NCBI GenBank assembly: GCA_011364965.1
Contig: RDOB01000004.1
Coordinates: 180,369 to 244,368, forward strand
DNA: 64,000 nucleotides
Direction of reading: 5' to 3'
Origin: Candidatus Heimdallarchaeota archaeon
GTDB taxonomy: Archaea; Asgardarchaeota; Heimdallarchaeia; Hodarchaeales; Hodarchaeaceae
Shown: one piece after another, positions 1 to 64,000 of the stretch
Numbering within the stretch: position 1 is the first letter of the stretch
How the letters are laid out: the number at the start of each line of letters is the position of its first letter
Notes under the pieces: generated by a model
Told to the model about the DNA's origin: nothing
Databases searched by the model: none
The model's input: only the letters and a program-made list of their open reading frames with translations
Position numbers and translations under genes: made by a program

Positions 1-373
1 TGATATTATCAACCTTAAAAGAGAATATCCAAGCGCGGAAATTTTGATACATCCTGAAGCTAAACCTGAAGTACAAAAATTAGCTGATCAAATTTGCTCA
101 ACAAGTGGTATGATGAGAGCTGTTAAGGCTTCCAAGTCCAATGAATTTATAATTGCTACAGAAATAGGCTTAGTTGACCGTTTGAAGAAGGAATACCCCA
201 ATAAAAAATTCATTTGTGCAAGAAATGATGCAATATGTATCCAACAGAAAAAAATCACTATTTACAATCTCTATTTATCCTTGCTTAATCTTCAGTATAA
301 AATCAGTATTCCAGAAAAAATCGCGCAACGTTCAAGGATAGCTATTGAAAAAATGCTTGATCTTTCAATCTAA
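1..373 (+). CDS. nadA: Quinolinate synthase, C-terminal part (5' end outside window)
   Basis: HPE...ADQICSTSGM and IIATEIGL motifs, terminal Cys region; directly upstream of nadC; frame is open back to the window edge. Confidence 0.9.
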   Translation, partial: DIINLKREYPSAEILIHPEAKPEVQKLADQICSTSGMMRAVKASKSNEFIIATEIGLVDRLKKEYPNKKFICARNDAICIQQKKITIYNLYLSLLNLQYKISIPEKIAQRSRIAIEKMLDLSI

Positions 374-391
374 GGTAAAAAGTTGGTCTGT

Positions 392-1267
392 ATGAAAAAT
401 ATTCCCAATATAATCCTTGAGAAGAAACTACTTGAATATCTCGAGGAGGATATGCCATTTGGTGATGTAACTGGGCAGTTCATCCCAAATACTCAAGTAA
501 TTGCTTTTTTGAAGGCGAAAGAATCAGGGATTGTCTGTGGGTTACCATATGTAAAAATATTAATGGAAACACTTGGAATCTCTGTTAAAACTCTAGTTGA
601 AGATGGATCGCGAATTGAGCCTGGTGATATATTATTAGAAATTCAGGGAAATAGTGTAGATATTATTGTAGTAGAGAGAACTGTTTTAAATTTCTTAATG
701 CGCCTCTCAGGTATTGCTTCACAAACTCGATCTCTTGTTGAAAGAGTAAAAGATGCAGGATTGAGAATTCGGATAGCTGGAACAAGAAAAACAACTCCAG
801 GTTTCAGATTCTTTGAAAAATATGCTATAGAAATGGGAGGAGGGGATCCTCATAGATGGGATCTATCAGATATGGTTCTAATAAAAGAAAATCACATAAA
901 AACGATAGGAGAAGACGGTTTGAATGATTTTCTGAAAAATTTACATAAGCGTGTCTCATTTTCCAAAAAAATAGAAATAGAGGTGGAAAATTTGTCTCAA
1001 CTCAAAAAAATTCTGCCTTATAATCCCGATATTATAATGCTGGATGATTTTTCAATTGAGGACATACACAAAGCAGTCGAGTTAATTGAGAAAGTAAATC
1101 TAAAACAAAAAATATTACTAGAGGTCAGTGGAGGAATTACACCTGAAAACATTCAAAACTATTTTATCGAAGGGATTAATATCCTTTCTCTAGGTTTTCT
1201 TACTCATTCCGTCAAATCTTTAGACTTTTCATTAAAAATAAATGAAATTTTAAATACTAAAGGGTGA
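392..1267 (+). CDS. nadC: Nicotinate-nucleotide pyrophosphorylase (quinolinate phosphoribosyltransferase)
   Basis: ED..GDVT, ERTVLN..RLSGIA, GTRKTTPG, HRWDLSD, IEIEVE, EVSGGIT motifs; ATG at 392 preferred over TTG at 383. Confidence 0.95.
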   Translation: MKNIPNIILEKKLLEYLEEDMPFGDVTGQFIPNTQVIAFLKAKESGIVCGLPYVKILMETLGISVKTLVEDGSRIEPGDILLEIQGNSVDIIVVERTVLNFLMRLSGIASQTRSLVERVKDAGLRIRIAGTRKTTPGFRFFEKYAIEMGGGDPHRWDLSDMVLIKENHIKTIGEDGLNDFLKNLHKRVSFSKKIEIEVENLSQLKKILPYNPDIIMLDDFSIEDIHKAVELIEKVNLKQKILLEVSGGITPENIQNYFIEGINILSLGFLTHSVKSLDFSLKINEILNTKG

Positions 1268-1274
1268 ATTAGAA

Positions 1275-1484
1275 ATGTTCAGCACAATTTTACGAGGATT
1301 ATCAGTAGCTTTTCTTTCTTCTATTGTAATATCATTAATGTTGGTCTTTTTTACACCAGTATTGCCATTTAACATACTGACTGGGGATTTAGCAATCCCG
1401 TTTTTCTTTATAATTGTGATTATTTCATTTATTGTTTATTTAATATTACCATTGGAAACAGATTTCTCTTCTCAAGATCTTTAA
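1275..1484 (+). CDS. Small two-TM membrane protein
   Basis: Two hydrophobic segments; tightly packed between nadC and the next gene. Confidence 0.6.
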   Translation: MFSTILRGLSVAFLSSIVISLMLVFFTPVLPFNILTGDLAIPFFFIIVIISFIVYLILPLETDFSSQDL

Positions 1485-1487
1485 AAT

Positions 1488-2237
1488 TTGATTGAGGGTA
1501 AAGAAATGAACACTAAAGATGGATATAGTTCAAAAAGAGCAGAAATTGACTCGAAATTGATTTCTCCTAATTCTTGTATATATGGAGAAGCTAAAGTTGG
1601 CTATAATGCAATTATCGACCCATTTGTAATAATAGGTTACCCTATTCGGGCTAAAATTAAGGAAATTTTACAGAACGAAAGCAAAGAGCTGGATTTGCAT
1701 GATTATTATGATCAAAAATCATCTGGGGCAATTATAGGAAAACATAATCATATTCGCTCATTTACAACAATTTATGAGATGTCCACTTTGGAGGATGAAG
1801 TAGAAACAGGAAATAATGTACTTATTAGAGAAAAATGTCATATAGGAGCTGGGAGTATTATTGGTAGTGGTTCAATCTTAGATAGCGGAGTAATAATTGG
1901 TAAAAAAGCTCGTATTCAATCAAATAATTTCATACCCCCTAAAATTTCAATTGGAGATGATGTTTTTTTGGGGCCCAATGTTGTGTTCGCAAACGATCGA
2001 TATCCAGTAAGTACGAAATTAATCGAAACCAAAGTAGAAAATAATGTTAGAATAGGAATTGGTTCGATTTTATTACCAGGAATAACTATAAAACAGGGAG
2101 CGGTTATAGCTGCAGGTTCTCTTGTCACAAAAGATGTTCAAGAATTTAGCGTTGTTAAGGGTTCTCCTGCTACGGTGATAATGACACGAGAAGAATATGA
2201 TGAAAAGAAAAAGAGCTATGAAGACTCGGAATATTAA
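1488..2237 (+). CDS. Left-handed beta-helix (hexapeptide) acyltransferase, probably a sugar N-acetyltransferase
   Basis: Repeated IG/VG hexapeptides, FLGPNVVFAND, ILLPGITI..GAVIAAGSLVTKDV...GSPA. Confidence 0.85.
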   Translation: MIEGKEMNTKDGYSSKRAEIDSKLISPNSCIYGEAKVGYNAIIDPFVIIGYPIRAKIKEILQNESKELDLHDYYDQKSSGAIIGKHNHIRSFTTIYEMSTLEDEVETGNNVLIREKCHIGAGSIIGSGSILDSGVIIGKKARIQSNNFIPPKISIGDDVFLGPNVVFANDRYPVSTKLIETKVENNVRIGIGSILLPGITIKQGAVIAAGSLVTKDVQEFSVVKGSPATVIMTREEYDEKKKSYEDSEY

Positions 2238-2239
2238 GA

Positions 2240-2539
2240 TTAACGTAATGAGCATTCACATGGACTTTTTTGGCATTTAGGACAAATAGATGGATATTTC
2301 TCCCAAGCAACTTTCTCTAAGTCTATTCCAAATAAATTACACACCGAGCATAACCAAGCAAATACATCAGCCACTTCTTCTTCTAATACATTCATATTGT
2401 TTTTCAAATAAGCTTCGAATAATTCTCCCATTTCAGTTTGAAGCCAAATTAAAGTTTTTTCTTGCCCTCTAATTCGGTCTCTTTCCCCATAAAGCTGATT
2501 CATTAGAATTTGAAACTCAGAAATTGAATGTTTTGACAT
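2240..2539 (-). CDS. MazG-like nucleotide pyrophosphohydrolase
   Basis: WL.TEMGEL.EA and EEEVADVFAWL motifs, C-terminal CPKC..PCEC. Confidence 0.88.
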   Translation of the reverse strand: MSKHSISEFQILMNQLYGERDRIRGQEKTLIWLQTEMGELFEAYLKNNMNVLEEEVADVFAWLCSVCNLFGIDLEKVAWEKYPSICPKCQKSPCECSLR

Positions 2540-2550
2540 AACAGCACATC

Positions 2551-3567
2551 TTAGGTTAGTTGAATCTTAGAATGATCTCCAACGTCCAGATCAGACAATC
2601 CACCAGTCATTTCTACATTTTCCCCTATTAATGAGTCATGAAGGTTAACATTTTTGAGTCTACAATGAGCTCCAATTATTGAAGATGAAATAATAGATCG
2701 GGTGATCACAGTTTCTGTTCCAATACTCACATTCGGGCCAATTATAGAATTAAAGATCATACAATCAGATTGGATAGATACTGGAGGGATAATAACGCTA
2801 TCATCGTACTGAATTTTTATCGTTTCTTTATCGTTCTTACTTAGTACATAATCATGGGCAGCAAGTAATGCTTCTTTTTTACCACAATCATACCATTCTC
2901 CAGAAGGAATGATACCTAGCTTATCCCCTTTATCTAGCATGATCTGCAATGCATCAGTTAGTTGTAGCTCCCCACCGCTTCCAGATGTATTTCTTGATAC
3001 TAATTCATCTAGGGCAGCTCTTAATTTTGAAGGATCGCGTATAATATAAACCCCTGTAATTGCAAGATCAGACTTTGGAGCACTTGGTTTCTCTTCTACT
3101 TCTATGATTGTTTCACCATCTTCTGCAGTATTAACAACACCATAGGATTGAGGATTTTTAACTGATTTTACAGTTAATGCTCCCACCCAATCTTTGTGTT
3201 CCTCATAAGATTTGATCATATCTGAAAATGAATTTTCATAAAGGCTATCTCCCAGCGCAATTAAAATTGGCTCTCCATCTAAAAATTCCCTAGCAGTATA
3301 AATTGCGTGACCTAATCCTCGTCGTTCTTTTTGTTCCAAGAACTTGATATCACATTTACTTGAATAATGGGCTATAATATATTCTTTTAATTTCTCTTTT
3401 TCATAACCAACAATTATTACAACATCAGTAATAGTAGCTTCTAAAATGTTATCCAAAATGTGTGATAATATTGGTTTATTACCTAAGCGTAACAAAGCTT
3501 TTGGTTTAGTATGTGTATGAGGACGAAGTCGTGTTCCGATTCCAGCAGCGGGTATAATACATCGCAT
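2551..3567 (-). CDS. Sugar-1-phosphate nucleotidyltransferase (long glucose-1-phosphate thymidylyltransferase type)
   Basis: IPAAGIGTRLRPHTHTKPK, GLGHAI, EEKP, GELQLTDAL, WYDCG; C-terminal beta-helix. Confidence 0.9.
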   Translation of the reverse strand: MRCIIPAAGIGTRLRPHTHTKPKALLRLGNKPILSHILDNILEATITDVVIIVGYEKEKLKEYIIAHYSSKCDIKFLEQKERRGLGHAIYTAREFLDGEPILIALGDSLYENSFSDMIKSYEEHKDWVGALTVKSVKNPQSYGVVNTAEDGETIIEVEEKPSAPKSDLAITGVYIIRDPSKLRAALDELVSRNTSGSGGELQLTDALQIMLDKGDKLGIIPSGEWYDCGKKEALLAAHDYVLSKNDKETIKIQYDDSVIIPPVSIQSDCMIFNSIIGPNVSIGTETVITRSIISSSIIGAHCRLKNVNLHDSLIGENVEMTGGLSDLDVGDHSKIQLT

Positions 3568-3817
3568 TTAATTGTCTCCAATTTTTATCATATTCTGAAT
3601 AAATGCACTTAGCCTTTCTTCTCAATATATTGATACTTGACAATCTAAAGTAGCATATTCAGCTGTTTTCAGTACACTTATTCCTTGTATGTAATTTAGT
3701 AGTAGCTCTGCTTTTTTGTTTAGAGCTTACGTTTTAAAACAGCAGATACCTAGACTTATATTTTCTTTGAGGTTTACCTTCATTATAAATTATTACAAGC
3801 TAAGAGGATATTTGTTA

Positions 3818-4813
3818 ATGTTTCATCCAAATATTATCATTATTGCGTTATTAGCTATACTTATATCAGCAATAATTGCAGGGTTCTTGGTTCCATGGAT
3901 TATAAGCGTATCTTTACGAAGAGGAGTCACAACAACAGATGCACATAAAGTTAATACACCAATAATTACGGAACCAGGTGGTTTGGCTCCACTTTTCGCA
4001 TTTATTTTTACCATTCTAATCATTGTTTTTGGATGGGAATTTATTACTGAAGATTCACAGATCTTTGAACCCCTTTTAGCAGGTGTATTGAGCGTTGTGA
4101 TAGCAGGATTAATCGGTTTTCTAGATGATGTGTTTAAGATTCGATGGCGGGACAAAATCCTTCTCGGATTCCTCCCCGCGATTCCCTTAATGGCATTGAA
4201 AGTTGGAACTTCAACTATTAGCTTGCCTTTAATTGGAATTTTGGATCTTGGCCCTCTATATAGCTGGGTTTTGATACCATTAGTTGTAAACTTTGCATTT
4301 AACTCATTTAATATGCTTGCTGGTTTTAATGGACTAGAAGCTGGAAATGGAGTCATTTCCCTAGGAGTAATTCTCTTTGTAGCTTTATTAGTTGATAATC
4401 CCATTGTAACACTCTTTGCTGCTTCGCTACTAGGAGGTTTCCTAGTATTGTTAAGATTTAATTGGTACCCTGCGAAAACTTTAATTGGTGATACTGGAAC
4501 TTTAACTTTAGGAACTGGGATTATAGTAGCATTGATAATCGGAAATATGGATAGACTAGCAATTGGATTATATGGTATACATTTTCTGAATTTTCTACTG
4601 TTTTTACTCTATATTTATACAAAACAAAGTGCAAAATTAGCCAAAATTGATAAAGATGGAAATATTGAAGCTCCATGCCCATTTGCAGTTTATTGGTTCT
4701 TTCCTTATTACTTCAAGAATATCAATGAGCAGAAGAACGTGATTTTGATATTAGTAGTTCATACAATCATTGTAATTGGAGTTTTATTAATCTCATTGTC
4801 AGTTTTCACTTGA
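3818..4813 (+). CDS. aglH: UDP-GlcNAc:dolichol-phosphate GlcNAc-1-phosphate transferase (AglH/DPAGT1, MraY-like GT4)
   Basis: IGFLDD, NSFNMLAGFNGLEAG, FNWYPAK.LIGDTGT motifs, multiple TM helices; ATG at 3818 follows AGAGGA. Confidence 0.85.
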   Translation: MFHPNIIIIALLAILISAIIAGFLVPWIISVSLRRGVTTTDAHKVNTPIITEPGGLAPLFAFIFTILIIVFGWEFITEDSQIFEPLLAGVLSVVIAGLIGFLDDVFKIRWRDKILLGFLPAIPLMALKVGTSTISLPLIGILDLGPLYSWVLIPLVVNFAFNSFNMLAGFNGLEAGNGVISLGVILFVALLVDNPIVTLFAASLLGGFLVLLRFNWYPAKTLIGDTGTLTLGTGIIVALIIGNMDRLAIGLYGIHFLNFLLFLLYIYTKQSAKLAKIDKDGNIEAPCPFAVYWFFPYYFKNINEQKNVILILVVHTIIVIGVLLISLSVFT

Positions 4814-4847
4814 GAAGTATGCTAGGAGACCTAATGTGAATTGTCCG

Positions 4848-6449
4848 ATGAATTTAAATGAATATAACGCGCTTAATAACCTAATTCAGAGCCTGATACA
4901 CGATCCTCGACCAACACGTTCTAAACTAGAATCATTAAAACGCAAAATCGCAAAAGAGTATCAATTGAATCGATTTGTTAAAAATTCAGAAATCCTTGAG
5001 TTTATTTTCGCCTCAGAAACTTTATCTGAATACGAGAAAGAATTCCTGACACAATTTCTACAAACACGAAGGGTTAGGACGATTAGTGGTATTGCTGTCG
5101 TTGCAGTGATGACCAAGCCTTCTCCGTGTCCTGGAAACTGTATTTACTGTCCTGATGTGAGAGGAGCTCCAAAATCATATACAGGAAGAGAACCCGCAGC
5201 CATGAGAGGGACTCAAAACAAGTTTTTACCAAAAAACCAAGTTGAAGCCCGGTTAAGCCAACTTGAAAGCATTGGTCATTCCTTAGATAAAGTTCATTTA
5301 GTTATTATGGGAGGAACTTTCCTTTCCACATCAGAAAAATATCAGGAGGATTTCGTAAAAGGATGTCTTGATGGAATTTCTGGTGTACCTTCTAATGATC
5401 TCCAAACTGCTCAATTAAATGTTGAAAGAAGTCCACGCAGGAATGTAGGTATTACATTTGAAACCCGACCTGACTATTGCAAACCCGCTCATGTCAGTAG
5501 AATGCTATCTTTGGGGGGAACATGGGTTGAAATTGGAGTTCAAACCTTATCTGAAAAAATTTTAGGATTTATTCAAAGACATCATACACTGGAAGATGTT
5601 GTAGAAGCAATAAGAGTTGCAAGAGATGGAGGACTAAAAGTAACGGTACATATGATGCCAAACCTATTCCAATCTCCAGATGAAGACTTAAGAATGTTTA
5701 AGCAGCTATTTTCAGACCCCAAATTTCTTCCTGATGCCCTTAAAATATATCCAACCCTAGTACTACCAAATACAAAATTATTTGAGTTATGGAAGCAGCA
5801 AGAGTACATCCCCTATGGATCGGAGGATGTAGTTAAAGTTATTGCAGATATTAAGAAAAATACACCGCCATTTGTACGTATTCAAAGAGTTCAACGCGAT
5901 ATTCCAGCTTATTTAATAATAGATGGTGTTAAATCGGGAAATCTGCGGGAGTTAGCACGGGAACAACTAAATCAGAAAGGTGAAAAATGTTCTTGTATTC
6001 GATGTCGGGAAGTGGGACATCAATCAAATTTAGGAAACCATAGCTGGAAAGAAAAAGAAAAAAAAATCCACCATATGGTATTCGAAGCCTCTCAAGGATT
6101 AGAGCACTTTATTTCTTATGAAACCGAAGATTCAGAGACGTTATTTGGTTTTCTCCGCCTACGCGAACCATCTATCTATTCATTTCGTCCAGAACTTATT
6201 AATCCGAATGCAACTGTTATCAGAGAGTTACATGTTTATGGGAAACTTGTAGAAATCGGTAAATCCCCAAAAGGCCAAGAATGGCAACATCGGGGTTTAG
6301 GTCAACAATTAATAACTTATGCAGAGGAAATTTCAATAAAAAGGGGATTCAATAAAATTGCAGTGACTTCTGGCCTTGGAGTACGAGATTACTATAGGAA
6401 AATTGGTTTTGTAAAAGAGGGAGTCTATATGACCAAAAAATTGCTCTAA
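4848..6449 (+). CDS. elp3: tRNA uridine(34) acetyltransferase Elp3 (radical SAM + GNAT)
   Basis: RTISGIAVVAVM, CPGNCIYCP, PKSYTGREPA, ETRPD, KIYPTLV, RELHVYG, QHRGLG. Confidence 0.96.
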   Translation: MNLNEYNALNNLIQSLIHDPRPTRSKLESLKRKIAKEYQLNRFVKNSEILEFIFASETLSEYEKEFLTQFLQTRRVRTISGIAVVAVMTKPSPCPGNCIYCPDVRGAPKSYTGREPAAMRGTQNKFLPKNQVEARLSQLESIGHSLDKVHLVIMGGTFLSTSEKYQEDFVKGCLDGISGVPSNDLQTAQLNVERSPRRNVGITFETRPDYCKPAHVSRMLSLGGTWVEIGVQTLSEKILGFIQRHHTLEDVVEAIRVARDGGLKVTVHMMPNLFQSPDEDLRMFKQLFSDPKFLPDALKIYPTLVLPNTKLFELWKQQEYIPYGSEDVVKVIADIKKNTPPFVRIQRVQRDIPAYLIIDGVKSGNLRELAREQLNQKGEKCSCIRCREVGHQSNLGNHSWKEKEKKIHHMVFEASQGLEHFISYETEDSETLFGFLRLREPSIYSFRPELINPNATVIRELHVYGKLVEIGKSPKGQEWQHRGLGQQLITYAEEISIKRGFNKIAVTSGLGVRDYYRKIGFVKEGVYMTKKLL

Positions 6450-6473
6450 AGAAAAAGAAACTAAAGAGTGAGA

Positions 6474-7361
6474 TCATTCTAATTTAGCTAACATATCCCA
6501 CTCGAATTGAAGATCTTTTTTAAGATCCTCAATGTTTTTAGGTGTCATTTGACTGAATCTCCCTTGCTTGTCAAGATATTCTTCAATTGGTACACGATTC
6601 GTAGGATCGCAGTACTTGGAACCTTGCTTACTGAACACTAGTTTACCATTCACGATTTCATATAAGGGAAAATATCCCGTTTTTACAGCTAATTGCCCTA
6701 ATTCTTGAGTTATGGCAGGATCTGAATTCCATCCTGTTGGACAAGGAGCATCTATCAGTATAAATTTGTATCCTTCTATTTTGGCGGCTTTCTTGGACTT
6801 TGCGTAGATATCACGTGGATATCCAACCGACGCGGTTGCAATATAGGGAATATCATGTGCAGCCATGATTCTTGCCACACTCTTGCGTTTTTCGGATTTA
6901 CCTGCTGGCGTAGTCGTTGTCACTGCGCCTCGCGGAGTAGCACCACTGCGTTGGGCGCCTGTATTACTATAAAAGCCATTATCATAACAGAAATGAATGA
7001 TGTTTTCATTTCGCTCTGCAGCACCAGACCAAGTTGAAAGACCAATATCATATGTCCCACCGTCACCAGACCAGATAACAACGGTATAATCTTCTCCTCT
7101 CATTTTTTTAGCTCGAGTTATCCCTGATGCTGCACTCGCGTGAGCAGCAAATGCTATATTTAAAGTAGGGACATTATAGGTCACATTTGGATGGAGACTT
7201 TGGATAACGGATGCACAACAAGCGGGAATAACCACTATAGGTTTATCGAGTGCCGAGATTGCGCTTCTATATGCAACTGAAAGTCCACAACCTGCGCAAG
7301 CAAAATTACCTCGTAGAAGAACATCAGGACGATCCATCATATCAGTTATTTTAATACTCAT
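6474..7361 (-). CDS. porB: Pyruvate/2-oxoacid:ferredoxin oxidoreductase beta subunit
   Basis: ACAGCG, TPP motif GDGGTYDIG...YDN..Y.NTG.QRS, PCPTGW. Confidence 0.93.
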   Translation of the reverse strand: MSIKITDMMDRPDVLLRGNFACAGCGLSVAYRSAISALDKPIVVIPACCASVIQSLHPNVTYNVPTLNIAFAAHASAASGITRAKKMRGEDYTVVIWSGDGGTYDIGLSTWSGAAERNENIIHFCYDNGFYSNTGAQRSGATPRGAVTTTTPAGKSEKRKSVARIMAAHDIPYIATASVGYPRDIYAKSKKAAKIEGYKFILIDAPCPTGWNSDPAITQELGQLAVKTGYFPLYEIVNGKLVFSKQGSKYCDPTNRVPIEEYLDKQGRFSQMTPKNIEDLKKDLQFEWDMLAKLE

Positions 7362-7373
7362 TTTCTCATCTCC

Positions 7374-8522
7374 TTACATTATCTTCTCCACTTCATCCGC
7401 AATGTCAACATATGTAACATCCATGCCGCCCAATCCCATGATTTTTTGATGCAAGTCGATTTCCATTTTATTAGCAAATAGTTCTGACTGTACTTCGATT
7501 GCAATTTGACCAGCATTTCCAAAGGAAACTGCGCGATCTATAATTAAAACCTTGGGTATTTTTTTCAGACAAGCAATCAACTCTTTCTTAGGAAACGGAC
7601 GAAATATACGTGGTCTGATAGTAATTGCACGAATCCCTCGTTCAGCCAACACAGCAAGGGAGTTTTCTGCCTCTTCTCCTAAAGTGCCCAGTGCGATAAT
7701 TCCTACATCAGAGTCATCGAGATTTCCTGTTACCTCAATCATGTCCCCGCTTAATCTTCCGAATTTATTGGCAAACTCACGAAGAATTTGAGGGATAATC
7801 ACCCGAGCATTGTTGAATCCATCAATTAATGACATTCGCTGTTCCCAGATCCCTTTGGAATCCGTTAAAGATCCATGAGCAAAGGGATTATCGCTATCTA
7901 ACATTGCTAAAGGTTTAAAAGGAGGAAGAAAATCATCCACCTGCTCTTGGGTTGGAATATTAACTTGAGCTGATGTATGACTCAGGATGAAACCATCGAG
8001 ACACACCATCACTGGCATCCAGATTTTATGATGCTCAGCAATTTTAAACGCACAAAGTGTCAAGTCCAGTACTTCTTGATTATTCTTCGCATATAACTGA
8101 ATCCAGCCAGCATCTCTAAATGACATACTATCTTGATGGTCTGGCCAAATGTTCCAAGGATTCAGAGATCGATTCACCACAGGCATGACAATAGGGATTC
8201 GAGTTAAACCTGCCCACCAAACTAACTCCCCCATATACAATAATCCATGTGAGCTTGTTGCTGTGAAGGTCCTCACACCGGCGAGAGAAGCCCCAATAGC
8301 AGCGCCCATTGCGCTGTGTTCGCTTTCAACATTAATATATTCACAATCAAGTTCTCCTGAAGCAACCATTCCAGAAAGAGTTTCTACTATTTTTGTTTGA
8401 GGAGTAATAGGATATGCAGCGATAACTTGGGGTTTAGCTAACCTAACTGCATTAGCTACAGCTTCATTCCCTGTTAATAATGTTACATTGGTATCTTCTA
8501 AGGTTTGTACCATTTTTTTCAC
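7374..8522 (-). CDS. porA: Pyruvate/2-oxoacid:ferredoxin oxidoreductase alpha subunit
   Basis: GNEAVA, AYPITPQT, ESEHSA, TATSS.GL, DGFILSH. Confidence 0.94.
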   Translation of the reverse strand: MKKMVQTLEDTNVTLLTGNEAVANAVRLAKPQVIAAYPITPQTKIVETLSGMVASGELDCEYINVESEHSAMGAAIGASLAGVRTFTATSSHGLLYMGELVWWAGLTRIPIVMPVVNRSLNPWNIWPDHQDSMSFRDAGWIQLYAKNNQEVLDLTLCAFKIAEHHKIWMPVMVCLDGFILSHTSAQVNIPTQEQVDDFLPPFKPLAMLDSDNPFAHGSLTDSKGIWEQRMSLIDGFNNARVIIPQILREFANKFGRLSGDMIEVTGNLDDSDVGIIALGTLGEEAENSLAVLAERGIRAITIRPRIFRPFPKKELIACLKKIPKVLIIDRAVSFGNAGQIAIEVQSELFANKMEIDLHQKIMGLGGMDVTYVDIADEVEKIM

Positions 8523-8798
8523 CTACTCAGGTTTCATCTCCAAAGCACCTTTAGGACAGACATGTACACACATACCACACCCTTTACAATAAACATAGTC
8601 CACATAAGGGAATTCTCCCTTTGAATCGACACGAATTGTACCTTCTGGGCATGCTACCCAACATTGATAACACTTTATACAATTTTCTTCAATAAAAACA
8701 GGTTTACTTGTTCTCCACGTCCCAGTATTTCCCGCTGATCCTATAGTTGGCCTTCCCAAAGGAAGAACGGGATCTTTCAATTCATGTTCTTCAGTCAA
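8523..8798 (-). CDS. porD: 2-oxoacid:ferredoxin oxidoreductase delta (2x4Fe-4S) subunit
   Basis: TGTWR, CIKCYQCWVACP and CKGCGMCVHVCP. Confidence 0.93.
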   Translation of the reverse strand: MTEEHELKDPVLPLGRPTIGSAGNTGTWRTSKPVFIEENCIKCYQCWVACPEGTIRVDSKGEFPYVDYVYCKGCGMCVHVCPKGALEMKPE

Positions 8799-8810
8799 TT
8801 GAATTTCACC

Positions 8811-9398
8811 TTAATTTTTAATAAACTCAAACTTGTCATAAGCGAGTTTGATTGAACGTATATTTGCTTCTGTTAAAGCTCCTTTACCAAATTGATGCTC
8901 AACAGCTTTTATTAAAGAGTCAATCGATACAAGGTCTCCAGATGCCTTTATCCATGCACCAAGCATGGTTGTACTGACCATTACAGTTCCAGACTTAATA
9001 AGACCGCATTCTGTGGCTATTTCAACTGCATCTACCTTCCCAATCTTTAGTTTGGATTTCTCTTTTAGGAAGGAGGGAAGATCCTGAGAATTAATAATCA
9101 CTAACGTCCCAGGTTTGATTTCATCGAAAGGAATGGTATCAACTAAAGATGGTTCTAGTACGATCCAACTATGAGTGTTACCTGGAATTACAGGAGCATG
9201 GGTCTTTACATGCTCATCAGAAATTCTTACATCTGCAAAGATCGGAGCACCTTTTCGTTCAGCACCATACTTTGGAATAGCTTGAACAAATTTTCCCGAA
9301 AGATGACCAGCTGAAGCGAGAAGCTTTGCAGCCGTTACTCCTCCCTGTCCACCTCGACTTAATATTCTAACTTCTGTCAATGTCATACGTTCACGCAC
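8811..9398 (-). CDS. porG: 2-oxoacid:ferredoxin oxidoreductase gamma subunit
   Basis: EVRI.SRGGQGGVTA, P.YGAERKGAP. Confidence 0.92.
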   Translation of the reverse strand: MRERMTLTEVRILSRGGQGGVTAAKLLASAGHLSGKFVQAIPKYGAERKGAPIFADVRISDEHVKTHAPVIPGNTHSWIVLEPSLVDTIPFDEIKPGTLVIINSQDLPSFLKEKSKLKIGKVDAVEIATECGLIKSGTVMVSTTMLGAWIKASGDLVSIDSLIKAVEHQFGKGALTEANIRSIKLAYDKFEFIKN

Positions 9399-9643
9399 AC
9401 ATGACTATTATAGCAATTAAAAAGAGAGAACTATCCTCTTAGGTAAGTTCCTCCAATTATAAAGACAGTATCTGCTAATAGAATCATCGCAAGTTTCACC
9501 TCAAAAGTTATTTGTTCCAAACGAAAAGAAAATGATTATCGGATAGGTGGGTTATAGAACGCGATAATAATAAAATCTCGAAAAGATTTCCTATTCACTG
9601 GATCTACAGTCCAAATTTCACTTGATTAGTGAACTAAAATTAA

Positions 9644-9719
9644 GGGCCGATAGCTCAGCTTGGTAGTTAGCGCCTGCTTGGCATGCAGGAGGTCGAGGGT
9701 TCAAATCCCCCTCGGTCCA
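9644..9719 (+). tRNA. tRNA-Ala (GGC), no intron, CCA not encoded
   Basis: Acceptor stem GGGCCGA/TCGGTCC with G3:U70; anticodon arm CCTGC-TTGGCAT-GCAGG (GGC at 9680-9682); T loop TTCAAAT; discriminator A. Confidence 0.95.
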
Positions 9720-9958
9720 CTTTTATTTTCCTGTTTATTTAGTGTAGAAGACTTAATTGAATAATAGCTGTTCACAGGGTCTTTATATTTAAAAATTATC
9801 TTTTGAATTAAAAGAAAACTTCTATTTAAATTCAACTAGAAGATTGTTAACTCTCCAAACCCACATTAATACATATTCCTTTCCGATATGAAGTCTTTTT
9901 AATGGGACTTAGGATAATAGCTTTTTTGAAGAAAAGCAATCAGAGAAGGATCAAAATT

Positions 9959-10729
9959 ATGTCTCAAACATATTGCGCTAATTGTGGTAAACAAATAAGT
10001 CGAACAGCTAGATTTTGTAGATTTTGTGGCACACCTGCAAGGAAACCAGAGAGTCCTACTCGAAGTCCTTCTTCAAGTACCATTGAATATGCATCTCCCG
10101 AACCTGCAAGAGCCCCAACTCCAACAGTTATAGAACCAGCGGAAAAAATACCTCAAGACATTATTGATACGTTATACGCGAGGAAAAGGAAAGATGAGAT
10201 TAAAATTGAGCTTTCAGAACTTCTCAATGAAGTTGAGGAATTAGGGAAGAAAGTAGAAATTGGCTTACTTACATCTGATGAATCCAAACGTATGACTGAG
10301 GAATTGCAAGGGAAAATAACCATTATTAATGAAGAAAAGAAAGCTTTGCAGGCAAAACCACTCGAGCTAGAAATTCTCAACGAAGACGAGAAGAAATGGT
10401 TACAGCGTTTAGAAAAAATTGAGGAGAAAAAACGAGCCCAAGCTGTTTCAGATGAAGTATATACTTCCCTTAGAGATGAATATGCATCAGAACTCGCTTC
10501 AGTTCAACAGAAGAAAGCTATTGAAGAAAGAAAAGCCAGAAGATGGTTTGTTGACTTACAAAGAGAAACTAGGGAACTTAATATTCAACTCGAAAAACTA
10601 AAAGTAAAAGCTGATGTTGAAAAATTAAGCTCTGAAAAATTAACTCAGGAACTCAAAGATACAGAACTGGAATTGAAAAAGAAAACTGCAGCTGCTGAAA
10701 TTCTATCAGAGGTATTAAGGTCACTTTAG
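9959..10729 (+). CDS. Zinc-ribbon + Pro-rich linker + coiled-coil protein (possibly CdvA-like coiled coil)
   Basis: CANCG...FCRFCG, P/S/T linker, long heptad region with VSDEVY..L..EY. Confidence 0.7.
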   Translation: MSQTYCANCGKQISRTARFCRFCGTPARKPESPTRSPSSSTIEYASPEPARAPTPTVIEPAEKIPQDIIDTLYARKRKDEIKIELSELLNEVEELGKKVEIGLLTSDESKRMTEELQGKITIINEEKKALQAKPLELEILNEDEKKWLQRLEKIEEKKRAQAVSDEVYTSLRDEYASELASVQQKKAIEERKARRWFVDLQRETRELNIQLEKLKVKADVEKLSSEKLTQELKDTELELKKKTAAAEILSEVLRSL

Positions 10730-11988
10730 GCTAACAAAGCGAGAACTTTAGCCTTAATTGAGGCAAATTCTTGAGTCGAGGCTTGTATTTCGTCTTCTAA
10801 CTCTGGTATTCGTGATTTTAGCTTGGGAAGCAAATTTTCTTTTTCATTAAACTCTCGAAGAACCGCGTGAGCCTCTATATACTGGGGAACTCCCTTTAAT
10901 TCTTCCTCGATTAGATTAAGGTTGATTTCTAGATTCCGAATCTTAGCAAACTTTCCTAACACTCTTTTTTCGGTGATAAATGAACGTAAAGAGCTTGAAT
11001 CTTCAAATTCAAACCATGATTTATTACTTAAAAGTTCCAGTCCATGTGTTTGTATTATAAAGACAATTCTTTTCCATAAATCTTCATCAAAACCTTCATA
11101 CCTTGTTGGATCTACTATCATTCCTAATAGTTTATCTCGATCATCAATTGAACGATTTTCTTTACGTTCTATCATACGGATATATCGATCCAAGGAGGTT
11201 GTAATAATTTTTAGAAAGAGAGAGAGCTCGGAATCAGACAATAATTTTTCTTTCTCTGAGAGTATTTGAGGAAAGTTGTGTTTCTCTCGTATTTCCTCGA
11301 TCTGGGTATTAATTGAAGGAAGTTTCTCGTCCAATTCTGCTAGTCTAGCGGAAACAGCTTCTTTTTGAGATTGTATTGTGTCTAAATCAGAAGTAAGAGC
11401 AGAATTTCTTGATTTTGTTTCAATAAGTGAGCTTAAAAGGCGAATCAATGATTGAAGAAACTTTTTACCATCTGAACTCTCTTGAACGAAAATTTTTTCC
11501 TTTTGAATTGTGTTCTGGAGCAATCGATCGATATCATCTTCATTTAATACTGATAGAAATTCCTTCTTCAAATTCTGTAACAGTTTTTCATCTTTTTGCG
11601 TTTTAACAGACGGATTTGGACTTTTCTTGAATTCTAGTTCAATTTTTTTAGCATTATAATCAATTACTTCGAGTTCTTTGCGATAACCTCGTCTTGATCG
11701 AGTTTTAAGCTGGGTTACTGTTTGAAATTGAGATAAATTTTCGAAAACATCAATGCAAACTAAACCGTAACGAAAAATATCTGCAGTGGAAGTGGGGAGA
11801 ATCTCACCTGTAACTTTTGCTTCTTCTACGACTTCCTCAGCGGCTTTGATCAGGGAAATGGTCTTTTCACTTAAACGAAATCCCTTTCGACTTGAATTTA
11901 TATTGAACGAGTCTTCGGGGAAAAATTTTGTACATGCATTTTGGAGTCTTTGTTTTGAGAAGCTTTTAGCATCGAATCGAGTTGCCAT
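10726..11988 (-). CDS. Uncharacterised coiled-coil protein
   Basis: 420-aa ORF with two long charged heptad segments flanking a globular insert. Confidence 0.7.
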   Translation of the reverse strand: MATRFDAKSFSKQRLQNACTKFFPEDSFNINSSRKGFRLSEKTISLIKAAEEVVEEAKVTGEILPTSTADIFRYGLVCIDVFENLSQFQTVTQLKTRSRRGYRKELEVIDYNAKKIELEFKKSPNPSVKTQKDEKLLQNLKKEFLSVLNEDDIDRLLQNTIQKEKIFVQESSDGKKFLQSLIRLLSSLIETKSRNSALTSDLDTIQSQKEAVSARLAELDEKLPSINTQIEEIREKHNFPQILSEKEKLLSDSELSLFLKIITTSLDRYIRMIERKENRSIDDRDKLLGMIVDPTRYEGFDEDLWKRIVFIIQTHGLELLSNKSWFEFEDSSSLRSFITEKRVLGKFAKIRNLEINLNLIEEELKGVPQYIEAHAVLREFNEKENLLPKLKSRIPELEDEIQASTQEFASIKAKVLALLA

Positions 11989-12045
11989 TTTCTAAATTCC
12001 TCTCTTAATGGAGTAAGGTTTACTCAAAAAGGCGATCCTAGAATC

Positions 12046-12711
12046 TCAATCCGAGACTGGAGTCAATAATTCCCAATCACTCATTTTTAGGTTTAAGATC
12101 ATATCTTCCCCATCAGGACATTCAATACGCAAAACTAATTGCTTTTTACTCTGCAAAACAACCTCTGGATGCAAACAACCTTCACGAAGTTTATCTAATA
12201 AGAACCGGACATACGAGTCAGATATTGCAGTCAAAGAACCATCCTGTAGGTTTTCTGCTACAGAACCAGGGAAAATCTGTACGGTCCGCCCACTTCTTTG
12301 GGTTCGTACTAGTCCCACTTTTTCTAGACGATTTAAATGATATCTAACAGTATCATGATGAACTGGAGGATCAATTCCTTGCGCAATCTGACTCTGAAAC
12401 GCACCTGGATTATTCAGAATGTAATTGAAAATTTTCTTCGCCGTATCTGGGCGGAGTACTGTAAAAATGCGCTCTGCTTCTGCGGATCTAAGTCCGGCAG
12501 GATAATAAATTCGCTTACCAGCGAATTTTAAAGATTTAATAAGATGATCCTCTTCTAAGCGTTTCAAATGCCAGTTCAATGTACCTTGGGGTAACTCTAA
12601 ATATTTCGCAAGATCAAAGAAATAAGACCCCGGATTTTCAGCAAGGATTGAGTAAATCTTCCGACGTAAGGGGTGTATTAGGAGGCTAATTTCTTTATCT
12701 TCAGTAATCAT
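12046..12711 (-). CDS. Transcriptional regulator with tandem winged helix-turn-helix domains
   Basis: Two repeats of R.KI...I..NPG...LA....HL.RLE..LI/V. Confidence 0.85.
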   Translation of the reverse strand: MITEDKEISLLIHPLRRKIYSILAENPGSYFFDLAKYLELPQGTLNWHLKRLEEDHLIKSLKFAGKRIYYPAGLRSAEAERIFTVLRPDTAKKIFNYILNNPGAFQSQIAQGIDPPVHHDTVRYHLNRLEKVGLVRTQRSGRTVQIFPGSVAENLQDGSLTAISDSYVRFLLDKLREGCLHPEVVLQSKKQLVLRIECPDGEDMILNLKMSDWELLTPVSD

Positions 12712-13777
12712 ATCAATCTAAACCATCCAACAATGGATACTAAAGAAATTTGTTTGGGTTAAAAAGAATGATGATAAGTATCGACTCAAATATCTTTCGG
12801 AGAGGAAATTTTTATGTTTTTTTCCAGAGAAAAAATATTAATTCAGCATTTTATGCTTAAAACTCTATTTAAAGAAATGTAATAACAAGAAACTGAACTG
12901 TAACAATCCTAACGCAACTAGGATAATGGATATCCAATATATTCGGTGGGTTATTCCATGAAAATCTAATTTATGAGATATTTGAACTTTATCAGCTTCT
13001 AAATAGGAATTAATAAAATTGAAATAAATAATATTTACAAATAAGCTAGAGTAATCTATTAGGATAAGTATTAGAATTATCATGCCCATTCCTAACTCGG
13101 ACGGATTAATAATTCCAAGGAATATAGTAATTAGACCCAGTTTTTTCCAGTATCTAATAATTGCTAGTATCTAGTTTGAAGAGAACGCAATTTTAATTCT
13201 TCTTAAACTGATATACGAAAAATACGAAACAACCCATAAAATATACTACAAAAGATCATATTTCGGAAAATTGAGGTCACTGGATCAATTAATGAGAGGG
13301 ACCCATATTCTCCTACCAATGAAAAGGGGAACGAAAAATAATATGTAAGCCCTTCTATTGGTATCTATTGCTTTAGAACAGGATTCAAAGTATTTATCCA
13401 GTGAAAATGAACCAAAAAATTCGTTGGCATTTCTCCACTCATGTTACGTCAAATTTATTGACCAAAATGTTGAAAACTAACGAAAACATATATTGCTAAA
13501 TATAATGGAACAATTAGCTTTAGATTAAATTATTTTTATCAGTAAAGCTGTCTGCTAGATAAGGGAGGGGTATAAATTAATTAATCATCCTTCAGCGTCA
13601 ACGAGAAATTCTTAGTTAAAGTTACTTATTTAAGTTACTAATTTACTTTTAAAAGACATTCCTGGACAAAAACGTTGCTATAGAGATTAAAATAAGAAGA
13701 GGGAGTGTTGAGAGGAATATGCCTCTCTAAGCCATTCTCTATAGAAGAAATGAATCAAAGACTTCGGAAGGAGAGCA

Positions 13778-14197
13778 TTAGGCAGTAAGAGTAGTAATAT
13801 CTACTTTACTTACACCTTTGATCTCTGCTAGCTCATCTTTCAGCTGATCTTGGGAGATAGTTAAATCACTTGAATCCAAGTACCCTTCATATGTACAACT
13901 GTCTTGGGTGAAACACAATCCAGTGCTATAAAGAGTTTTAATTTTGCTCCGCATAAATACCACACCTAATTCTTGGAGAAAATCAGGTGATAATTCGCCA
14001 ATTTCAATAGCTACTTTAACTACTTCGGGGCTTTTTGTTGGGATTATTCGAATAATTTTCGTAGATGGAGCAAGAATCATAACAGCTGAACTTTCTTCTA
14101 CATCCTTGGGACGTAATGTCTCAAGGAAATCGGCTGGAAGGGAAATTGGTTTTGACTCTTGAAGTTGAATCATTTTTGCGATTGTAACAGCAGACAT
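13778..14197 (-). CDS. Probable AbrB-like + ACT domain regulator
   Basis: N-terminal ISLP.DF...L...IRIIP swapped-hairpin pattern; C-terminal ACT-like pattern ending L..IKGVSKV; GGAGG RBS upstream. Confidence 0.55.
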   Translation of the reverse strand: MSAVTIAKMIQLQESKPISLPADFLETLRPKDVEESSAVMILAPSTKIIRIIPTKSPEVVKVAIEIGELSPDFLQELGVVFMRSKIKTLYSTGLCFTQDSCTYEGYLDSSDLTISQDQLKDELAEIKGVSKVDITTLTA

Positions 14198-14361
14198 ATT
14201 ATCATTTATCCTCCGCTAAGAGCGTTTTCCTAATTTATTGAGGTAATTCTGAAAGTTTAAAACGTTGTTTTAACAAACGTTGATTACAAACAAATTGGTT
14301 GTATTCGCATTTATTAAGGTTTTTATTTTTTGTCATTCTCGGATTTTTACGAGGGCATTTA

Positions 14362-14431
14362 TGCCCGAAAAAGGGATTGAACCTTTGCCTCGAGATATGA
14401 AAAATGAATCGTAGCTTATCGAGTTTCAGGC
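14362..14431 (-). ncRNA. tRNA-like element (intact acceptor stem and T arm, degenerate D and anticodon arms)
   Basis: Minus strand GCCTGAA...GAGGC-AAAGG-TTCAATC-CCTTT-TTCGGGC-A: 7-bp acceptor with one G:U, perfect 5-bp T stem, 70 nt. Confidence 0.45.
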
Positions 14432-14760
14432 GATTTCATCGATGTTAGAGGCAAGTTCCCTCAGATGTATTTTTTGCGTCTAAGTGCCTCTATTCCCTTA
14501 TTATTACCTTTACAATTCTTCTAAATGCCCGTTATTATCTAGTTTAAGCTTGCACTTATTACTCCTTTTTCTGTTTATTAGATTTTAATATGATTTTTCC
14601 CTATTTATGGGTACAAGTACCGTTTAATGGAGTTACAGAAACCTTTAATCAATTAATATGGTAATTTCTTAGAAATCATTGAGTCAGCTGAAAGGTAATG
14701 CTTATTAGGAATTTTTCCTCCTGTCTGATCTGACATTAGTATTTTGAGTGGATTTGAATC

Positions 14761-15387
14761 ATGGTGCTTGATAGAGACATTCGGTTGACTATTCTCGGAA
14801 ATACAGGTGTGGGCAAAACGAGTTTGATCAAACGAATGAAAGGAGACGACCCCACTGTTACGGAGAAGTCTATGGAGATTAATGTAGAGAAGAAAAAAAT
14901 TTCCTTACTCTCAGCCGTAAAACATTCGAAATTAAGCCTCGAACGATATAGGAAATATAACGTCATTGCTGTTGATACGCCAGGTGATTTCAAATTGCGT
15001 AGGAAATGGCGTGAAGCTATGCGTAAATACAAAACTGATGGAATGCTATTTATGCTGGATCCTAGCCAGCCTATTGAGACTCAACGTGTGGCAATGGAAG
15101 ATAGTTTCAATTATTTTCTTGATAGCTTAAGTTTAGACCCTGATAAAGCAGATAAAAAAGCTCGTCAGAAGAAAACTCTTTTTTTCTTTGTGGTGAATAA
15201 GATGGATACAATAGATTACAATTTGGAGCAAGCTAACAGGTTCCTCAGTAATTTTTCCATGGTGATTGATGACTATAAGATGACGTTTCCTTTTGCTGCT
15301 TTTGAACAAGCTTTCATCAGTGTTCTTGAATCGCCCTATGAGGAAATTAATGAAATATTTGAAAAATGCAAAGAAGCTCTCTACTAG
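14761..15387 (+). CDS. Ras-superfamily-like small GTPase (atypical)
   Basis: G1 GNTGVGKT, G3 DTPG, G4 NKMD. Confidence 0.88.
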   Translation: MVLDRDIRLTILGNTGVGKTSLIKRMKGDDPTVTEKSMEINVEKKKISLLSAVKHSKLSLERYRKYNVIAVDTPGDFKLRRKWREAMRKYKTDGMLFMLDPSQPIETQRVAMEDSFNYFLDSLSLDPDKADKKARQKKTLFFFVVNKMDTIDYNLEQANRFLSNFSMVIDDYKMTFPFAAFEQAFISVLESPYEEINEIFEKCKEALY

Positions 15388-15407
15388 AACAAGAGTAGTG
15401 GAGTAGA

Positions 15408-16226
15408 ATGAGTAGATTACATCAAGTGATTGTTGGCAATACCCTAGAAAAAGGACTTGATATTCTTGCAACTACATTAAGTAAAAATCAAATTCGTGAC
15501 ATTACTCCTTTTCTTCCCAAATTCAGGCCACTAAATTTTAATGGATTTTATGTAACTAAGTATCAATACCTACCTGGTAAAATTATGATACAATTTACAT
15601 TTGATTCTGAAACTGATCATTTTGGTAGAGATACTCTTCGCACCCATACGTTAATTATAGATGAAAATTATTATAACGAAAAAACAGCTCTTTTCTTCGT
15701 CTCACCATTAATACACGATCGACTAGATCCTTATAATGAGGTTTTGCTGACTGAGAATGATTTTGAAGAACTCTCTTCTTCTCCTGTTTCTTCCAAGCTC
15801 TTAGAGCAGTGTCTGTGTAGGAAATTCATTGCTCTAATCAGTCCATCTGAAATAAATCAGAAAGATGTAATCTTAATATTCGCAACTTTAGATCGTGCTA
15901 TCCCTCCTCCTTTCAATCGATTGTTTTCATTTCAAACAATGGTTTCATTAGATATAAAGAATATACCTAAAAAGCGATCTATTATTTATTCAGCTGGTGA
16001 ATTTCCAAATACTATTAATATCGATGATATCAAATTTAAGGAGTCAGAATTTAGTATAATTAAGGCTATTTCTACTTCTATTGACAATTTAATAGATTTA
16101 AGAGAGCAACAAAAGAAACTATTTTCAGAAAAACTGGAGAAACGTTTGAAAATGAAAATCCAGTGGCGGTTTGGAGTAAAACTTTACTCTGATGTCAAAG
16201 AAAATCTCTCTGATTATTTTTACTGA
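15408..16226 (+). CDS. Uncharacterised GTPase-associated protein (GAP1-N/M or DENN-like pattern)
   Basis: 20 bp downstream of the GTPase, same strand; D.FGR....TH motif and LDRAIPP....LFSFQT motif. Confidence 0.5.
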   Translation: MSRLHQVIVGNTLEKGLDILATTLSKNQIRDITPFLPKFRPLNFNGFYVTKYQYLPGKIMIQFTFDSETDHFGRDTLRTHTLIIDENYYNEKTALFFVSPLIHDRLDPYNEVLLTENDFEELSSSPVSSKLLEQCLCRKFIALISPSEINQKDVILIFATLDRAIPPPFNRLFSFQTMVSLDIKNIPKKRSIIYSAGEFPNTINIDDIKFKESEFSIIKAISTSIDNLIDLREQQKKLFSEKLEKRLKMKIQWRFGVKLYSDVKENLSDYFY

Positions 16227-16423
16227 TTCATTTCCTTTAATATGTCCTTAATCAGCAGGATTACATCGGAATCTCCATCATTTAGGAGGGCTTTTTCTAA
16301 AAATTCTCTACTTCCTTCAAAATTATATTTCGCAATAAATTTGGCTGCAAACATCCGCTCGAATTTATCTGGATCGTTACGTAATTTATCAATCATTGAA
16401 AGCAGTAACTCTGATTCGGTCAA
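16220..16423 (-). CDS. Small HEAT-repeat protein
   Basis: L.NDPD..ER..AA..I...L.KAL.ND.D.DV HEAT/PBS-lyase pattern. Confidence 0.65.
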   Translation of the reverse strand: MTESELLLSMIDKLRNDPDKFERMFAAKFIAKYNFEGSREFLEKALLNDGDSDVILLIKDILKEMNQ

Positions 16424-16551
16424 TCTTCTCAGTATATCAATTTTAAAATCCCTTTAATAGCTTGTTTTTTTCGAAACCAAATAGAGATCTGATTGGAATC
16501 TCTGGTCATATATAATATTATACTGATCGTAAGATCCTTCTGATAGATGTA

Positions 16552-17268
16552 TTGAAAATGAATTCTCCCATTATATCTCCCCTGAGTGAGGATCAAATAA
16601 ATGCCATCCTGAATAAATTAGAAAAGGCAACTCAGCAACTTATGGATCCTGTAGTTACCAATATTTCAAAAGAAAGAAAAGATCCATTTCGAATCTTAAT
16701 TGCAACCATTCTTAGTCTCAGAACTAAGGATGAAGCGACCTATAAGGCGAGTATAGAGCTTTTTGAACATGCTGATACTCCTCAGAAGATATTGGCGCTT
16801 CCTCAAAAGAAACTAGAAGAGATTATCTATCCAGTTGGATTTTATAAGAGAAAAAGTGAGACAATTAGAAACATTTGTCAGCGATTGATAGATGAGTTTG
16901 ATGGAATAGTACCTGATTCCCTCAATGAATTATTAAGCTTTAAAGGAGTCGGAAGAAAAACAGCAAACCTTGTTATAACGATGGGGTATGGTAAACCTGG
17001 AATTTGTGTTGATGTACATGTAATGAGAATTACACAAAGAATCGGAATTGTCCCAATAAAGGGTATAAAGGATAACAAAGCTGTATTCCGAGATGCTGAT
17101 AACGTAGAAATGATATTAAGAGAAATTTTACCTAAAAAATGGTGGATTCCTATTAATGACATTCTTGTACGCTGGGGTCAAAACATTTGCTCTCCTATTA
17201 GTCCCAAATGTAGTCAGTGTGTGATTAATGATTCATGTAATCAGGTGAGCGTTGTTAAACACCGCTAA
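16552..17268 (+). CDS. nth: Endonuclease III (HhH-GPD glycosylase)
   Basis: PF.ILIATILS.RTKD, L..F.GVGRKTAN, ICVDVHV.RI, C.P.SPKCSQC.I...C Fe-S motif. Confidence 0.95.
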   Translation: MKMNSPIISPLSEDQINAILNKLEKATQQLMDPVVTNISKERKDPFRILIATILSLRTKDEATYKASIELFEHADTPQKILALPQKKLEEIIYPVGFYKRKSETIRNICQRLIDEFDGIVPDSLNELLSFKGVGRKTANLVITMGYGKPGICVDVHVMRITQRIGIVPIKGIKDNKAVFRDADNVEMILREILPKKWWIPINDILVRWGQNICSPISPKCSQCVINDSCNQVSVVKHR

Positions 17269-17293
17269 ATCATATATTACGAAATAAATTTTA

Positions 17294-18442
17294 TTAATAT
17301 TGCATTTTGGATTGTCTTATGGTCTTAAAGGAGCCTGATACATATTTTTCTGTTTCTTGTCCCCCTCGGAAGGTGTTGGTATTGAATCCACAAGTTTTCG
17401 CTAGCGAATATGAAATAAATTCCACAGGGATTGTAAACACTAATGGCGAGAGCACCTGAGTTGAAGGGAGAGGGAGGGGTATTGAGTTTGTGATTTCCTC
17501 TTTAGATAATTCTTCATTCATCAGGATAAGAGTTTTTGTTTCAATTAACTCTCTTAGAACTGGTTCGATTTCTAAACTTCGAGATAAAGATACTGAATCA
17601 GGAGCAATGAATATTACAGAGGATTTCTTATTTGTAATAAAGTACTTTGTGTGACAGTATTCTTCTATATCCGCATAATATCCATCTATAGTAAATTCGA
17701 ACATTTTATAGGCTCCAAATAAACTAGTAGGCCTATTTGCACCTGAGGACACAAATATAACGCGATCAGCAGCCTTTACCATTTCTTTTCCTGCATTAAG
17801 AAAATTTTCTTTTTGTGCTATAACTTTAGGAATGATTTCAAAGGCTTTTGTAATATCTTCCATCAGTACGTCAGTATTAGGGGAAATGTGAGCCATAAGA
17901 ATGCTTAAAGCAGCAATATTGCCTAAATATGTTTTCGTTTGAGCAACATCATGATGATAACCGGTATAGTTTTTTGCATCTTCAGTTTCATATGAGGAAA
18001 TTTGCAGGGCTTCAATAGGAGAAGTTGAGAGAAAAACTGCTTTATCTGATTCTTGTGCAACTTTTCCCTTTGGATTATCAGTAAAGCTAATTGTTTTTAG
18101 TCCCTGCTTTTTGGCATACCGAAGAGCCTCCAGAACACGCAAAGTTCCCCCAGATACTGAAATTCCAAGGAGTGCAGCGTTTTTTTGATTGGATTGGGTA
18201 TAATTTACATATTCAAATGGAGCATAATGAGAAATTTGAAGTTTGGGACATACTTCGTTTCCTAGAATTGAACCATACCAAGCTGCACAATAGCTGTCAC
18301 CTGAACCTGTCAGAATTAAGTGTTCTATATCTTCTTCTTGTAAGAAATTAGCTAATGCTTCAATTTGAGGGTTCGCTAAAATCCTTCTCAGCACATCTGG
18401 CTGTTCTAGCATCTCTGACATCATATAGTCGTCTAAAGTCAC
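17294..18442 (-). CDS. Double SIS-domain sugar-phosphate isomerase/deaminase (GlmS C-terminal-like)
   Basis: M..E..EQP, TGSGDSY, ISVSGGT, KM.E, EEY.H; no glutaminase domain. Confidence 0.85.
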   Translation of the reverse strand: MTLDDYMMSEMLEQPDVLRRILANPQIEALANFLQEEDIEHLILTGSGDSYCAAWYGSILGNEVCPKLQISHYAPFEYVNYTQSNQKNAALLGISVSGGTLRVLEALRYAKKQGLKTISFTDNPKGKVAQESDKAVFLSTSPIEALQISSYETEDAKNYTGYHHDVAQTKTYLGNIAALSILMAHISPNTDVLMEDITKAFEIIPKVIAQKENFLNAGKEMVKAADRVIFVSSGANRPTSLFGAYKMFEFTIDGYYADIEEYCHTKYFITNKKSSVIFIAPDSVSLSRSLEIEPVLRELIETKTLILMNEELSKEEITNSIPLPLPSTQVLSPLVFTIPVEFISYSLAKTCGFNTNTFRGGQETEKYVSGSFKTIRQSKMQY

Positions 18443-18918
18443 ATAAATCGCCTTTTTGATGAATCTAACTGCCCTAATTGTGGTATTCGATATCTTTAAG
18501 CAAATTTGTAGTCGTCAAATCTTTGTTGTCGATAACCTAAGCTGTACATTTTTTTCAAAAAATTTTATGTAATAGAGGATTTATGAGTAGCGCTGGTCTT
18601 ATGTCTGCTGGTCACTTTTTTCTCTCCTCTACTGTTCTTCCAATACTGTTTATCCTCTCCACTGATGTGTAATAGTTTTTTTAAATTACTCTTCCTTATA
18701 GTTCTGAATAGAGTAGTTCGGGATTGTGGCCAACTCAAATTTTCCAAAGAGTATTATCTTGGAGTTTATTAAATGAAGCAAGTTCCAACAAGGATTAAAT
18801 GCCATTGAAGAATATTTACCGAAGGTTAACCAATCTCAATGCGATTTGAACATGGGATACATCCACAAAAGCCACTAGAATAGAACTAACTATAGTATCA
18901 CACAATGGTGATCAAATA

Positions 18919-20400
18919 ATGAAAATCTCATTTGTCGATGGAACAAGAGGAATGTTTAACAAAATAGTTGTGGTGATTCCTGAGACCGATCGCGATATAA
19001 TCGAAAGAAAAATCCAGAGTTTCGTGCCCCCTACGTGGATTCATTCGATCGGTTTTCAAATTGTGAATGTTACCTATCTATTTGATCCAGAAGGATACGG
19101 GACAAATCAAGCGGAACTCTTTAACGAGAGAATTAATGACATCTATTATTATCGTTTTATTGGTGGATTAGTTAGTTTTGATTATCAGAAGCTTGAAAGA
19201 GACTATGGTACTGGTTCGATCTATCCATTAGGTGAAAATGAACTTCCCTATAATTTTGGTACCTATTTCAACTGGATTTCTCAAGATTGGGCTTTTATGT
19301 TAATGGATGGAAAATTCGTTTTATATAGTACAAGCATACCAATCGAAAAAAGATTGATCACTAGACAACAATTGGAAGAAGGATTAATTAAACAAATTCA
19401 AGCTATAAAACCAGTATTTGGAGGAGATCCTTATCCCTTATCTTATGATATTAGAGTGACTTTCAAGCATATAGAACGTTACGATGAAGAGAATTACTTC
19501 TTATCTCATACTGCCTACACGGATATCCGTCCGATTGTTAATCAATATGAAAGGTGTTTTTTTCCAGATCCTACACGTGGGGAAGAATTCCCTCCTCCTA
19601 TAAAAAAATGGGAAATAGGACTTACACAAAATGAGAAAAAGCGTTTTTTACGAAGATCGATACAGAGGATCCCAACCAAAGATAAAGAATTAAGTATTTT
19701 ACCACCATTCAAGTTTAAAGAATTAGAAAAATTTTTAGAGAAGGAGTCGACTTTATTTCGGAAAATTCATGATGAATTCCTTAATTCAGGTGGGAATCTC
19801 TCATTGGATATAACAGAATTTTCAGAGCATTTTGGGAGTGAAAAAAAGCTCACTGATTCAATAGTGGAGAAATTGTGTAACACTGGTTTTTATGAACTCT
19901 CTGGCAGTCCTGATACCATTTCGAGTCAAGAAAAAAAACGAGTCCAAGTTCATTCAAGATTTCGGGCCAATTTTTGGCTTTTTTCAGTTCTCACAGAGAT
20001 AGAAGCCAAGGCACTTCTCGAACTGGGGGCTTTACTGAAAACCCCATTCAATAAAAGTATTAGAAATCTAGAGATTTCTGATCTGCATCTTAGAAGATTA
20101 ACTATTCAATCTGAACCGATAACGTCTCTCCCTGAGTCAATTGGGGATTTCGAGTATCTCGAGCGATTGAAAATTCAAAGCTGTTTGCTTAAGACCATTC
20201 CAGACACCATCGGAAACCTGAAAAATCTCACTTTGCTTGATCTTGATTACAATGAATTAACCTCCCTTCCTGAGACCCTTGGAAACCTAGAGAACCTTCA
20301 AGAATTATGGGTCCGTCAAAATATGCTAAAATCTCTACCTGCGTCCCTGAATAATTTAAAAAAGCTCCAAACGCTCTCTACGGATTTTAATCTCTTCTAG
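18919..20400 (+). CDS. Protein with unknown N-terminal region and C-terminal leucine-rich repeats
   Basis: About five 23-aa repeats of type L..LP..IG.L.NL..L.L..N. Confidence 0.85.
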   Translation: MKISFVDGTRGMFNKIVVVIPETDRDIIERKIQSFVPPTWIHSIGFQIVNVTYLFDPEGYGTNQAELFNERINDIYYYRFIGGLVSFDYQKLERDYGTGSIYPLGENELPYNFGTYFNWISQDWAFMLMDGKFVLYSTSIPIEKRLITRQQLEEGLIKQIQAIKPVFGGDPYPLSYDIRVTFKHIERYDEENYFLSHTAYTDIRPIVNQYERCFFPDPTRGEEFPPPIKKWEIGLTQNEKKRFLRRSIQRIPTKDKELSILPPFKFKELEKFLEKESTLFRKIHDEFLNSGGNLSLDITEFSEHFGSEKKLTDSIVEKLCNTGFYELSGSPDTISSQEKKRVQVHSRFRANFWLFSVLTEIEAKALLELGALLKTPFNKSIRNLEISDLHLRRLTIQSEPITSLPESIGDFEYLERLKIQSCLLKTIPDTIGNLKNLTLLDLDYNELTSLPETLGNLENLQELWVRQNMLKSLPASLNNLKKLQTLSTDFNLF

Positions 20401-20973
20401 AACCATCGTATTCGTGAATTAAGTTTAAGAGAGATCTAGTGTGTGATGTTCAGATAGCTCTCACTAATCGCACAAGGGCTAACCGTGTGGAAATTAGCGT
20501 GTCCTCTCGTTAGATAGCTTTAAGGAGTTGTGAAAAATGTGTTGACTTGAGTTACTGAATATACAAAAAAAACAGGATGGGATGAATCCGATCCAAAATT
20601 TTATTTTATTGCTAAAAAAATAAGCGAAGAAATAATGGTTTCCATTAGAAATCAAATGTTGATTGAGGAACAATCTTTCTCTCAAATAATAAACAAGAAG
20701 TTAAAGATCTCAATAGAAAATATCAATATCAGTCATCGTACACATCTAAAAATATATCGGATTTTTCGTAATCTTTTACAATATTCTCCAGTTGAATTAA
20801 AACAGTGGATAGATTCTAACCTGCAAAACTAGGTTATTTTTTGTCACAATAGATTACTTGAATAAAATTTTAACACCTTTTTACTACTTTAATTCTTATT
20901 TCCCTCCTTTTTCAAAATTACCTATTTGATTACGTCGTCAAATGTTGACGACAAAATACAGATTTTTACTCCA

Positions 20974-23900
20974 TTAATATAACAGATCTGTAAATTCTCT
21001 AGGCAAGGATACTGGACTCTTTTTAATTTCTTTGGCTTCAAGGAGAATATTTCTTGCCAATTCTTCTCCAAATCCAGGTATTTTTTGTAAGTCACTTTCT
21101 TTTAGAGACACAAGATTAGAAATATCACGAATGCCATACTTAAGTAAAATACGCGCTCTTTTTCTTCCAATACCTCTTATATGAGTTAAACTGATCGCAT
21201 CGGATTTAATTCCATATTCAACTCTCTCACTTAAGACCGAGGCTGTTTTGGAATACAATTTAAATTTATTATTTGTCCTTGATTGAAGTTCGGAAATCTC
21301 TGACATAGCAGAAATAAGCCAAGTTGCTGTTTCTACTATTCGTCGAATATCACCTGAACCAATTTTATATCTAGTAACAATTTTTTCTAACGGAAGTTCT
21401 TTGATCCAATCCCAGAGGAATAGAACGGTCCGGAAATCACGTAATCGAAACTCATATTCTATATCTAAATTATTAGGAACATCCCGAATCAGTTTTTTCG
21501 ACAGTTTTTGGAATCGTTTCTCCGTATTTGTCCAATCACTCTTTCTAAAGTTAATTGAAACCATATCTGGAGTTCCAGCAATCAAATCTAATAATCCAAC
21601 AGGATAGATTTTGGGTTTCGAAAGGGAGACCCCCTTTTCTAGTCCCTCTAAAATTGCTGCTGCTGTCTCTGGATCTAAATACAGCTGACTTACCCGTTTA
21701 CCATAGCTTGTTGCAATTAATCTTTCATTTGCATCTAGTGGGTGGATCATACCCCAACCAATAAATAGATCGAGAACCTCTCGTATTTTGTTTTCTAAGA
21801 AAATTGCTTCGAATTGGTACCCATAAAATGTCTTATCAAAGAATTCAAGTAATTCATATACTGTAGAGACTACCTCGGAAGAAATCAAACCAAGGATGCA
21901 TCGTCTCAACGCAGGTTTTGCAGCTAGCTTGGAATACACAGCTTCAGGTTCATTATTAATATAACGCTCCATTAGCCAGCTAACAGCGTTTTGTTGTTTC
22001 GCTAAAAGAATAGATTCTCCTTGTTTGTCAAATTGTGGTCTTCCTGCTCTTCCCACCATCTGTTTGTACTCTAAAGTCTTTATCGGATGGGATCCCTCTT
22101 CCACAGAGTACCGATAAACACTAGGAATGACTACGCGTTTTGCGGGGAGGTTAACTCCTGCAGAATTATGAACTATGATGCCATTAGCAACGAACATATG
22201 GTCATTAGCAGGATCATCAGGAAGAACTAAATCATAAACAGTCGTTAATTGGTTCAGTGGTTTTATAAATCTTATATTATCCCAAAAGATATCCCCATCA
22301 AAATCACTATCTCTCCATCCCTTTTTCACATTGTAATATAATTTTTTCCTACATATGGGACACTCTATTAATGAAAAAACATCATCATATGTCTTATTAC
22401 CATTTTTTATGAGCTCTTCATAAATCCATAGACCAATGGAGTTTAAACTCCAAAACCATTCATTCTTGCTAATCTTCCCTATTTTTCTTTTTTTGATCAA
22501 CTCATAATGATGATTCAGTCTTCTCTCATCTTTCTTCGGTTCAAACTGGAGGAGCTCTTTAATTTTTCTTGAACCTAACTCACCTCTCTCTCCGAGAAGT
22601 GTAATAACTGCTAATTTTTTTTGACCCCAATCTTTTTGTGATTCCGTACGGCCAGTAAACAAATCCTTATAGAGTTTAAACTGGCAATTTGAACATGAAA
22701 GATAGTAAATATTAGATTTAATTTGAGTAACTAAGCTTGTTAACCCTGTTTGTTTTCTTTCTAAATTAAACCCAATCGATTCATAAAAACGTAAAATGGA
22801 TTTTTTCTGAGAGATTAGTAATTCATAATAGCTTTTAGTTTTATATATCTTATGATTAAACTCAATCACAGATTTCTTTCGTTTACGTAGTCTACATACA
22901 ATTCCAAAAACTAAAAGTAACTTTTGAGTTTGCTTAACTAATCTTTTAGATGTATTTGAAAATCCTATTACTCTATCCTGATTGATATAACCATCAGAAT
23001 CGAATAACCCTTTTAAGAGACATGAAATATTCTTGCTTTCCATCTCCAGTAATTCTTTAGAGATAAATTTGCGATCCCCCTTTTCGACCCCGCACCGAAC
23101 TAATAATTCCCTAAACCACTTATTTTTACCTAGAATTAACTCTGAGATCCCATATACATTTTTCCTTTTTCTGGTTGCAATATTTAATATTCTGCATATT
23201 TTTTCACATTGTACTAAGATCTCCTCATCATTATTTACAATAGAGGGAGAACCTTTGTAAGTGAGACTTGAATCAATCTTGGTTTCTCCTCCTGAATACC
23301 CATCACCTAGCATAAGGCCAATAAAATATGAAAGATCACCGTTAATTTTCAGATTCTTAATAGGTAGCTCATTTTCTCTAATAAAATCCTTTAAAAAGCA
23401 TTGTTTTTCTCGTCTATTTTTTATTATCCCAATAGTAGCAATTTTGTCCTGTTTGTTTATTGTATAAGCAGGTAAAACGAGTTTCTCTTGCCCTCTTTTT
23501 ATCAATATTCTATGGTTTGAAGTTACCGTAATTTTGTAACCAGATACTGTAGAAAATTCAATTAAATGATTTGTATTGCCATTGTTAATGATTTCTTGAA
23601 GTTTAAGAGGATTTAACTTATTTCCTGTCAACACATAAACTGTTTGATTCAAAGAAAGGTCTTCAACGGAAGTTTCAGACAAACCATGCCATATTTTCGT
23701 GTTTTTTGCAACACAAAGCGTAGGGGTAGCACATAGAACTTTTATTGCCCCTTTTTTAAATGCAAGCTCTACCAATTCCCTTTGTTCAGAATTTAAACCC
23801 GCGTGATGGAAAGTAACACCGTTCTTGATCGTTTCTGATAATTTTCTAGTGAGGGGATCTGTTAGATTAGTGGAAATCGATTTTGAAAGTTCATTTAGAT

Positions 23901-24744
23901 ATTGCTGATCTTGCGATTCTAATCTTGGTTTTACCCCTTTCCCAATTTTTTCCGCTGTAGATACCGCAAGTCGTCGAGAGGGAGTAAAGATCAACGTCTG
24001 TTCATCAGAATATACCGAATCTAGCGCAATATTCACAAGGGGATCATTATGGTGATATTGAACTGGCAGAGTGGAAAAATCATCAAAAATAATCTCATTT
24101 TTGAAATATACTCCCTCTTTGAGGGGAACTGGTCGCCATTCACTTTTTACTAGCTCTGCTCCCAACCAATCTGCTATTTCTATTGCATTCCCAATTGTTG
24201 CACTTAATGCAACAATTTGTGCTTTGGAATTCTCTATTAATAATCGTGCTAACAATGTTTCCAGTGTTGGCCCACGATGCTGATCATTTAACAAATGACA
24301 TTCATCGATGATCACTAAGGTCACAGATTCTGCAATCCAGCTCGCTTGATGTCTAAGAAGAGCATCCATTTTTTCATTGGTTGAAACTATAATGTCAAAG
24401 CGAGGTAGATATTCATCTGTTGAATCAAAGTCACCAGAAGTAATTGTTGTTCGAACTCCAAGCTGTTTGAAGCGTTGAAATTCTTTATACTTTTCACTGG
24501 CTAATGCACGTAACGGGCAAAGATAAATTACTTTTCCATCATTCTCAGTAATGTGTTTTAACGCGGATAATTCTGCTAAAAGAGTTTTCCCTGCAGCAGT
24601 AGGGATAGAAATTACTAAATTTTTACCAGCTAATAACCCTTTCTCTATTGCTTGTTCTTGAGGAGGATAGAGTTCAATTATTTTGTCATTCTCTATAATT
24701 AACCTTTTAACTTCATTTTTAAGCGGTAAAGACTGGATTAACAT
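20974..24744 (-). CDS. hel308: Hel308/Hjm Ski2-like DNA helicase precursor with intein (about 739 aa after splicing)
   Basis: LYPPQ, PTAAGKT, DECH, SAT, FHHAGL, TPTL|intein|SAGVNLPA, QMVGRAGRP, C-terminal HhH. Confidence 0.95.
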   Translation of the reverse strand: MLIQSLPLKNEVKRLIIENDKIIELYPPQEQAIEKGLLAGKNLVISIPTAAGKTLLAELSALKHITENDGKVIYLCPLRALASEKYKEFQRFKQLGVRTTITSGDFDSTDEYLPRFDIIVSTNEKMDALLRHQASWIAESVTLVIIDECHLLNDQHRGPTLETLLARLLIENSKAQIVALSATIGNAIEIADWLGAELVKSEWRPVPLKEGVYFKNEIIFDDFSTLPVQYHHNDPLVNIALDSVYSDEQTLIFTPSRRLAVSTAEKIGKGVKPRLESQDQQYLNELSKSISTNLTDPLTRKLSETIKNGVTFHHAGLNSEQRELVELAFKKGAIKVLCATPTLCVAKNTKIWHGLSETSVEDLSLNQTVYVLTGNKLNPLKLQEIINNGNTNHLIEFSTVSGYKITVTSNHRILIKRGQEKLVLPAYTINKQDKIATIGIIKNRREKQCFLKDFIRENELPIKNLKINGDLSYFIGLMLGDGYSGGETKIDSSLTYKGSPSIVNNDEEILVQCEKICRILNIATRKRKNVYGISELILGKNKWFRELLVRCGVEKGDRKFISKELLEMESKNISCLLKGLFDSDGYINQDRVIGFSNTSKRLVKQTQKLLLVFGIVCRLRKRKKSVIEFNHKIYKTKSYYELLISQKKSILRFYESIGFNLERKQTGLTSLVTQIKSNIYYLSCSNCQFKLYKDLFTGRTESQKDWGQKKLAVITLLGERGELGSRKIKELLQFEPKKDERRLNHHYELIKKRKIGKISKNEWFWSLNSIGLWIYEELIKNGNKTYDDVFSLIECPICRKKLYYNVKKGWRDSDFDGDIFWDNIRFIKPLNQLTTVYDLVLPDDPANDHMFVANGIIVHNSAGVNLPAKRVVIPSVYRYSVEEGSHPIKTLEYKQMVGRAGRPQFDKQGESILLAKQQNAVSWLMERYINNEPEAVYSKLAAKPALRRCILGLISSEVVSTVYELLEFFDKTFYGYQFEAIFLENKIREVLDLFIGWGMIHPLDANERLIATSYGKRVSQLYLDPETAAAILEGLEKGVSLSKPKIYPVGLLDLIAGTPDMVSINFRKSDWTNTEKRFQKLSKKLIRDVPNNLDIEYEFRLRDFRTVLFLWDWIKELPLEKIVTRYKIGSGDIRRIVETATWLISAMSEISELQSRTNNKFKLYSKTASVLSERVEYGIKSDAISLTHIRGIGRKRARILLKYGIRDISNLVSLKESDLQKIPGFGEELARNILLEAKEIKKSPVSLPREFTDLLY
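22165..23715 (-). mobile_element. Intein (517 aa) with LAGLIDADG homing endonuclease, inserted in helicase motif V
   Basis: Starts CVAKNT, block B ITVTSNHRIL, LAGLIDADG motifs IGLMLGDGY and LKGLFDSDGY, block F VYDL, ends IIVHN followed by +1 Ser; removal restores TPTLSAGVNLPA. Confidence 0.96.
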
Positions 24745-24762
24745 TTCAGAATGCTCTGTTTC

Positions 24763-26856
24763 TCATGGACGTTTAACGTGGCCAGTTGTGGGTTCAAATA
24801 ATACTCCTCGCCGGGTCATTTCATCAATAGCCTTCACGACTTGAGCTTTATCAAGTCCCTCTTCGACTGCTTTATCAACAATATCCTTGATTGCAACAGG
24901 TTCATCATCAGCTTGTTCCAGAATTCTATCAATTACCGCGTCTATCTGGTCTAATTTTCGTCTGGACCGTGCACTTATTCCAGAGGAAACCATATCGATA
25001 TCTAATTTTCCAGTTTCCGTATCTTTAGCCAATTTCTCCAATGTTGCATTCATCAAGTTGACAGCACCAGATGCATCTTCGAATGTTACCTCATCACTCA
25101 AACGCATTTTTGCACGTGCCTCAGATAGACGAACTAATGACTCAAGCTGGCGGGGGGTTATTGCGATTGGATCAGGCCCTTTCTCATCAACCTTCCCACT
25201 AACCTGCCGCAATTCTTTGTAGTATTCTAGTAAACGATCCCTAGCTTCGTCTGATAGGCGAGGATGAACCTCGCGTCGAGCGTAAGCTATGTATTTGCGT
25301 AATAATTCCTGTTCAATTGGAGGTTCTACTGGCAATGTTTGAGATTGATGGATATTCAGGATATGTGAAGCCTTCTCGTGGTCTTCTTGAGGGTGAGGTT
25401 TATCTTCAAGAACAAATAATAAATCAAACCTTGAAAGTAATGTTGGTGGAAGATTAAGGTTATCTGCAGGATCCTTATAAGGGTTCCACCTTCCCCGTCT
25501 TGGATTTGCTGCAGCAAGGATTGAAGTTCGGGCATTCAATGTTGCTACGATACCAGCTTTAGCTATTGAAATCGTGTGTTGTTCCATCGCTTCATGGATC
25601 GCTACTCGGTCATCTGCCCGCATTTTATCAAATTCATCGACCATGGCAATACCCTGATCTGCTAACACAAGAGCACCTGCTTCTAGAGTTATCTCTCCAG
25701 TATCTTGATCGCGAATGACAGCTGCGGTTAATCCAGCAGCTGTAGAGCCTTTACCTGTCGTGTAGATCGCCCGTGGTGCCAATCTCTGCACAAATTTCAA
25801 GATCTGACTTTTTCCCACCCCAGGATCTCCGATCAACAGGATATTAGATTCCCCCCGCAGTTTCATTCCATCTGGTGTCTCTTTTGCTGTTCCTCCAAAG
25901 AGTAAGGTAGCAATTGCTTCTTTCACTAAATCGTGGCCGTAAATTGAGGGAGCTAATGACTCGCGGATCTTCTGGATGATCAGGGGGGATTTTGATAAAT
26001 CGATGATCTTCTGTTCATCTTCTTCGGAAATTTCAATATCTATATATTCTGCTTTTTCTTTATCAATAGAATTACCTTGGAAAAATTTATTATAGGTTGC
26101 TAATGTCCCTCTTTTTAATAACCGGGTTGCTCTAGCTTTTAAGGTTCCGACAATTTCAATTCTGTCTCCCGGTCGAGCTCGATCAACAAGATCATCTAAA
26201 ATATGAATCATGATACTCTGGGGTAATTGGCCTGGTGGCAGTTCTTCTGGTTTTTCCTGTATCGTGATTTTTTGCCAATCAATAAATGTGCATTTCTCCA
26301 ACTGAACGAGTAGTGATCCTTTTCTCTGACACTGCTCATTTCTACATTGATATGGGGGTGAATATATTCCCTCTGGAAAGTCCACCATTTGGTTCCCCTC
26401 TCCACACACCGCACACTTGAATACTCCCCTAATCATTAAGGGTTTAGCTTCAGTAACACCTATAACTATGCCTTCAAAGCATGCGAGAAGCCCTAGATGT
26501 TCGGTTTTTAACGCTCGTAGAAGTACTTTGTCAGTTAAATCATGAATTCGTATATGAAATAGGTTAACCTTTTCTAAATATGTAGGACTTATCTGGGAGA
26601 TCATTGAACGAAGTACTTCTTCTCCGATAGTTATGGATTCTTCAGGATTTAAGCGAATTTCCTCAGCTAAAGCAGGATCATGTCTTAAGATGTCATTATA
26701 AGAGATATGAAGACTTCTTGATCCCTGCTGTTCCATTGACCTGATTTTATCCATATATATTAATTGTCCGTCTTCATCCTCACATTCTTCTATAAATGAT
26801 TGAAATCGCCCCAATATATCCATGGTTAATCCTTTCTTATCTTTTAATATATACAT
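24763..26856 (-). CDS. mcm: Replicative helicase MCM
   Basis: Zn finger, QEKPEELPPGQLP, GDPGVGKSQ, GLTAAV, DEFDKM, IHEAMEQ, SRFD, C-terminal WH; no intein. Confidence 0.97.
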   Translation of the reverse strand: MYILKDKKGLTMDILGRFQSFIEECEDEDGQLIYMDKIRSMEQQGSRSLHISYNDILRHDPALAEEIRLNPEESITIGEEVLRSMISQISPTYLEKVNLFHIRIHDLTDKVLLRALKTEHLGLLACFEGIVIGVTEAKPLMIRGVFKCAVCGEGNQMVDFPEGIYSPPYQCRNEQCQRKGSLLVQLEKCTFIDWQKITIQEKPEELPPGQLPQSIMIHILDDLVDRARPGDRIEIVGTLKARATRLLKRGTLATYNKFFQGNSIDKEKAEYIDIEISEEDEQKIIDLSKSPLIIQKIRESLAPSIYGHDLVKEAIATLLFGGTAKETPDGMKLRGESNILLIGDPGVGKSQILKFVQRLAPRAIYTTGKGSTAAGLTAAVIRDQDTGEITLEAGALVLADQGIAMVDEFDKMRADDRVAIHEAMEQHTISIAKAGIVATLNARTSILAAANPRRGRWNPYKDPADNLNLPPTLLSRFDLLFVLEDKPHPQEDHEKASHILNIHQSQTLPVEPPIEQELLRKYIAYARREVHPRLSDEARDRLLEYYKELRQVSGKVDEKGPDPIAITPRQLESLVRLSEARAKMRLSDEVTFEDASGAVNLMNATLEKLAKDTETGKLDIDMVSSGISARSRRKLDQIDAVIDRILEQADDEPVAIKDIVDKAVEEGLDKAQVVKAIDEMTRRGVLFEPTTGHVKRP

Positions 26857-27391
26857 TCTTCCAACATTGAACCCAATTCGCTATTTTTTGAAAAAGAATC
26901 CTTTCAGACGCAGTTAGATCGGTTCGCTTCTTACTCAAGAGATTCTTATTATCTGCCATCTTAACCAATTTCGAGAGTCTTTCTTTGGTTAGCTGATAAA
27001 ATTTTGCTCTTTGACGTTTTAACTCTAGTTCGCTATAACTAGATTCGATTTGTAATTCTGAAAGTAAGTATTCTTTCGCTAAAAGGTGCAAATATGGATG
27101 GATTTGTTGCAAATCCCCGGATCGAATCTCATTCCGAACTGCATTTGTCAGACTTTGTAAAGAAAGAGGATACTCTTCTGTAAAATCTTCGATTATATCT
27201 TTTTCAGCTAGATAAATGGCGATGAAATGTGGTATGCTAATTCTGCTACCACGAGGAGTTAAGGGGATTTTTATCCCTTCAAACGAGAATCCAGAGAATT
27301 CTTGAATGAATTTAACTGAGATTGGCTCATGTGACATCTGAAATGCTAATCTTGTCATCTCCTCATCAAGCTCTGTTTCGTAACCATCCAT
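26837..27391 (-). CDS. GINS subunit (Gins23 type)
   Basis: B-domain then A-domain order (IP.FIA..L..., RL.KLVK.A, LTASE..LF); immediately upstream of mcm. Confidence 0.8.
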   Translation of the reverse strand: MDGYETELDEEMTRLAFQMSHEPISVKFIQEFSGFSFEGIKIPLTPRGSRISIPHFIAIYLAEKDIIEDFTEEYPLSLQSLTNAVRNEIRSGDLQQIHPYLHLLAKEYLLSELQIESSYSELELKRQRAKFYQLTKERLSKLVKMADNKNLLSKKRTDLTASERILFQKIANWVQCWKNVYIKR

Positions 27392-27804
27392 TTTGGCATT
27401 TCCTCATTTGGAAGTTTGATTTAGAACCCTTACTGTCTAATATATGTCCATTCATTGGTCTGTTTAACGAACCCACTTAATACCTAACAATATTTTCAAT
27501 CTTACAAGTGCTTTATTGTACTTTTCTATACCTAGAATAGGTTGAAAGGTCCCTGTATCGTCTTATTTCAGGATGTACTAGAAATCTTAGAATATAAGAA
27601 CTCCCCTCAGTATAAATAAAAGAAAATTCTTCTTATTCCAGAGTTCAGGGAAATTTTGAACATAGAAATAAGAAAAAAGCTCTTGTACTATAATGAGAAG
27701 ATTTTCTATAGGGGATAGAAGATTTAAATATACTCCAGTACGAAAAAATTTTGTCTTTTCCGATTTATAATTATTTTGAATGAGAGGAAAATAGGAAATA
27801 TGAT
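27392..27804. other. Candidate replication origin between cdc6 and gins
   Basis: 413-bp AT-rich non-coding gap next to cdc6; imperfect inverted pair TCTTATTCCAGAGTTCA (27631-27647) / TGAACATAGAAATAAGA (27657-27673) and a third TCTTATTTCAG at 27561. Confidence 0.35.
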
Positions 27805-29025
27805 CTATTCTTTCTCAAACCTTTTTGAAATAAAAACTTCAATCCGCTCTATCAAAACTGCTGCTGGAACGTCATGAATGGTTAATCTCGCACGTACGCC
27901 CTTTCGACCTTTAACTCCTTTTGTAACTTTTCCTAAAATCCCTATTGTTTCTAAGGTTGCCAGATAGTTACGAAATGCAGCTTCTCCATTTGGTCGGACA
28001 TTCCATTCTTCACATATAATTCTATAATTTTTAAAAGAATGCTCAATTGTCGTTGCGGTGATACCTTTATGATGTAATCTTCTTGCAATACTTAATGCTG
28101 CAAAAAGCTCATGAGTGTTTAGCTCTTCTAAAATATCAGCCCTCATTTCGGGAAATACATCATTTTTCGCTCTGCGAATAAGCTCTGGTGTTAATTCATC
28201 CATTCTTCTTTGATCTGCTGCTCGTCCTGCCCGATAGAGTGTTTCTATCCCATGACGAAGGTTTTTTGTTTGATCAGATATCTCTGCAACCATATCAATA
28301 ATATCTTCTGAGATGGCTGAACTCTTAAATGCTAAACTAGAACGATAATTGAATATCTCACGTGTTTCATCATAAGAATAAGGATGAAATTGTAGAACAT
28401 CAGCTATTCTCTGGGATACCATTGAGGAAAGAGTTACTTTCCATTCGGTTGGTCGACTAATCATAATCAAGGATATCCTGTGTTCAGACCCGAATTCTTC
28501 AGGGAGATGAATAAATCCCCGAATGTCCTTCTGGGGTAACACACTTACTTCATCCAAAATTAATATCAAATAGGCCTGTTCAGAATTCAATCTACGAATT
28601 AATATGTCTGTAGATTCCTCATCACTGAAACCTCGACTCGCTACTCCAAACTGATCCCGTAAAAAACTTCGTAATATTGAGGTTTTAGTTCTAGCAGTCC
28701 AGCAATTCTTATAATCAGTATATAACTTAATATGATATTTCATAGCCATGGATTGAAGATGTTCTACAGTATATCTAGCTGTGACTGTTTTACCTACTCC
28801 TGCAGGACCAGTAAGGGCAATATTAGTAGAAAAACCTTCAGTTCCTCCTTTCTCTGATAAAAATAGAGGGCGAAAATTTTGAGATATTCTTCTAATTACA
28901 TCCTCTCTATATTTTAAATTTTCGGGAATATAGAATTGATTGAGAGTTCTTTCTCCTCCATGTTTGAAAACGGAGGATGAAAATAGGGCATCTTGAATAA
29001 TATCCTCAGAATTCCTTTCACTCAT
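27805..29025 (-). CDS. cdc6: Orc1/Cdc6 replication initiator
   Basis: Y.PE.L..RE, Walker A GPAGVGKT, Walker B ILDEV, F.PY...E, C-terminal winged helix. Confidence 0.95.
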   Translation of the reverse strand: MSERNSEDIIQDALFSSSVFKHGGERTLNQFYIPENLKYREDVIRRISQNFRPLFLSEKGGTEGFSTNIALTGPAGVGKTVTARYTVEHLQSMAMKYHIKLYTDYKNCWTARTKTSILRSFLRDQFGVASRGFSDEESTDILIRRLNSEQAYLILILDEVSVLPQKDIRGFIHLPEEFGSEHRISLIMISRPTEWKVTLSSMVSQRIADVLQFHPYSYDETREIFNYRSSLAFKSSAISEDIIDMVAEISDQTKNLRHGIETLYRAGRAADQRRMDELTPELIRRAKNDVFPEMRADILEELNTHELFAALSIARRLHHKGITATTIEHSFKNYRIICEEWNVRPNGEAAFRNYLATLETIGILGKVTKGVKGRKGVRARLTIHDVPAAVLIERIEVFISKRFEKE

Positions 29026-29053
29026 GCTTTATTATCCCTCAAGGTGAGAGAGT

Positions 29054-29071
29054 TTAGCTCTAGGGAGCTAA
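29054..29071. promoter_or_regulatory. Perfect 7-bp inverted repeat in the cdc6 leader
   Basis: TTAGCTC-TAGG-GAGCTAA about 30 nt upstream of the cdc6 ATG. Confidence 0.35.
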
Positions 29072-29170
29072 CACAATTTAACCGATAAGTTAAACACGAA
29101 AATATATTTACTAACTACTTCTAGGGTTACTTTTAAAGTCGTTAGTTAGGTCAAATAAATTAATTAATAA

Positions 29171-30361
29171 TTAATCACTATAGAATTGCTTGCAATTAGC
29201 CCAAACTCCTGTATCCCGTAATTCTTCTTTTAATATTTGTAAGTATTGTCTATTTGCTTCCTCCACTAGGGTATGCTGATCAATTTTTTTAGGATCAATA
29301 GGTTGATCTTTTATTTTCGCACTCACTCTAGTATTAAATTTGTCTTTACAGTATTTAATCCATTCTAAGGGAGCATCGTCAGGTAAATCAAAACCAGCGA
29401 CTCCAGCTAATGATGCTAACCAAACACGTGCAACTGAATCTGGATTATAACCCCCCCCACCAAGCATTAATAATTTACCCCTTGCAGAGCAGTTATTCGT
29501 GAGTTCCTTAATTCTTTGGCCAAGATAGTTATATAATTCAGTCGATAAAGCAAGATTCCCAAGAAGATCACGAAAATGACCATCAGCCCCACATTGCCAA
29601 ACAACAAACTGAGGATCAAATTCCTTCCATAAACAGGGTACGATTTCTTCAAATATCTCAATATAGAGTTTATCCCATGTTCCTGGAAATAGAGGAATAT
29701 TAACACTATAGCCTATCCCTTCACCTTCTCCAATCTCGTTGGAGAATCCTGTACCTGGAAAAATAAACTGAGGAGATTCATGAATCGAAATTCCAAGAAC
29801 TCCTCTTTCTCTATAAAACGCATCTAATACTCCATCTCCTGCATGCACATCAGTGTCTATATAGAGGATTCTTTCAATATTATATTCTTGTTGAAGATAT
29901 TTTATCCCAATCACAACATCATTATAGTAACAAAAACCAGCAGCACGTTCTGGAAACGCATGATGAAGTCCAGCCATCATTGAAAAAGCATGATCAACAT
30001 CTCCATCTAAAATTCGTTTTGCTCCTTCTAATGTTCCACCTACAATCAGTTGAGACGATTCATGCATTCTGGGGAAAACGGGGCAGTCTCCTCCTCCTAA
30101 TCCTAATCTCGGACGAGAACCATCTCCAATTATAGACAATGCTTTCATTGCTTCAAGGTATAAGGGAGTATGAAAGCGCAAAATATCAGAATCAGATGCG
30201 GGAGAAGGAATAAACTCTTGAAGATTTGGGAAATCTAAGCTTTTTAGCAGCTTGTAGGGGATTAGTAATCTTCGTGGGTTCATTGGATGCTCATCCCCTA
30301 AATTATATTCTGCGTATTCATCGCTCCAAATAATTCCAGTTTTCACCATTTCTTTTACCAC
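29171..30361 (-). CDS. Zn-dependent histone deacetylase family protein (AcuC/class I-like)
   Basis: HPMNP.R, DCPVF, GLHHA...AAGFCYYND, YIDTDVHAGDGV, QCGAD, GGGGY. Confidence 0.93.
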   Translation of the reverse strand: MVKEMVKTGIIWSDEYAEYNLGDEHPMNPRRLLIPYKLLKSLDFPNLQEFIPSPASDSDILRFHTPLYLEAMKALSIIGDGSRPRLGLGGGDCPVFPRMHESSQLIVGGTLEGAKRILDGDVDHAFSMMAGLHHAFPERAAGFCYYNDVVIGIKYLQQEYNIERILYIDTDVHAGDGVLDAFYRERGVLGISIHESPQFIFPGTGFSNEIGEGEGIGYSVNIPLFPGTWDKLYIEIFEEIVPCLWKEFDPQFVVWQCGADGHFRDLLGNLALSTELYNYLGQRIKELTNNCSARGKLLMLGGGGYNPDSVARVWLASLAGVAGFDLPDDAPLEWIKYCKDKFNTRVSAKIKDQPIDPKKIDQHTLVEEANRQYLQILKEELRDTGVWANCKQFYSD

Positions 30362-30560
30362 TTTAAGATTTAGAAAGCCCGGAGATGTCTTAAGATTCTG
30401 CGAATTCTCTCAATACGGTCCCCGTTAACAGCTTAATATCTGTTCTATTTCGAGAATCAGGAATTAACAAATAATGAGTTAATCTTTTAAATCGCTACAA
30501 TCATAAATATAATTCGAGAATATTCAATACTAGCAATAAAATTAAGGGAATTTCATAATC

Positions 30561-31145
30561 ATGTCGAAAAAGAATGCAAAAATTAGTGTTTTAGGCTTAG
30601 ATAGAGCAGGCAAAACCACTATGTTACAAAGGTTAAAAACTGGCAGATGGATACCTGACACGACTCCTACTATTGGGATGAATGCAGAAACTATTCAGAT
30701 TGGTGATGTGACTTTCTCTGCTTGGGATCTTGGGGGACAACTTCAATTTAGAAGAGCTCTATGGGAGATGTATACTAAAAATTCAGCAGGATTGATCTAT
30801 GTTGTTGATGTGAGCGATGCCAGTCGTTACCCAGAGGCTAGGAATAATTTATGGCGCATGTTACGAATGAATCATCTTAAGGATATACCTCTTGCGATTT
30901 TTGCTAATAAAGTGGATTTAGTTGATTGTACAGAAGAAGATTTAGCTAATTTTATGGGTATTAACAAAAAAATGAGTCGAGTTCTTAATATCTTTAAAAC
31001 AAGTGCTAAAACTGGTGAAGGAATTCGTAAGGGAATATATTGGTTAGCTGACGCGATCGAGGAAGGAAAACAAACGAAGATGGACATGTACCAGACCAAA
31101 TTACTATTTGGTAGGACCTCGACTATTATAGGTCTAGAAATCTAG
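30561..31145 (+). CDS. Arf/Sar-like small GTPase
   Basis: GLDRAGKTT, PTIG.N, WDLGGQ..FR..W..Y, NKVD, TSAKTGEG. Confidence 0.95.
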   Translation: MSKKNAKISVLGLDRAGKTTMLQRLKTGRWIPDTTPTIGMNAETIQIGDVTFSAWDLGGQLQFRRALWEMYTKNSAGLIYVVDVSDASRYPEARNNLWRMLRMNHLKDIPLAIFANKVDLVDCTEEDLANFMGINKKMSRVLNIFKTSAKTGEGIRKGIYWLADAIEEGKQTKMDMYQTKLLFGRTSTIIGLEI

Positions 31146-31901
31146 CTATATCCCAACTTTTATTCTTGTAATGTTGATCGCATGTTCGATCAACTCTTTG
31201 TCTTCTTTATAGAAGTGTTCTTCATCTTTTCGGAGCCATTTTTCAGCTTGGATCGCAAAAGACGCGTTCTTTACTAAATATGCTTTTAATAGTAATTTAG
31301 TTCCTTGAAAAATGAAGCTTTCAGTAATAGATTTAGGAAGCATCCCTGCTAATTCTGCCATCAAATGCGAAGCCTCAAAAACATCATTCCCTAAAAATCT
31401 ACATAAAATCGCGCAGGAATAATTCAATGAAGCGTTAATTAGGAAATTCATCTCTAAATGTTTCTCGCCTGCAGCAAGATAATCTTTGCAGGCATTCTGG
31501 TACTGCTCAGTTATCTCTTTCATGGTCTCTTTTGGAGGATGTGGTTCCTTGGGGACAGCTTCAAGAAACGCAGATCCAAAATCAGAGTTCCGTAGCTCTT
31601 CAAGAATTTCAGAGGTTATATTTTCTTTGTATAAATAAGAATTATCACTGAATGGGGATTTGAGGGGACTCTCAGGAATGGGAGGGCGTACTAATAGATT
31701 TTCAGGAAAGGCAGGGGGCGGAGATGGAAGAACTGGTGGCAAATTTGAATTTTTTTCTGTATTAGTTTCTCCTGTACGAGGAGGGGAAGAGGAGGAGAAA
31801 AAATTAGGTCTACGAAGATCAGATTTTGATATATCGTCAAGAGAGGGAGGAACTGGGAGATTAGAAATTTCCTCTTTCTTTTTCTGTTTTGTTGGGGGCA
31901 T
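31146..31901 (-). CDS. Pro-rich N-terminus + TPR/alpha-SNAP-like helical domain
   Basis: PxxP-rich first about 125 aa; helical C-terminus EQYQ.A...Y...G...A....AILC.F...D...A. Confidence 0.6.
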   Translation of the reverse strand: MPPTKQKKKEEISNLPVPPSLDDISKSDLRRPNFFSSSSPPRTGETNTEKNSNLPPVLPSPPPAFPENLLVRPPIPESPLKSPFSDNSYLYKENITSEILEELRNSDFGSAFLEAVPKEPHPPKETMKEITEQYQNACKDYLAAGEKHLEMNFLINASLNYSCAILCRFLGNDVFEASHLMAELAGMLPKSITESFIFQGTKLLLKAYLVKNASFAIQAEKWLRKDEEHFYKEDKELIEHAINITRIKVGI

Positions 31902-32034
31902 CTTTATCTATCCCTCTAAAAAGAGAAAATGATCCAGCACAGTCAACTAGAATTCATACTCAATGGAGTTTAAAAAGACTTTCAAGTTGATCAATTTTAT
32001 CCCTTATTCTAAAAGGGGATTGATGATGAGCTAG

Positions 32035-32610
32035 ATGGAAGTCGAAATAAAGATCCCTCTCAAAGAGTATTTTCTGACGTACTCAGATGCGGTTTTTTAT
32101 TTTACAGAAACCCTCGGTTCTCCATCAGAAGATCTGTATCAAAAAGATACATATTTTCAAAGCCCTATACATAATTTTTGGCAAACAGATGAAGCTTTTA
32201 GGTTAAGAGAAACCCAAGTTAGCTCAGGGTCAGAAAAAATTGAAATGACTTATAAAGGAGCAAAAATAGGGCAATCAATGAAGATAAGAGAAGAAACCAC
32301 TGTTTTAATCTCAAATGCCAAGGATTTGAAAACAATTCTGCACAAACTTGGTTTTACTTCCCATATTGTGGTTGAGAAGCAGCGGATAAACTGGGTAAGA
32401 GATAATTTCACTCTATCGTTAGATCAAGTGAAGGATCTAGGTATCTTTTTAGAATTAGAAGCCACTATTCCAAAAGAAGAAATAGATGAAAGAATAACAG
32501 ATATCTTTCAGAAAAAAGTTCAAGAAATATTACCTTCATGGAATGGTAATGAAGACCGAAAGTCATATTTAGAACTGTTGATTACCAAAGAAGAGATTGA
32601 TGAAGGATAG
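32035..32610 (+). CDS. CYTH-domain protein (class IV adenylate cyclase-like triphosphatase)
   Basis: MEVEIK, Q.D.YF, EAFRLR, TYKG, LD.V..LG.FLELE, RKSYLEL. Confidence 0.92.
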   Translation: MEVEIKIPLKEYFLTYSDAVFYFTETLGSPSEDLYQKDTYFQSPIHNFWQTDEAFRLRETQVSSGSEKIEMTYKGAKIGQSMKIREETTVLISNAKDLKTILHKLGFTSHIVVEKQRINWVRDNFTLSLDQVKDLGIFLELEATIPKEEIDERITDIFQKKVQEILPSWNGNEDRKSYLELLITKEEIDEG

Positions 32611-33532
32611 AACCCAATTGGTCAACGGATCTATGAATAAAGCATTTGTTGAAAGATGGGAGAAAATATACGGAGTTGAGCAGACAAAATTAATTATTAA
32701 GAGATTAAAAGGATCCGATCCAAAGATAATAACGCCTAATAAGTTGAAAATTAGCTTAATTGAGCTAAAAAATAGATTAATGCCAAGAGGATTTAAGTTC
32801 AAAGCTCTTCCGCAATGGAATTCTTTGATTGTAAGATATGAGCCCTTTAGCATTGTCTCGAGTCTGGAATATTTATCAGGATTATTCAGTATTCAAGCTC
32901 TAACTAGTCTGATTCCGCCACTGGTATTAGCTCCCAAGAGTAATTCTGTCGTTGGGGATCTCTCTGCGGCCCCAGGAATAAAAACTTGTTTACTTGCTCA
33001 AGAAATGGAGAACACAGGGATCTTGATAGCTATAGAGAAATCGAAACACCGACTGTCTGCTTTGAAATCTAATATTACTCGAATGGGGGTACTAAACTCC
33101 ATAATTCTGCATTATGACTCAACCAGATTAAGTAAATTGTCACTAAAATTTGATCACATCTTACTTGATGCCCCTTGTTCTGGAACTGGATTAAAACTAA
33201 GTAAAGATAAACGAATGTCTCCTAAAACAATTAAGGATATAGGAAAACATACTAGGATTCAAAATACATTACTAGAGAACGCATGGATGACCTTAAAAGA
33301 TGAAGGTACCCTTGTATACTCAGTATGTAGCTTAGAGCCAGAGGAGGGAGAAATTCAGGTCGATAAATTCCTAGATCAACATCCAGAAGCTAAAATTCTT
33401 GCTTTACCCATCGAGGAAGGAGAATCTAGAGAAGGATTAGCTGATATTAAACCTGATCTTAGGAATACTCGCAGGTTTTTTCCACAACCAGGTTATGATG
33501 GGTTTTTCCTTGCTTTATTACAGAAGGGCTGA
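32597..33532 (+). CDS. RsmB/Nop2-family RNA m5C methyltransferase
   Basis: D.SAAPG.KT, ILLDAPCSGTG, LVYS.CSL.PEE, DGFFLA. Confidence 0.92.
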   Translation: MMKDRTQLVNGSMNKAFVERWEKIYGVEQTKLIIKRLKGSDPKIITPNKLKISLIELKNRLMPRGFKFKALPQWNSLIVRYEPFSIVSSLEYLSGLFSIQALTSLIPPLVLAPKSNSVVGDLSAAPGIKTCLLAQEMENTGILIAIEKSKHRLSALKSNITRMGVLNSIILHYDSTRLSKLSLKFDHILLDAPCSGTGLKLSKDKRMSPKTIKDIGKHTRIQNTLLENAWMTLKDEGTLVYSVCSLEPEEGEIQVDKFLDQHPEAKILALPIEEGESREGLADIKPDLRNTRRFFPQPGYDGFFLALLQKG

Positions 33533-33535
33533 CCT

Positions 33536-34084
33536 TTGAGGATAGGATTACTTACTAAATTAGAGATTGAGGAGGTAACAAATACTATAAACAAAGTAGC
33601 AGGACTAGAAATAATGGAAAATCTTTTAAGAACAGGAATTTTAGTTAAATTATCCAAACAAAGGCAGGGGGTTTTTTTGCTTGATTCAGGGAAACAGGAA
33701 ATCTGGGAACATCTTAACTCTTTTTTAGAAAAAGGTGAGGGAGAAGCAGTTCATGTGGGATTGAAACTAGGATTCATCATTTCTGGGAAATTTCGGATTG
33801 GAATAGAATCATTGGCTTTTCTAGCTCCATTAATAAGCAGAAAACTGATTTTAGATGAAAATCAAACGCAAAAATATATTTATGGAAGAAATCTCATTCC
33901 ATCAAGTGAAAATCTAAGGAGCCAAGTTATAAAACTGCATCAAGAATATCCAGTAGTTATGGTATTCTCACAAGAAGGCATTCCTATCGGATACGCAAGA
34001 ATAATCTGGAAAAATAGAGTGTTCGTTATTCAGAATCTGGTGGATATCGGAATTTTTCTCCGCTCAGAAAAAAGTGCATTTTAA
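33536..34084 (+). CDS. Nip7-like PUA-domain ribosome biogenesis protein
   Basis: G.KLG, YIYGR.L, V.VF...G.PIGY, N.VDIG.FLR.E; follows Nop2-like gene. Confidence 0.75.
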   Translation: MRIGLLTKLEIEEVTNTINKVAGLEIMENLLRTGILVKLSKQRQGVFLLDSGKQEIWEHLNSFLEKGEGEAVHVGLKLGFIISGKFRIGIESLAFLAPLISRKLILDENQTQKYIYGRNLIPSSENLRSQVIKLHQEYPVVMVFSQEGIPIGYARIIWKNRVFVIQNLVDIGIFLRSEKSAF

Positions 34085-34119
34085 TGCCAGAAAAAGATTA
34101 AAAATTGTAATAGAAATTA

Positions 34120-34493
34120 GGGCATTGCTCCAGAGAGTAATCCAGCTTCTGTTCGCAGTTTAAGGGTTACCCCAGTGACTGTTTCTGACATCAATCTAAG
34201 CGCTGTCTCCATTGTCTAATAAAAGACAATATTCTAGCTTGCATTCACTGAGGATGCTCGTTTCATCGTTCCCTTGTTCGTCCTCTGATGATTAACTCAT
34301 CAACTGTTACCAGTGATTTCACATCGTCATTGCCATATAAACAAGGACGTTTCGTTTCTGTAGCAGGGCCCAACCTCTCGATTGACAACAAGATAAATCG
34401 ATGACGATTTAATTTGTTGTTCAGCTTTAATGAATGGCCGGAATTTCCTCAGGTTCTATAAAGAACCCGTAGTCAGACTTCTGGGACAAGCCC
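34120..34493 (-). ncRNA. rnpB: Archaeal RNase P RNA
   Basis: Minus strand CR-I GAGGAAATTCCGGC pairs with CR-V AACAGAAGCTGGATTAC (P4); CR-II ACAGAAACGAAAC, CR-III GATGAAACG, CR-IV CTTAGATTGATG; P2 TCTGAC/GTCAGA; P1 GGGCTTG...CAATGCCC. Confidence 0.92.
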
Positions 34494-34514
34494 ATGTTTT
34501 TTAGGTTGCTGGAA

Positions 34515-34550
34515 TATTTAAACTTTTTCAGAAGCTATGATTTCTGAAAA
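34515..34550 (-). promoter_or_regulatory. BRE/TATA promoter of RNase P RNA with overlapping 9-bp inverted repeat
   Basis: Minus strand GAAAAAG-TTTAAATA about 30 nt before the P1 5' end; TTTTCAGAA-N8-TTCTGAAAA at 34525-34550. Confidence 0.6.
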
Positions 34551-34992
34551 GCAATCCTTTGAATAGTCAATCAATACAGAATAACTTGTTCTAAACTTTC
34601 CATTGCGTGTCGATTATCACTCTTATTTCAGTCTTATTTGAATAGATGATGATCTTTTCTACAACAGGAAATGAATAGTTTATTCAAAAGTTCGGAACAG
34701 TCCCCAACCTAACTTTATATTGGTAGGACTCATGTTTTGTGGTGTAATTAGCTTAATTGTTATCATTCTCATTATTGATAAAAAACAATGAAGCAATTTT
34801 CCTGAACCAAACTTTAAAGCATCTCATTATGCTTGTTATATTTATAGAAACCTAATTCTGGAGAAAAACTTGTACTATCAATAATTGGTATAATATTAAG
34901 GTTGGATTAGTTATGAATAAGTTGTCTTAAGGTTTTTAATCAAAACTGTTTTCCTCGTATTTGCGTTAAATCGTGTGGAGTCTCTTGTAAAA

Positions 34993-36831
34993 ATGCGAAT
35001 AGTTGTCTTGAATAAGGATAAATGCAAACCTAAAAAGTGTGTCAAAGAATGCAGAGGATCATGTCCTGTGGTGCGCTCAGGTACGGAAATGTTTGAATTT
35101 GAAACCTCTGAGTCCCAACCAATTATCCATGAAAATTTTTGTACGGGTTGTGGTATTTGTCCTAGGATATGTCGATTTCATGCTTTAACTATCATCAATA
35201 CTCCAGAAAGATTGGATCAGGAGTTGACTCATAGCTTTGGGAGGAATAGTTTTCATTTATTCCGTTTACCATTGGTTAAACCAGGCAGTGTAAATGGATT
35301 TGTAGGACAAAACGGCATTGGAAAATCCACCGCTCTTAAAATCCTTTCAGGAGATTTAATCCCGAACTTTGGCGATCATGATGTTCCAGCTTCTTGGAAT
35401 CGTGTTCGAGAATATTATAAAGGCACTGAACTGCAAAATTACTTTCAAAAAATGATGGATGAAGATATTAAATGTGTTAGAAAGCCTCAATATATAGACA
35501 ACATTCCAAGGCTTGTTAAAGGATCAGTGCAGGAAGTTATAACCAAATTTGATGAACGCGGAGTAGCCACTGACCTAAAGGAGGAGCTTGCTCTTACAAA
35601 AATTTGGACACGAAATATCGATGTTTTATCAGGAGGGGAGTTACAAAAAGTAGCTATCGGGGTAGCAATGGCTAGAGAAGCAGATATTTATCTTTTTGAC
35701 GAACCTTCATCTTTCCTAGATATCAACGAGCGTTTACGAACAGGAAAAGCCATTAGGCAACTAATAGAGAATAAAAAAACTGTAATTGTTGTAGAACATG
35801 ATCTTGCGGTTCTTGATTACCTTTCTGATTATGTAACTATGTTTTATGGAGATCCGGGATCGTATGGAATAGTTTCACAAATCTATTCTGAGAAAGAAGG
35901 AATAAATGTGTTCCTAGATGGTTATATTCCTTCTGAAAATATGCGATTCCGAGATTATTCCATTTCTATAGAAAAATCAGCAGCTCGTGAAAAAAGAATT
36001 TCCTCTGACCCCATTCTAGAGTACAATGAATTAACAAAAGTATTTCAGGAAGGGGATTTTTCTCTGAGTGTTCGAAGCGGAGTAATTCATCAGAATGAAA
36101 TCATAGGCATTCTGGGGCCAAATGGTATAGGGAAAACAACCTTTATTAAAATGTTAGCAGGATTGGAACTTCCAACCAAAGGTACCGTTACTCATATAGA
36201 AAAAACTTCGAAAGATGAGACTGAAGAGGTCAAGGAGGAAACTAAAAAGCAGCTAAAAATCGCATATAAACCTCAATATATAGCAATTGATTCTGATTTA
36301 ACAGTGGAAAATTATTTATTGAAGGAAGGAGGAGCGATTACAGCTATTCCTCAATTTAGAAGCGAAATTGTCCGTCCTTTCGGCATTGAAGGATTATTCG
36401 ATCAACCTGTTAATAGATTAAGCGGAGGTGAACTTCAGAAAGTGGCAATAGTTGTAACTTTGGCCAAAGAGGCGGATTTATACTTATTTGATGAACCTTC
36501 AGCTTTCTTATCGATAGAAGACAGACTTAATGCAGCCAAATCCATTAGAAAAACTATTCAAAACAGAAATGCGGCTGCATTTGTTGTTGAACATGATATT
36601 GTAACTCAAGACTATGCAAGTGATCGAATTATAGTCTTTTTGGGAGATCCAGGTAAATTTGGAAGAGCTTATGCCCCCTCTGCCGTACGTACTGGAATGA
36701 ATCGATTCCTTGGAAATATAAAAATCACTTTTCGTCGAGATCCCCGATCTGGTAGACCTCGTGTTAATAAATTAGACTCGAAACTTGATCGTCAACAAAA
36801 AAGTCAGGGCGAATATTACTATGAGAAATAA
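34993..36831 (+). CDS. Ribosome recycling ATPase ABCE1/Rli1
   Basis: N-terminal Fe-S cysteines, two ABC domains (GQNGIGKS, GPNGIGKT, LSGGELQ x2), C-terminal TFRRD...RPR.NK..S.LD..QK..G.YYY. Confidence 0.97.
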   Translation: MRIVVLNKDKCKPKKCVKECRGSCPVVRSGTEMFEFETSESQPIIHENFCTGCGICPRICRFHALTIINTPERLDQELTHSFGRNSFHLFRLPLVKPGSVNGFVGQNGIGKSTALKILSGDLIPNFGDHDVPASWNRVREYYKGTELQNYFQKMMDEDIKCVRKPQYIDNIPRLVKGSVQEVITKFDERGVATDLKEELALTKIWTRNIDVLSGGELQKVAIGVAMAREADIYLFDEPSSFLDINERLRTGKAIRQLIENKKTVIVVEHDLAVLDYLSDYVTMFYGDPGSYGIVSQIYSEKEGINVFLDGYIPSENMRFRDYSISIEKSAAREKRISSDPILEYNELTKVFQEGDFSLSVRSGVIHQNEIIGILGPNGIGKTTFIKMLAGLELPTKGTVTHIEKTSKDETEEVKEETKKQLKIAYKPQYIAIDSDLTVENYLLKEGGAITAIPQFRSEIVRPFGIEGLFDQPVNRLSGGELQKVAIVVTLAKEADLYLFDEPSAFLSIEDRLNAAKSIRKTIQNRNAAAFVVEHDIVTQDYASDRIIVFLGDPGKFGRAYAPSAVRTGMNRFLGNIKITFRRDPRSGRPRVNKLDSKLDRQQKSQGEYYYEK

Positions 36832-37396
36832 GCCCCGTACAAAACCAAAAGTTATAATTTTCCATGCAAACCAATGTGATCGAAGAAAATGCACAGGGAT
36901 AAAACTGTATCATTTCTTTACCCAAGGAAGATTCAAGACTATAAAGTCTCTTCGATTAGTTAAAAATTTTTCTCAAGTTCCCCGTTACTCTTTAATATTA
37001 AACCCTCTTTCCTCAACAATCCTTTCCTATATGGATTTGCCAATTTATAATCAATCAGGTTTAACTGTATTAGATTGTTCGTGGAATCAAGCTGAAACGA
37101 TTTTTGCTAAATCATTTCCCAACATGAGACGATTACCAACCCTAGTGGCCGCTAATCCAGTAAATTATGGAAAAATCGGTAAATTATCCACTATAGAAGC
37201 ACTTTCTGCTTCATTTTGGATTATGAGAGAGAATGATATTGCAAGAGAGATATTGGAGGTATTTAGCTGGGGTGTACAATTTTTTGCCCTTAATATGGAA
37301 TTATTAGAGGAGTATTCAGCTTCTAATACCAGCGATGAAATCTTGATGAGGGAATCTGAATATTTTAATAGAGAAGCAGAAGTCAGATTTGACTAA
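36821..37396 (+). CDS. tsr3: 16S rRNA aminocarboxypropyltransferase Tsr3
   Basis: QCD..KCTG.KL, LDCSW, R.LP.LVAANPVNYG, LST.EA, F.WG..F..LN. Confidence 0.93.
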   Translation: MRNKPRTKPKVIIFHANQCDRRKCTGIKLYHFFTQGRFKTIKSLRLVKNFSQVPRYSLILNPLSSTILSYMDLPIYNQSGLTVLDCSWNQAETIFAKSFPNMRRLPTLVAANPVNYGKIGKLSTIEALSASFWIMRENDIAREILEVFSWGVQFFALNMELLEEYSASNTSDEILMRESEYFNREAEVRFD

Positions 37397-37479
37397 AGAA
37401 ACTATTAAGTTCAATATTCTATTCCCCTCCTGTTAGCCTAATACCTCGAGATAAAGTACATGATTGGAGTAATTTCCTG

Positions 37480-37947
37480 ATGACTGAAGATAAGCTGTTG
37501 AAAGTGACATTACTTGGTGTAAAACAGTCAGTTAAAGGAAATAAGTTTATTTTCATGGGAGAAACCGAAGAATGTCCTTCCTGCCGATTACAAGGAGCTT
37601 GTTTAAAATTAGAAAAAAATCGAGTTTATGAAGTAGCTAGTGTTCGGGATACAATACACTCCTGTGCTGTGTTTGAAGAGGGAGTTAGAACGGTGGAAAT
37701 TTTTGAACCGATGTATATAATCTCCACGGGAGCAAAACTAGCTGTTGAAAGTGCAATATTTACATTTACTCCACGAGAATGTGATTTGATGGATTGTCCT
37801 CATTTTAACCATCATTGTCTTCCACCTTATCTGAAAGAGGGAGAAAAATTCAAAATTATTCAAGTTTTTGATACACAGGTCGAGTGCCAACAGGGATACA
37901 AATTAAAACTAGTAGAAGCTGAACGTACGAACAATAATAATATATAA
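37480..37947 (+). CDS. UPF0179 family protein
   Basis: VTLLG, F.F.G...EC..C.L...C..LE..R.YEV..VR...H.C. Confidence 0.85.
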   Translation: MTEDKLLKVTLLGVKQSVKGNKFIFMGETEECPSCRLQGACLKLEKNRVYEVASVRDTIHSCAVFEEGVRTVEIFEPMYIISTGAKLAVESAIFTFTPRECDLMDCPHFNHHCLPPYLKEGEKFKIIQVFDTQVECQQGYKLKLVEAERTNNNNI

Positions 37948-37965
37948 ACTCTTTGAGGGAATAAT

Positions 37966-38703
37966 ATGCCGATAACAGAAAATGATTGGATTAAGATAAA
38001 TTATACAGGCCGATTAAAAGAGAATAATAAAGTGTTTGATACAACATATGAAGAAGTGGCCCGTGCTGAACAGATTTATGATGAAAAACGAGTATATTCT
38101 CCATTGCTTTGTCGTGCAGGAGATGAAAAATTCCTCATCCCAGGTTTAGCTAAAAAACTTGTGGGGATGGAACTGGAAACACCTCAAACCTTTAACATCC
38201 CAACCTTAGAAGCATATGGAGTAAGGGATAGTCGAAAGATAGAAATGGTTCCCACTAAAAGATTACGTAAGGCAAATATCGATCCACGAATAGGAATGCG
38301 AGTACAAATTTCAGGACGAAGTGGGACCATTATTCAAGTTGGTGGAGGTAGATCCCGAGTTGATTTCAATCACCCCCTCGCAGGGAAAGATCTTATCTTC
38401 GAAGTCACTATTCAAGAGCAAATAGAAGATGTAGCAACAATTCGAAAAGAAATCATATCTAGGAGACTCCCTGGAGTGAACATGGAAGAAGTGAAAATAG
38501 ATGTGTCTGAGGATGAGCAAAAGATCTCTATATTGTTGCCAAACTATTTAATATTCATGGAAGGTCTTGCAATCGCAAAATATTCATTAGCTACAGAACT
38601 GCGTGATCTACTAGATTATAAAATCGTAGAATATATTGATCGTTTTGATTACACAGAAAAGGAAGAACCAGAAAAGAAAGAGATCGCAGAAGAGGAAGAG
38701 TAG
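37966..38703 (+). CDS. Long-type archaeal FKBP peptidyl-prolyl isomerase (SlyD-like)
   Basis: I.YTG, VFDTT, AYG.RD, VDFNHPLAGK.L.FEV. Confidence 0.93.
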   Translation: MPITENDWIKINYTGRLKENNKVFDTTYEEVARAEQIYDEKRVYSPLLCRAGDEKFLIPGLAKKLVGMELETPQTFNIPTLEAYGVRDSRKIEMVPTKRLRKANIDPRIGMRVQISGRSGTIIQVGGGRSRVDFNHPLAGKDLIFEVTIQEQIEDVATIRKEIISRRLPGVNMEEVKIDVSEDEQKISILLPNYLIFMEGLAIAKYSLATELRDLLDYKIVEYIDRFDYTEKEEPEKKEIAEEEE

Positions 38704-38751
38704 GTTAATTAATTTCCTTTTTTTCGTTTAATAATATCAAAATAGGAGAGT

Positions 38752-38775
38752 TTTGAGTCCTTTTTTGGACTCGAA
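38752..38775. terminator. Hairpin between convergent FKBP and rpl24e genes
   Basis: TTTGAGTCC-TTTTTT-GGACTCGAA; T-tract also follows the FKBP stop. Confidence 0.4.
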
Positions 38776-38801
38776 CATTATAGTTGTGAATATTGTGCAG
38801 T

Positions 38802-39005
38802 TCAAGTAACTTTGATTTTAGGTTCGTATTTCTTAGTCCACTTGAATTTTCGGGGATCACGTTTGAAATCAATTAAGGAACGTTTGCATTTACGACTACA
38901 AAGCCTAATTACTTGACCATTTTTCCGTACAAAGGAAAAACCAGTCCCTGGTTCAATATCATGGGCACAGAACGCACATTGGAATATTCTTACCATTGGA
39001 TTCAC
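38802..39005 (-). CDS. rpl24e: 50S ribosomal protein L24e
   Basis: C.FC..DIEPGTG...V..NG.....CS.KC, PRK.KWT. Confidence 0.95.
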   Translation of the reverse strand: MNPMVRIFQCAFCAHDIEPGTGFSFVRKNGQVIRLCSRKCKRSLIDFKRDPRKFKWTKKYEPKIKVT

Positions 39006-39015
39006 CTTTTTATTA

Positions 39016-39231
39016 TTATGGACGCTTCAAGTTTCGAGCTTCTCGCTCTGTTTCTCGGAGCATTAGGACATCACCTTGTCTTATTGGCCCCTTTACATTA
39101 CGAACAATAATTCGTCCTCTATCTCTGCCTTCTAGGACTCGAACTCGAACCTGTGTGATTTCTCCTGTGACACCAGTTCGACCGATGATTTGTAATACTT
39201 CCGATGGTATGGAGATATCTTCCTCACTCAT
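39016..39231 (-). CDS. rps28e: 30S ribosomal protein S28e
   Basis: IIGRTG.TGE.TQVRV, RNVKGP.R.GD.L.L.ETEREAR. Confidence 0.97.
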
Positions 39232-39250
39232 TTAACAATCACCGAAGTCT

Positions 39251-39628
39251 TCAAATTCCCGCCAACTCTTTTATTCGAGTTGCTAAATTATCTATTTTAG
39301 CTTTTGCTTCGCCTTCCTTGACTATTGAGCAGCTAGCAGTCTTTACACCAAGATTACAGGCTTTTCCGAGTGAATCCTTGCTTTCCACAAATAGGTAAGG
39401 TATTTTTTTGTCCTTACACAGAAGGGGTAAATGAGCAACAATTTCTGGAGGATCCACGTCCATTGCAATGAATACTAATCGTGCATCTCCACGTTCGATA
39501 CTTTTTGTAGTCTCATTTGTACCTTTACGAATATTTTCAGGATCTGTACTTACAGTTTCCAGCACAGTTAAGGCATCATTTTCTAGGCCATCAGGTTGAT
39601 CATAATTTACAAAAAATGGTTTACTCAT
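39251..39628 (-). CDS. rpl7ae: 50S ribosomal protein L7Ae
   Basis: KGTNETTK..ERG.A.LV.IA.DVDPPEIVAHLP.LC. Confidence 0.97.
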   Translation of the reverse strand: MSKPFFVNYDQPDGLENDALTVLETVSTDPENIRKGTNETTKSIERGDARLVFIAMDVDPPEIVAHLPLLCKDKKIPYLFVESKDSLGKACNLGVKTASCSIVKEGEAKAKIDNLATRIKELAGI

Positions 39629-39635
39629 ATGATTG

Positions 39636-39687
39636 CGACCTCCAGGGTCTTATTTCGAATTGAATAGTCATACCCAATCCTTGGTCG
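39636..39687 (-). promoter_or_regulatory. Tandem K-turn hairpin in the rpl7ae 5' UTR covering the Shine-Dalgarno
   Basis: Minus strand CGACC-AAG-GA-TT-GGG-TAT-GA-CTATT...AATAA-GA-CCC-TG-GA-GGTCG: two 3-nt bulge + tandem G:A motifs; GGAGGT lies in the 3' strand. Confidence 0.75.
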
Positions 39688-39770
39688 GGCATTTTAAACG
39701 CTCTACTCGTAATAATAAAAAGGTTCGTTAAGACCTATCAGAAAAAGAATGTGTTTTTTCAATTATATTT

Positions 39771-40910
39771 TCATTTCTTCTCTCGCTGAAGGTATTCCTT
39801 TGGATTAATGCCATAATAATGCAAAATTTCAGCCGTTTTTCCTGTAATCACAAGCGGTGCGTGTTTCAATTCATTAATTGACTGACAACCTGTTAAAAAA
39901 CATGTTAATCGAATTTGATATTCAATTTCCTTGATCAGCGCGATTACGGCATCTGTAGAATGAGATTGAGTAGCAAAAAGGAATGGGATTGCCATCCCAG
40001 CTGCATCAGCTCCAAGAGCAATTAATTTTGCGACATCCAATCCATTTCTTACTCCTCCTGACCCAATTATTACACCTTCAAAATTTTTTGTCGATAAAAT
40101 AGTACTAATTGCTGTGGGAATTCCCCAATCCCAGAAGATTTCTCCAGCTTTCTTTAGTAGAGGAGTGTTGGCACGAATTGATTCTACTCCAGCCCATGAA
40201 GTTCCACCAACACCTTGAATATCTATCGCAGAGAATCCCATCTCTTTGATTGATTTTATATCTTTGAGGCTAAATCCTGATCCGACTTCTTTGGCAATAA
40301 CAGGAACTTTGCTACTTTTAATTATTCTTGTGGTTTTAGCTATCAATTCTTTAAGATCAGTATCGCCTTCAGGTTGGATAGCTTCTTGTAATGGATTGAA
40401 ATGGATAGCAACTGCTGTTGCTGAAATCATATCTGCAATTTCATTAAACTCATCCCCTGATAATCCAAGTGCTATCTGTCCCGCTCCAATATTTCCTATG
40501 ATCAGAGAATCAGGTGCTTGTTCTCTGACAATCTTAAATGTCTCTCTGAGATCTTTATCTTCTAAAGCTGCCCGTTGACTTCCTACACCCATTCCGATAC
40601 CTAATTTATTAGCTGCTTTAGATAAAAAATGATTTAATTTGTAAGCAAAATCATGCCCTCCAGTCATCCCAGATATTACCAAAGGTATATTTAGTTTCTT
40701 GCCAAATATTTCAGTAGATATATCAATTTCGTTTAAAGAAAGCTGAGTTGTAGCTCGATGGATAAAAGAAATGTCATCTAAGCCAGTTGTTACTGTTTGA
40801 GCTTGAACATCGTGTTCTAAACATATCTGAAGATGAGCTAATTTTCTATCTGAAGTGATAGATTCTTTTTCGTCCGCTTGATCTTTCGATTTTGTATATT
40901 GAATTTCCAT
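39771..40910 (-). CDS. fni: Type 2 isopentenyl-diphosphate isomerase
   Basis: RK..HL.IC, MTGG, GVGSQR, N.G, H.N.LQE..QPEGD, KEVG.G, GGTSW, SGG.RNG.D. Confidence 0.96.
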   Translation of the reverse strand: MEIQYTKSKDQADEKESITSDRKLAHLQICLEHDVQAQTVTTGLDDISFIHRATTQLSLNEIDISTEIFGKKLNIPLVISGMTGGHDFAYKLNHFLSKAANKLGIGMGVGSQRAALEDKDLRETFKIVREQAPDSLIIGNIGAGQIALGLSGDEFNEIADMISATAVAIHFNPLQEAIQPEGDTDLKELIAKTTRIIKSSKVPVIAKEVGSGFSLKDIKSIKEMGFSAIDIQGVGGTSWAGVESIRANTPLLKKAGEIFWDWGIPTAISTILSTKNFEGVIIGSGGVRNGLDVAKLIALGADAAGMAIPFLFATQSHSTDAVIALIKEIEYQIRLTCFLTGCQSINELKHAPLVITGKTAEILHYYGINPKEYLQREKK

Positions 40911-40942
40911 TCACCATTCGCTCGCTATTCACATATTTTTCT

Positions 40943-41530
40943 TCACTCTGATTTTTTTCTTTCATTCCAACGTTTAAAACTAGTATTAGGGATATTCAAG
41001 CAATCTAATACTTTACCTGTGATGAAATTGTACAAATCCTGAAGTGATTGAGGATTATGATAAAATCCGGGAGCTAGGGGGAGAATAGTTGCACCATAGG
41101 TGGCTAATTTTGCTAGGTTGTGAAGGCATGCAGGGCTTACTGGGGTTTCACGGAATGCTACAATCAGAGATTTACGCATTTTTAGCATATTATCTGCAGC
41201 ACGAGAGATTAAATCTCCTGTATACCCATTTGCAATGTTACTCACGGATTTCACTGTAGCAGGAATGACTATCATACCATCAACAAGGAATGAACTACTT
41301 GATATTGATGCACTCATATTTTTATTATCATAGAGATAGTTTACGAGACTCTCAAGGTCTGAGAGCTTTAGTTCTGTTTCATCAGCTAACACATAATTTG
41401 CCCACTCACTTGTAATAACATGAACTTCTATTCCATTTGCTTTAAGAGCTTTAATAACCTCTATACCGTAGATAATCCCAGAAGCTCCAGTCAAGCCTAC
41501 AATAATTCTTTTAGACTCCAAATCACACAC
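40943..41530 (-). CDS. ubiX: Flavin prenyltransferase UbiX
   Basis: G.TGASG..YG, A.ISS.S, L..RAAD..LK, RETP, P.FY..P. Confidence 0.93.
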   Translation of the reverse strand: MCDLESKRIIVGLTGASGIIYGIEVIKALKANGIEVHVITSEWANYVLADETELKLSDLESLVNYLYDNKNMSASISSSSFLVDGMIVIPATVKSVSNIANGYTGDLISRAADNMLKMRKSLIVAFRETPVSPACLHNLAKLATYGATILPLAPGFYHNPQSLQDLYNFITGKVLDCLNIPNTSFKRWNERKKSE

Positions 41531-41641
41531 TCACCAGATGAGAATGGAATATCTGTTTCAAATTCTGAAAGTTTGAGGGGTAATTAATAATTGTGTCCTA
41601 CTTTGAGGAAATAATAAAATTATTATTATTTTATTTCAATC

Positions 41642-41812
41642 TTACTCCTTTTCTAGCTTAATCCCTTCTTGTGTAATTCCAATGTCAATAAGCATTATAC
41701 CATGATCTTTCCATTCTTGAATAACCATTTCAGAAGCTCTTTTACTAAAAGCTACTCCAATACTACATCACCCCCTTCGACACCTGAAAATTTTGCAACA
41801 GCTCCATTTCAT
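41642..41812 (-). pseudogene. Remnant of a GHMP kinase, most like MvaK2-type phosphomevalonate kinase (C-terminal about 55 codons)
   Basis: Minus strand reads NGAVAKFSGVEGGD, then after a 1-nt frameshift SIGVAFSKRASEMVIQEWKDHGIMLIDIGITQEGIKLEKE*; preceded by AGGAGA + ATG out of frame; not in the ORF track. Confidence 0.7.
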
Positions 41813-41979
41813 TAGTATCTTCTCCTATTTGAAAGCTCGTTTGAATTTATTATGTTCTATGTAAATCAACCCTTAATTAAGCTCCTCGTTGAGAAAAGCA
41901 AAAATAAAATATTAGAAAAAAAGAAGTTTTTATGGTCTCAGGAACGGAGAATAGAGAAAGAAAGGGGAGAAAGAATGAT

Positions 41980-42369
41980 TTATTGGACTTGAACTGTTGC
42001 ATTATTCGCATCGATTGAAAGTTTCATACCAGTAGAAATTTGGGAAATATCAATCTGATCTACACAAGGAATCTCCCCGATAATACATCCAACTGCAACA
42101 ATGGCTTCGCAATCTTTAAGAATAAGCCCCTTCGGACCCTTACCAGTTTTAGCCATTTGATAGAGAACATAGGATCCAACAGTAGATCCTTTACCTGAGG
42201 GAAAGACCAAAATTTTGTCCACGATGCTTTGGCCTTCTAATTCATGGCCTTTTTCAACTACAATACCATTTTCTGGATCAACACCACCGTAAAAAGAAAT
42301 ACTTTGAGTGGTAACCAAAGCTTCTCCTTCAGTTTTACCTTTGTAGATTCTTCTACCTGTTAATTTCAT
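41980..42369 (-). CDS. Phosphomevalonate dehydratase small subunit (AcnX swivel domain, DUF126)
   Basis: G...GEALV....ISF.GGVDP..G...E..H.L.G.S...KILVFP.GKGSTVGSY; TAATG overlap with large subunit. Confidence 0.92.
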   Translation of the reverse strand: MKLTGRRIYKGKTEGEALVTTQSISFYGGVDPENGIVVEKGHELEGQSIVDKILVFPSGKGSTVGSYVLYQMAKTGKGPKGLILKDCEAIVAVGCIIGEIPCVDQIDISQISTGMKLSIDANNATVQVQ

Positions 42370-43565
42370 TATTCCATAGCCTCCTCTAAACATTTATCCA
42401 TCGACATTAGCTTCACAGAAAATTTATTCCGACCCGATCCATAATAACACATCTTAGCTGAATCGGATGCTAATCCATGGAAACGACCCTTTATAGGAGC
42501 GACAACACAGCAGGTATCAGCAGCAATTTTCGCACCAGAGTCCTCAATCATCTTTGTGAACCCCATACGATCTGCAATCTGTTTTGTTGGACGAGCAGTT
42601 GTAATCCAAACTTCTTTCTTGGGATTGATTTTCTTCCCTTCAAGTTTCTTGGCAATATATTCTAATTCAGATAATGAAGCATGGGGACAGCCAAGACTGA
42701 TGAAATCTATTTCAGTGTCATCATCTAACTCGCTGAAGGCTTTTTTCATATCAGCATCAGTAACATCTATGCTTTCATCAGGAATTTTCTTGACTCTATC
42801 AGGAGTAATTCCTTCCATGTGGAAAAGTGCCACACCGCCATATGTAGCATAAGAGGCACAGAACGATTTAAGCTCTTCAACAGTTGCTTTAGGAATACCA
42901 GTAATGTAGGTTATTTTATCACCTAAACGGTCCCCTAAAACCTTTCCCAAAGCACCGAACTGGTAAGTACCTTTAACCTGTGTTTTAACATTAATACGAA
43001 TTTCGGGTTGACGATTCTCCTCAAGATGAAATCCGTATTCGGGGGTTTTACCAACAAGAGCAGCACTCAGAGCACTAGGTCCGCCTTCACGATTCGTACG
43101 CGCACCTAAAACAGAGTTAGCGTAACAAACTGCACTACTTTCCGACCAAGCAATGTGTTGACCATAATGAGGCAGATTTCCATATAAATAGGGGGTACAG
43201 GAACATGTAGTAATAATTCCCATCCTTCCAAAGGCATCAACAACTCGCTGTTGATTCCTAGCAAACTCTTCATTAATAGCAAGTTTTCTCCATTCTTCTA
43301 GATCCATTCCTGCGGGATTCAGGGTGGTAAAAACTCGCACTCTGCCATCGTTGGCCATATCTGCTAGCCAATCAAGGCCTGGTTCATTTAAATTAGCATA
43401 GCTGACACCTGCTACTTGAACAGATGTTATTTCAATTAAACGCTTTGCGCCGTAAATTTCACCTAAAGTTATCAAAATTTCCATTGCTTTTCTAGTAGCT
43501 TCTCCATATTTCCCTTCAGCCATTTCTTGTTCTTCAGTAGTAAGTTCCATTTTCTTTAACCTCAT
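42369..43565 (-). CDS. Phosphomevalonate dehydratase large subunit (aconitase X, DUF521)
   Basis: GVSY, TTLNP, C.CTPY, AWSESSAV..ANSVLGARTNREGGP, GCPH.S, DTC.VVAP, SAK..Y. Confidence 0.92.
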   Translation of the reverse strand: MRLKKMELTTEEQEMAEGKYGEATRKAMEILITLGEIYGAKRLIEITSVQVAGVSYANLNEPGLDWLADMANDGRVRVFTTLNPAGMDLEEWRKLAINEEFARNQQRVVDAFGRMGIITTCSCTPYLYGNLPHYGQHIAWSESSAVCYANSVLGARTNREGGPSALSAALVGKTPEYGFHLEENRQPEIRINVKTQVKGTYQFGALGKVLGDRLGDKITYITGIPKATVEELKSFCASYATYGGVALFHMEGITPDRVKKIPDESIDVTDADMKKAFSELDDDTEIDFISLGCPHASLSELEYIAKKLEGKKINPKKEVWITTARPTKQIADRMGFTKMIEDSGAKIAADTCCVVAPIKGRFHGLASDSAKMCYYGSGRNKFSVKLMSMDKCLEEAME

Positions 43566-44872
43566 TATTCAATATAATCTCTCAAATCCACCTTGGGAAA
43601 TTCTGCTTTAGCAAATCCCTTACCCTTGGTAACTAGGGGAGCTGTAAAATCGAATCCCACTTTATTAGTGATCTTTGTTCCAGGTTCAGCGCTTGGATCA
43701 AGGCTTGACCCAGGTTCTTTCCCTATATCTACAAGACCACTTTCAGCTTGGAATCGTGTCGCCATAGACCATTCTACTTCAAGCGGGTCATAAATATTAA
43801 TGTCTTTATCTACTACAAAGACATGTTTACAACTACGATGCCCCTGAAACGCGGCGTGAATCGCTTTCTTTCCATCATCCTCATTTTGTTTATCAATTTT
43901 TACAATAGCATGTAACCAAGATGATCCCCCAGGGTTCACGTTGACATCCAGGCATTTCACACCTGCTTCATTCACCGCTTTGTAAATTGTAGGTTCACGA
44001 GGCATTCCCATTAGGACTTTATGCTCTAAAGCGCCGGGTAAGAGGGCCTGCCAAATCGGGTTTTTGCGATGAGTGATTCTCCTAACCTCAAAGACAGGTT
44101 CTTCGCGAACTATATCATAGGTTTCAGTCAGATCTATGAATGGCCCTTCATTTGAGCGATCATTCATAAATACTCTTCCTTCAAGTACAAACTCGCATCC
44201 TGCAGGAATAATTAGATCAAGAGTAGTCGCTTTTGTAACTTCCATTGGAGAAAGAGCATTAGCTATTTCCAATTCATTTATCCCTGTTTTCACCGAGGTT
44301 GCTGCGGCGACCAATACATTAGGAGTATTCCCAACACAATAAGCTGCATCTACTTCCCCATTTTTCTCAAGGAATTTATAAAAGTCCCGTCCTTTGATTA
44401 TACGGGTACTCATTCGATTCGCAGAGAATTGCATCGCACGATGAAAGTCAAGATTCTGCCCAAATTCTGAATCTTTGGTTACCACAACTGCAGAAGAGAT
44501 ATATCGTCCGCCATCACTTTCATTATGTTTTAAAATGGGCAATTTGTCAAGATTGACGCCATTCATGACGACCTCCTGACAGGGAGCGTTGGTTATTACC
44601 TCTGGTGGGCTTCGTTTATCAATTGCTTCCGTAAGTCTCGGAATCAACTGGGATGTTGTAATTCCGAAATAATCTGCGATACTAGTTTTTGTACAAAAAA
44701 CATTCCCAGCCACACGAAAATTAGGATATCCTTTGACATTTTCAAATAGTAGAGGGGTAGGTTCTGCTGTTTTTAGGACAGCAGCTGCTTCAATATCTAT
44801 ACTAACTTCTTTTTTAATTTTCGTGATGGAACTATTTTTATCAAGTTTTTCTATATACTCTCTAAAATGCAT
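43565..44872 (-). CDS. UbiD-family decarboxylase, probable anhydromevalonate-phosphate decarboxylase
   Basis: LP.L.H...DGG.YI, N...HR, E.VLEG, EGPF.D.T..YD, VVD.DI..YD...VEW..ATR.Q, SSLDPS; operon context with mvk and acnX. Confidence 0.88.
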   Translation of the reverse strand: MHFREYIEKLDKNSSITKIKKEVSIDIEAAAVLKTAEPTPLLFENVKGYPNFRVAGNVFCTKTSIADYFGITTSQLIPRLTEAIDKRSPPEVITNAPCQEVVMNGVNLDKLPILKHNESDGGRYISSAVVVTKDSEFGQNLDFHRAMQFSANRMSTRIIKGRDFYKFLEKNGEVDAAYCVGNTPNVLVAAATSVKTGINELEIANALSPMEVTKATTLDLIIPAGCEFVLEGRVFMNDRSNEGPFIDLTETYDIVREEPVFEVRRITHRKNPIWQALLPGALEHKVLMGMPREPTIYKAVNEAGVKCLDVNVNPGGSSWLHAIVKIDKQNEDDGKKAIHAAFQGHRSCKHVFVVDKDINIYDPLEVEWSMATRFQAESGLVDIGKEPGSSLDPSAEPGTKITNKVGFDFTAPLVTKGKGFAKAEFPKVDLRDYIE

Positions 44873-44907
44873 TTTTTATCACCAAATAATGTTTTATTTC
44901 ATAAAAT

Positions 44908-45846
44908 TCAGACTCCAATTTTTGTTTTCCATGCAGGGAATCCTGCATTTGTAAGTGATTTGTAGACTTTATCTTGAAGTTCAGCTCCAGGGGTTAAGCA
45001 GTTAATATTTCCCCCACGACCGGTACCAGTTACTTTAGCCCCGAGAGCACCCGCTTTTCTAGCAATCTTAACCATTTTATCTAACTTCTCATTGGAAACG
45101 GTTATTTGCTGAAGTAAACCATGATTTTTATTCATTAATTGACCAACTCGTTCTAAATCCATTTCATCAAGAGCTTGTCGAGCTTCCTTCATAACATCTT
45201 GATACTCTTTTATTATCTTATCAAACCAATCAGGATTTTCTTCTTTCTTTTTCCGAACATCAGCTACGACCACACTCGTATTAGCTGTCATACCTGAGCT
45301 TGCAATTACCATCTCCACTGGTTTTGCAACTTTGATTGTTTCCATGGTGTTTGACCCACCTTCTAGATTTTTCACAAAATATACTAGTCCTCCGAAGGTG
45401 GATGCCGTATTATCGATTCCACTTGGCGTACCATGATATCCTTTCTCTCCCTCATATGCAGCTTCGTTTATTTTGTGATCATCCCATCCTAGATTTAATT
45501 CATCGTTTATAGCACGAGCTAAGGCAACACAACTGGCTGCAGAGGCCCCAACACCACTTGCACAAGTTAAATTTCCTCCAAGAGTGATATCGAGATGCTT
45601 TCGTTCCAAATCTACGCCCATATAATCTATTATATTTTTTATTGATATTTTTTGTTCATCAAATTTTTTCTCTTTATAACCAGGCACTTCTGGCCTGTCA
45701 TCTATGAGGTTGTACCCTCGTCCTTCAGTTATCTTTACCTCTGCATCAGTAGAATCCCCAATTGCAGAAGCAAGAGCGGGTAAACCATACACAACGAAAT
45801 GTTCACCAAAAAGGATCGTTTTACCGAATCCAGAACCTTTTCCCAT
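44908..45846 (-). CDS. mvk: Mevalonate kinase
   Basis: GK.ILFGEHFVVYG.PA, SG.G.SAA, HG.PSGIDN, GAK.TGTGRGG. Confidence 0.93.
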   Translation of the reverse strand: MGKGSGFGKTILFGEHFVVYGLPALASAIGDSTDAEVKITEGRGYNLIDDRPEVPGYKEKKFDEQKISIKNIIDYMGVDLERKHLDITLGGNLTCASGVGASAASCVALARAINDELNLGWDDHKINEAAYEGEKGYHGTPSGIDNTASTFGGLVYFVKNLEGGSNTMETIKVAKPVEMVIASSGMTANTSVVVADVRKKKEENPDWFDKIIKEYQDVMKEARQALDEMDLERVGQLMNKNHGLLQQITVSNEKLDKMVKIARKAGALGAKVTGTGRGGNINCLTPGAELQDKVYKSLTNAGFPAWKTKIGV

Positions 45847-46104
45847 TATTAAGTTCTCCTATATTAAAAACTAAATCTCTAATGAGATCTATAATTACTT
45901 TTAGTGTTATTTTATCACTAATCTAAAAATCTTCTACTGTAATTATTATCTTCAAATTGCCACTATGGATTGAAGTTGACACTTAAAGCTATTTTTTTTT
46001 CTTGATAGAGAGTAGGGTTGGTTTATTCATCTCAAGAATTGGAAGTTGTCCATTATATGGTGGGAAAGAAAAATTGAAATAGCTGTTCTTGATAGCTTCC
46101 TATC

Positions 46105-47298
46105 ATGAGGACTCTGACAGATGTACAGTTGGAGGGAAAAGTCTGCTTAACTCGTGTTGATCTAAACTGTCCCCTTGATGAGAATTTGAATCTTTTAGAT
46201 ATAACTCGAATAAAAGCTCATGCAGAGACTATCAAATTCATCTCTGACAGAAAGGGGAAGGTTGTAGTTATTGCACACCAAGGACGTCCAGGAAGCTCGG
46301 ATTTTAGTAGTTTAAAGCTCCACGCGGAAAGCTTGGGAAAAATTCTTGGTGCCAAATATACTGTGGTTTTTATTGCCAAAACTCATGGTCCCGAAGTGGA
46401 AAATAGAATTAGAAAAATGAAATTGGGGGAGATACTGGTACTAGAAAATGTGAGAATGGTTGAAAATGAAACTAAAGAGAAACCTGCAACTGAACACGCA
46501 CAAGACATTTATATTCAGAGTCTTGCTAAAGTGGGAGATATCTTCGTGAATGATGCCTTTTCAGCTGCACATCGTTCACATGCAAGTTTAGTGGGCTTCA
46601 CTCCTTTAATGCCCTCAGTTGCAGGATTAATAATGGCCAAGGAAGTCCAAAGTCTCCAACGTGTAGTTGAAAACCCTGAAAAACCCTGTGTATTTATTCT
46701 TGGAGGAATTAAACCTGAAGATTCATTTAAAGTAGCTGAACATGTACTTACAAATGATATAGCTGATTATATATTAACAGGAGGTGCTGTGTCTCAAATA
46801 CTACTTGTTGCAACAGGAAAATCTCTTGGGACTCCCTCAATGGACTTTCTAAAGAAAAAGAATTTATTAAAATTCATTGATATCGCTAAATCGCAAATGG
46901 ATCGTTTTGGTGGTAAAATTAAATTTCAATCTGATTTTGCCATTAATGATGGGGGCCGTAGGATTGTAACTTTGAAAGATCTCCCTCTGAACTTTCCAAT
47001 TTTGGACATAGGGAACAAAACTATAGAAGAATTCAAAGAAATCATTAAAAAATCTTCTACCTGTGTTTTAAACGGACCTATGGGAAAATTTGAAGACGAA
47101 GGATTTGATGTTGGTACTGTAGAAGTATTTAAAGCAATGGAAGAATCAAAAGGATTTTCATTGGCTGGTGGGGGGCATAGTGTATCAGTTCTTGACAAAT
47201 ATCAAATTAATCTTTCCTATGTAAGTACTGCGGGTGGTGCAATGATTCAATTTCTTATGGGGAAGCCTTTACCCGCAATTATGGCCCTAAATTCCTAA
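46105..47298 (+). CDS. pgk: Phosphoglycerate kinase
   Basis: RVD.N.P, AHQGRP, LLENVR-like LENVR, NDAFSAAHRSH.S, NGPMG.FE, GGGH, STAGGA. Confidence 0.96.
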   Translation: MRTLTDVQLEGKVCLTRVDLNCPLDENLNLLDITRIKAHAETIKFISDRKGKVVVIAHQGRPGSSDFSSLKLHAESLGKILGAKYTVVFIAKTHGPEVENRIRKMKLGEILVLENVRMVENETKEKPATEHAQDIYIQSLAKVGDIFVNDAFSAAHRSHASLVGFTPLMPSVAGLIMAKEVQSLQRVVENPEKPCVFILGGIKPEDSFKVAEHVLTNDIADYILTGGAVSQILLVATGKSLGTPSMDFLKKKNLLKFIDIAKSQMDRFGGKIKFQSDFAINDGGRRIVTLKDLPLNFPILDIGNKTIEEFKEIIKKSSTCVLNGPMGKFEDEGFDVGTVEVFKAMEESKGFSLAGGGHSVSVLDKYQINLSYVSTAGGAMIQFLMGKPLPAIMALNS

Positions 47299-47433
47299 TA
47301 TATTGAGGAATATTTGAAAGTATGTCAATATTTCATTGGTCCAATAAAAAAATTTGATATCCAAATAAGCGAATAAATAAAAGAATCATAAGAGAAGTAA
47401 GCTACATGACTAGTTTATCAAGAGGAATGACCC

Positions 47434-47961
47434 TTGGATCCAAAAGAAATCGAACAACTGAGAGCAGATTTAGATCTGCTTACCAAAACTGCCCATGTTC
47501 TCGCTTCCAAATTGGAGAAAGTATCTCAGAAGGTTGATGAAATCCTTGCAACAACAGTGGGGGCAGAAGCAGCCCCTTCAGCAGTTAAAACTCCGCCAAC
47601 ACAACCCTCAGCTCCGGTAGCCCCCACACAAGCAGCTACTGTTAAAACCTCAGCTCCAACACCTAAAATAACAACGAGTTCTGCAGATTTTGCTGGTGAT
47701 TCGTCTTCTAAAGCGGGACGCCTTCTTGATGCGTTTCTTGGTCAAGCTCAAACCATGACGAAGGGAAAGGATATCGCAGCTGCTCTTTCGAGATTAAGAG
47801 ATCAGGTTATGCAAACGCCTGGCATGGCTTTTCATCCCGCATTTCACGAGATGGGTAGATACGCTACCCAGATGAAGAGTATTAATCAAATATCAGCAGA
47901 AGAAAAAGAAGCCCTCTTTGAAAAAATCTATGATTGGAAAGCCCGTCTTACAACTACCTAA
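47434..47961 (+). CDS. Uncharacterised protein: coiled coil + Pro/Ala/Thr linker + helical bundle
   Basis: Clean modular composition; RBS-like GAGG upstream; T-rich tail after stop. Confidence 0.7.
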   Translation: MDPKEIEQLRADLDLLTKTAHVLASKLEKVSQKVDEILATTVGAEAAPSAVKTPPTQPSAPVAPTQAATVKTSAPTPKITTSSADFAGDSSSKAGRLLDAFLGQAQTMTKGKDIAAALSRLRDQVMQTPGMAFHPAFHEMGRYATQMKSINQISAEEKEALFEKIYDWKARLTTT

Positions 47962-48005
47962 TTTTTAGATTCTTTATTTGATTAATATAATAATTTTACT
48001 TAACA

Positions 48006-48518
48006 TCAACCCGATCTAACATGATTTCCGCATTTATTACAAAAAAATGCATTAGTAGGAAGACTAGCTCCACAAGAAGGACACTTTTTTCTGGAATCCA
48101 TAAAATTGGTCTCATTAACAAAGAACTTTTCTTTCTCTCGTTCATTAAAGGAAGTTAGAGGAGAAGAGGTTTTGAAAGGGGAAAAGGAGGAATTAGAGGA
48201 TTTAGAAGGGCCAAAATCAAAATTATTTGCATATTGACTTTTGTTTTGTTGAACCTCTAATTTGGAAGAGAGATCATTTAATTGAGCGTTAATCTTGCTA
48301 ATAGAATCAATGAGAGGACAAACGCTTGAATCAAATCCACCACCCAACCCCAATATTTCAGATTCAGGGCTAATTAACTTAAATCCAATTTTTAATCCCT
48401 CAGTACTCTCTGATATGGCAATCCCTTGTTCCAATAATCCACGAATGATTTCTTTAGCCGAATATCCGCGACCTTTGATGATAACTTGCCCCCGAATCTG
48501 ATCCAATGGATTATTCAT
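48006..48518 (-). CDS. Uncharacterised protein with C-terminal zinc ribbon
   Basis: Short coiled coil, Ser-rich linker, CPSCG...FCNKCG. Confidence 0.75.
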   Translation of the reverse strand: MNNPLDQIRGQVIIKGRGYSAKEIIRGLLEQGIAISESTEGLKIGFKLISPESEILGLGGGFDSSVCPLIDSISKINAQLNDLSSKLEVQQNKSQYANNFDFGPSKSSNSSFSPFKTSSPLTSFNEREKEKFFVNETNFMDSRKKCPSCGASLPTNAFFCNKCGNHVRSG

Positions 48519-49546
48519 GCTAAAGAGTCCTCAGCTAATTATGCGCAGAAGGGAATTATAAGCAAAATAACATTGACGTAATACATCTTAAGAAATCCCT
48601 CTTCAATCTCAACTCTCCGTTCTTTTTGATTGAAGTGGGGCTTTTAATAACCACTTTTTTCGTGTTTCTTGCAAATTCTCTCGTTTCATCCGAATTTCAT
48701 ATTTAATATTGATAAAATTGATGTCTGAAACAGATTACTATAATACTAAAAAAAAAGCACATAATTTTTTTACTTTTATCCAAGAAACCCTCCCCAATGT
48801 ATCTATCAAAATAATCTTGATAGATCAATTATGGTGGGGGTGGAGGAAAGGTGGGGCGCATATAGGCCACCAGTGTTAGTATAATTAGCCATCCAACCCA
48901 TAAAATAAGGGTTTTAAATAGTTTTCTTTCTTTTAAAAGGGTTTATGGCAGTTTAAGATGCCAGATACCACACCAGTTGGCTAATCATAAGAAAATTAAC
49001 CAGTATTCAACTAATAAGTCCATCATAGAGATGTAAGGCATGGGTGTATCCAAGTTCAAGGATGGAAAAAGGAGTAGAACTATGATTACAAGGGTAAAAG
49101 TAGGAAGAAAACTTCCCAAATAAGGCAAAATTGAGCGCTGCTTGTGAGCGATTTTGATTTTCTGATGTGCTTTTATTGTGATATAAAGCCAGATTAATGG
49201 TCATATATTAAGATAGGAAAATAGAGGAGGTAAAGAGACAACTCATTAACTAAAAAGGGAATAGAATAAAGGAAAATATGTTAAAAATAACCAAAATTCC
49301 CAATTAACTAATATAGTTGAAATTTGATGCTCTAATTCCTTTGGTATTCTGATGCTTTTAAAAAGATAGGATGTATAACAAAGCAGATGGACTCCTATCC
49401 CGCTTAACAGGATAATTACCCATTTTAGTCCGAGTTTGATCCTCTTCCCAACAGGTCTTTCATTCTGCAATTTCATCGCCTCCAGCGTTAATTCCCAAAA
49501 GATTTTTGATACTAGTTGGTAGAGAGAGTATCAGAATATTTTAAAT

Positions 49547-49625
49547 ATACCATCTACAATACCATCACAATATATATTACAATACCATCTACAAATAAGC
49601 CATATCAACCTTTAAATCAACCTTT
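49547..49625. repeat. Short tandem repeat array (about 12-bp period)
   Basis: ATACCATCTACA / ATACCATCACA / ATATATATTACA / ATACCATCTACA (49547-49593), then ATCAACCTTT x2 (49604, 49616). Confidence 0.7.
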
Positions 49626-49816
49626 TTAGTTTTCACACCAACTTTGAAGTCTAACCAACGAAATAGCTGCCCTTGACTTCCTATTGCTATAAAATAGAAT
49701 TTATTTTTTGGATGGCCTGTGAAAACAAAAGCATAAGCTTTTATAAATGTGAAAAGTAAGGATGATATTAGTGACTTAAACTACTCATAGGTCATACCCT
49801 GAGGTGAAAAATCAAA

Positions 49817-50059
49817 ATGCCGGCAGCTTTTGTATTAGTAAACGCTGAGATTGGATCAGAAGATGAAGTATTAGAAGATTTGAAGGGCACTAAAGGTGTC
49901 GTTGGCGCTTGGATTGTATATGGTGTTTATGACATTGTAGCTAAGATCGAAGCCGATACAATGGATGAACTCAAGGAGATCATCACCACAAATATTCGTG
50001 GGCTTGAAAATGTTCGCTCAACCTTGACTATGATCGTTGTTGAAGGAGCTACAGAGTAA
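49817..50059 (+). CDS. Stand-alone Lrp/AsnC ligand-binding (RAM) domain protein
   Basis: AFVL.N...G.E..V...L....V.G.YDIVAK.E......L...I...IR....V.ST.T.IV; GAGGTG RBS. Confidence 0.92.
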   Translation: MPAAFVLVNAEIGSEDEVLEDLKGTKGVVGAWIVYGVYDIVAKIEADTMDELKEIITTNIRGLENVRSTLTMIVVEGATE

Positions 50060-50233
50060 TATTCTTGGTTTATTTCTTCTAGCTGGATTCTACAGAGAGT
50101 TCTGACTCTATTAGGCCCAGACTTTATTTCTCCCTTTTTTCGTTTAACATATCAGGCTAACTTATTCCAGGTCCCAAATCTATAAATTCTATGGAGAAAA
50201 AAAGGATCTAATTCAATAATTAGAGGATTTTTT

Positions 50234-50938
50234 ATGAAACAAATAGTTGAAGGAATCTATTGGTTTCTAGGCCAAGGAATGGATAGCAACGTATATCTTA
50301 TTGAGTCTGATGGAGAGAGATTACTCATTGATTCAGGACTTTGTAGTATCGTTAATTTTGGGTATGGAGCCAATACTAGCAGTTTGGATGAGCTTGAGAG
50401 AATTATTACAGAAAAGATACTCAAACAGGTTTATCTAACACACGGACATATAGATCATGTTGGGGGAGTAATGGCTTTGCAATCAAAACATAATTTAGAG
50501 ATAACAACATTCGATAGTGAGGCAAATCAGTTAGAAAGAGGAAATTCTTCCTATATAGAACCTTTTACTCGCTCAAAATGCCAACCTATTCTAGTCAAAA
50601 CCCGAGTAAATCATGGAGATACAGTCAATGTAGGGAGGTATAACTTTCAGATTCTACATACTCCTGGTCATACCGAAGGATCCACCTCACTCTGGGAACC
50701 TGACGCACATATATTAGTAAGCGGAGATACAGTATTTCCTGAAGGTTCTTTTGGGAGAACTGACTTACCATCTGGAAATAGTAAACAATTATTAACTTCT
50801 TTGAAAAACCTCTCTAAACTTGAGGTCCATATCTTATTACCTGGACATATGCCACCAGTTATATCAGATTCGGGTTTTCCTATTACCTCAGTCAATAAAT
50901 CCTATCAGAACGCTAGGATCATGTTGTCTTATTATTGA
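50234..50938 (+). CDS. Metallo-beta-lactamase fold hydrolase (glyoxalase II-like)
   Basis: LTHGHIDHVGG, HTPGHT.GS, SGDT.F, GRTDLP.G, PGH. Confidence 0.92.
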   Translation: MKQIVEGIYWFLGQGMDSNVYLIESDGERLLIDSGLCSIVNFGYGANTSSLDELERIITEKILKQVYLTHGHIDHVGGVMALQSKHNLEITTFDSEANQLERGNSSYIEPFTRSKCQPILVKTRVNHGDTVNVGRYNFQILHTPGHTEGSTSLWEPDAHILVSGDTVFPEGSFGRTDLPSGNSKQLLTSLKNLSKLEVHILLPGHMPPVISDSGFPITSVNKSYQNARIMLSYY

Positions 50939-51430
50939 AATAACTTCATCACAGGTTTCATTTAATCGACAATCATTATTCTGAACCTCAAAAATCATAT
51001 TTTCTGGGAAAAACTCGATAGCATCGTAATACAGGATATTCATGATTTCTGCTTCAATATTTTCTTCAATTTTGTTTGTATTATAATTCCGTGCTTCTAA
51101 TCGCTTGCGCAAGTTAGGTATATGAGTACGCAAGATGATAATCAGCGATATATGTTTTGAAAGGGGAATTAAAGGCCCAACTAAACAGTTTCTGCTACTT
51201 AATTTTAATAAACCTTCTAGGTGAGGAATCAAGAGTTCCTCATCAATTATTACCGAGTCTCTAGTGATATCATAACCATAATAGAATCCTTGTTCTAATA
51301 CTTCAGTATTTATTTCCAGATAGTGCATTTTCAAGCGTTTTACGAGCTCTTTAGCCACTGTGGTTTTTCCAGTTCCGGGAATACCTGTAATATAAAGTGT
51401 AAAATCTGAAGTATTTTGCATAGGTTTCAC
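50888..51430 (-). CDS. Adenylate kinase 6 / Fap7-like ATPase
   Basis: ITG.PGTGKTT, L..RL..R.Y...KI.EN.EAE. Confidence 0.88.
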   Translation of the reverse strand: MKPMQNTSDFTLYITGIPGTGKTTVAKELVKRLKMHYLEINTEVLEQGFYYGYDITRDSVIIDEELLIPHLEGLLKLSSRNCLVGPLIPLSKHISLIIILRTHIPNLRKRLEARNYNTNKIEENIEAEIMNILYYDAIEFFPENMIFEVQNNDCRLNETCDEVISIIRQHDPSVLIGFID

Positions 51431-51536
51431 TAGTGACGAGTTAAATGATGATTTGAATTTCTAAGTCTTTAAAACTTTCTTTCCAATAGAAGCATTTGAA
51501 AGCATTTAAACAAGTAATTTGGTCAGGGTTTTTATC

Positions 51537-54014
51537 GTGGGTGCAACGATTTCTATAATAGCAGAGAAACCATCTATTGCAAGATCAATAGTCCGTGCGT
51601 TCTCTATTACATTTAAATTAAAGTTCAAAGGCCACAAATCGAAATCTAGATTCAATTATGTCTATGAATCTGAAATTGACACACAAAAAATTGCTTTCAC
51701 TATTGAGAAAGACAAATATCGGTTGGGTAAGAGTGATGTTATTATCATTTCAAGTGTTACTGGTCATGTTCTTAATTTTGATTATCCCCCACCCTTTGAT
51801 AAAGAAACGAATTGGCAAAATTCTGATCCTTTGGATCTGATTGAGCTAGATCCAATTGAAGTGCCTATTCAGGAAAACATGATAGAACATATTCAGGATA
51901 TTGGCTATAAAACTGATGTAATCATCGTAGCTACGGATTGGGATGGGCATGGGGAAGCAATCGGACGCCAAATTGTAGAATTAATGACAAAAGTGAACAA
52001 GAAGATTCGTCATGGACGTATGCATTTCACTAGTACTAGCCCGAATGCTTTAAAGAACGCATTTGAGACTCAAACCAAGCTAAATTGGGATTGGATTAAA
52101 CAGGTTGATTCCTTAAGAAAACAGGATCTTCGAATGGGATCATCTCTTACTCGTTTTCTAACTGTTGGGATTCAGGATAAAGGAATTAGAAACCGAATTA
52201 TTTCTTATGGGCCTTGTCAAACTAGTGTTTTATGGTTAATTGCCAATCGTTATCAAGAAAATCAGGCTTTTCATCCCTCTAAATTCTGGAAAATGTCTAT
52301 TAAGTTGAATATATCTGATAATCCATTATTCTTGTACTGGAAAGGAAATCCTTCTGAAGATGAAGAAATTGTTGATTCTCTTATCAAAAAGATTGAAGAT
52401 AATCCTAAAGGAATAATTAGTGACTATAATGAGGAAAATGGATTTATTAAGAGGCCTATTCCTCTTGATACAGATACCCTTGAATCAGAATGTTCTCAGA
52501 TTTTTAGAATAAGTCCCAAATTAGTAGCTGATATTGCAGAGAAATTGTATAATAATGGATTTATCACATACCCTAGAACTGAGAGCTCTTATTATCTTGA
52601 GAAAGATTTAACAAAATTAACTGAAAAATTTCTTAATCATGAGGTATTTGGAAAGGTTGCTGAAGAATGTATTACATTAGGTGGGGTTAAAGATCCTTCT
52701 AAAGGGAGGTTTTCTAAAGACCATGAACCTATTAAGCCTGTAAAGGCGATTTCTCTTAGTGACGTTGAAAAAACCTTTTTCAAAACACCAAGAATTATCA
52801 CTAATGCTTGGAATATATATTCTTATATTGTTTGGCGATTTTTGGCAACAGTACACGTAAATGCGTCAATTGTGAACCAATATATTATGCTTAACGTAGT
52901 CTCGGAAGAATTCAATTCTGAAGGGAGGAAGATTATCGATCTAGGATTTTTTAAATTCTACCCATATAGAGAACTCAAGGTTGAAAGTATTCCTTACTTA
53001 AAGAAAGGTACTGAGCTGGTAGTTGAAGTCTTTAAGCATCATGGATATACCATCCCGCCTCCTCTTCTCTCTGAATCCGATCTAATTCGTGTGATGGCTG
53101 ACCTCAATCTCGGTACTGATGCTACGCGATCCACTCATATAGATACTGTTCAAAAGAGGAACTACACCTCAATTCAAGGTCCGAAACGAGTACTTGTACC
53201 CACAGCTTTGGGTTCAGCTTTATTTGAAGTATTAACCCAAAATGCAGAAGATCTTATTCTCCCTGAAATACGGGGAAAAGTAGAGGCCTGGACACAACAG
53301 ATTAGAGATCACGAGAAAACTCCTGAAGATGTCGACAAACTGGTTATTGAGTTAACTACGCGGGGACTTCAAAAACTAAAGAGTAATAGGGATGAGGTTT
53401 TCGACACACTTGTATCAAGCATTAAATCCATGACTGGAGTTGGAAATTATTACGGAAGATGTCCAGATTGTGAAGGAGAATTAGAATTACATCAAGGAAA
53501 AGAGGATTCAAGATTTCTAAAATGCACTAATCCATTATGTGATGCCAGCTTTCCACTTCCTAAGCGTGGCGCACTTTCTGTACTAGATCAGGAGTACCAT
53601 TGCCGAATATGCGCAAGCTCAACTCTCTTGGTTCAATCAAAAAGAGTTTATTGGTTTCTTTGTCCAGTGTGTTGGACACGAGAAGGAACAAAAGAAACAC
53701 CTTGGTTTTGTAGTGATTGCAATAGATCTGAATGCCCATTATCTGGATCTTGGAAACCCAGTACTTCCATTTGTAATCTTGGTGAATGTCCAGATTGTAA
53801 AGGGCCATTAACTCTTAATTATGAAGAAGAAAATACCCAAATCTTCTGTCAAAGTTGTAAACGAACTTGGAGAAGCCCTAATATTCGCCAAGGAGGATCA
53901 ATTACTCCTTCTATTGAGTGTTCAACCTGTGGCCGAAAAACATTGTCCGTTATCAAGCGAGGAAAAAAACCTTATCGACTTTGCGTATTTTGTTCTGTTT
54001 TTTTCTTTGATTAA
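51537..54014 (+). CDS. Type IA DNA topoisomerase (Topo III type) with extended Cys-rich zinc tail
   Basis: AEKPS.A, S..GH, ATD.D..GE.I, SYGPCQT, catalytic ITYPRT, DHEPI.P, LGT.ATR; nine Cys clusters at the C-terminus. Confidence 0.95.
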   Translation: MGATISIIAEKPSIARSIVRAFSITFKLKFKGHKSKSRFNYVYESEIDTQKIAFTIEKDKYRLGKSDVIIISSVTGHVLNFDYPPPFDKETNWQNSDPLDLIELDPIEVPIQENMIEHIQDIGYKTDVIIVATDWDGHGEAIGRQIVELMTKVNKKIRHGRMHFTSTSPNALKNAFETQTKLNWDWIKQVDSLRKQDLRMGSSLTRFLTVGIQDKGIRNRIISYGPCQTSVLWLIANRYQENQAFHPSKFWKMSIKLNISDNPLFLYWKGNPSEDEEIVDSLIKKIEDNPKGIISDYNEENGFIKRPIPLDTDTLESECSQIFRISPKLVADIAEKLYNNGFITYPRTESSYYLEKDLTKLTEKFLNHEVFGKVAEECITLGGVKDPSKGRFSKDHEPIKPVKAISLSDVEKTFFKTPRIITNAWNIYSYIVWRFLATVHVNASIVNQYIMLNVVSEEFNSEGRKIIDLGFFKFYPYRELKVESIPYLKKGTELVVEVFKHHGYTIPPPLLSESDLIRVMADLNLGTDATRSTHIDTVQKRNYTSIQGPKRVLVPTALGSALFEVLTQNAEDLILPEIRGKVEAWTQQIRDHEKTPEDVDKLVIELTTRGLQKLKSNRDEVFDTLVSSIKSMTGVGNYYGRCPDCEGELELHQGKEDSRFLKCTNPLCDASFPLPKRGALSVLDQEYHCRICASSTLLVQSKRVYWFLCPVCWTREGTKETPWFCSDCNRSECPLSGSWKPSTSICNLGECPDCKGPLTLNYEEENTQIFCQSCKRTWRSPNIRQGGSITPSIECSTCGRKTLSVIKRGKKPYRLCVFCSVFFFD

Positions 54015-54176
54015 TCCAAAAAAATAGAGTTATGTATAAGAGAGGGTGGTACTTATGATTCTCAAGCTTTTTTAATGCGAATAGTCAACTTAATACCCAA
54101 AATTCATATAAGTTATTACGAATAGTATAAAACGTTAAGATTAGCTTATGCTAACTATTGTGTTCTCATTGTCTTT

Positions 54177-56510
54177 TTGGTTATTTACTCGGTGAAAAAA
54201 GTGAGTGTGCAGAATAAACTAGGTAAAGACCCTGCTCCAAGTGCAGTACGCTACCTAGTATTAACTAGTGGCTTTACATCTTTATTAATGGCCATATCCT
54301 TCATTCCTGTTGTTCTTGGGACAAGTACCTTAAGTACAGAAGAATTAGATTTCTATCAAAATGCTATTCCTGCATTCTTCTTAATTTCTCTCTTCACTTT
54401 TGTTGAATGGTTTTTTTTAAGACGATCTCGCAAAATAACAGGTCCATATGGCTTTGCGATAGTTCTTGAAATTTTGAAGACCCTTTTATTTAACTTTGGA
54501 TCCATTCAATATACTGAAAGTGTCCCAAACGCTTCTTCATCATCATTCTTCTTGTTGCAGATCACTTCTTATGCTATTTTATTCTCGTTAGTATTAACTA
54601 AGGTTGCGAGAACCCAAATTGATCAAATTGCTCGACATGATTTAAGCAGGCAAGCATTAAACTTGCTTCCAACCTTTCTTGTCTTAGCTCTATTTTTAGG
54701 AACGTATGTTACAGAAATTACTGGATTAGGAATACCTCGACAAAGAAATACTTTTCCTGAAGAATATGAGCAGAAGGATATTAACTGGGATATGTTCAAC
54801 ACTCCTACTTGGGATGCAACTTATTTATTAGAAAATCTTCTTGATCAATTTACAGCAGGTCTTAGTGCACCTGATATACCCCTCTTTTATGTCACAAGTG
54901 GTCAAAATCCGAATCCGTTTGCTTACTGGAGGTTAGGAAGTTTAGAATTATATAAATACACTGGAAAAGCCCCTTATTCTACTGATTGGGATCCTACTGA
55001 TTCAACAAAGAGAGTTCTTACTCCTTACCAAACTGGTACTCCTTATTCTGAACCTTTACCAGAAGATTTACGAACAGCTCAATTTAATGTTCGTGTACCC
55101 TTAAACTATGAAGATTCGATTGCTGAAATCACTATTCATCCGAATTTTCCGAATTATTTGCCAGTAACTTGGAACGGGATGTACGGTTCCTATGTTGATA
55201 CAGATTCTTTTGCACTTAAAAGCGATGAAATGTCAACTGCACCATTCAGTGGTACAAACATCGCTACAACGACAAAAGAAACGAGAGAGGTTTTTCCAAA
55301 TGCTTTCGCATCTGATCTTCTGGGAGTGGATGCCAATATTCGGGTAAGTCAGACATCAAATACTTCTGGAACCTTACAATACACTGTTGATTATCAATTC
55401 CCTCAATATTCTGCAGCTGCAACTTTCTCATTAAATCGAACAGACAATGATTACCGGCAATGTGTGGATTCAGCAACTTGGTCTGCAATCAAGTCCATTT
55501 ACCTTCAATTACCAAATAAAACTGGTCAGCTTCCAAATCCATGTACGGTCTGGGGAGTGACTGGGATTGCGAATGATAATAATGATTACAGCGTTTGGGC
55601 TCCTTCTGTTTATGGAAATGCAACAGCCTGGAATGATCCCTCTCAAGATGTATTTGGTCAAGCTTTTGCCAACATGATGCAATTTCAAACACTGGGAGTA
55701 GAATTTGACCAAGAAATGTGGCTAGGGCAACAAGTTGGAGTTATGGATCATCCAGCAGAATATGAAGATTATAATGAATGGTTCTTCAGGCGAGGTGAGG
55801 GAACCTTGAAAGGTGTGTCTCTTCACTTTGCATCTTCTTACACAACAATTTGCCGTTTGCAGGGTATTCCTAGTAGAGTGGTAATTGGGTATGCAGGGGG
55901 AAATGATAGTTATTTCCCGTATAATATGATTTCATCCCGGTATTTACATGCGTGGTCGGAAGTCCTCATACCTGTTAAAGCGTATTATGATCCAGTTACT
56001 GACGATTTTGTACCTAACCATGTAGAATGGATTCCTTTTGACCCTCTTGTACCTCTTCCTGTTACTTTCATCCGAGGTGATTATGACCTTGAATCAGAGG
56101 GATTTGCACAAGCTTATCTAGAAGAACAACTCAATCCAGGATCAGTGCTGAGGCGTTGTGTTGTGAATAATAGCGCATTTGGAGAAGGCGCAACTATTAC
56201 TAATAATACTCGGATAAATGTCTCCGTCCGACTTATCTCCGTTATTCCTCCGGATCTTTGGATACCTATTCAGGGACAACAAATATCTTTTTATGTTGGA
56301 ACAGATGCTGAGAACATAACAGGAAATATATGGGAAACAGGTACATGGATTGGAAATGTTTCTACAAATTCAAGAGGAATTGCAACGCTTAATATGACAG
56401 TAAATGTCTTTCAGCTGGGGATACGTCCTGTAAAATTTTGGGCTGTTACAACGTATGCTGGACAGGTAAAATTAGCAGAATCCCTTACATATAATTTGAG
56501 TCTATTTTAA
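54177..56510 (+). CDS. Membrane-anchored transglutaminase-like (TgpA-type) protein
   Basis: About five N-terminal TMs, YWR motif, G.SLHFAS...R..GIPSRVV.GY, HAW.EV, W..FDP; many N-x-S/T sequons. Confidence 0.85.
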   Translation: MVIYSVKKVSVQNKLGKDPAPSAVRYLVLTSGFTSLLMAISFIPVVLGTSTLSTEELDFYQNAIPAFFLISLFTFVEWFFLRRSRKITGPYGFAIVLEILKTLLFNFGSIQYTESVPNASSSSFFLLQITSYAILFSLVLTKVARTQIDQIARHDLSRQALNLLPTFLVLALFLGTYVTEITGLGIPRQRNTFPEEYEQKDINWDMFNTPTWDATYLLENLLDQFTAGLSAPDIPLFYVTSGQNPNPFAYWRLGSLELYKYTGKAPYSTDWDPTDSTKRVLTPYQTGTPYSEPLPEDLRTAQFNVRVPLNYEDSIAEITIHPNFPNYLPVTWNGMYGSYVDTDSFALKSDEMSTAPFSGTNIATTTKETREVFPNAFASDLLGVDANIRVSQTSNTSGTLQYTVDYQFPQYSAAATFSLNRTDNDYRQCVDSATWSAIKSIYLQLPNKTGQLPNPCTVWGVTGIANDNNDYSVWAPSVYGNATAWNDPSQDVFGQAFANMMQFQTLGVEFDQEMWLGQQVGVMDHPAEYEDYNEWFFRRGEGTLKGVSLHFASSYTTICRLQGIPSRVVIGYAGGNDSYFPYNMISSRYLHAWSEVLIPVKAYYDPVTDDFVPNHVEWIPFDPLVPLPVTFIRGDYDLESEGFAQAYLEEQLNPGSVLRRCVVNNSAFGEGATITNNTRINVSVRLISVIPPDLWIPIQGQQISFYVGTDAENITGNIWETGTWIGNVSTNSRGIATLNMTVNVFQLGIRPVKFWAVTTYAGQVKLAESLTYNLSLF

Positions 56511-56511
56511 G

Positions 56512-56528
56512 GGGAGACTCCGTCTCCC
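56512..56528 (+). terminator. GC-rich hairpin right after the transglutaminase-like gene
   Basis: GGGAGAC-TCC-GTCTCCC. Confidence 0.45.
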
Positions 56529-56845
56529 ATTCAATGAAATCTTCTCTCATCTGAAATGTATAAGCTAATAAATAGCATGGTTAACCTAATTTTTCTTTCA
56601 ATTCTGCTTCAAAGGTCTTTCTCGTCCGAAATCTCACACAAAATGCCCTCTCTTAAGATAATTAACATATGACTCATCTCGTTCAAAATTTTTCCAAAAA
56701 CTCAATAAAAATTGGGTGACAGAATTGAAGTCATAGATATAAAAGGAAAATTAAAGTGACTTTTTCACCAAATACTCAATTAATACTTCGTTTAAAATGC
56801 TGTACGATAACGAATTGAGTGTAAAAATCGGAGTATGAAGAAATA

Positions 56846-57163
56846 ATGTCAAAAGATAAAATTTATGGATATGGGATTTTTATTGTAACGATTATCTTCT
56901 TGATTCTATACACAATTTATTTGCCTATTCAACAATACTTTGGTGCTGAACTAGCAGATTTAATTTCATTATTGAATCCTTTGAAAGTTACTCCAATGGA
57001 TGCAGTATTATGGCCTGTTTACCTTGCTACACTTATGATAGGTTTCATAATTGCTTGGATTGGGATAACTATGGCAACAACTCCTCCTCCAGAGCCAATT
57101 GACTTAGATGATTTAAATCTTGATGAAGAAGATCTAGATGATGACAAGGATGACGATGATTAA
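56846..57163 (+). CDS. Small two-TM protein with acidic tail (PIG-P/DPM2-like pattern)
   Basis: DKIYG...LY, AV..PVYL...G..M.TTPPP.PI; poly-Asp C-terminus. Confidence 0.7.
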   Translation: MSKDKIYGYGIFIVTIIFLILYTIYLPIQQYFGAELADLISLLNPLKVTPMDAVLWPVYLATLMIGFIIAWIGITMATTPPPEPIDLDDLNLDEEDLDDDKDDDD

Positions 57164-57210
57164 ATTGTCATGAGTAAAACTTTTACTCATTCTTCTTTTT
57201 ATTATTTTAT

Positions 57211-58230
57211 CTATAATCTAGGGTCGGGAATCCCTATTAAGTTATCAAGAAAGTTGGGATAGTAAATAGCTAAGAAGAATAATATCCCAATTATTGTTCC
57301 AGCCAAAATTATTTGTTTATCGAGAAATATTCTTTCAGCTCTTCTACTAGTTGCACTGTCGCTTGATACTAGAAATAAATATCTGAATATAATGAAAGAA
57401 AATAAAGGTAAGGCTAGTACAATAAAAACAGTCTCATATTTATGTCTCTCGACAAGGTAAATGAACACCGCGATGAGTTCAATAGCTGCAATCGTTGCTA
57501 AACTTTGATTTAATAACTCAGAGGAGTACATCTGAAAGACTTCTTTATGCAGATGTGCATTTTCACCCAAAACAGCTAAGTCGCCCTTTCTTTTAGCTAT
57601 AGATAGAAGCATTGCAGTAGTAAAACAGAGTATTATCAACCATGGAGAGACAGAAACATTTATCAGAACAGCTCCAGCGATTGCTCTCCAAACATAATTT
57701 ACTGAGATTGCAATAATATCCGCAAATACGATTTTTTTCAATAATAATGAGTAAACCTGACTAGTAACGAATAAACCTCCTAAAACAAGGAAGAAAGCGG
57801 TTTTGGAAGGAATAGTAATATTTGCAACCTCTAATATATCGCTAGTATAGTTGAGAAAATAAATTTCTGTGGTATTAATAGGAATAAGAAAAGTAAGCAA
57901 TATTACGCTAATAAACAAGAAGAAGGCTAATAATAATGCCTCAATTATAGATATTTTCCCGGAAGGCAGTGGACGTGTTTTTTTTTCTGGATGAAGTTTA
58001 TCCCTCTCTATATCTCTTAAATCGTTGATGAAATAATTCAAAGATGAAACAAGGCATAATATTATGAATGCGACAATGATTGGTAGCCAGAGATCCATCC
58101 TTAACATATTTTTCGAGAAAAACAATCCAAAAAAAACTAATACATTTTTATAATATTGATGAGGCCTCATAAGAGAAATTATAGCCTTTACGCGAGTAGT
58201 TAAAGTATAATCAAGTGATTCTGAGTCCAT
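57211..58230 (-). CDS. UbiA-family polyprenyl-phosphate phosphoribosyltransferase (DPPR synthase-like)
   Basis: RP.Q..KN.LVF, Y..ND..D.E.D..HP.KK.RP..SG, YS..LK, R...GA....V..S.WL, KR..D. Confidence 0.85.
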   Translation of the reverse strand: MDSESLDYTLTTRVKAIISLMRPHQYYKNVLVFFGLFFSKNMLRMDLWLPIIVAFIILCLVSSLNYFINDLRDIERDKLHPEKKTRPLPSGKISIIEALLLAFFLFISVILLTFLIPINTTEIYFLNYTSDILEVANITIPSKTAFFLVLGGLFVTSQVYSLLLKKIVFADIIAISVNYVWRAIAGAVLINVSVSPWLIILCFTTAMLLSIAKRKGDLAVLGENAHLHKEVFQMYSSELLNQSLATIAAIELIAVFIYLVERHKYETVFIVLALPLFSFIIFRYLFLVSSDSATSRRAERIFLDKQIILAGTIIGILFFLAIYYPNFLDNLIGIPDPRL

Positions 58231-58269
58231 TGAAAATCTTCATCCTTTGAAGTAATATAATTTAATGAC

Positions 58270-58650
58270 TTAGGAATTAAATTTCAACATTTCAAATAAT
58301 ACAATTCCAGGATCTAAATCGTCACCAATAGCGGCAAGAGTATTATTTAAATCCATTCTCAAAGCAACAAGATACCTGTTAGCTTTCCCTTCCTTAGCCA
58401 CTAATCCGCGATTATTTTTTAGGACCATTTCATATATTTCATCATTTGCCAGTCTTATAGGCATAGCTATGTCGGATTGAATAACAGCGAGTAAATTGGA
58501 TTTGATCAACGCATTCAGAAGGGTTTCACTACCAAGAGAGTCAATAACACATTGATCTTGCCCAAAATGAATTAAAGCGGTTAAATGAAGCTCATCTTGC
58601 ATAGCTTTCAGAGGATATGACTTTTTATGAGTCATTATTATCAAGGTCAT
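58270..58650 (-). CDS. Probable Roadblock/LC7-like protein (divergent)
   Basis: ALI...D..VIDS, helix, EMVL...G, LAAI....D.GIVLFEM pattern. Confidence 0.5.
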   Translation of the reverse strand: MTLIIMTHKKSYPLKAMQDELHLTALIHFGQDQCVIDSLGSETLLNALIKSNLLAVIQSDIAMPIRLANDEIYEMVLKNNRGLVAKEGKANRYLVALRMDLNNTLAAIGDDLDPGIVLFEMLKFNS

Positions 58651-58739
58651 GTTATTTAAAAATCAAATAAGAAATTTTGTATATGATGACATTGGTTTAG
58701 AATTTATTTTGAAACCAATTTATTAGGATCTGATCTTGA

Positions 58740-59156
58740 TTGGATAGAATTACAGGTTTTCAGCTATTTGAGTTAATCGCTATTCCTATTACAATTTTAG
58801 CAAGTGTATTATTTATGTTCGTAATTGGAGCCAGTTTTATTGGAGATAACTTTTGGAATATAATGGGATTTCCAACCATAATAGGGACATTATTTAGCTT
58901 ATTTATCCTTGTGATATTAGTACAAAAAGGTCAGATAAAGAAATTCTCTCAGATTGAGACGATTTTCCGTCTACTAGCAATAGGGGGAGGAGGATTGCTA
59001 ATCCCTGTCATTTTCTTACAACTAAATGGAAGGCTTGATGGATTTCTATTAATTTCAATATTAGCTTTGGTATTTAGTATAATCGGAGGACTCATGGCCT
59101 TAATTAGCCTTCGATTTCTTTGGCAAATCTATTTCATTCAGCAGTCTTCAGAATAA
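58740..59156 (+). CDS. Four-TM membrane protein
   Basis: Four hydrophobic segments. Confidence 0.65.
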   Translation: MDRITGFQLFELIAIPITILASVLFMFVIGASFIGDNFWNIMGFPTIIGTLFSLFILVILVQKGQIKKFSQIETIFRLLAIGGGGLLIPVIFLQLNGRLDGFLLISILALVFSIIGGLMALISLRFLWQIYFIQQSSE

Positions 59157-59841
59157 TACGCGCATCGACCACAACAGCACCTTTTTCTGATGCAAACACA
59201 GGATTAAGATCAAGCTCTTCAATTTCAGTATGGTTAACAATAAATTCAGAGGTCAATAATAATAAATCTATCAATGCCTTCTTATTAATAGGAGGTTGTC
59301 CACGTATACCATCTAGAATTTTTGCAGCTTTAATCTCAGAAATCATTTCTGTAGCATCTTCACGTTCTATCGGAATTAAACGAAATACAACATCTTTCAA
59401 AACTTCAACATATATTCCTCCAAGACCAAAAGCAAGAATTGGTCCAAACATAGGGTCATAGGTAGAACCAACTAATAGTTCAACTCCTGATTCCTCTTTT
59501 TCGACAATATATCCTTCTATTTTTGCATTAGGCATTTTTCTTTTTATTGTATCTTCCATTATTTTGAATTGATTTTCAAGATCATGACTGCTACGTATTC
59601 CAGTAACTACTCCGCCAACATCAGATTTGTGGACTATATCTTCGGAGCTTACTTTGATAACTACAGGATAACCGATTTTCTCTGCTTCTGATAGAATCTC
59701 ACCTAGGTTTCTTCCAAATCCAGTCGGATTTACGGGAAATCCTTCCTGTTGTAAAATTTGTTTGGATTCTTGAACTGTTAGGACCTTCCGTTTTTTCTCG
59801 ATTGCCTTTTTGAACATTTTTTGAGTTTCAGACAAATTCAA
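59134..59841 (-). CDS. acdB: ADP-forming acyl-CoA synthetase beta subunit (ATP-grasp)
   Basis: IGYPVV.KV.S.DI.HKSDVGGV, DP.FGP...FGLGGI.VEVLKDV.FR, ELDLNPV, VDARI. Confidence 0.93.
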   Translation of the reverse strand: MNLSETQKMFKKAIEKKRKVLTVQESKQILQQEGFPVNPTGFGRNLGEILSEAEKIGYPVVIKVSSEDIVHKSDVGGVVTGIRSSHDLENQFKIMEDTIKRKMPNAKIEGYIVEKEESGVELLVGSTYDPMFGPILAFGLGGIYVEVLKDVVFRLIPIEREDATEMISEIKAAKILDGIRGQPPINKKALIDLLLLTSEFIVNHTEIEELDLNPVFASEKGAVVVDARIILKTAE

Positions 59842-59934
59842 TCATTCCTAAATTACAAAAGATTGTAAAACGCGTCGAAGAGCAGATCTGTATCTTCAGA
59901 AAAAAGATCATTTATCCATCACTTAAATATTCCA

Positions 59935-60843
59935 TTATCCTCTGGAATAAGAAACAGAAGTAATTTTCTTCACGCTTTTAATCCGTTCTTGAGAATTAAT
60001 TTCACCTATTATCACAGATGCAAATTCAGTTTCTTGTTCAATTACATCTAGACTGTCTGTTACAATTGCATGAATAGCAGCTTGAGTTCCAAGACTGCGT
60101 ACTCCTGCTAATATTAATATCCAATAATTACTTCGGTTAGGATTTCGCATTAGCGCAATAATCCCATGGTTAGATAATGAATAGATTTCTTCCCCAAATT
60201 TGATTTGATTCTCTACAAAATAAATGTTAAATTTCTTTTGAAGTGTTTTATTATACTGAGCTGTAAGAATATTTGTAATATGGCCTCCAATGAGAATTAA
60301 ATTCGTTTTCATCTTATTTGGCTGTTTCTGATATGAGATATCAGTCGTAACAAAATAGGGAAGATATGATGGCTTATGAGTAGAAAGATGAGCTCCTAGA
60401 TACCAGCAGAGCTCTCCTGCTAAATAACCGTCCCTCGATACTGCATCATAACGTCCATGAGGTTCAGCACTACCTACCACAATACTACCTCTGAATTTAC
60501 CGTTATTCGTAAATTTCTCTTTAATTATATGTTGGTACATCGTATTATGCTCAGATGAAACATCTGGGGTCAATGAAACAAAAAATTGATTTGCAACTGG
60601 TTTGAAAATTTTAGCACGACCCCTTTTTATGGAACGAACTCCAGTTTGGTGAATCAATCCTGCATTTCTAAGCAAAGAAAGGTGATAATGAATTTTCTGT
60701 TCTGTTAGACCTAAGGTTTCAGCAATCTGCTTTGCATAAATAGAATCCTCGGTTGCAAGCAAATTCATTATTTTCCAACGTATTTCATGGCTTAAAATCC
60801 GAATTTCTTCCGAGGAAATACGACAAAGTGCTTCATCCTGCAT
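59935..60843 (-). CDS. ArsR-type HTH regulator with C-terminal alpha/beta domain
   Basis: R.KI..LL, IA..LG..EQ.I.YHL..L..AGLI; IVVGS..PHG, NLILIGG..TN, AG.R..GT.AA. Confidence 0.8.
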   Translation of the reverse strand: MQDEALCRISSEEIRILSHEIRWKIMNLLATEDSIYAKQIAETLGLTEQKIHYHLSLLRNAGLIHQTGVRSIKRGRAKIFKPVANQFFVSLTPDVSSEHNTMYQHIIKEKFTNNGKFRGSIVVGSAEPHGRYDAVSRDGYLAGELCWYLGAHLSTHKPSYLPYFVTTDISYQKQPNKMKTNLILIGGHITNILTAQYNKTLQKKFNIYFVENQIKFGEEIYSLSNHGIIALMRNPNRSNYWILILAGVRSLGTQAAIHAIVTDSLDVIEQETEFASVIIGEINSQERIKSVKKITSVSYSRG

Positions 60844-61183
60844 TTAAGACATCACATCATTAATTTTTAACCGCTAAAGGTGCTTTTCTTTTGTATAAAC
60901 GTTTCACTACTACAAAATTAACTAGATTAGTAGAATTTAAACTTTCTGCTAAAAGGATTTTATGTATATTTCCTAAATTAAATAATCTTTATTCTTTAAA
61001 TCTACTGATAAAATTTGATTAAAATGGGAATTTCGGAGTTTAATTTGTTAGGACTGTCCTCTACTTCAAGATATCCAAAAGCTAAAAAATAAAAATAATC
61101 TAATAAGATTTTTTTTTTAATCTGTTTTACGATTCAAATATGAACACTCACCTATCAGTGAATTCAAGGTTGACGAAGAAAAA

Positions 61184-63013
61184 ATGTGTGGAATTATTGC
61201 GATTACGACTCAATCTAAGAAAAATGTTTCAAAAATGATTACAACAGGACTAAAACGTCTTGAATATCGGGGATACGACAGTGTGGGGATTGCTACTATT
61301 AATAATGGCAAAATTCACACATTGAAGGATAAGGGAACGATTGAAAAAGTAGATAATGCATTAAATCTTGAACAACTCGAGGGTACGATAGGTATTGGGC
61401 ACACCCGATGGGCTACACATGGACCCCCCAACCGAGAAAATGCACATCCACATGGGGATTGTACTGGAGAAATAACGGTAGTTCATAATGGAATAATAGA
61501 AAATTATCTGAAATTAAAACAAAAACTAAGAGAATCAGGGCATTCTTTTATTTCAGAAACAGATACAGAAGTTTTAGCACATTTAGTAGAAGAAGAGCTA
61601 AAACACCCTGAACTGGCGCCTACAGTAAAAGAGGCCTTTAGAAGAGTTATTTCTCAAATCGAGGGTTCCTATGCCATCACATTGATTCATGCAAAAGAAC
61701 CAGAAACAATATTCTTGGCACGGAAGGATAGTCCTTTAGTTATTGGAATTCAAGACGATACAAAATTCGCTGCGAGCGATATTCCTGCTTTTTTAGAATA
61801 TACGAAAAAAGTGATTGTCCTTAAAGATGGCGAAATCGCAACATTAACTCCAAAATCGGTTTATATTGAGAAAAACGGTTATAGAGTGCAACCGAAACCT
61901 TTTATTGTATCTTGGACTGCAGAAAGTGCTCAAAAAAGCGGTTATCCTCATTTTATGTTAAAAGAAATTCATGAGCAACCGATTGCATTACGAAATACTC
62001 TAACTATTAATTCAGAATCAGTTCATTCAGCTGTCACAAAAATATTAGAAGCTGAAAGAATCATCATCCTTGCCTGTGGAACAAGCTACCATGCAGGATT
62101 AACTGGTTATCACCAATTTCAACGTATATTAAATAAAAAACCTGTTTATCCGGTAATTGCGTCAGAATACGATTCTTATTCGCACCTAATTGATAATGAA
62201 ACAGCCATTATAGCAGTAAGTCAATCAGGGGAAACATTAGATGTGATGAAAGCTTTATCCCCAGCAAAAAAGGATGGCGCTTCGATAATAGCCATAACAA
62301 ATGTCGTGGATTCTTCAATTCCCCGATTAAGTAATATCCCCTTGTATACACGAGCTGGACCTGAGATTGGTGTAGCAGCAACGAAAACGCATACTGCTCA
62401 AGTAGCCCTCCTTGCACGAATAGCCCTCCAATTACAGCATGAGATAGGGACATTAGATAAAAGTGAATTCGATTCAATGCTTCAAATATTGAACGAAGAA
62501 ACACCCTCAATCACACGTAAAATTATCCAACAAAATGAATTTAAGGCGAAACGATTGGCTGAAAGAATCTCCTCCCGAAAAAGTGCTTATTTTCTTGCAC
62601 GAGGACCAAATTTGCCAATTGCACTAGAAGGGGCCTTAAAAATCAAAGAAATTTCATATATACACGCAGAAGCTTTCCCTGCTGGAGAAAGTAAGCATGG
62701 TCCGATTGCTATTGTAGAACCAAGTTTTCCGATAATTATGATAGCCCCAAACGACGCCACAGCCAAAAAATTATTAAATAATGCTGAAGAAATGAAGGCA
62801 AGAGGAGGGTATATCATTTCTGTGACTGAAAAAGATCATAGTATTATCCAAAGATCTGATAGCGCTTTCATATTGCCTACATCTCCCTTACACCTCATCA
62901 ATCCAATCTCCTACATCCTACCCCTTCAAATGTTGGCATACTATGCAGCTGTAACACGAGGAGTGGATCCGGACAAGCCGAAAAATCTAGCGAAAACGGT
63001 CACAGTAGAATAA
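61184..63013 (+). CDS. glmS: Glutamine-fructose-6-phosphate transaminase
   Basis: MCGI, LEYRGYDS, GHTRWATHG, HNGIIEN, SQSGET, EGALK.KE..Y, KHGP.A, D.P.NLAK.VTVE. Confidence 0.97.
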   Translation: MCGIIAITTQSKKNVSKMITTGLKRLEYRGYDSVGIATINNGKIHTLKDKGTIEKVDNALNLEQLEGTIGIGHTRWATHGPPNRENAHPHGDCTGEITVVHNGIIENYLKLKQKLRESGHSFISETDTEVLAHLVEEELKHPELAPTVKEAFRRVISQIEGSYAITLIHAKEPETIFLARKDSPLVIGIQDDTKFAASDIPAFLEYTKKVIVLKDGEIATLTPKSVYIEKNGYRVQPKPFIVSWTAESAQKSGYPHFMLKEIHEQPIALRNTLTINSESVHSAVTKILEAERIIILACGTSYHAGLTGYHQFQRILNKKPVYPVIASEYDSYSHLIDNETAIIAVSQSGETLDVMKALSPAKKDGASIIAITNVVDSSIPRLSNIPLYTRAGPEIGVAATKTHTAQVALLARIALQLQHEIGTLDKSEFDSMLQILNEETPSITRKIIQQNEFKAKRLAERISSRKSAYFLARGPNLPIALEGALKIKEISYIHAEAFPAGESKHGPIAIVEPSFPIIMIAPNDATAKKLLNNAEEMKARGGYIISVTEKDHSIIQRSDSAFILPTSPLHLINPISYILPLQMLAYYAAVTRGVDPDKPKNLAKTVTVE

Positions 63014-63020
63014 TTAAAGA

Positions 63021-63353
63021 TTAAAGCAATAAGAGCTTTTCAACATACCTTGGAAACCTTTCTCCTTCCTCTTTTTCCTCATTCTTGCTATTCGTATTAT
63101 TCTTTTCAATTCGATAGAATTTACTTTCATTACCAACCTGAACACAAATCGCCCCTGGAAGATTTTGCCGGGGATCAAGAGTTTCTGAAAAATCGTGGAA
63201 ATGCCTTAAAATCTCATCTCGAGTTTCAGATACAGCCATAACTTTGCTACCATAAAGTAAAATCCACTTCCCCCGACAAATAGCCTTTCTTAGAAGGGCT
63301 TGCATGCTCCAGTATGATTGTTCCTCTTTAAGAAAATAATCTAATAATGTCAA
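63021..63353 (-). CDS. Small hypothetical protein (DUF5678-like pattern)
   Basis: GKWI...G.KV.A.......I pattern; GAAGGAAG upstream. Confidence 0.5.
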   Translation of the reverse strand: MTLLDYFLKEEQSYWSMQALLRKAICRGKWILLYGSKVMAVSETRDEILRHFHDFSETLDPRQNLPGAICVQVGNESKFYRIEKNNTNSKNEEKEEGERFPRYVEKLLLL

Positions 63354-63601
63354 ATAATTTCTTCCTTACATCTCTTTAGATGGTTAGGATAGGAAAAAAT
63401 TCAGGTGAACATAAGATTATAGGATTAAAAACCTTCTGGTGAACATATTAGAACACGAGTATTCGTGAAATAAAGAGCGAGGGGACTTCAAAAAAAAGGA
63501 AAATCACCGAATCTTCTTATAATAATCCGCTATATTACAAAATGACCTTATAAGTAGAACCCCTGGTAAGAATAGAATTTTCAGAGTGGATAAAGACAAT
63601 T

Positions 63602-64000
63602 TTATATAGGTCCAAAAAGAATCCAATAATGTAGAGCTAAACCTAGGAATATACTCATTATCACTAAGCGAATAGCAGATCCAATGATTCTTTCGCGGAT
63701 TGTACGCTCTTTACTAGTCTCTACAAAGAATACAAGCCAAATAGAAGAAAAAATTCCGAGGAGGGAAAAGATTAAGGCAAAAGGATAATAAAGATTATCA
63801 TCAACAAAAGGATTTTTCCATTCGGGGAATTCAACAGTAGTAGTGGTATTAGTTTCGTCAGTATCAGACTCAGTGGTCGTTGTAGTATTATCAGGAACAG
63901 TAGTATCATTTTGAGAAATTAAAAAAGTAATTTTAAGGAATTCATTCTCATAGGATTCGTTATTGATATTTGTGTCCTCGATTAGTTGTGTAGAACTAGC
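63602..64000 (-). CDS. Partial membrane protein: Thr-rich glycosylated linker + two C-terminal TMs (OST5/TMEM258-like); 5' end outside window
   Basis: 133 open codons not in the ORF track, ending WKNPFVDDNLYYPFALIFSLLGIFSSIWLVFFVETSKERTIRERIIGSAIRLVIMSIFLGLALHYWILFGPI*. Confidence 0.7.
   Translation of the reverse strand, partial: ASSTQLIEDTNINNESYENEFLKITFLISQNDTTVPDNTTTTTESDTDETNTTTTVEFPEWKNPFVDDNLYYPFALIFSLLGIFSSIWLVFFVETSKERTIRERIIGSAIRLVIMSIFLGLALHYWILFGPI

Follow-up and report, generated by a model that had tools for sequence, protein, structure and literature searches.

A phosphomevalonate kinase remnant in the archaeal mevalonate operon of a Hodarchaeales genome

[quoted passage not shown] The archaeal mevalonate pathway was reportedly first shown in Aeropyrum pernix, by Hayakawa et al. 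in 2018. A summary of that pathway is given in [quoted passage not shown] (Microorganisms 2024; PMC11052028), which also cites the classical mevalonate pathway in archaea such as the Sulfolobales. The paper states that most Heimdallarchaeia MAGs, Hodarchaeales included, have both PMK and DMD (MVD), and Hodarchaeales in which PMK and DMD share a contig with AcnX and AMPD (UbiD) were already published there. Its text mentions neither pseudogenes nor gene loss. A later preprint links eukaryotic mevalonate/isoprenoid synthesis to Asgard ancestry (PMC12338589).

The window analysed here is a 64,000-nt stretch of one contig of a Hodarchaeales genome (G000 below). Loci from sister species of the same genus (on contigs JAEOTQ01, JAEOTM01, DXJL01, NJBF01) come from the same order of Asgard archaea as the published hybrid clusters and have the same gene set. 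These sisters encode mevalonate kinase (MVK), PMK and MVD, which make up the classical lower pathway; in Hodarchaeales the classical genes are embedded in the operon of the archaeal route. Unlike the published clusters, the window species lacks the PMK/DMD part and retains only a 55-codon stump. As the coexistence of both routes had already been published, the gain from this study is incremental; what is new is a clear relic that documents how the window species lost the eukaryote-type branch, and a second relic in another species of the genus (G019).

Sulfolobales PMK belongs to a different subfamily; on its model (NF040957), which has a cut-off of 500 bits, the Hodarchaeales PMK scores only 95. 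Over its full length, the intact sister PMK aligns with structure 3K17 (Listeria innocua Lin0012) at E=1.8e-42, and this structure and 1K47/3GON (Streptococcus pneumoniae PMK), the closest ones, have the same SGxGGGDCGIA...EW..GI ending as the sister PMK. The stump aligns to C-terminal motif III and the tail of these GHMP-family enzymes (K-x-SG-x-GGGDC...EW...GI). Unlike them it has no motifs I and II and is frameshifted, and it is a pseudogene.

The mevalonate operon of the window genome

All genes of the archaeal mevalonate pathway are present and intact in the window genome. On the minus strand of the window lie type 2 IPP isomerase (IDI2, 39771-40910; TIGR02151, 385 bits against a cut-off of 281.3), the flavin prenyltransferase gene ubiX (40943-41530; TIGR00421, 205 bits against 108.9), the small subunit of AcnX, the phosphomevalonate dehydratase (41980-42393; PF01989, and NF003046 with 181.5 bits against 163), the AcnX large subunit (42369-43565; PF04412, 503 bits), a UbiD-family decarboxylase that is a candidate anhydromevalonate-phosphate decarboxylase (43565-44872; TIGR00148, 348 against 244.85) and MVK (44908-45846; TIGR00549, 231.9 bits against 163). 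Isopentenyl phosphate kinase (IPK) lies outside the operon, at C9:307876-308607 (NF040647, 153.7 bits against 120). This is the gene content of the archaeal mevalonate pathway, and five of the genes make up the operon around the fossil. The stump was found where the sequence-only reading had placed it, in the 449-nt gap between acnX-S and ubiX and on the minus strand like both neighbours.

The genome assembly is of metagenome type, with 16 contigs and an estimated completeness of 87%. Searches of this 87%-complete assembly with family models and sister proteins found no other PMK or MVD above cut-off; in particular, the sister MVD protein had no match and TIGR01240 had none above its cut-off. 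The GHMP proteins that were found are MVK and three unrelated ones, namely a galactokinase-like protein, a pantoate kinase and an unassigned 328-aa protein. With the archaeal genes intact and PMK and MVD absent from the 87% that is assembled, the archaeal route is complete and the classical lower branch is gone. IPP would then be made solely by the archaeal route, from MVK through AcnX and UbiD/UbiX to IPK, followed by IDI2. A second PMK or MVD gene may lie in the unassembled remainder of the genome.

The 328-aa GHMP kinase is encoded directly downstream of a 336-aa ORF (C14:99810-101806; L084:311-1297 and 1297-2307, minus strand). The kinase gives weak matches to galactokinase, MVK, HddA and IspE models, and the 336-aa ORF has no NCBIfam match.

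The PMK remnant and its junction

Positions 41642-41808 of the minus strand correspond to the last 54-55 residues of a GHMP-type PMK, in two pieces. The proximal piece (NGAVAKFSGVEGGD, 41767-41808) has 14 codons and lies one base off the frame of the distal piece (CSIGVAF...EWKDHGIMLID...LEKE, 41642-41767), which has 41 codons followed by the original TAA and covers approximately PMK residues 331-371. When compared with sister PMK by tblastn, the proximal piece was 85% identical over query residues 318-330 and the distal piece 49% identical over residues 329-371. Together they represent residues 318-371 of 371, and the first ~317 codons, about 85% of the protein, are gone. Neither piece contains an in-frame stop, an outcome expected in ~3% of random sequence of the same composition. 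Base 41767 is common to both frames because one T of GAT-TGT is gone. In a DNA alignment with the sister species G006, homology begins at ATGGAGC, extends through the stop codon and contains one 1-nt gap, where the window reads GGTGA-TGT and G006 reads GGAGATTGT. Given this one-base gap, the earlier proposal that restoring one T rejoins the two frames is exact.

The identity of the remnant was assessed with protein family models and sister proteins. The joined 55-residue peptide matched NCBIfam model TIGR01220 at positions 311-357 of 358 (E=5.6e-6), and its second and last match was an ERG8-type PMK model, also at the C-terminus. No mevalonate kinase model in NCBIfam was matched by the joined peptide, which bears out the earlier assignment to PMK rather than mevalonate kinase. 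When sister PMK was used as the query in a translated search of the whole genome, the fossil was found at E=1.3e-7. The fossil could also be aligned, each column in register, to the C-terminal ends of 113 full-length homologues. Twelve positions there are conserved in at least 90% of the homologues, and the fossil retains 10 of them. The only two changed are the two substitutions (A to V and G to E) in the glycine-rich loop of motif III, which turn SGAGGGD into SGVEGGD. Neither the joined nor the distal peptide had a match in Pfam, and a FolD match in NCBIfam obtained with the distal piece alone was dismissed as chance.

The remnant does not qualify as a functional TIGR01220 PMK. The N-terminal motifs I and II, for substrate and ATP binding, are missing, motif III is changed and has the 1-nt deletion before its Cys codon, and the joined peptide scores 25.6 bits against a cut-off of 165.7, below the threshold for functional members. 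Its homology, its orthologous position and its disabling lesions, namely truncation, frameshift and the lack of an in-frame start, instead identify it as a Hodarchaeales PMK pseudogene.

Immediately upstream is an ATG (41810-41812, minus strand) preceded by AGGAGA, a Shine-Dalgarno-like site. The sequence-only reading had described this ribosome-binding site and ATG as out of frame with the PMK tail that they adjoin, and the ATG does lie in the second frame. It shares the frame of the distal piece and reaches a TGA after 14 codons. The short ORF that it opens (MKWSCCKIFRCRRG, 41769-41812, minus strand) is rich in Cys and Arg, and the PMK tail resumes in frame past its TGA; most likely this ORF is a meaningless out-of-frame reading of the PMK motif.

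The 13 bases at 41807-41819 (minus strand, GATACTAATGAAA) match the MVD start of the clade-A sisters (GATGCTAATGAAA) at 12 of 13 positions. They are what is left of the beginning of MVD, now fused to the PMK tail in a different frame. In the whole window, both strands included, 0.24 such 13-mer matches are expected, and one falls exactly at the junction. By eye, the MVD start of G006 is the same less one codon (ATG ATG AAA). The deletion junction can be placed within ATGAAA|TGGAGC. Upstream of it, 41813-41979 is the former acnX-S/MVD intergenic region, which now separates acnX-S from the fossil. It has T-rich tracts beyond the end of acnX-S, the AGGAGA site and, at 41856-41865, a TTTACATAGA box whose distance to the ATG downstream is 53 nt here and 58 nt in G013. 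No PMK similarity was found in the 167 nt upstream of the fossil. The resemblance of this spacer to that of G006 is modest, with a local alignment score of 57 against 38+/-6.5 for shuffled sequences (p~0.01); it is weaker for G013 (p~0.05) and not significant for G020 or G021. These MAFFT and local alignments are weak and driven by composition, rising marginally above shuffles only for G006 and G013. Because the spacer homology is weak, the evidence on the upstream side is carried by the junction 13-mer. Downstream, the PMK-ubiX intergenic spacer is retained (41531-41641, minus strand); it is 111 nt long, and its equivalent in G006 measures 124 nt with genes in the same order.

Since the 13-mer corresponds to the MVD start of the sisters, the simplest history is one deletion of about 2 kb. 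An MVD-PMK pair would once have stood co-directionally between acnX-S and ubiX in the mevalonate operon. The deletion would have run from just past the first MVD codons (..CTA ATG AAA) to about PMK codon 317, joining the MVD start and the PMK tail out of frame and leaving both flanking spacers in place, and decay after inactivation would have added the 1-nt deletion and the two motif III substitutions. The deletion was probably a single event, and the classical branch was presumably functional before it was lost. The sequence-only reading had proposed an internal deletion of the PMK gene. A deletion was indeed found, but it was not confined to that gene: it took MVD and most of PMK, and the region of the ATG and ribosome-binding site matches the start of MVD, not that of PMK. 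Taken as a whole, the explanation that the stump is a non-functional PMK 3' end left by a ~2-kb deletion from an MVD-PMK pair is very probably correct.

The 55 codons are no more diverged from the PMK tails of G006 and G020 than those two tails are from each other. As only 55 codons remain and their synonymous sites are saturated, the loss is not datable from the fossil. It may have been recent relative to the species splits, as the sequence-only reading had held, although this is a soft point.

Sister loci and alternative explanations

The earlier expectation that intact PMK and MVD genes would occupy the syntenic site in sister genomes was borne out. At least five sister species have MVD and PMK between acnX-S and ubiX, and both genes are complete in three. 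A PMK-model search of the window's genus found full-length PMK above the curated cut-off in four species (MAGs YT2_065, YT2_004, MAG_8 and B3_Heim, labelled Hodarchaeota/Heimdallarchaeota). The gene order in G004, G013, G020 and G002 is FKBP, L7Ae, IDI2, UbiX, MVD, PMK, AcnXS, AcnXL, UbiD, MVK and PGK, and the ORFs at the variable site are 341 aa (MVD) and then 371 aa (PMK). Sister MVD scored 336 bits on TIGR01240 (cut-off 171), and sister PMK scored 216 bits on TIGR01220 (cut-off 165.7) against 123 bits on the ERG8 model, a closer fit to the bacterial/'Gram-positive' model by HMM score. In G004, G013 and G020 the dN/dS of PMK and MVD was 0.04-0.09, with AcnXS and UbiX in the same range and synonymous sites near saturation. 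Judged by these ratios, PMK and MVD are under purifying selection in the three species, which speaks for a working classical branch there.

The pair is oriented against the operon in G004, G013, G020, G002 and G021 and with the operon in G006, and the fossil has the G006 orientation. In a FastTree tree of seven concatenated locus proteins (unrooted), G000 is sister to G006 with a support of 0.994. In G006, one contig ends with acnXS-MVD(1-200) and another starts with PMK(104-371)-ubiX-IDI2, all on a single strand; as the locus is split over two contigs, the adjacency of MVD and PMK there is inferred. Together with the fossil, the intact syntenic pairs of the sisters support the earlier claim that this lineage carried the classical branch and then lost it.

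In G002 (B3_Heim, NJBF01000038; L019:8535-8639 and 7531-8538, minus strand) the PMK is interrupted near codon 35, where the frame of residues 1-35 overlaps a second one that encodes residues 35-370, and NCBI annotates the 347-aa part only. This gene may be at an early stage of pseudogenization, or the split may come from an error in sequencing.

Several other origins of the stump were weighed against deletion from an MVD-PMK pair. An intact pair may have been collapsed by mis-assembly, or a rare deletion allele may have been picked from a mixture of strains. In favour of this are the metagenome-type assembly and the place of the 1-nt loss in a TT dinucleotide, where a base-calling error is conceivable in principle. 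However, a search of 39000-47000 found no repeats at the junction able to mediate collapse or recombination, and MVD/PMK sequence occurs on no other contig of the genome. Independent of the junction are a frameshift and two changes at motif positions that are invariant elsewhere, and the six neighbouring operon genes are full length relative to the sisters, without frameshifts. As the neighbours are so cleanly full length, general noise in the assembly is an improbable source of the lesions. An artefact of assembly or strain mixture is considered very unlikely, although a minority or majority strain may carry an intact cassette. A 29-mer from acnX-S, searched as an exact pattern, had no match in metagenome contigs. 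A second thought is that the likeness to PMK arose by chance or that the stump derives from another GHMP kinase such as the MVK of the operon. The shortness of the 55 residues, their low score and the lack of a Pfam match would fit this, but the top two HMM matches are both PMK models and both lie at the extreme C-terminus, 25 of 27 DNA bases are shared with the PMK of G020, and the position, strand and distance to ubiX agree with the PMK of G006. The operon MVK has KVTGTGRGGNINC as its motif III, and its tail also differs from the fossil. These differences mean that the fossil is not a copy of the operon MVK, and the lack of any MVK-model match likewise rules out its being a duplicate of that gene. 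The chance of such an origin is close to negligible.

The stump might also be useful in its present state, as a promoter or leader for ubiX-idi2 or as a micro-protein made by read-through, and this would be compatible with its origin as a fossil. The coding sequence was deleted and both flanking spacers were left, the T-rich tracts after acnX-S resemble terminators, a TATA-like box and the Shine-Dalgarno-like site precede the ATG, and the frame of the ATG and that of the distal tail are the same, with one TGA between them. However, the 14-codon ORF is the out-of-frame PMK motif, the junction was seen in no other genome, and an Rfam scan of 41450-42050 gave only a chance sRNA match (E=0.67) below the gathering score. 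In eight sister genomes ubiX follows acnX-S at only 33-130 nt, which argues that no such leader is needed. A present use of the stump is therefore regarded as unlikely. The reverse history, in which the sisters gained the cassette by insertion and the window holds an abortive or partial insertion, draws on the variability of the acnX-S/ubiX junction, which holds unrelated genes in other species, and on the two orientations of the cassette. Yet a deletion, and not an insertion, would leave the start of MVD fused to the tail of PMK. The cassette or its traces occur on most major branches (clade A, G006, G021, G015, possibly G014, and the G019 fossil), PMK and MVD identities follow the species tree, and an MVD-PMK-like pair is present in another family of the class. 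An origin by insertion is thus highly improbable.

Distribution of the classical branch in the genus

The survey covered 22 genomes of the window's genus. The MVD-PMK pair is complete in three (G004, G013 and G020), present with a frameshifted PMK in one (G002) and cut by contig ends or gaps in five (G006, G021, G018, G015 and possibly G014), and two genomes hold PMK fossils (G000 and G019). No trace of PMK or MVD was found in the remaining genomes, about ten species of the 22. Archaeal-branch genes, by comparison, are present at every locus assembled that far. The sequence-only reading had left it open whether AcnX/UbiD was kept or gained by this lineage, and these data agree with the former and not with the latter. 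Because traces fall on most branches of the unrooted tree, ancestral presence and repeated loss are favoured, though the tree was built from the locus itself and fixes no number of losses.

The fossil in the window species is direct evidence that the patchy distribution of PMK and MVD in the genus comes from loss. A syntenic fossil shows that the absence of PMK and MVD from a Hodarchaeales genome can result from loss, and it supports ancestral presence and decay over scattered acquisition as the source of the patchiness. The genus also offers a comparison set in which both branches (G004, G013, G020) can be set against the archaeal branch only (G000). It had been suggested earlier that the fossil bears on which isoprenoid pathway the archaeal ancestor of eukaryotes used. 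The Hodarchaeales are indeed the relevant group, but the weight of the finding is smaller than was thought, since the coexistence of both routes is already published (PMC11052028), and the fossil of one species shows the direction of change within the genus, which is loss, and not the pathway of the eukaryote ancestor. A broader reading can be put forward tentatively, with its parts taken together at slightly short of an even chance: the operon of the genus ancestor encoded both fates of mevalonate-5-phosphate, AcnX/UbiD and PMK/MVD, only PMK/MVD was repeatedly lost, and the eukaryotic stem fixed the opposite outcome. The losses that can be cited for it are the two fossils (G000 and G019) and the ~10 species without a trace. 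If it is true, the window would represent the resolution of an ancestral redundancy caught in progress.

The fossil in G019 (C25:30030-30173; L053:8031-8174, minus strand) is independent of that in the window and retains a ..VVGGENCSVGVCFDQKIAEGLIAEWQQHGIRPINIG.. stretch (GGENCSVGVCF... tail). Its AKFSGAG part is gone and no PMK similarity was found upstream of it. A co-directional EutA-family gene follows it after ~100 nt. The mevalonate operon of G019 is far away, on a different contig, and its acnXS-ubiX junction is clean. The partial PMK of G015 was considered as a third fossil and rejected, as it is open right up to a run of N, which is an assembly gap. Runs of N occur in this single-contig genome near position 2734340 of C1 (L020:8342 onward), and its "complete" record appears to consist of scaffolded or concatenated contigs.

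The site between acnX-S and ubiX varies across the genus, and unrelated genes stand there in other species. In G003 (L049:571-2550), G017 (L050:780-2732) and G014 (L052:760-2712) it contains an adenine-deaminase-like amidohydrolase of 650-659 aa on the same strand. In G008 (L051:529-3483) there is a 984-aa ORF on the opposite strand with no Pfam match, along with partial duplicate pieces of acnX-L and acnX-S. On contig C7 of G018 (L021:1-2300), a PMK tail is succeeded by 30 codons from the 3' end of acnX-S in reverse, beyond which stand acnX-L and acnX-S, both turned against the rest of the operon. A second acnX-S is found on contig C158 of the same genome, and the arrangement points to inversions with duplication.

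Two further sets of GHMP kinases were noted. G001 (C2:57003-57950; L066:~1000-1950) and G016 (C100:4412-5362) are the most divergent species of the genus, and in both a 345-aa GHMP kinase occupies the position of MVK. It has less than 40% identity to the window MVK, and its N-terminal half is closer to the PMK model (E~1e-11) than typical MVKs are. Outside the genus but within the same class, 6 of 7 genomes of family f4, genus g5, have MVD and a shorter PMK-like gene in the same order, at loci including G037:C55:50387-51867, G029:C202:756-2624, G027:C67:7787-9264, G033:C4:105209-106684 and G025:C21:7867-9342. This PMK-like GHMP kinase (313-325 aa) directly follows an MVD that scores above its cut-off. 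Its TIGR01220 score is far under the cut-off, the N-terminal half giving E~1e-17, and it may represent a shorter, divergent PMK lineage.

Follow-up and report, generated by a model that had tools for sequence, protein, structure and literature searches.

The window, by which we mean the whole 64,000-nucleotide stretch of DNA that was analysed, carries on its forward strand a gene for a type IA DNA topoisomerase of the Topo III class, in a single open frame. The database protein P0002 is 100% identical to the product of this frame and is 825 aa long, and this length places the start at the GTG at 51537. The gene and its catalytic core comprise the following features:

51519..54014, + strand: type IA DNA topoisomerase gene (Topo III class), 831 aa if started at the TTG at 51519 and 825 aa from the GTG at 51537, which is the likelier start
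51555..52031, + strand: Toprim domain, aa 13-171 (Pfam PF01751, E 3.3e-10, 40.4 bits against a cut-off of 23.1)
51561-51575, + strand: AEKPS with Toprim Glu16-Lys17, invariant in alignment A6
51936-51956, + strand: DWDGHGE with the Toprim acidic cluster D140-x-D142...E146, invariant in A6
52083..53333, + strand: Topoisom_bac core, domains II-IV, aa 189-605 (Pfam PF01131, E 7.4e-84, 282.6 bits against a cut-off of 35.1)
52203-52223, + strand: core motif SYGPCQT, aa 229-235, inside the Topoisom_bac core
52569-52586, + strand: TYPRTES with the catalytic Tyr351, aligned to ISYPRTET of TOP3B; Y-P-R-T-E invariant in A6

Toprim and Topoisom_bac (domains I-IV) both score above their Pfam cut-offs, and the E-K, DxD...E and Y-P-R-T-E motifs are all invariant across the 33 homologues of A6. 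Topo III enzymes are marked by a catalytic Tyr followed by Pro, a Toprim Glu followed by Lys and a DxD acidic cluster (PMC10969213), and the window protein has each of these hallmarks, as Y351-P352, E16-K17 and D140/D142/E146. Its closest homologues carry the names Hodarchaeales, Hodarchaeota or Heimdallarchaeota. Judged from its sequence, the gene is intact and encodes a type IA topoisomerase III with predicted activity, belonging to an Asgard archaeon of the Hodarchaeales. The initial annotation had listed SYGPCQT together with the cysteine clusters of the tail; the motif is real, but it lies upstream in the core and outside the span given for the feature. The same genome encodes a second, different Topo III. 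The neighbours of the gene are an MBL hydrolase and AAA_18 kinase-like, transglutaminase-like, PGK, AsnC-type, UbiA and GlmS-like genes, and no gene in this neighbourhood points to a partner or an operon.

The full-length AF2 model (pLDDT 88.6, pTM 0.79) fits the type IA cores of both eukaryotic paralogues equally well, with an rmsd of 3.3 A and TMt 0.89 for human TOP3B (5gve; also solved as 9cah, with a core ~26% identical to that of the window protein) and an rmsd of 3.1 A and TMt 0.88 for TOP3A (4cgy). The window core is no closer to TOP3B than to TOP3A. The fit to Sulfolobus Topo III (6k8n) is poorer, with an rmsd of 5.6 A and TMt 0.80. This enzyme and those of the Methanosarcinales (Methanolobus, Methanomethylovorans) share the Topo III-class core. 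Over the whole chain the rmsd to 9cah is 15.3 A, indicating that the model either sets the tail on the core differently from TOP3B-TDRD3 or does not predict its placement.

The tail that follows the core is rich in cysteine, with 20 Cys in 196 residues compared with 3 in the 635 residues of the core. Nineteen of these are invariant or nearly so (at least 90%) in 30 Asgard homologues (alignment A1). The clusters all fall within 53460..53993, in the order the initial annotation had given, and form five modules:

53460..53570, + strand: M1, predicted C4 zinc ribbon CPDC...CTNPLC followed by PLPKRG, aa 648-684 (CPDC at aa 648-651, nt 53460-53471; CTNPLC...PLPKRG at aa 669-684); corresponds to zinc finger 1 of TOP3B, with a weak Pfam Zn_ribbon_Top1 match and a fold match to 9cah
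53601..53672, + strand: M2, C4 site CRIC...LCPVCW followed by a short helix, aa 695-718 (CRIC at aa 695-698, LCPVC at aa 714-718)
53709..53735, + strand: M3, CxxCxxxxC loop CSDCNRSEC, aa 731-739
53787..53858, + strand: M4, C4 ribbon CPDC...CQSC, aa 757-780, modelled as beta-strands by AF2 (GECPDC at aa 755-760, CQSC at aa 777-780)
53919..53993, + strand: M5, C4 ribbon CSTC...CVFC with the basic stretch KRGKKPYR, aa 801-825 (CSTC at aa 801-804, CVFC at aa 822-825)

The protein ends directly after M5 with ...CVFCSVFFFD and has neither an RGG box nor a GRF finger there, in line with the earlier remark that the RGG tail is absent.

The zinc sites described for the C-terminal domain of TOP3B (PMC11743793) map one-to-one on M1-M5, and counterparts are also found in TOP3A. 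M2 corresponds to the Zn1 site of TOP3B (CPLD...CPYC, three Cys and an Asp) and to CPxC...CPxCF of TOP3A, while M3 corresponds to CFxCxxxxCPL of TOP3A and to the Zn2 site of TOP3B, where a coiled loop bears three Cys. M4 has its counterparts in zinc finger 4 predicted for TOP3B and in the TOP3A Zn_ribbon_Top1 module, and M5 in zinc finger 5, likewise predicted for TOP3B, and in the Cys pair that closes the five-module region of TOP3A. With phmmer, the window protein aligns to human TOP3B (9cah_A) with an E-value of 5.1e-67, unbroken through residue 740, and the first five clusters are paired as CPDC/CGKC, C..C..LP..G in both, CRIC/CPLD, LCPVC/LCPYC and CSDCNRSEC/CNECTHPSC. On the human sequence the comparison of motifs extends to TOP3B residue 718; at the positions matching M4 and M5, Cys pairs that vary little or not at all are present in the alignment of eukaryotic TOP3B (A2). 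The Cys enrichment of the tail, its conservation in the 30 homologues and the alignment to TOP3B together indicate that the clusters did not arise by chance.

The AF2 model of the tail (pLDDT 86) provides a structural view of this correspondence. Residues 7-107 of the model, covering M1-M3, superpose as a rigid body on residues 618-717 of TOP3B with Z 9.1 and an rmsd of 2.5 A over 96 residues; no PDB chain other than 9cah_A reaches a Z of 8, and Foldseek gives this chain a probability of 1.00. VIA also matched M4-M5 to beta-propeller blades (Z 6-7), matches that we take as unspecific. An hhalign comparison of the Asgard tails (A1) with the TOP3B tails (A2) gives 97.7% probability and an E-value of 2.4e-12 over 177 columns. 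These results support homology of the window tail to the TOP3B C-terminal domain in the same module order, including the CxxCxxxxC loop, and thereby bear out the ordered match to TOP3B that the initial annotation had put forward.

We placed the gene among its relatives with core trees built without the tail, one quick and one careful. The Hodarchaeales sequences and the P0139 type, the Asg910 lineage and eukaryotic TOP3A+TOP3B form one clade (100/98 in the careful tree, 98 in the quick one). Outside this clade lie Pyrobaculum, the Methanosarcinales type and the second Asgard paralogue. This agrees with Extended Data Fig. 4f of PMC12680538 (Nat Ecol Evol 2025), which depicts a Top3 lineage of Asgard archaea (Heimdall clan, Sifarchaeia, Wukongarchaeia) as kin of eukaryotic Top3. 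The window gene belongs to that gene family and has the same placement adjoining eukaryotic Top3; in our trees, too, it sits in a clade with eukaryotic Top3 and apart from TACK and euryarchaeal Topo III. Since the Asgard-eukaryote kinship of Top3 had been published in that paper, our gain is incremental; the main text of that paper does not describe the tail, and the module-by-module correspondence to TOP3A and TOP3B comes from the present analysis. Within the clade, the branching order among Hodarchaeales, Asg910 and eukaryotes has low support (76/58). The Hodarchaeales core is a long branch (0.74-0.83) and scores below the Methanosarcinales and Pyrobaculum cores in BLAST against the TOP3A and TOP3B cores, so its exact position may be affected by evolutionary rate.

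When 400 genomes of the phylum were searched, the tail was matched over its full length in 20 of 21 genomes of the window's genus and 2 of 2 of its order, and nowhere else. This confinement to one order, together with the second Topo III in the window's genome, would be compatible with a gene or tail that Hodarchaeales acquired long ago from stem eukaryotes by lateral transfer, in which case the likeness would say nothing about an archaeal ancestor. Transfers from a proto-eukaryote to Heimdallarchaeia have reportedly been argued for in one paper. Nevertheless, we regard such an origin as improbable. The Hodarchaeales clade is not nested in eukaryotes but groups with other Asgard lineages, the P0139 type and Asg910, each of which has the same module plan. 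Furthermore, the M1-M3 signature is found in many Asgard Topo III lineages, and the M2-M3 signature extends to Topo III clades of Baldrarchaeia, family f24 and the divergent f21 type. The Methanosarcinales tail is reduced but collinear with M1, an M3-like element, M4 and M5 (hhalign E 2e-18), which fits an old archaeal origin; it differs from the window tail in lacking the second knuckle of M2, and the M2-M3 signature is present in 0 of 19 Methanosarcinales sequences. The Pyrobaculum enzymes compared have no such tail. The initial annotation had held that the same tail being widespread in non-Asgard archaea would count against its view, and this applies in part, as the collinear Methanosarcinales tail and the spread of the M1-M3 signature across Asgard lineages attest. 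With the window gene in an Asgard clade adjoining eukaryotic Top3, an archaeal, pre-eukaryotic origin of the tail plan is the best reading.

Whether the plan belongs to TOP3B in particular is a separate matter. The initial annotation read the tail as specifically Top3beta-like and concluded that the Top3beta architecture predates eukaryotes. If the window enzyme were orthologous to Top3beta, either the split into alpha and beta or the beta architecture, RNA role included, would be older than eukaryotes. In keeping with this, TOP3B 9cah is both the best PDB sequence match and the top fold match of the tail, and a word-indexed search ranks TOP3B proteins of eukaryotes first among the full-length matches from outside the archaea. 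However, 9cah ranks first because it is the sole solved chain that includes a Top3 tail, and in phmmer the core-only PDB chains tie (TOP3B 1.8e-60, TOP3A 1.8e-59). Profile comparisons favour TOP3A instead. The best profile match to the Asgard tail is TOP3A (hhalign 99.5%, E 5.5e-23, 180 columns), and a local HMM of the Asgard tail scores protist TOP3A tails at 50-57 bits compared with 22-34 bits for TOP3B, of which it detects 4 of 11 tails. The nine TOP3A sequences sampled are all protist or metagenomic; protist TOP3A, for example that of Naegleria (P0242) and Rhodelphis (P0207), carries the same five modules as the window tail, and its M2 is likewise a C4 site and its M3 a CxxCxxxxC loop (CxxCxxxxCPL in TOP3A). 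The TOP3A and TOP3B tails also match each other (99.8%, E 3.5e-29) and, at the level of sequence profiles, are homologous. The five-module order of ribbon, C3D/C4 site, CxxCxxxxC loop, ribbon and ribbon, present in the window protein, is therefore common to both paralogues and not diagnostic of TOP3B.

The core phylogeny and the paralogue-specific marks lead away from TOP3B as well. TOP3A+TOP3B form one clade with a support of 100/99, and the AU test rejects a grouping of Hodarchaeales with TOP3B (delta lnL 51.1, p 0.0037), so that the tree places the window gene beside eukaryotic Top3 as a whole. The Pfam TOP3B ribbon (PF23546, Zn_ribbon_TOP3B), which scores 59.8-73.6 bits on TOP3B controls, finds neither M1 nor anything else in tail residues 620-831, even at E-values up to 10. 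The CPLD motif of the Zn1 site, invariant in A2, is absent, and the window has a C4 site, CRIC...LCPVC, in place of the three Cys and an Asp of human TOP3B. Similarly, the His residues of TOP3B M3 (CxxCxHPxCxH) are missing from CSDCNRSEC, and the RGG box is absent from every Asgard homologue in A1. The marks of TOP3A are lacking too: TOP3A continues after M5 with extra GRF and CCHC fingers, whereas PF06839 and PF00098, carried by the TOP3A controls, have no match in the window protein. PF08585 (RMI1_N_C) has no match in the window's genome, which is 87% complete, although a divergent partner of the TDRD3/RMI1 type would escape this search. Orthology to Top3beta specifically thus appears very unlikely, and of the earlier conclusion the greater age of the tail plan stands while its assignment to Top3beta does not.

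Least probable of all is that the tail has only the generic likeness of tandem zinc ribbons seen in many type IA topoisomerase tails, a view that could draw on the solitary weak Zn_ribbon_Top1 match on M1, the Foldseek E-values that rank E. coli Topo I chains above 9cah and the unspecific propeller matches of M4-M5, but which is at odds with the near-20 A rmsd of those Foldseek matches, with the rigid-body fit of M1-M3 on 9cah, with the unusual M2 CPxC[WYF] and M3 CxxCxxxxC elements common to Asgard and eukaryotic tails, and with the collinearity of the TOP3A, TOP3B and Asg910 tails with the Asgard tail over 168-180 columns at E-values of 1e-12 to 1e-23. The E. coli Topo I C-terminal domain, used as a generic control, aligned to A1 over a single ribbon (41 columns, probability 55.6%). 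Its ribbons (Topo_C_ZnRpt, 4rul) are of the same general type as M1 and as M4 of TOP3A, but it lacks the M2/M3 unit and shares no module order with the window tail.

We therefore favour, with a probability of roughly 0.85, a reading in which the window encodes a working Hodarchaeales Topo III whose five-module tail predates the TOP3A/TOP3B duplication, and in which its Asgard lineage is the nearest prokaryotic relative of eukaryotic Top3. As the tail is common to TOP3A and TOP3B, the enzyme would be a collateral relative of the ancestor of both rather than an archaeal TOP3-beta. By analogy with the family, the Toprim residues E16, D140 and D142 would hold Mg2+, and Tyr351 would cleave one nucleic-acid strand to form a 5'-phosphotyrosine link, with decatenation and the resolution of replication and recombination intermediates as the expected role. 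Each of the five Cys modules likely holds one zinc, and in the model M1-M3 form a single rigid block resembling the portion of the human TOP3B C-terminal domain that has been solved. The tail, by analogy with TOP3B, probably holds nucleic acid beside the cleavage site and raises activity. After the duplication, TOP3A would have gained its GRF and CCHC fingers, and TOP3B would have changed M2 to Cys3-Asp, added His residues to M3 and acquired the RGG box. The best reading of the tail plan is hence that of an ancestral Top3 tail that predates eukaryotes.

This reading ties the zinc tails of human TOP3A and TOP3B, which are poorly understood, to one ancestral five-module design that persists in Asgard archaea; a 2022 survey (PMC9369019) had regarded the fingers of TOP3B as having no relation to other topoisomerase ribbons. 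It also corrects the claim of a pre-eukaryotic RNA-topoisomerase 'Top3beta', replacing it with a pre-duplication relative. More speculatively, and in our estimation rather unlikely, the single Top3 of the Asgard ancestor of eukaryotes might have combined a full five-zinc tail, strand passage of both RNA and DNA and a partner-docking tail surface, properties now split between TOP3A and TOP3B, with the Hodarchaeales enzyme as a living stand-in for that pre-duplication Top3. The window protein offers a small prokaryotic system for probing the role of the tail in DNA and RNA binding near the cleavage site and in partner docking.

The window protein has an intact type IA catalytic core followed by a Cys-rich tail. 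Public records annotate its gene as a DNA topoisomerase, and the length of an identical database protein (P0002, 825 residues) indicates that translation begins at the GTG at 51537. The features of the gene are as follows.

51519..54014, + strand: type IA topoisomerase gene, one open frame, 831 codons from TTG
aa 13-171, + strand: Toprim (Pfam)
aa 189-605, + strand: Topoisom_bac (Pfam, E 7.4e-84)
52203-52223, + strand: SYGPCQT core motif, upstream of the tail
53460..54014, + strand: Cys-rich tail, first Cys of CPDC through the stop

The catalytic residues E16-K17, D140-x-D142...E146 and Y351-P-R-T-E are intact and are invariant across 33 homologues. In the full-length model (pLDDT 88.6), the predicted core fits human TOP3B (5gve; rmsd 3.3, TMt 0.89) and human TOP3A (4cgy; rmsd 3.1, TMt 0.88) equally well. 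The nearest proteins, at 54-68% identity, carry the names Hodarchaeales, Hodarchaeota or Heimdallarchaeota. The flanking genes are housekeeping and unrelated. Directly downstream (54177-56510, +) is a 777-aa protein whose core is transglutaminase-like, and upstream (48006-48518, -) is one of 170 aa that has a double zinc ribbon at its C terminus; neither has an evident link to the topoisomerase.

The tail holds 20 cysteines in 196 residues, compared with 3 in the 635 residues of the core, and 19 of the 20 are invariant or nearly so (at least 90%) among 30 Asgard homologues. Pfam returns just a weak generic Zn_ribbon_Top1 match on it. All nine Cys clusters listed in the initial annotation were found in the order given there; the core motif SYGPCQT that it also lists is genuine, but lies upstream. 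The clusters form five modules, termed M1 (CPDC...CTNPLC and PLPKRG), M2 (CRIC...LCPVC), M3 (CSDCNRSEC), M4 (CPDC...CQSC) and M5 (CSTC...CVFC). Most Hodarchaeales relatives of 830-879 aa carry an extra CFxCx[HY]xC past M5 (columns 201-228 of the Asgard tail alignment; P0040, P0044-P0067), possibly a sixth metal site, which is missing from the window protein and its close kin.

The resemblance of this tail to that of TOP3B is genuine. The top phmmer match in the PDB is human TOP3B (9cah_A, E 5.1e-67, aligned to query residue 740), which pairs CPDC with CGKC, C....C..PLP..G with C..C..LP..G, CRIC with CPLD, LCPVC with LCPYC and CSDCNRSEC with CNECTHPSC. According to PMC11743793, the TOP3B C-terminal domain comprises a C4 finger, a Zn1 site formed by three Cys and one Asp together with a short helix, a Zn2 site whose three Cys lie on a coiled loop, two more C4 fingers that are predicted, and the RGG tail. 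Its zinc sites correspond one-to-one to M1 to M5. Profile-profile comparison of the 30 Asgard tails with 19 eukaryotic TOP3B tails gave a probability of 97.7% (E 2.4e-12, 177 columns). With the zinc ribbons of the E. coli Topo I tail, used as a generic control, a single ribbon aligned (41 columns, probability 55.6%). M1-M3 are predicted to fold as the solved TOP3B domain: the AF2 tail model (pLDDT 86) matched 9cah_A with a Foldseek probability of 1.00, and VIA-align placed its residues 7-107 on TOP3B 618-717 with Z 9.1 and rmsd 2.5 A over 96 residues, 9cah_A being the sole chain with Z of at least 8.

The initial annotation went further and described the tail as specifically Top3beta-like, a reading that fails against TOP3A. 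When 1.84 billion representatives were searched exhaustively by HMMER with the Asgard tail alignment, 10 matches had E <=1e-30, every one from the Hodarchaeales family, and a small number of weaker ones spanned the full length; several of these weaker matches are eukaryotic TOP3A. The Naegleria protein P0242, for example, matches human TOP3A (4cgy) at E 1.7e-206 versus 3.3e-129 for TOP3B, and Rhodelphis P0207 and other matched TOP3A carry GRF or CCHC fingers. All five modules recur in these TOP3A tails, where M2 has a complete CxxC and M3 reads CFxCxxxxCPL. Profile comparison gave 99.5% for Asgard and TOP3A (E 5.5e-23, 180 columns) and 99.8% for TOP3B and TOP3A (E 3.5e-29, 190 columns). When the Asgard tail HMM was run locally with hmmsearch, TOP3A tails reached 50-57 bits across almost the entire span, versus 22-34 bits for TOP3B tails, only 4 of 11 of which were detected. 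The window tail also differs from TOP3B in having neither CPLD nor the His in M3, it has no match to PF23546 (Zn_ribbon_TOP3B) up to E 10, and the RGG box is missing, as already noted in the initial annotation. The TOP3B zinc sites are themselves variable among eukaryotes, since a subset of protist and metagenomic TOP3B (P0086, P0090, P0092, P0094, P0116, P0118; GKHWELEHPIY...) has lost all three M3 cysteines and two others (P0193, P0244) have a full CxxC in M2 rather than CPLD.

Our core trees (LG+C20 PMSF, tail columns left out; 75 rows in the quick tree and 49 in the careful one) both recovered TOP3A (100) and TOP3B (100), joined as one clade (99* quick; 100/99 careful). The Hodarchaeales family with its sister group (P0139 type), the 910-aa Asgard type and eukaryotic Top3 form a clade (98*; 100/98), outside which fall Pyrobaculum, the Methanosarcinales type and a second Asgard paralogue clade in both trees. 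Branching order inside the Asgard and eukaryote clade has a support of just 76/58. The window family groups with eukaryotic Top3, and an AU test rejected a clade of the Hodarchaeales family with TOP3B (delta lnL 51.1, p 0.0037). The trees agree with PMC12680538, which reports that one of the eukaryotic Top3 clades has its relatives among the Top3 proteins of the Heimdall clan, Sifarchaeia and Wukongarchaeia. Kinship of the gene to eukaryotic Top3 is already published; module-by-module homology of the tail to both TOP3A and TOP3B appears undescribed in the parts of the literature available to us. In PMC9369019, the TOP3B fingers are said to have no further similarity to Topo_C_ZnRpt or zf-GRF domains.

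Across 400 genomes of the phylum, full-length matches to the tail profile (E 1e-70 to 1e-87, ORF lengths 825-879 aa) were confined to the window's genus (20 of 21 genomes) and order (2 of 2). In most of the remaining Asgard genomes the match covers only the first half of the profile (roughly positions 5-100), and the ORFs are 700-760 aa long. The M2-M3 signature, CxxC...CxxC[WYF]...CxxCx(3-6)C, is present in every full-length protein of the Hodarchaeales family, in the 910-aa Asgard type (M1-M2-M3, then the M4-M5 unit twice), in Baldrarchaeia Topo III, whose tail ends after M3, in an 850-aa type of Asgard family f24 (58% identity to P0189) and in a divergent 913-933-aa Asgard topoisomerase. 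In Methanosarcinales, the Topo III tail aligns collinearly with that of the Asgard proteins (hhalign 99.1%, E 2e-18, 155 columns), but has no second knuckle in M2, and 0 of 19 sequences carry the signature. A related tail thus predates Asgard. The initial annotation named the same tail in non-Asgard archaea as grounds for refutation, and this applies only in part, since the Methanosarcinales version is reduced. The unit of M2+M3 seems to be particular to Asgard, with the whole five-module set passed on to eukaryotes. The initial observation is confirmed, and its interpretation, a Top3beta architecture older than eukaryotes, partly supported.

If it works as in TOP3B (PMC11743793), the tail would bind nucleic acid beside the cleavage site. 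RNA topoisomerase activity is possible, although the RGG box of TOP3B is missing. The full-length model superposes on 9cah over the whole chain with an rmsd of 15.3 A, and its predicted tail pose on the core is unlike that of 9cah, so TOP3B-like docking is not claimed. A PF08585 search detected no RMI1/TDRD3-type partner in the window's genome (2.97 Mb, 87% complete), where a divergent partner could escape.

The same genome encodes a second, distinct type IA protein of 772 aa with generic ribbons (L002:967-3285, -, contig C9). It has two Zn_ribbon_Top1 repeats that are clear and one further CxxC pair, and sits on a long branch (1.66) within the Asgard paralogue clade that includes Baldrarchaeia Topo III. 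Two tail-profile matches per genome were found in 10 of 21 same-genus genomes. The divergent 913-933-aa family (P0128, P0137, P0151, P0152, P0169; L007, G280:C95) has an M1-M5-like Cys tail with an additional CxxCxxxxC. Its match to Topoisom_bac is weak (E 1.7e-24), Toprim is not matched, and BLAST finds hardly any similarity to the cores of other type IA enzymes; these proteins may be topoisomerases that are highly derived or have lost activity. Among the representatives, the topoisomerase-tail protein P0216 (669 aa), in which HTH_3 and LAGLIDADG_3 precede a Topoisom_bac match limited to the final 70 positions of the model, looks like an intein/homing-endonuclease insertion or a fragmentary gene call.
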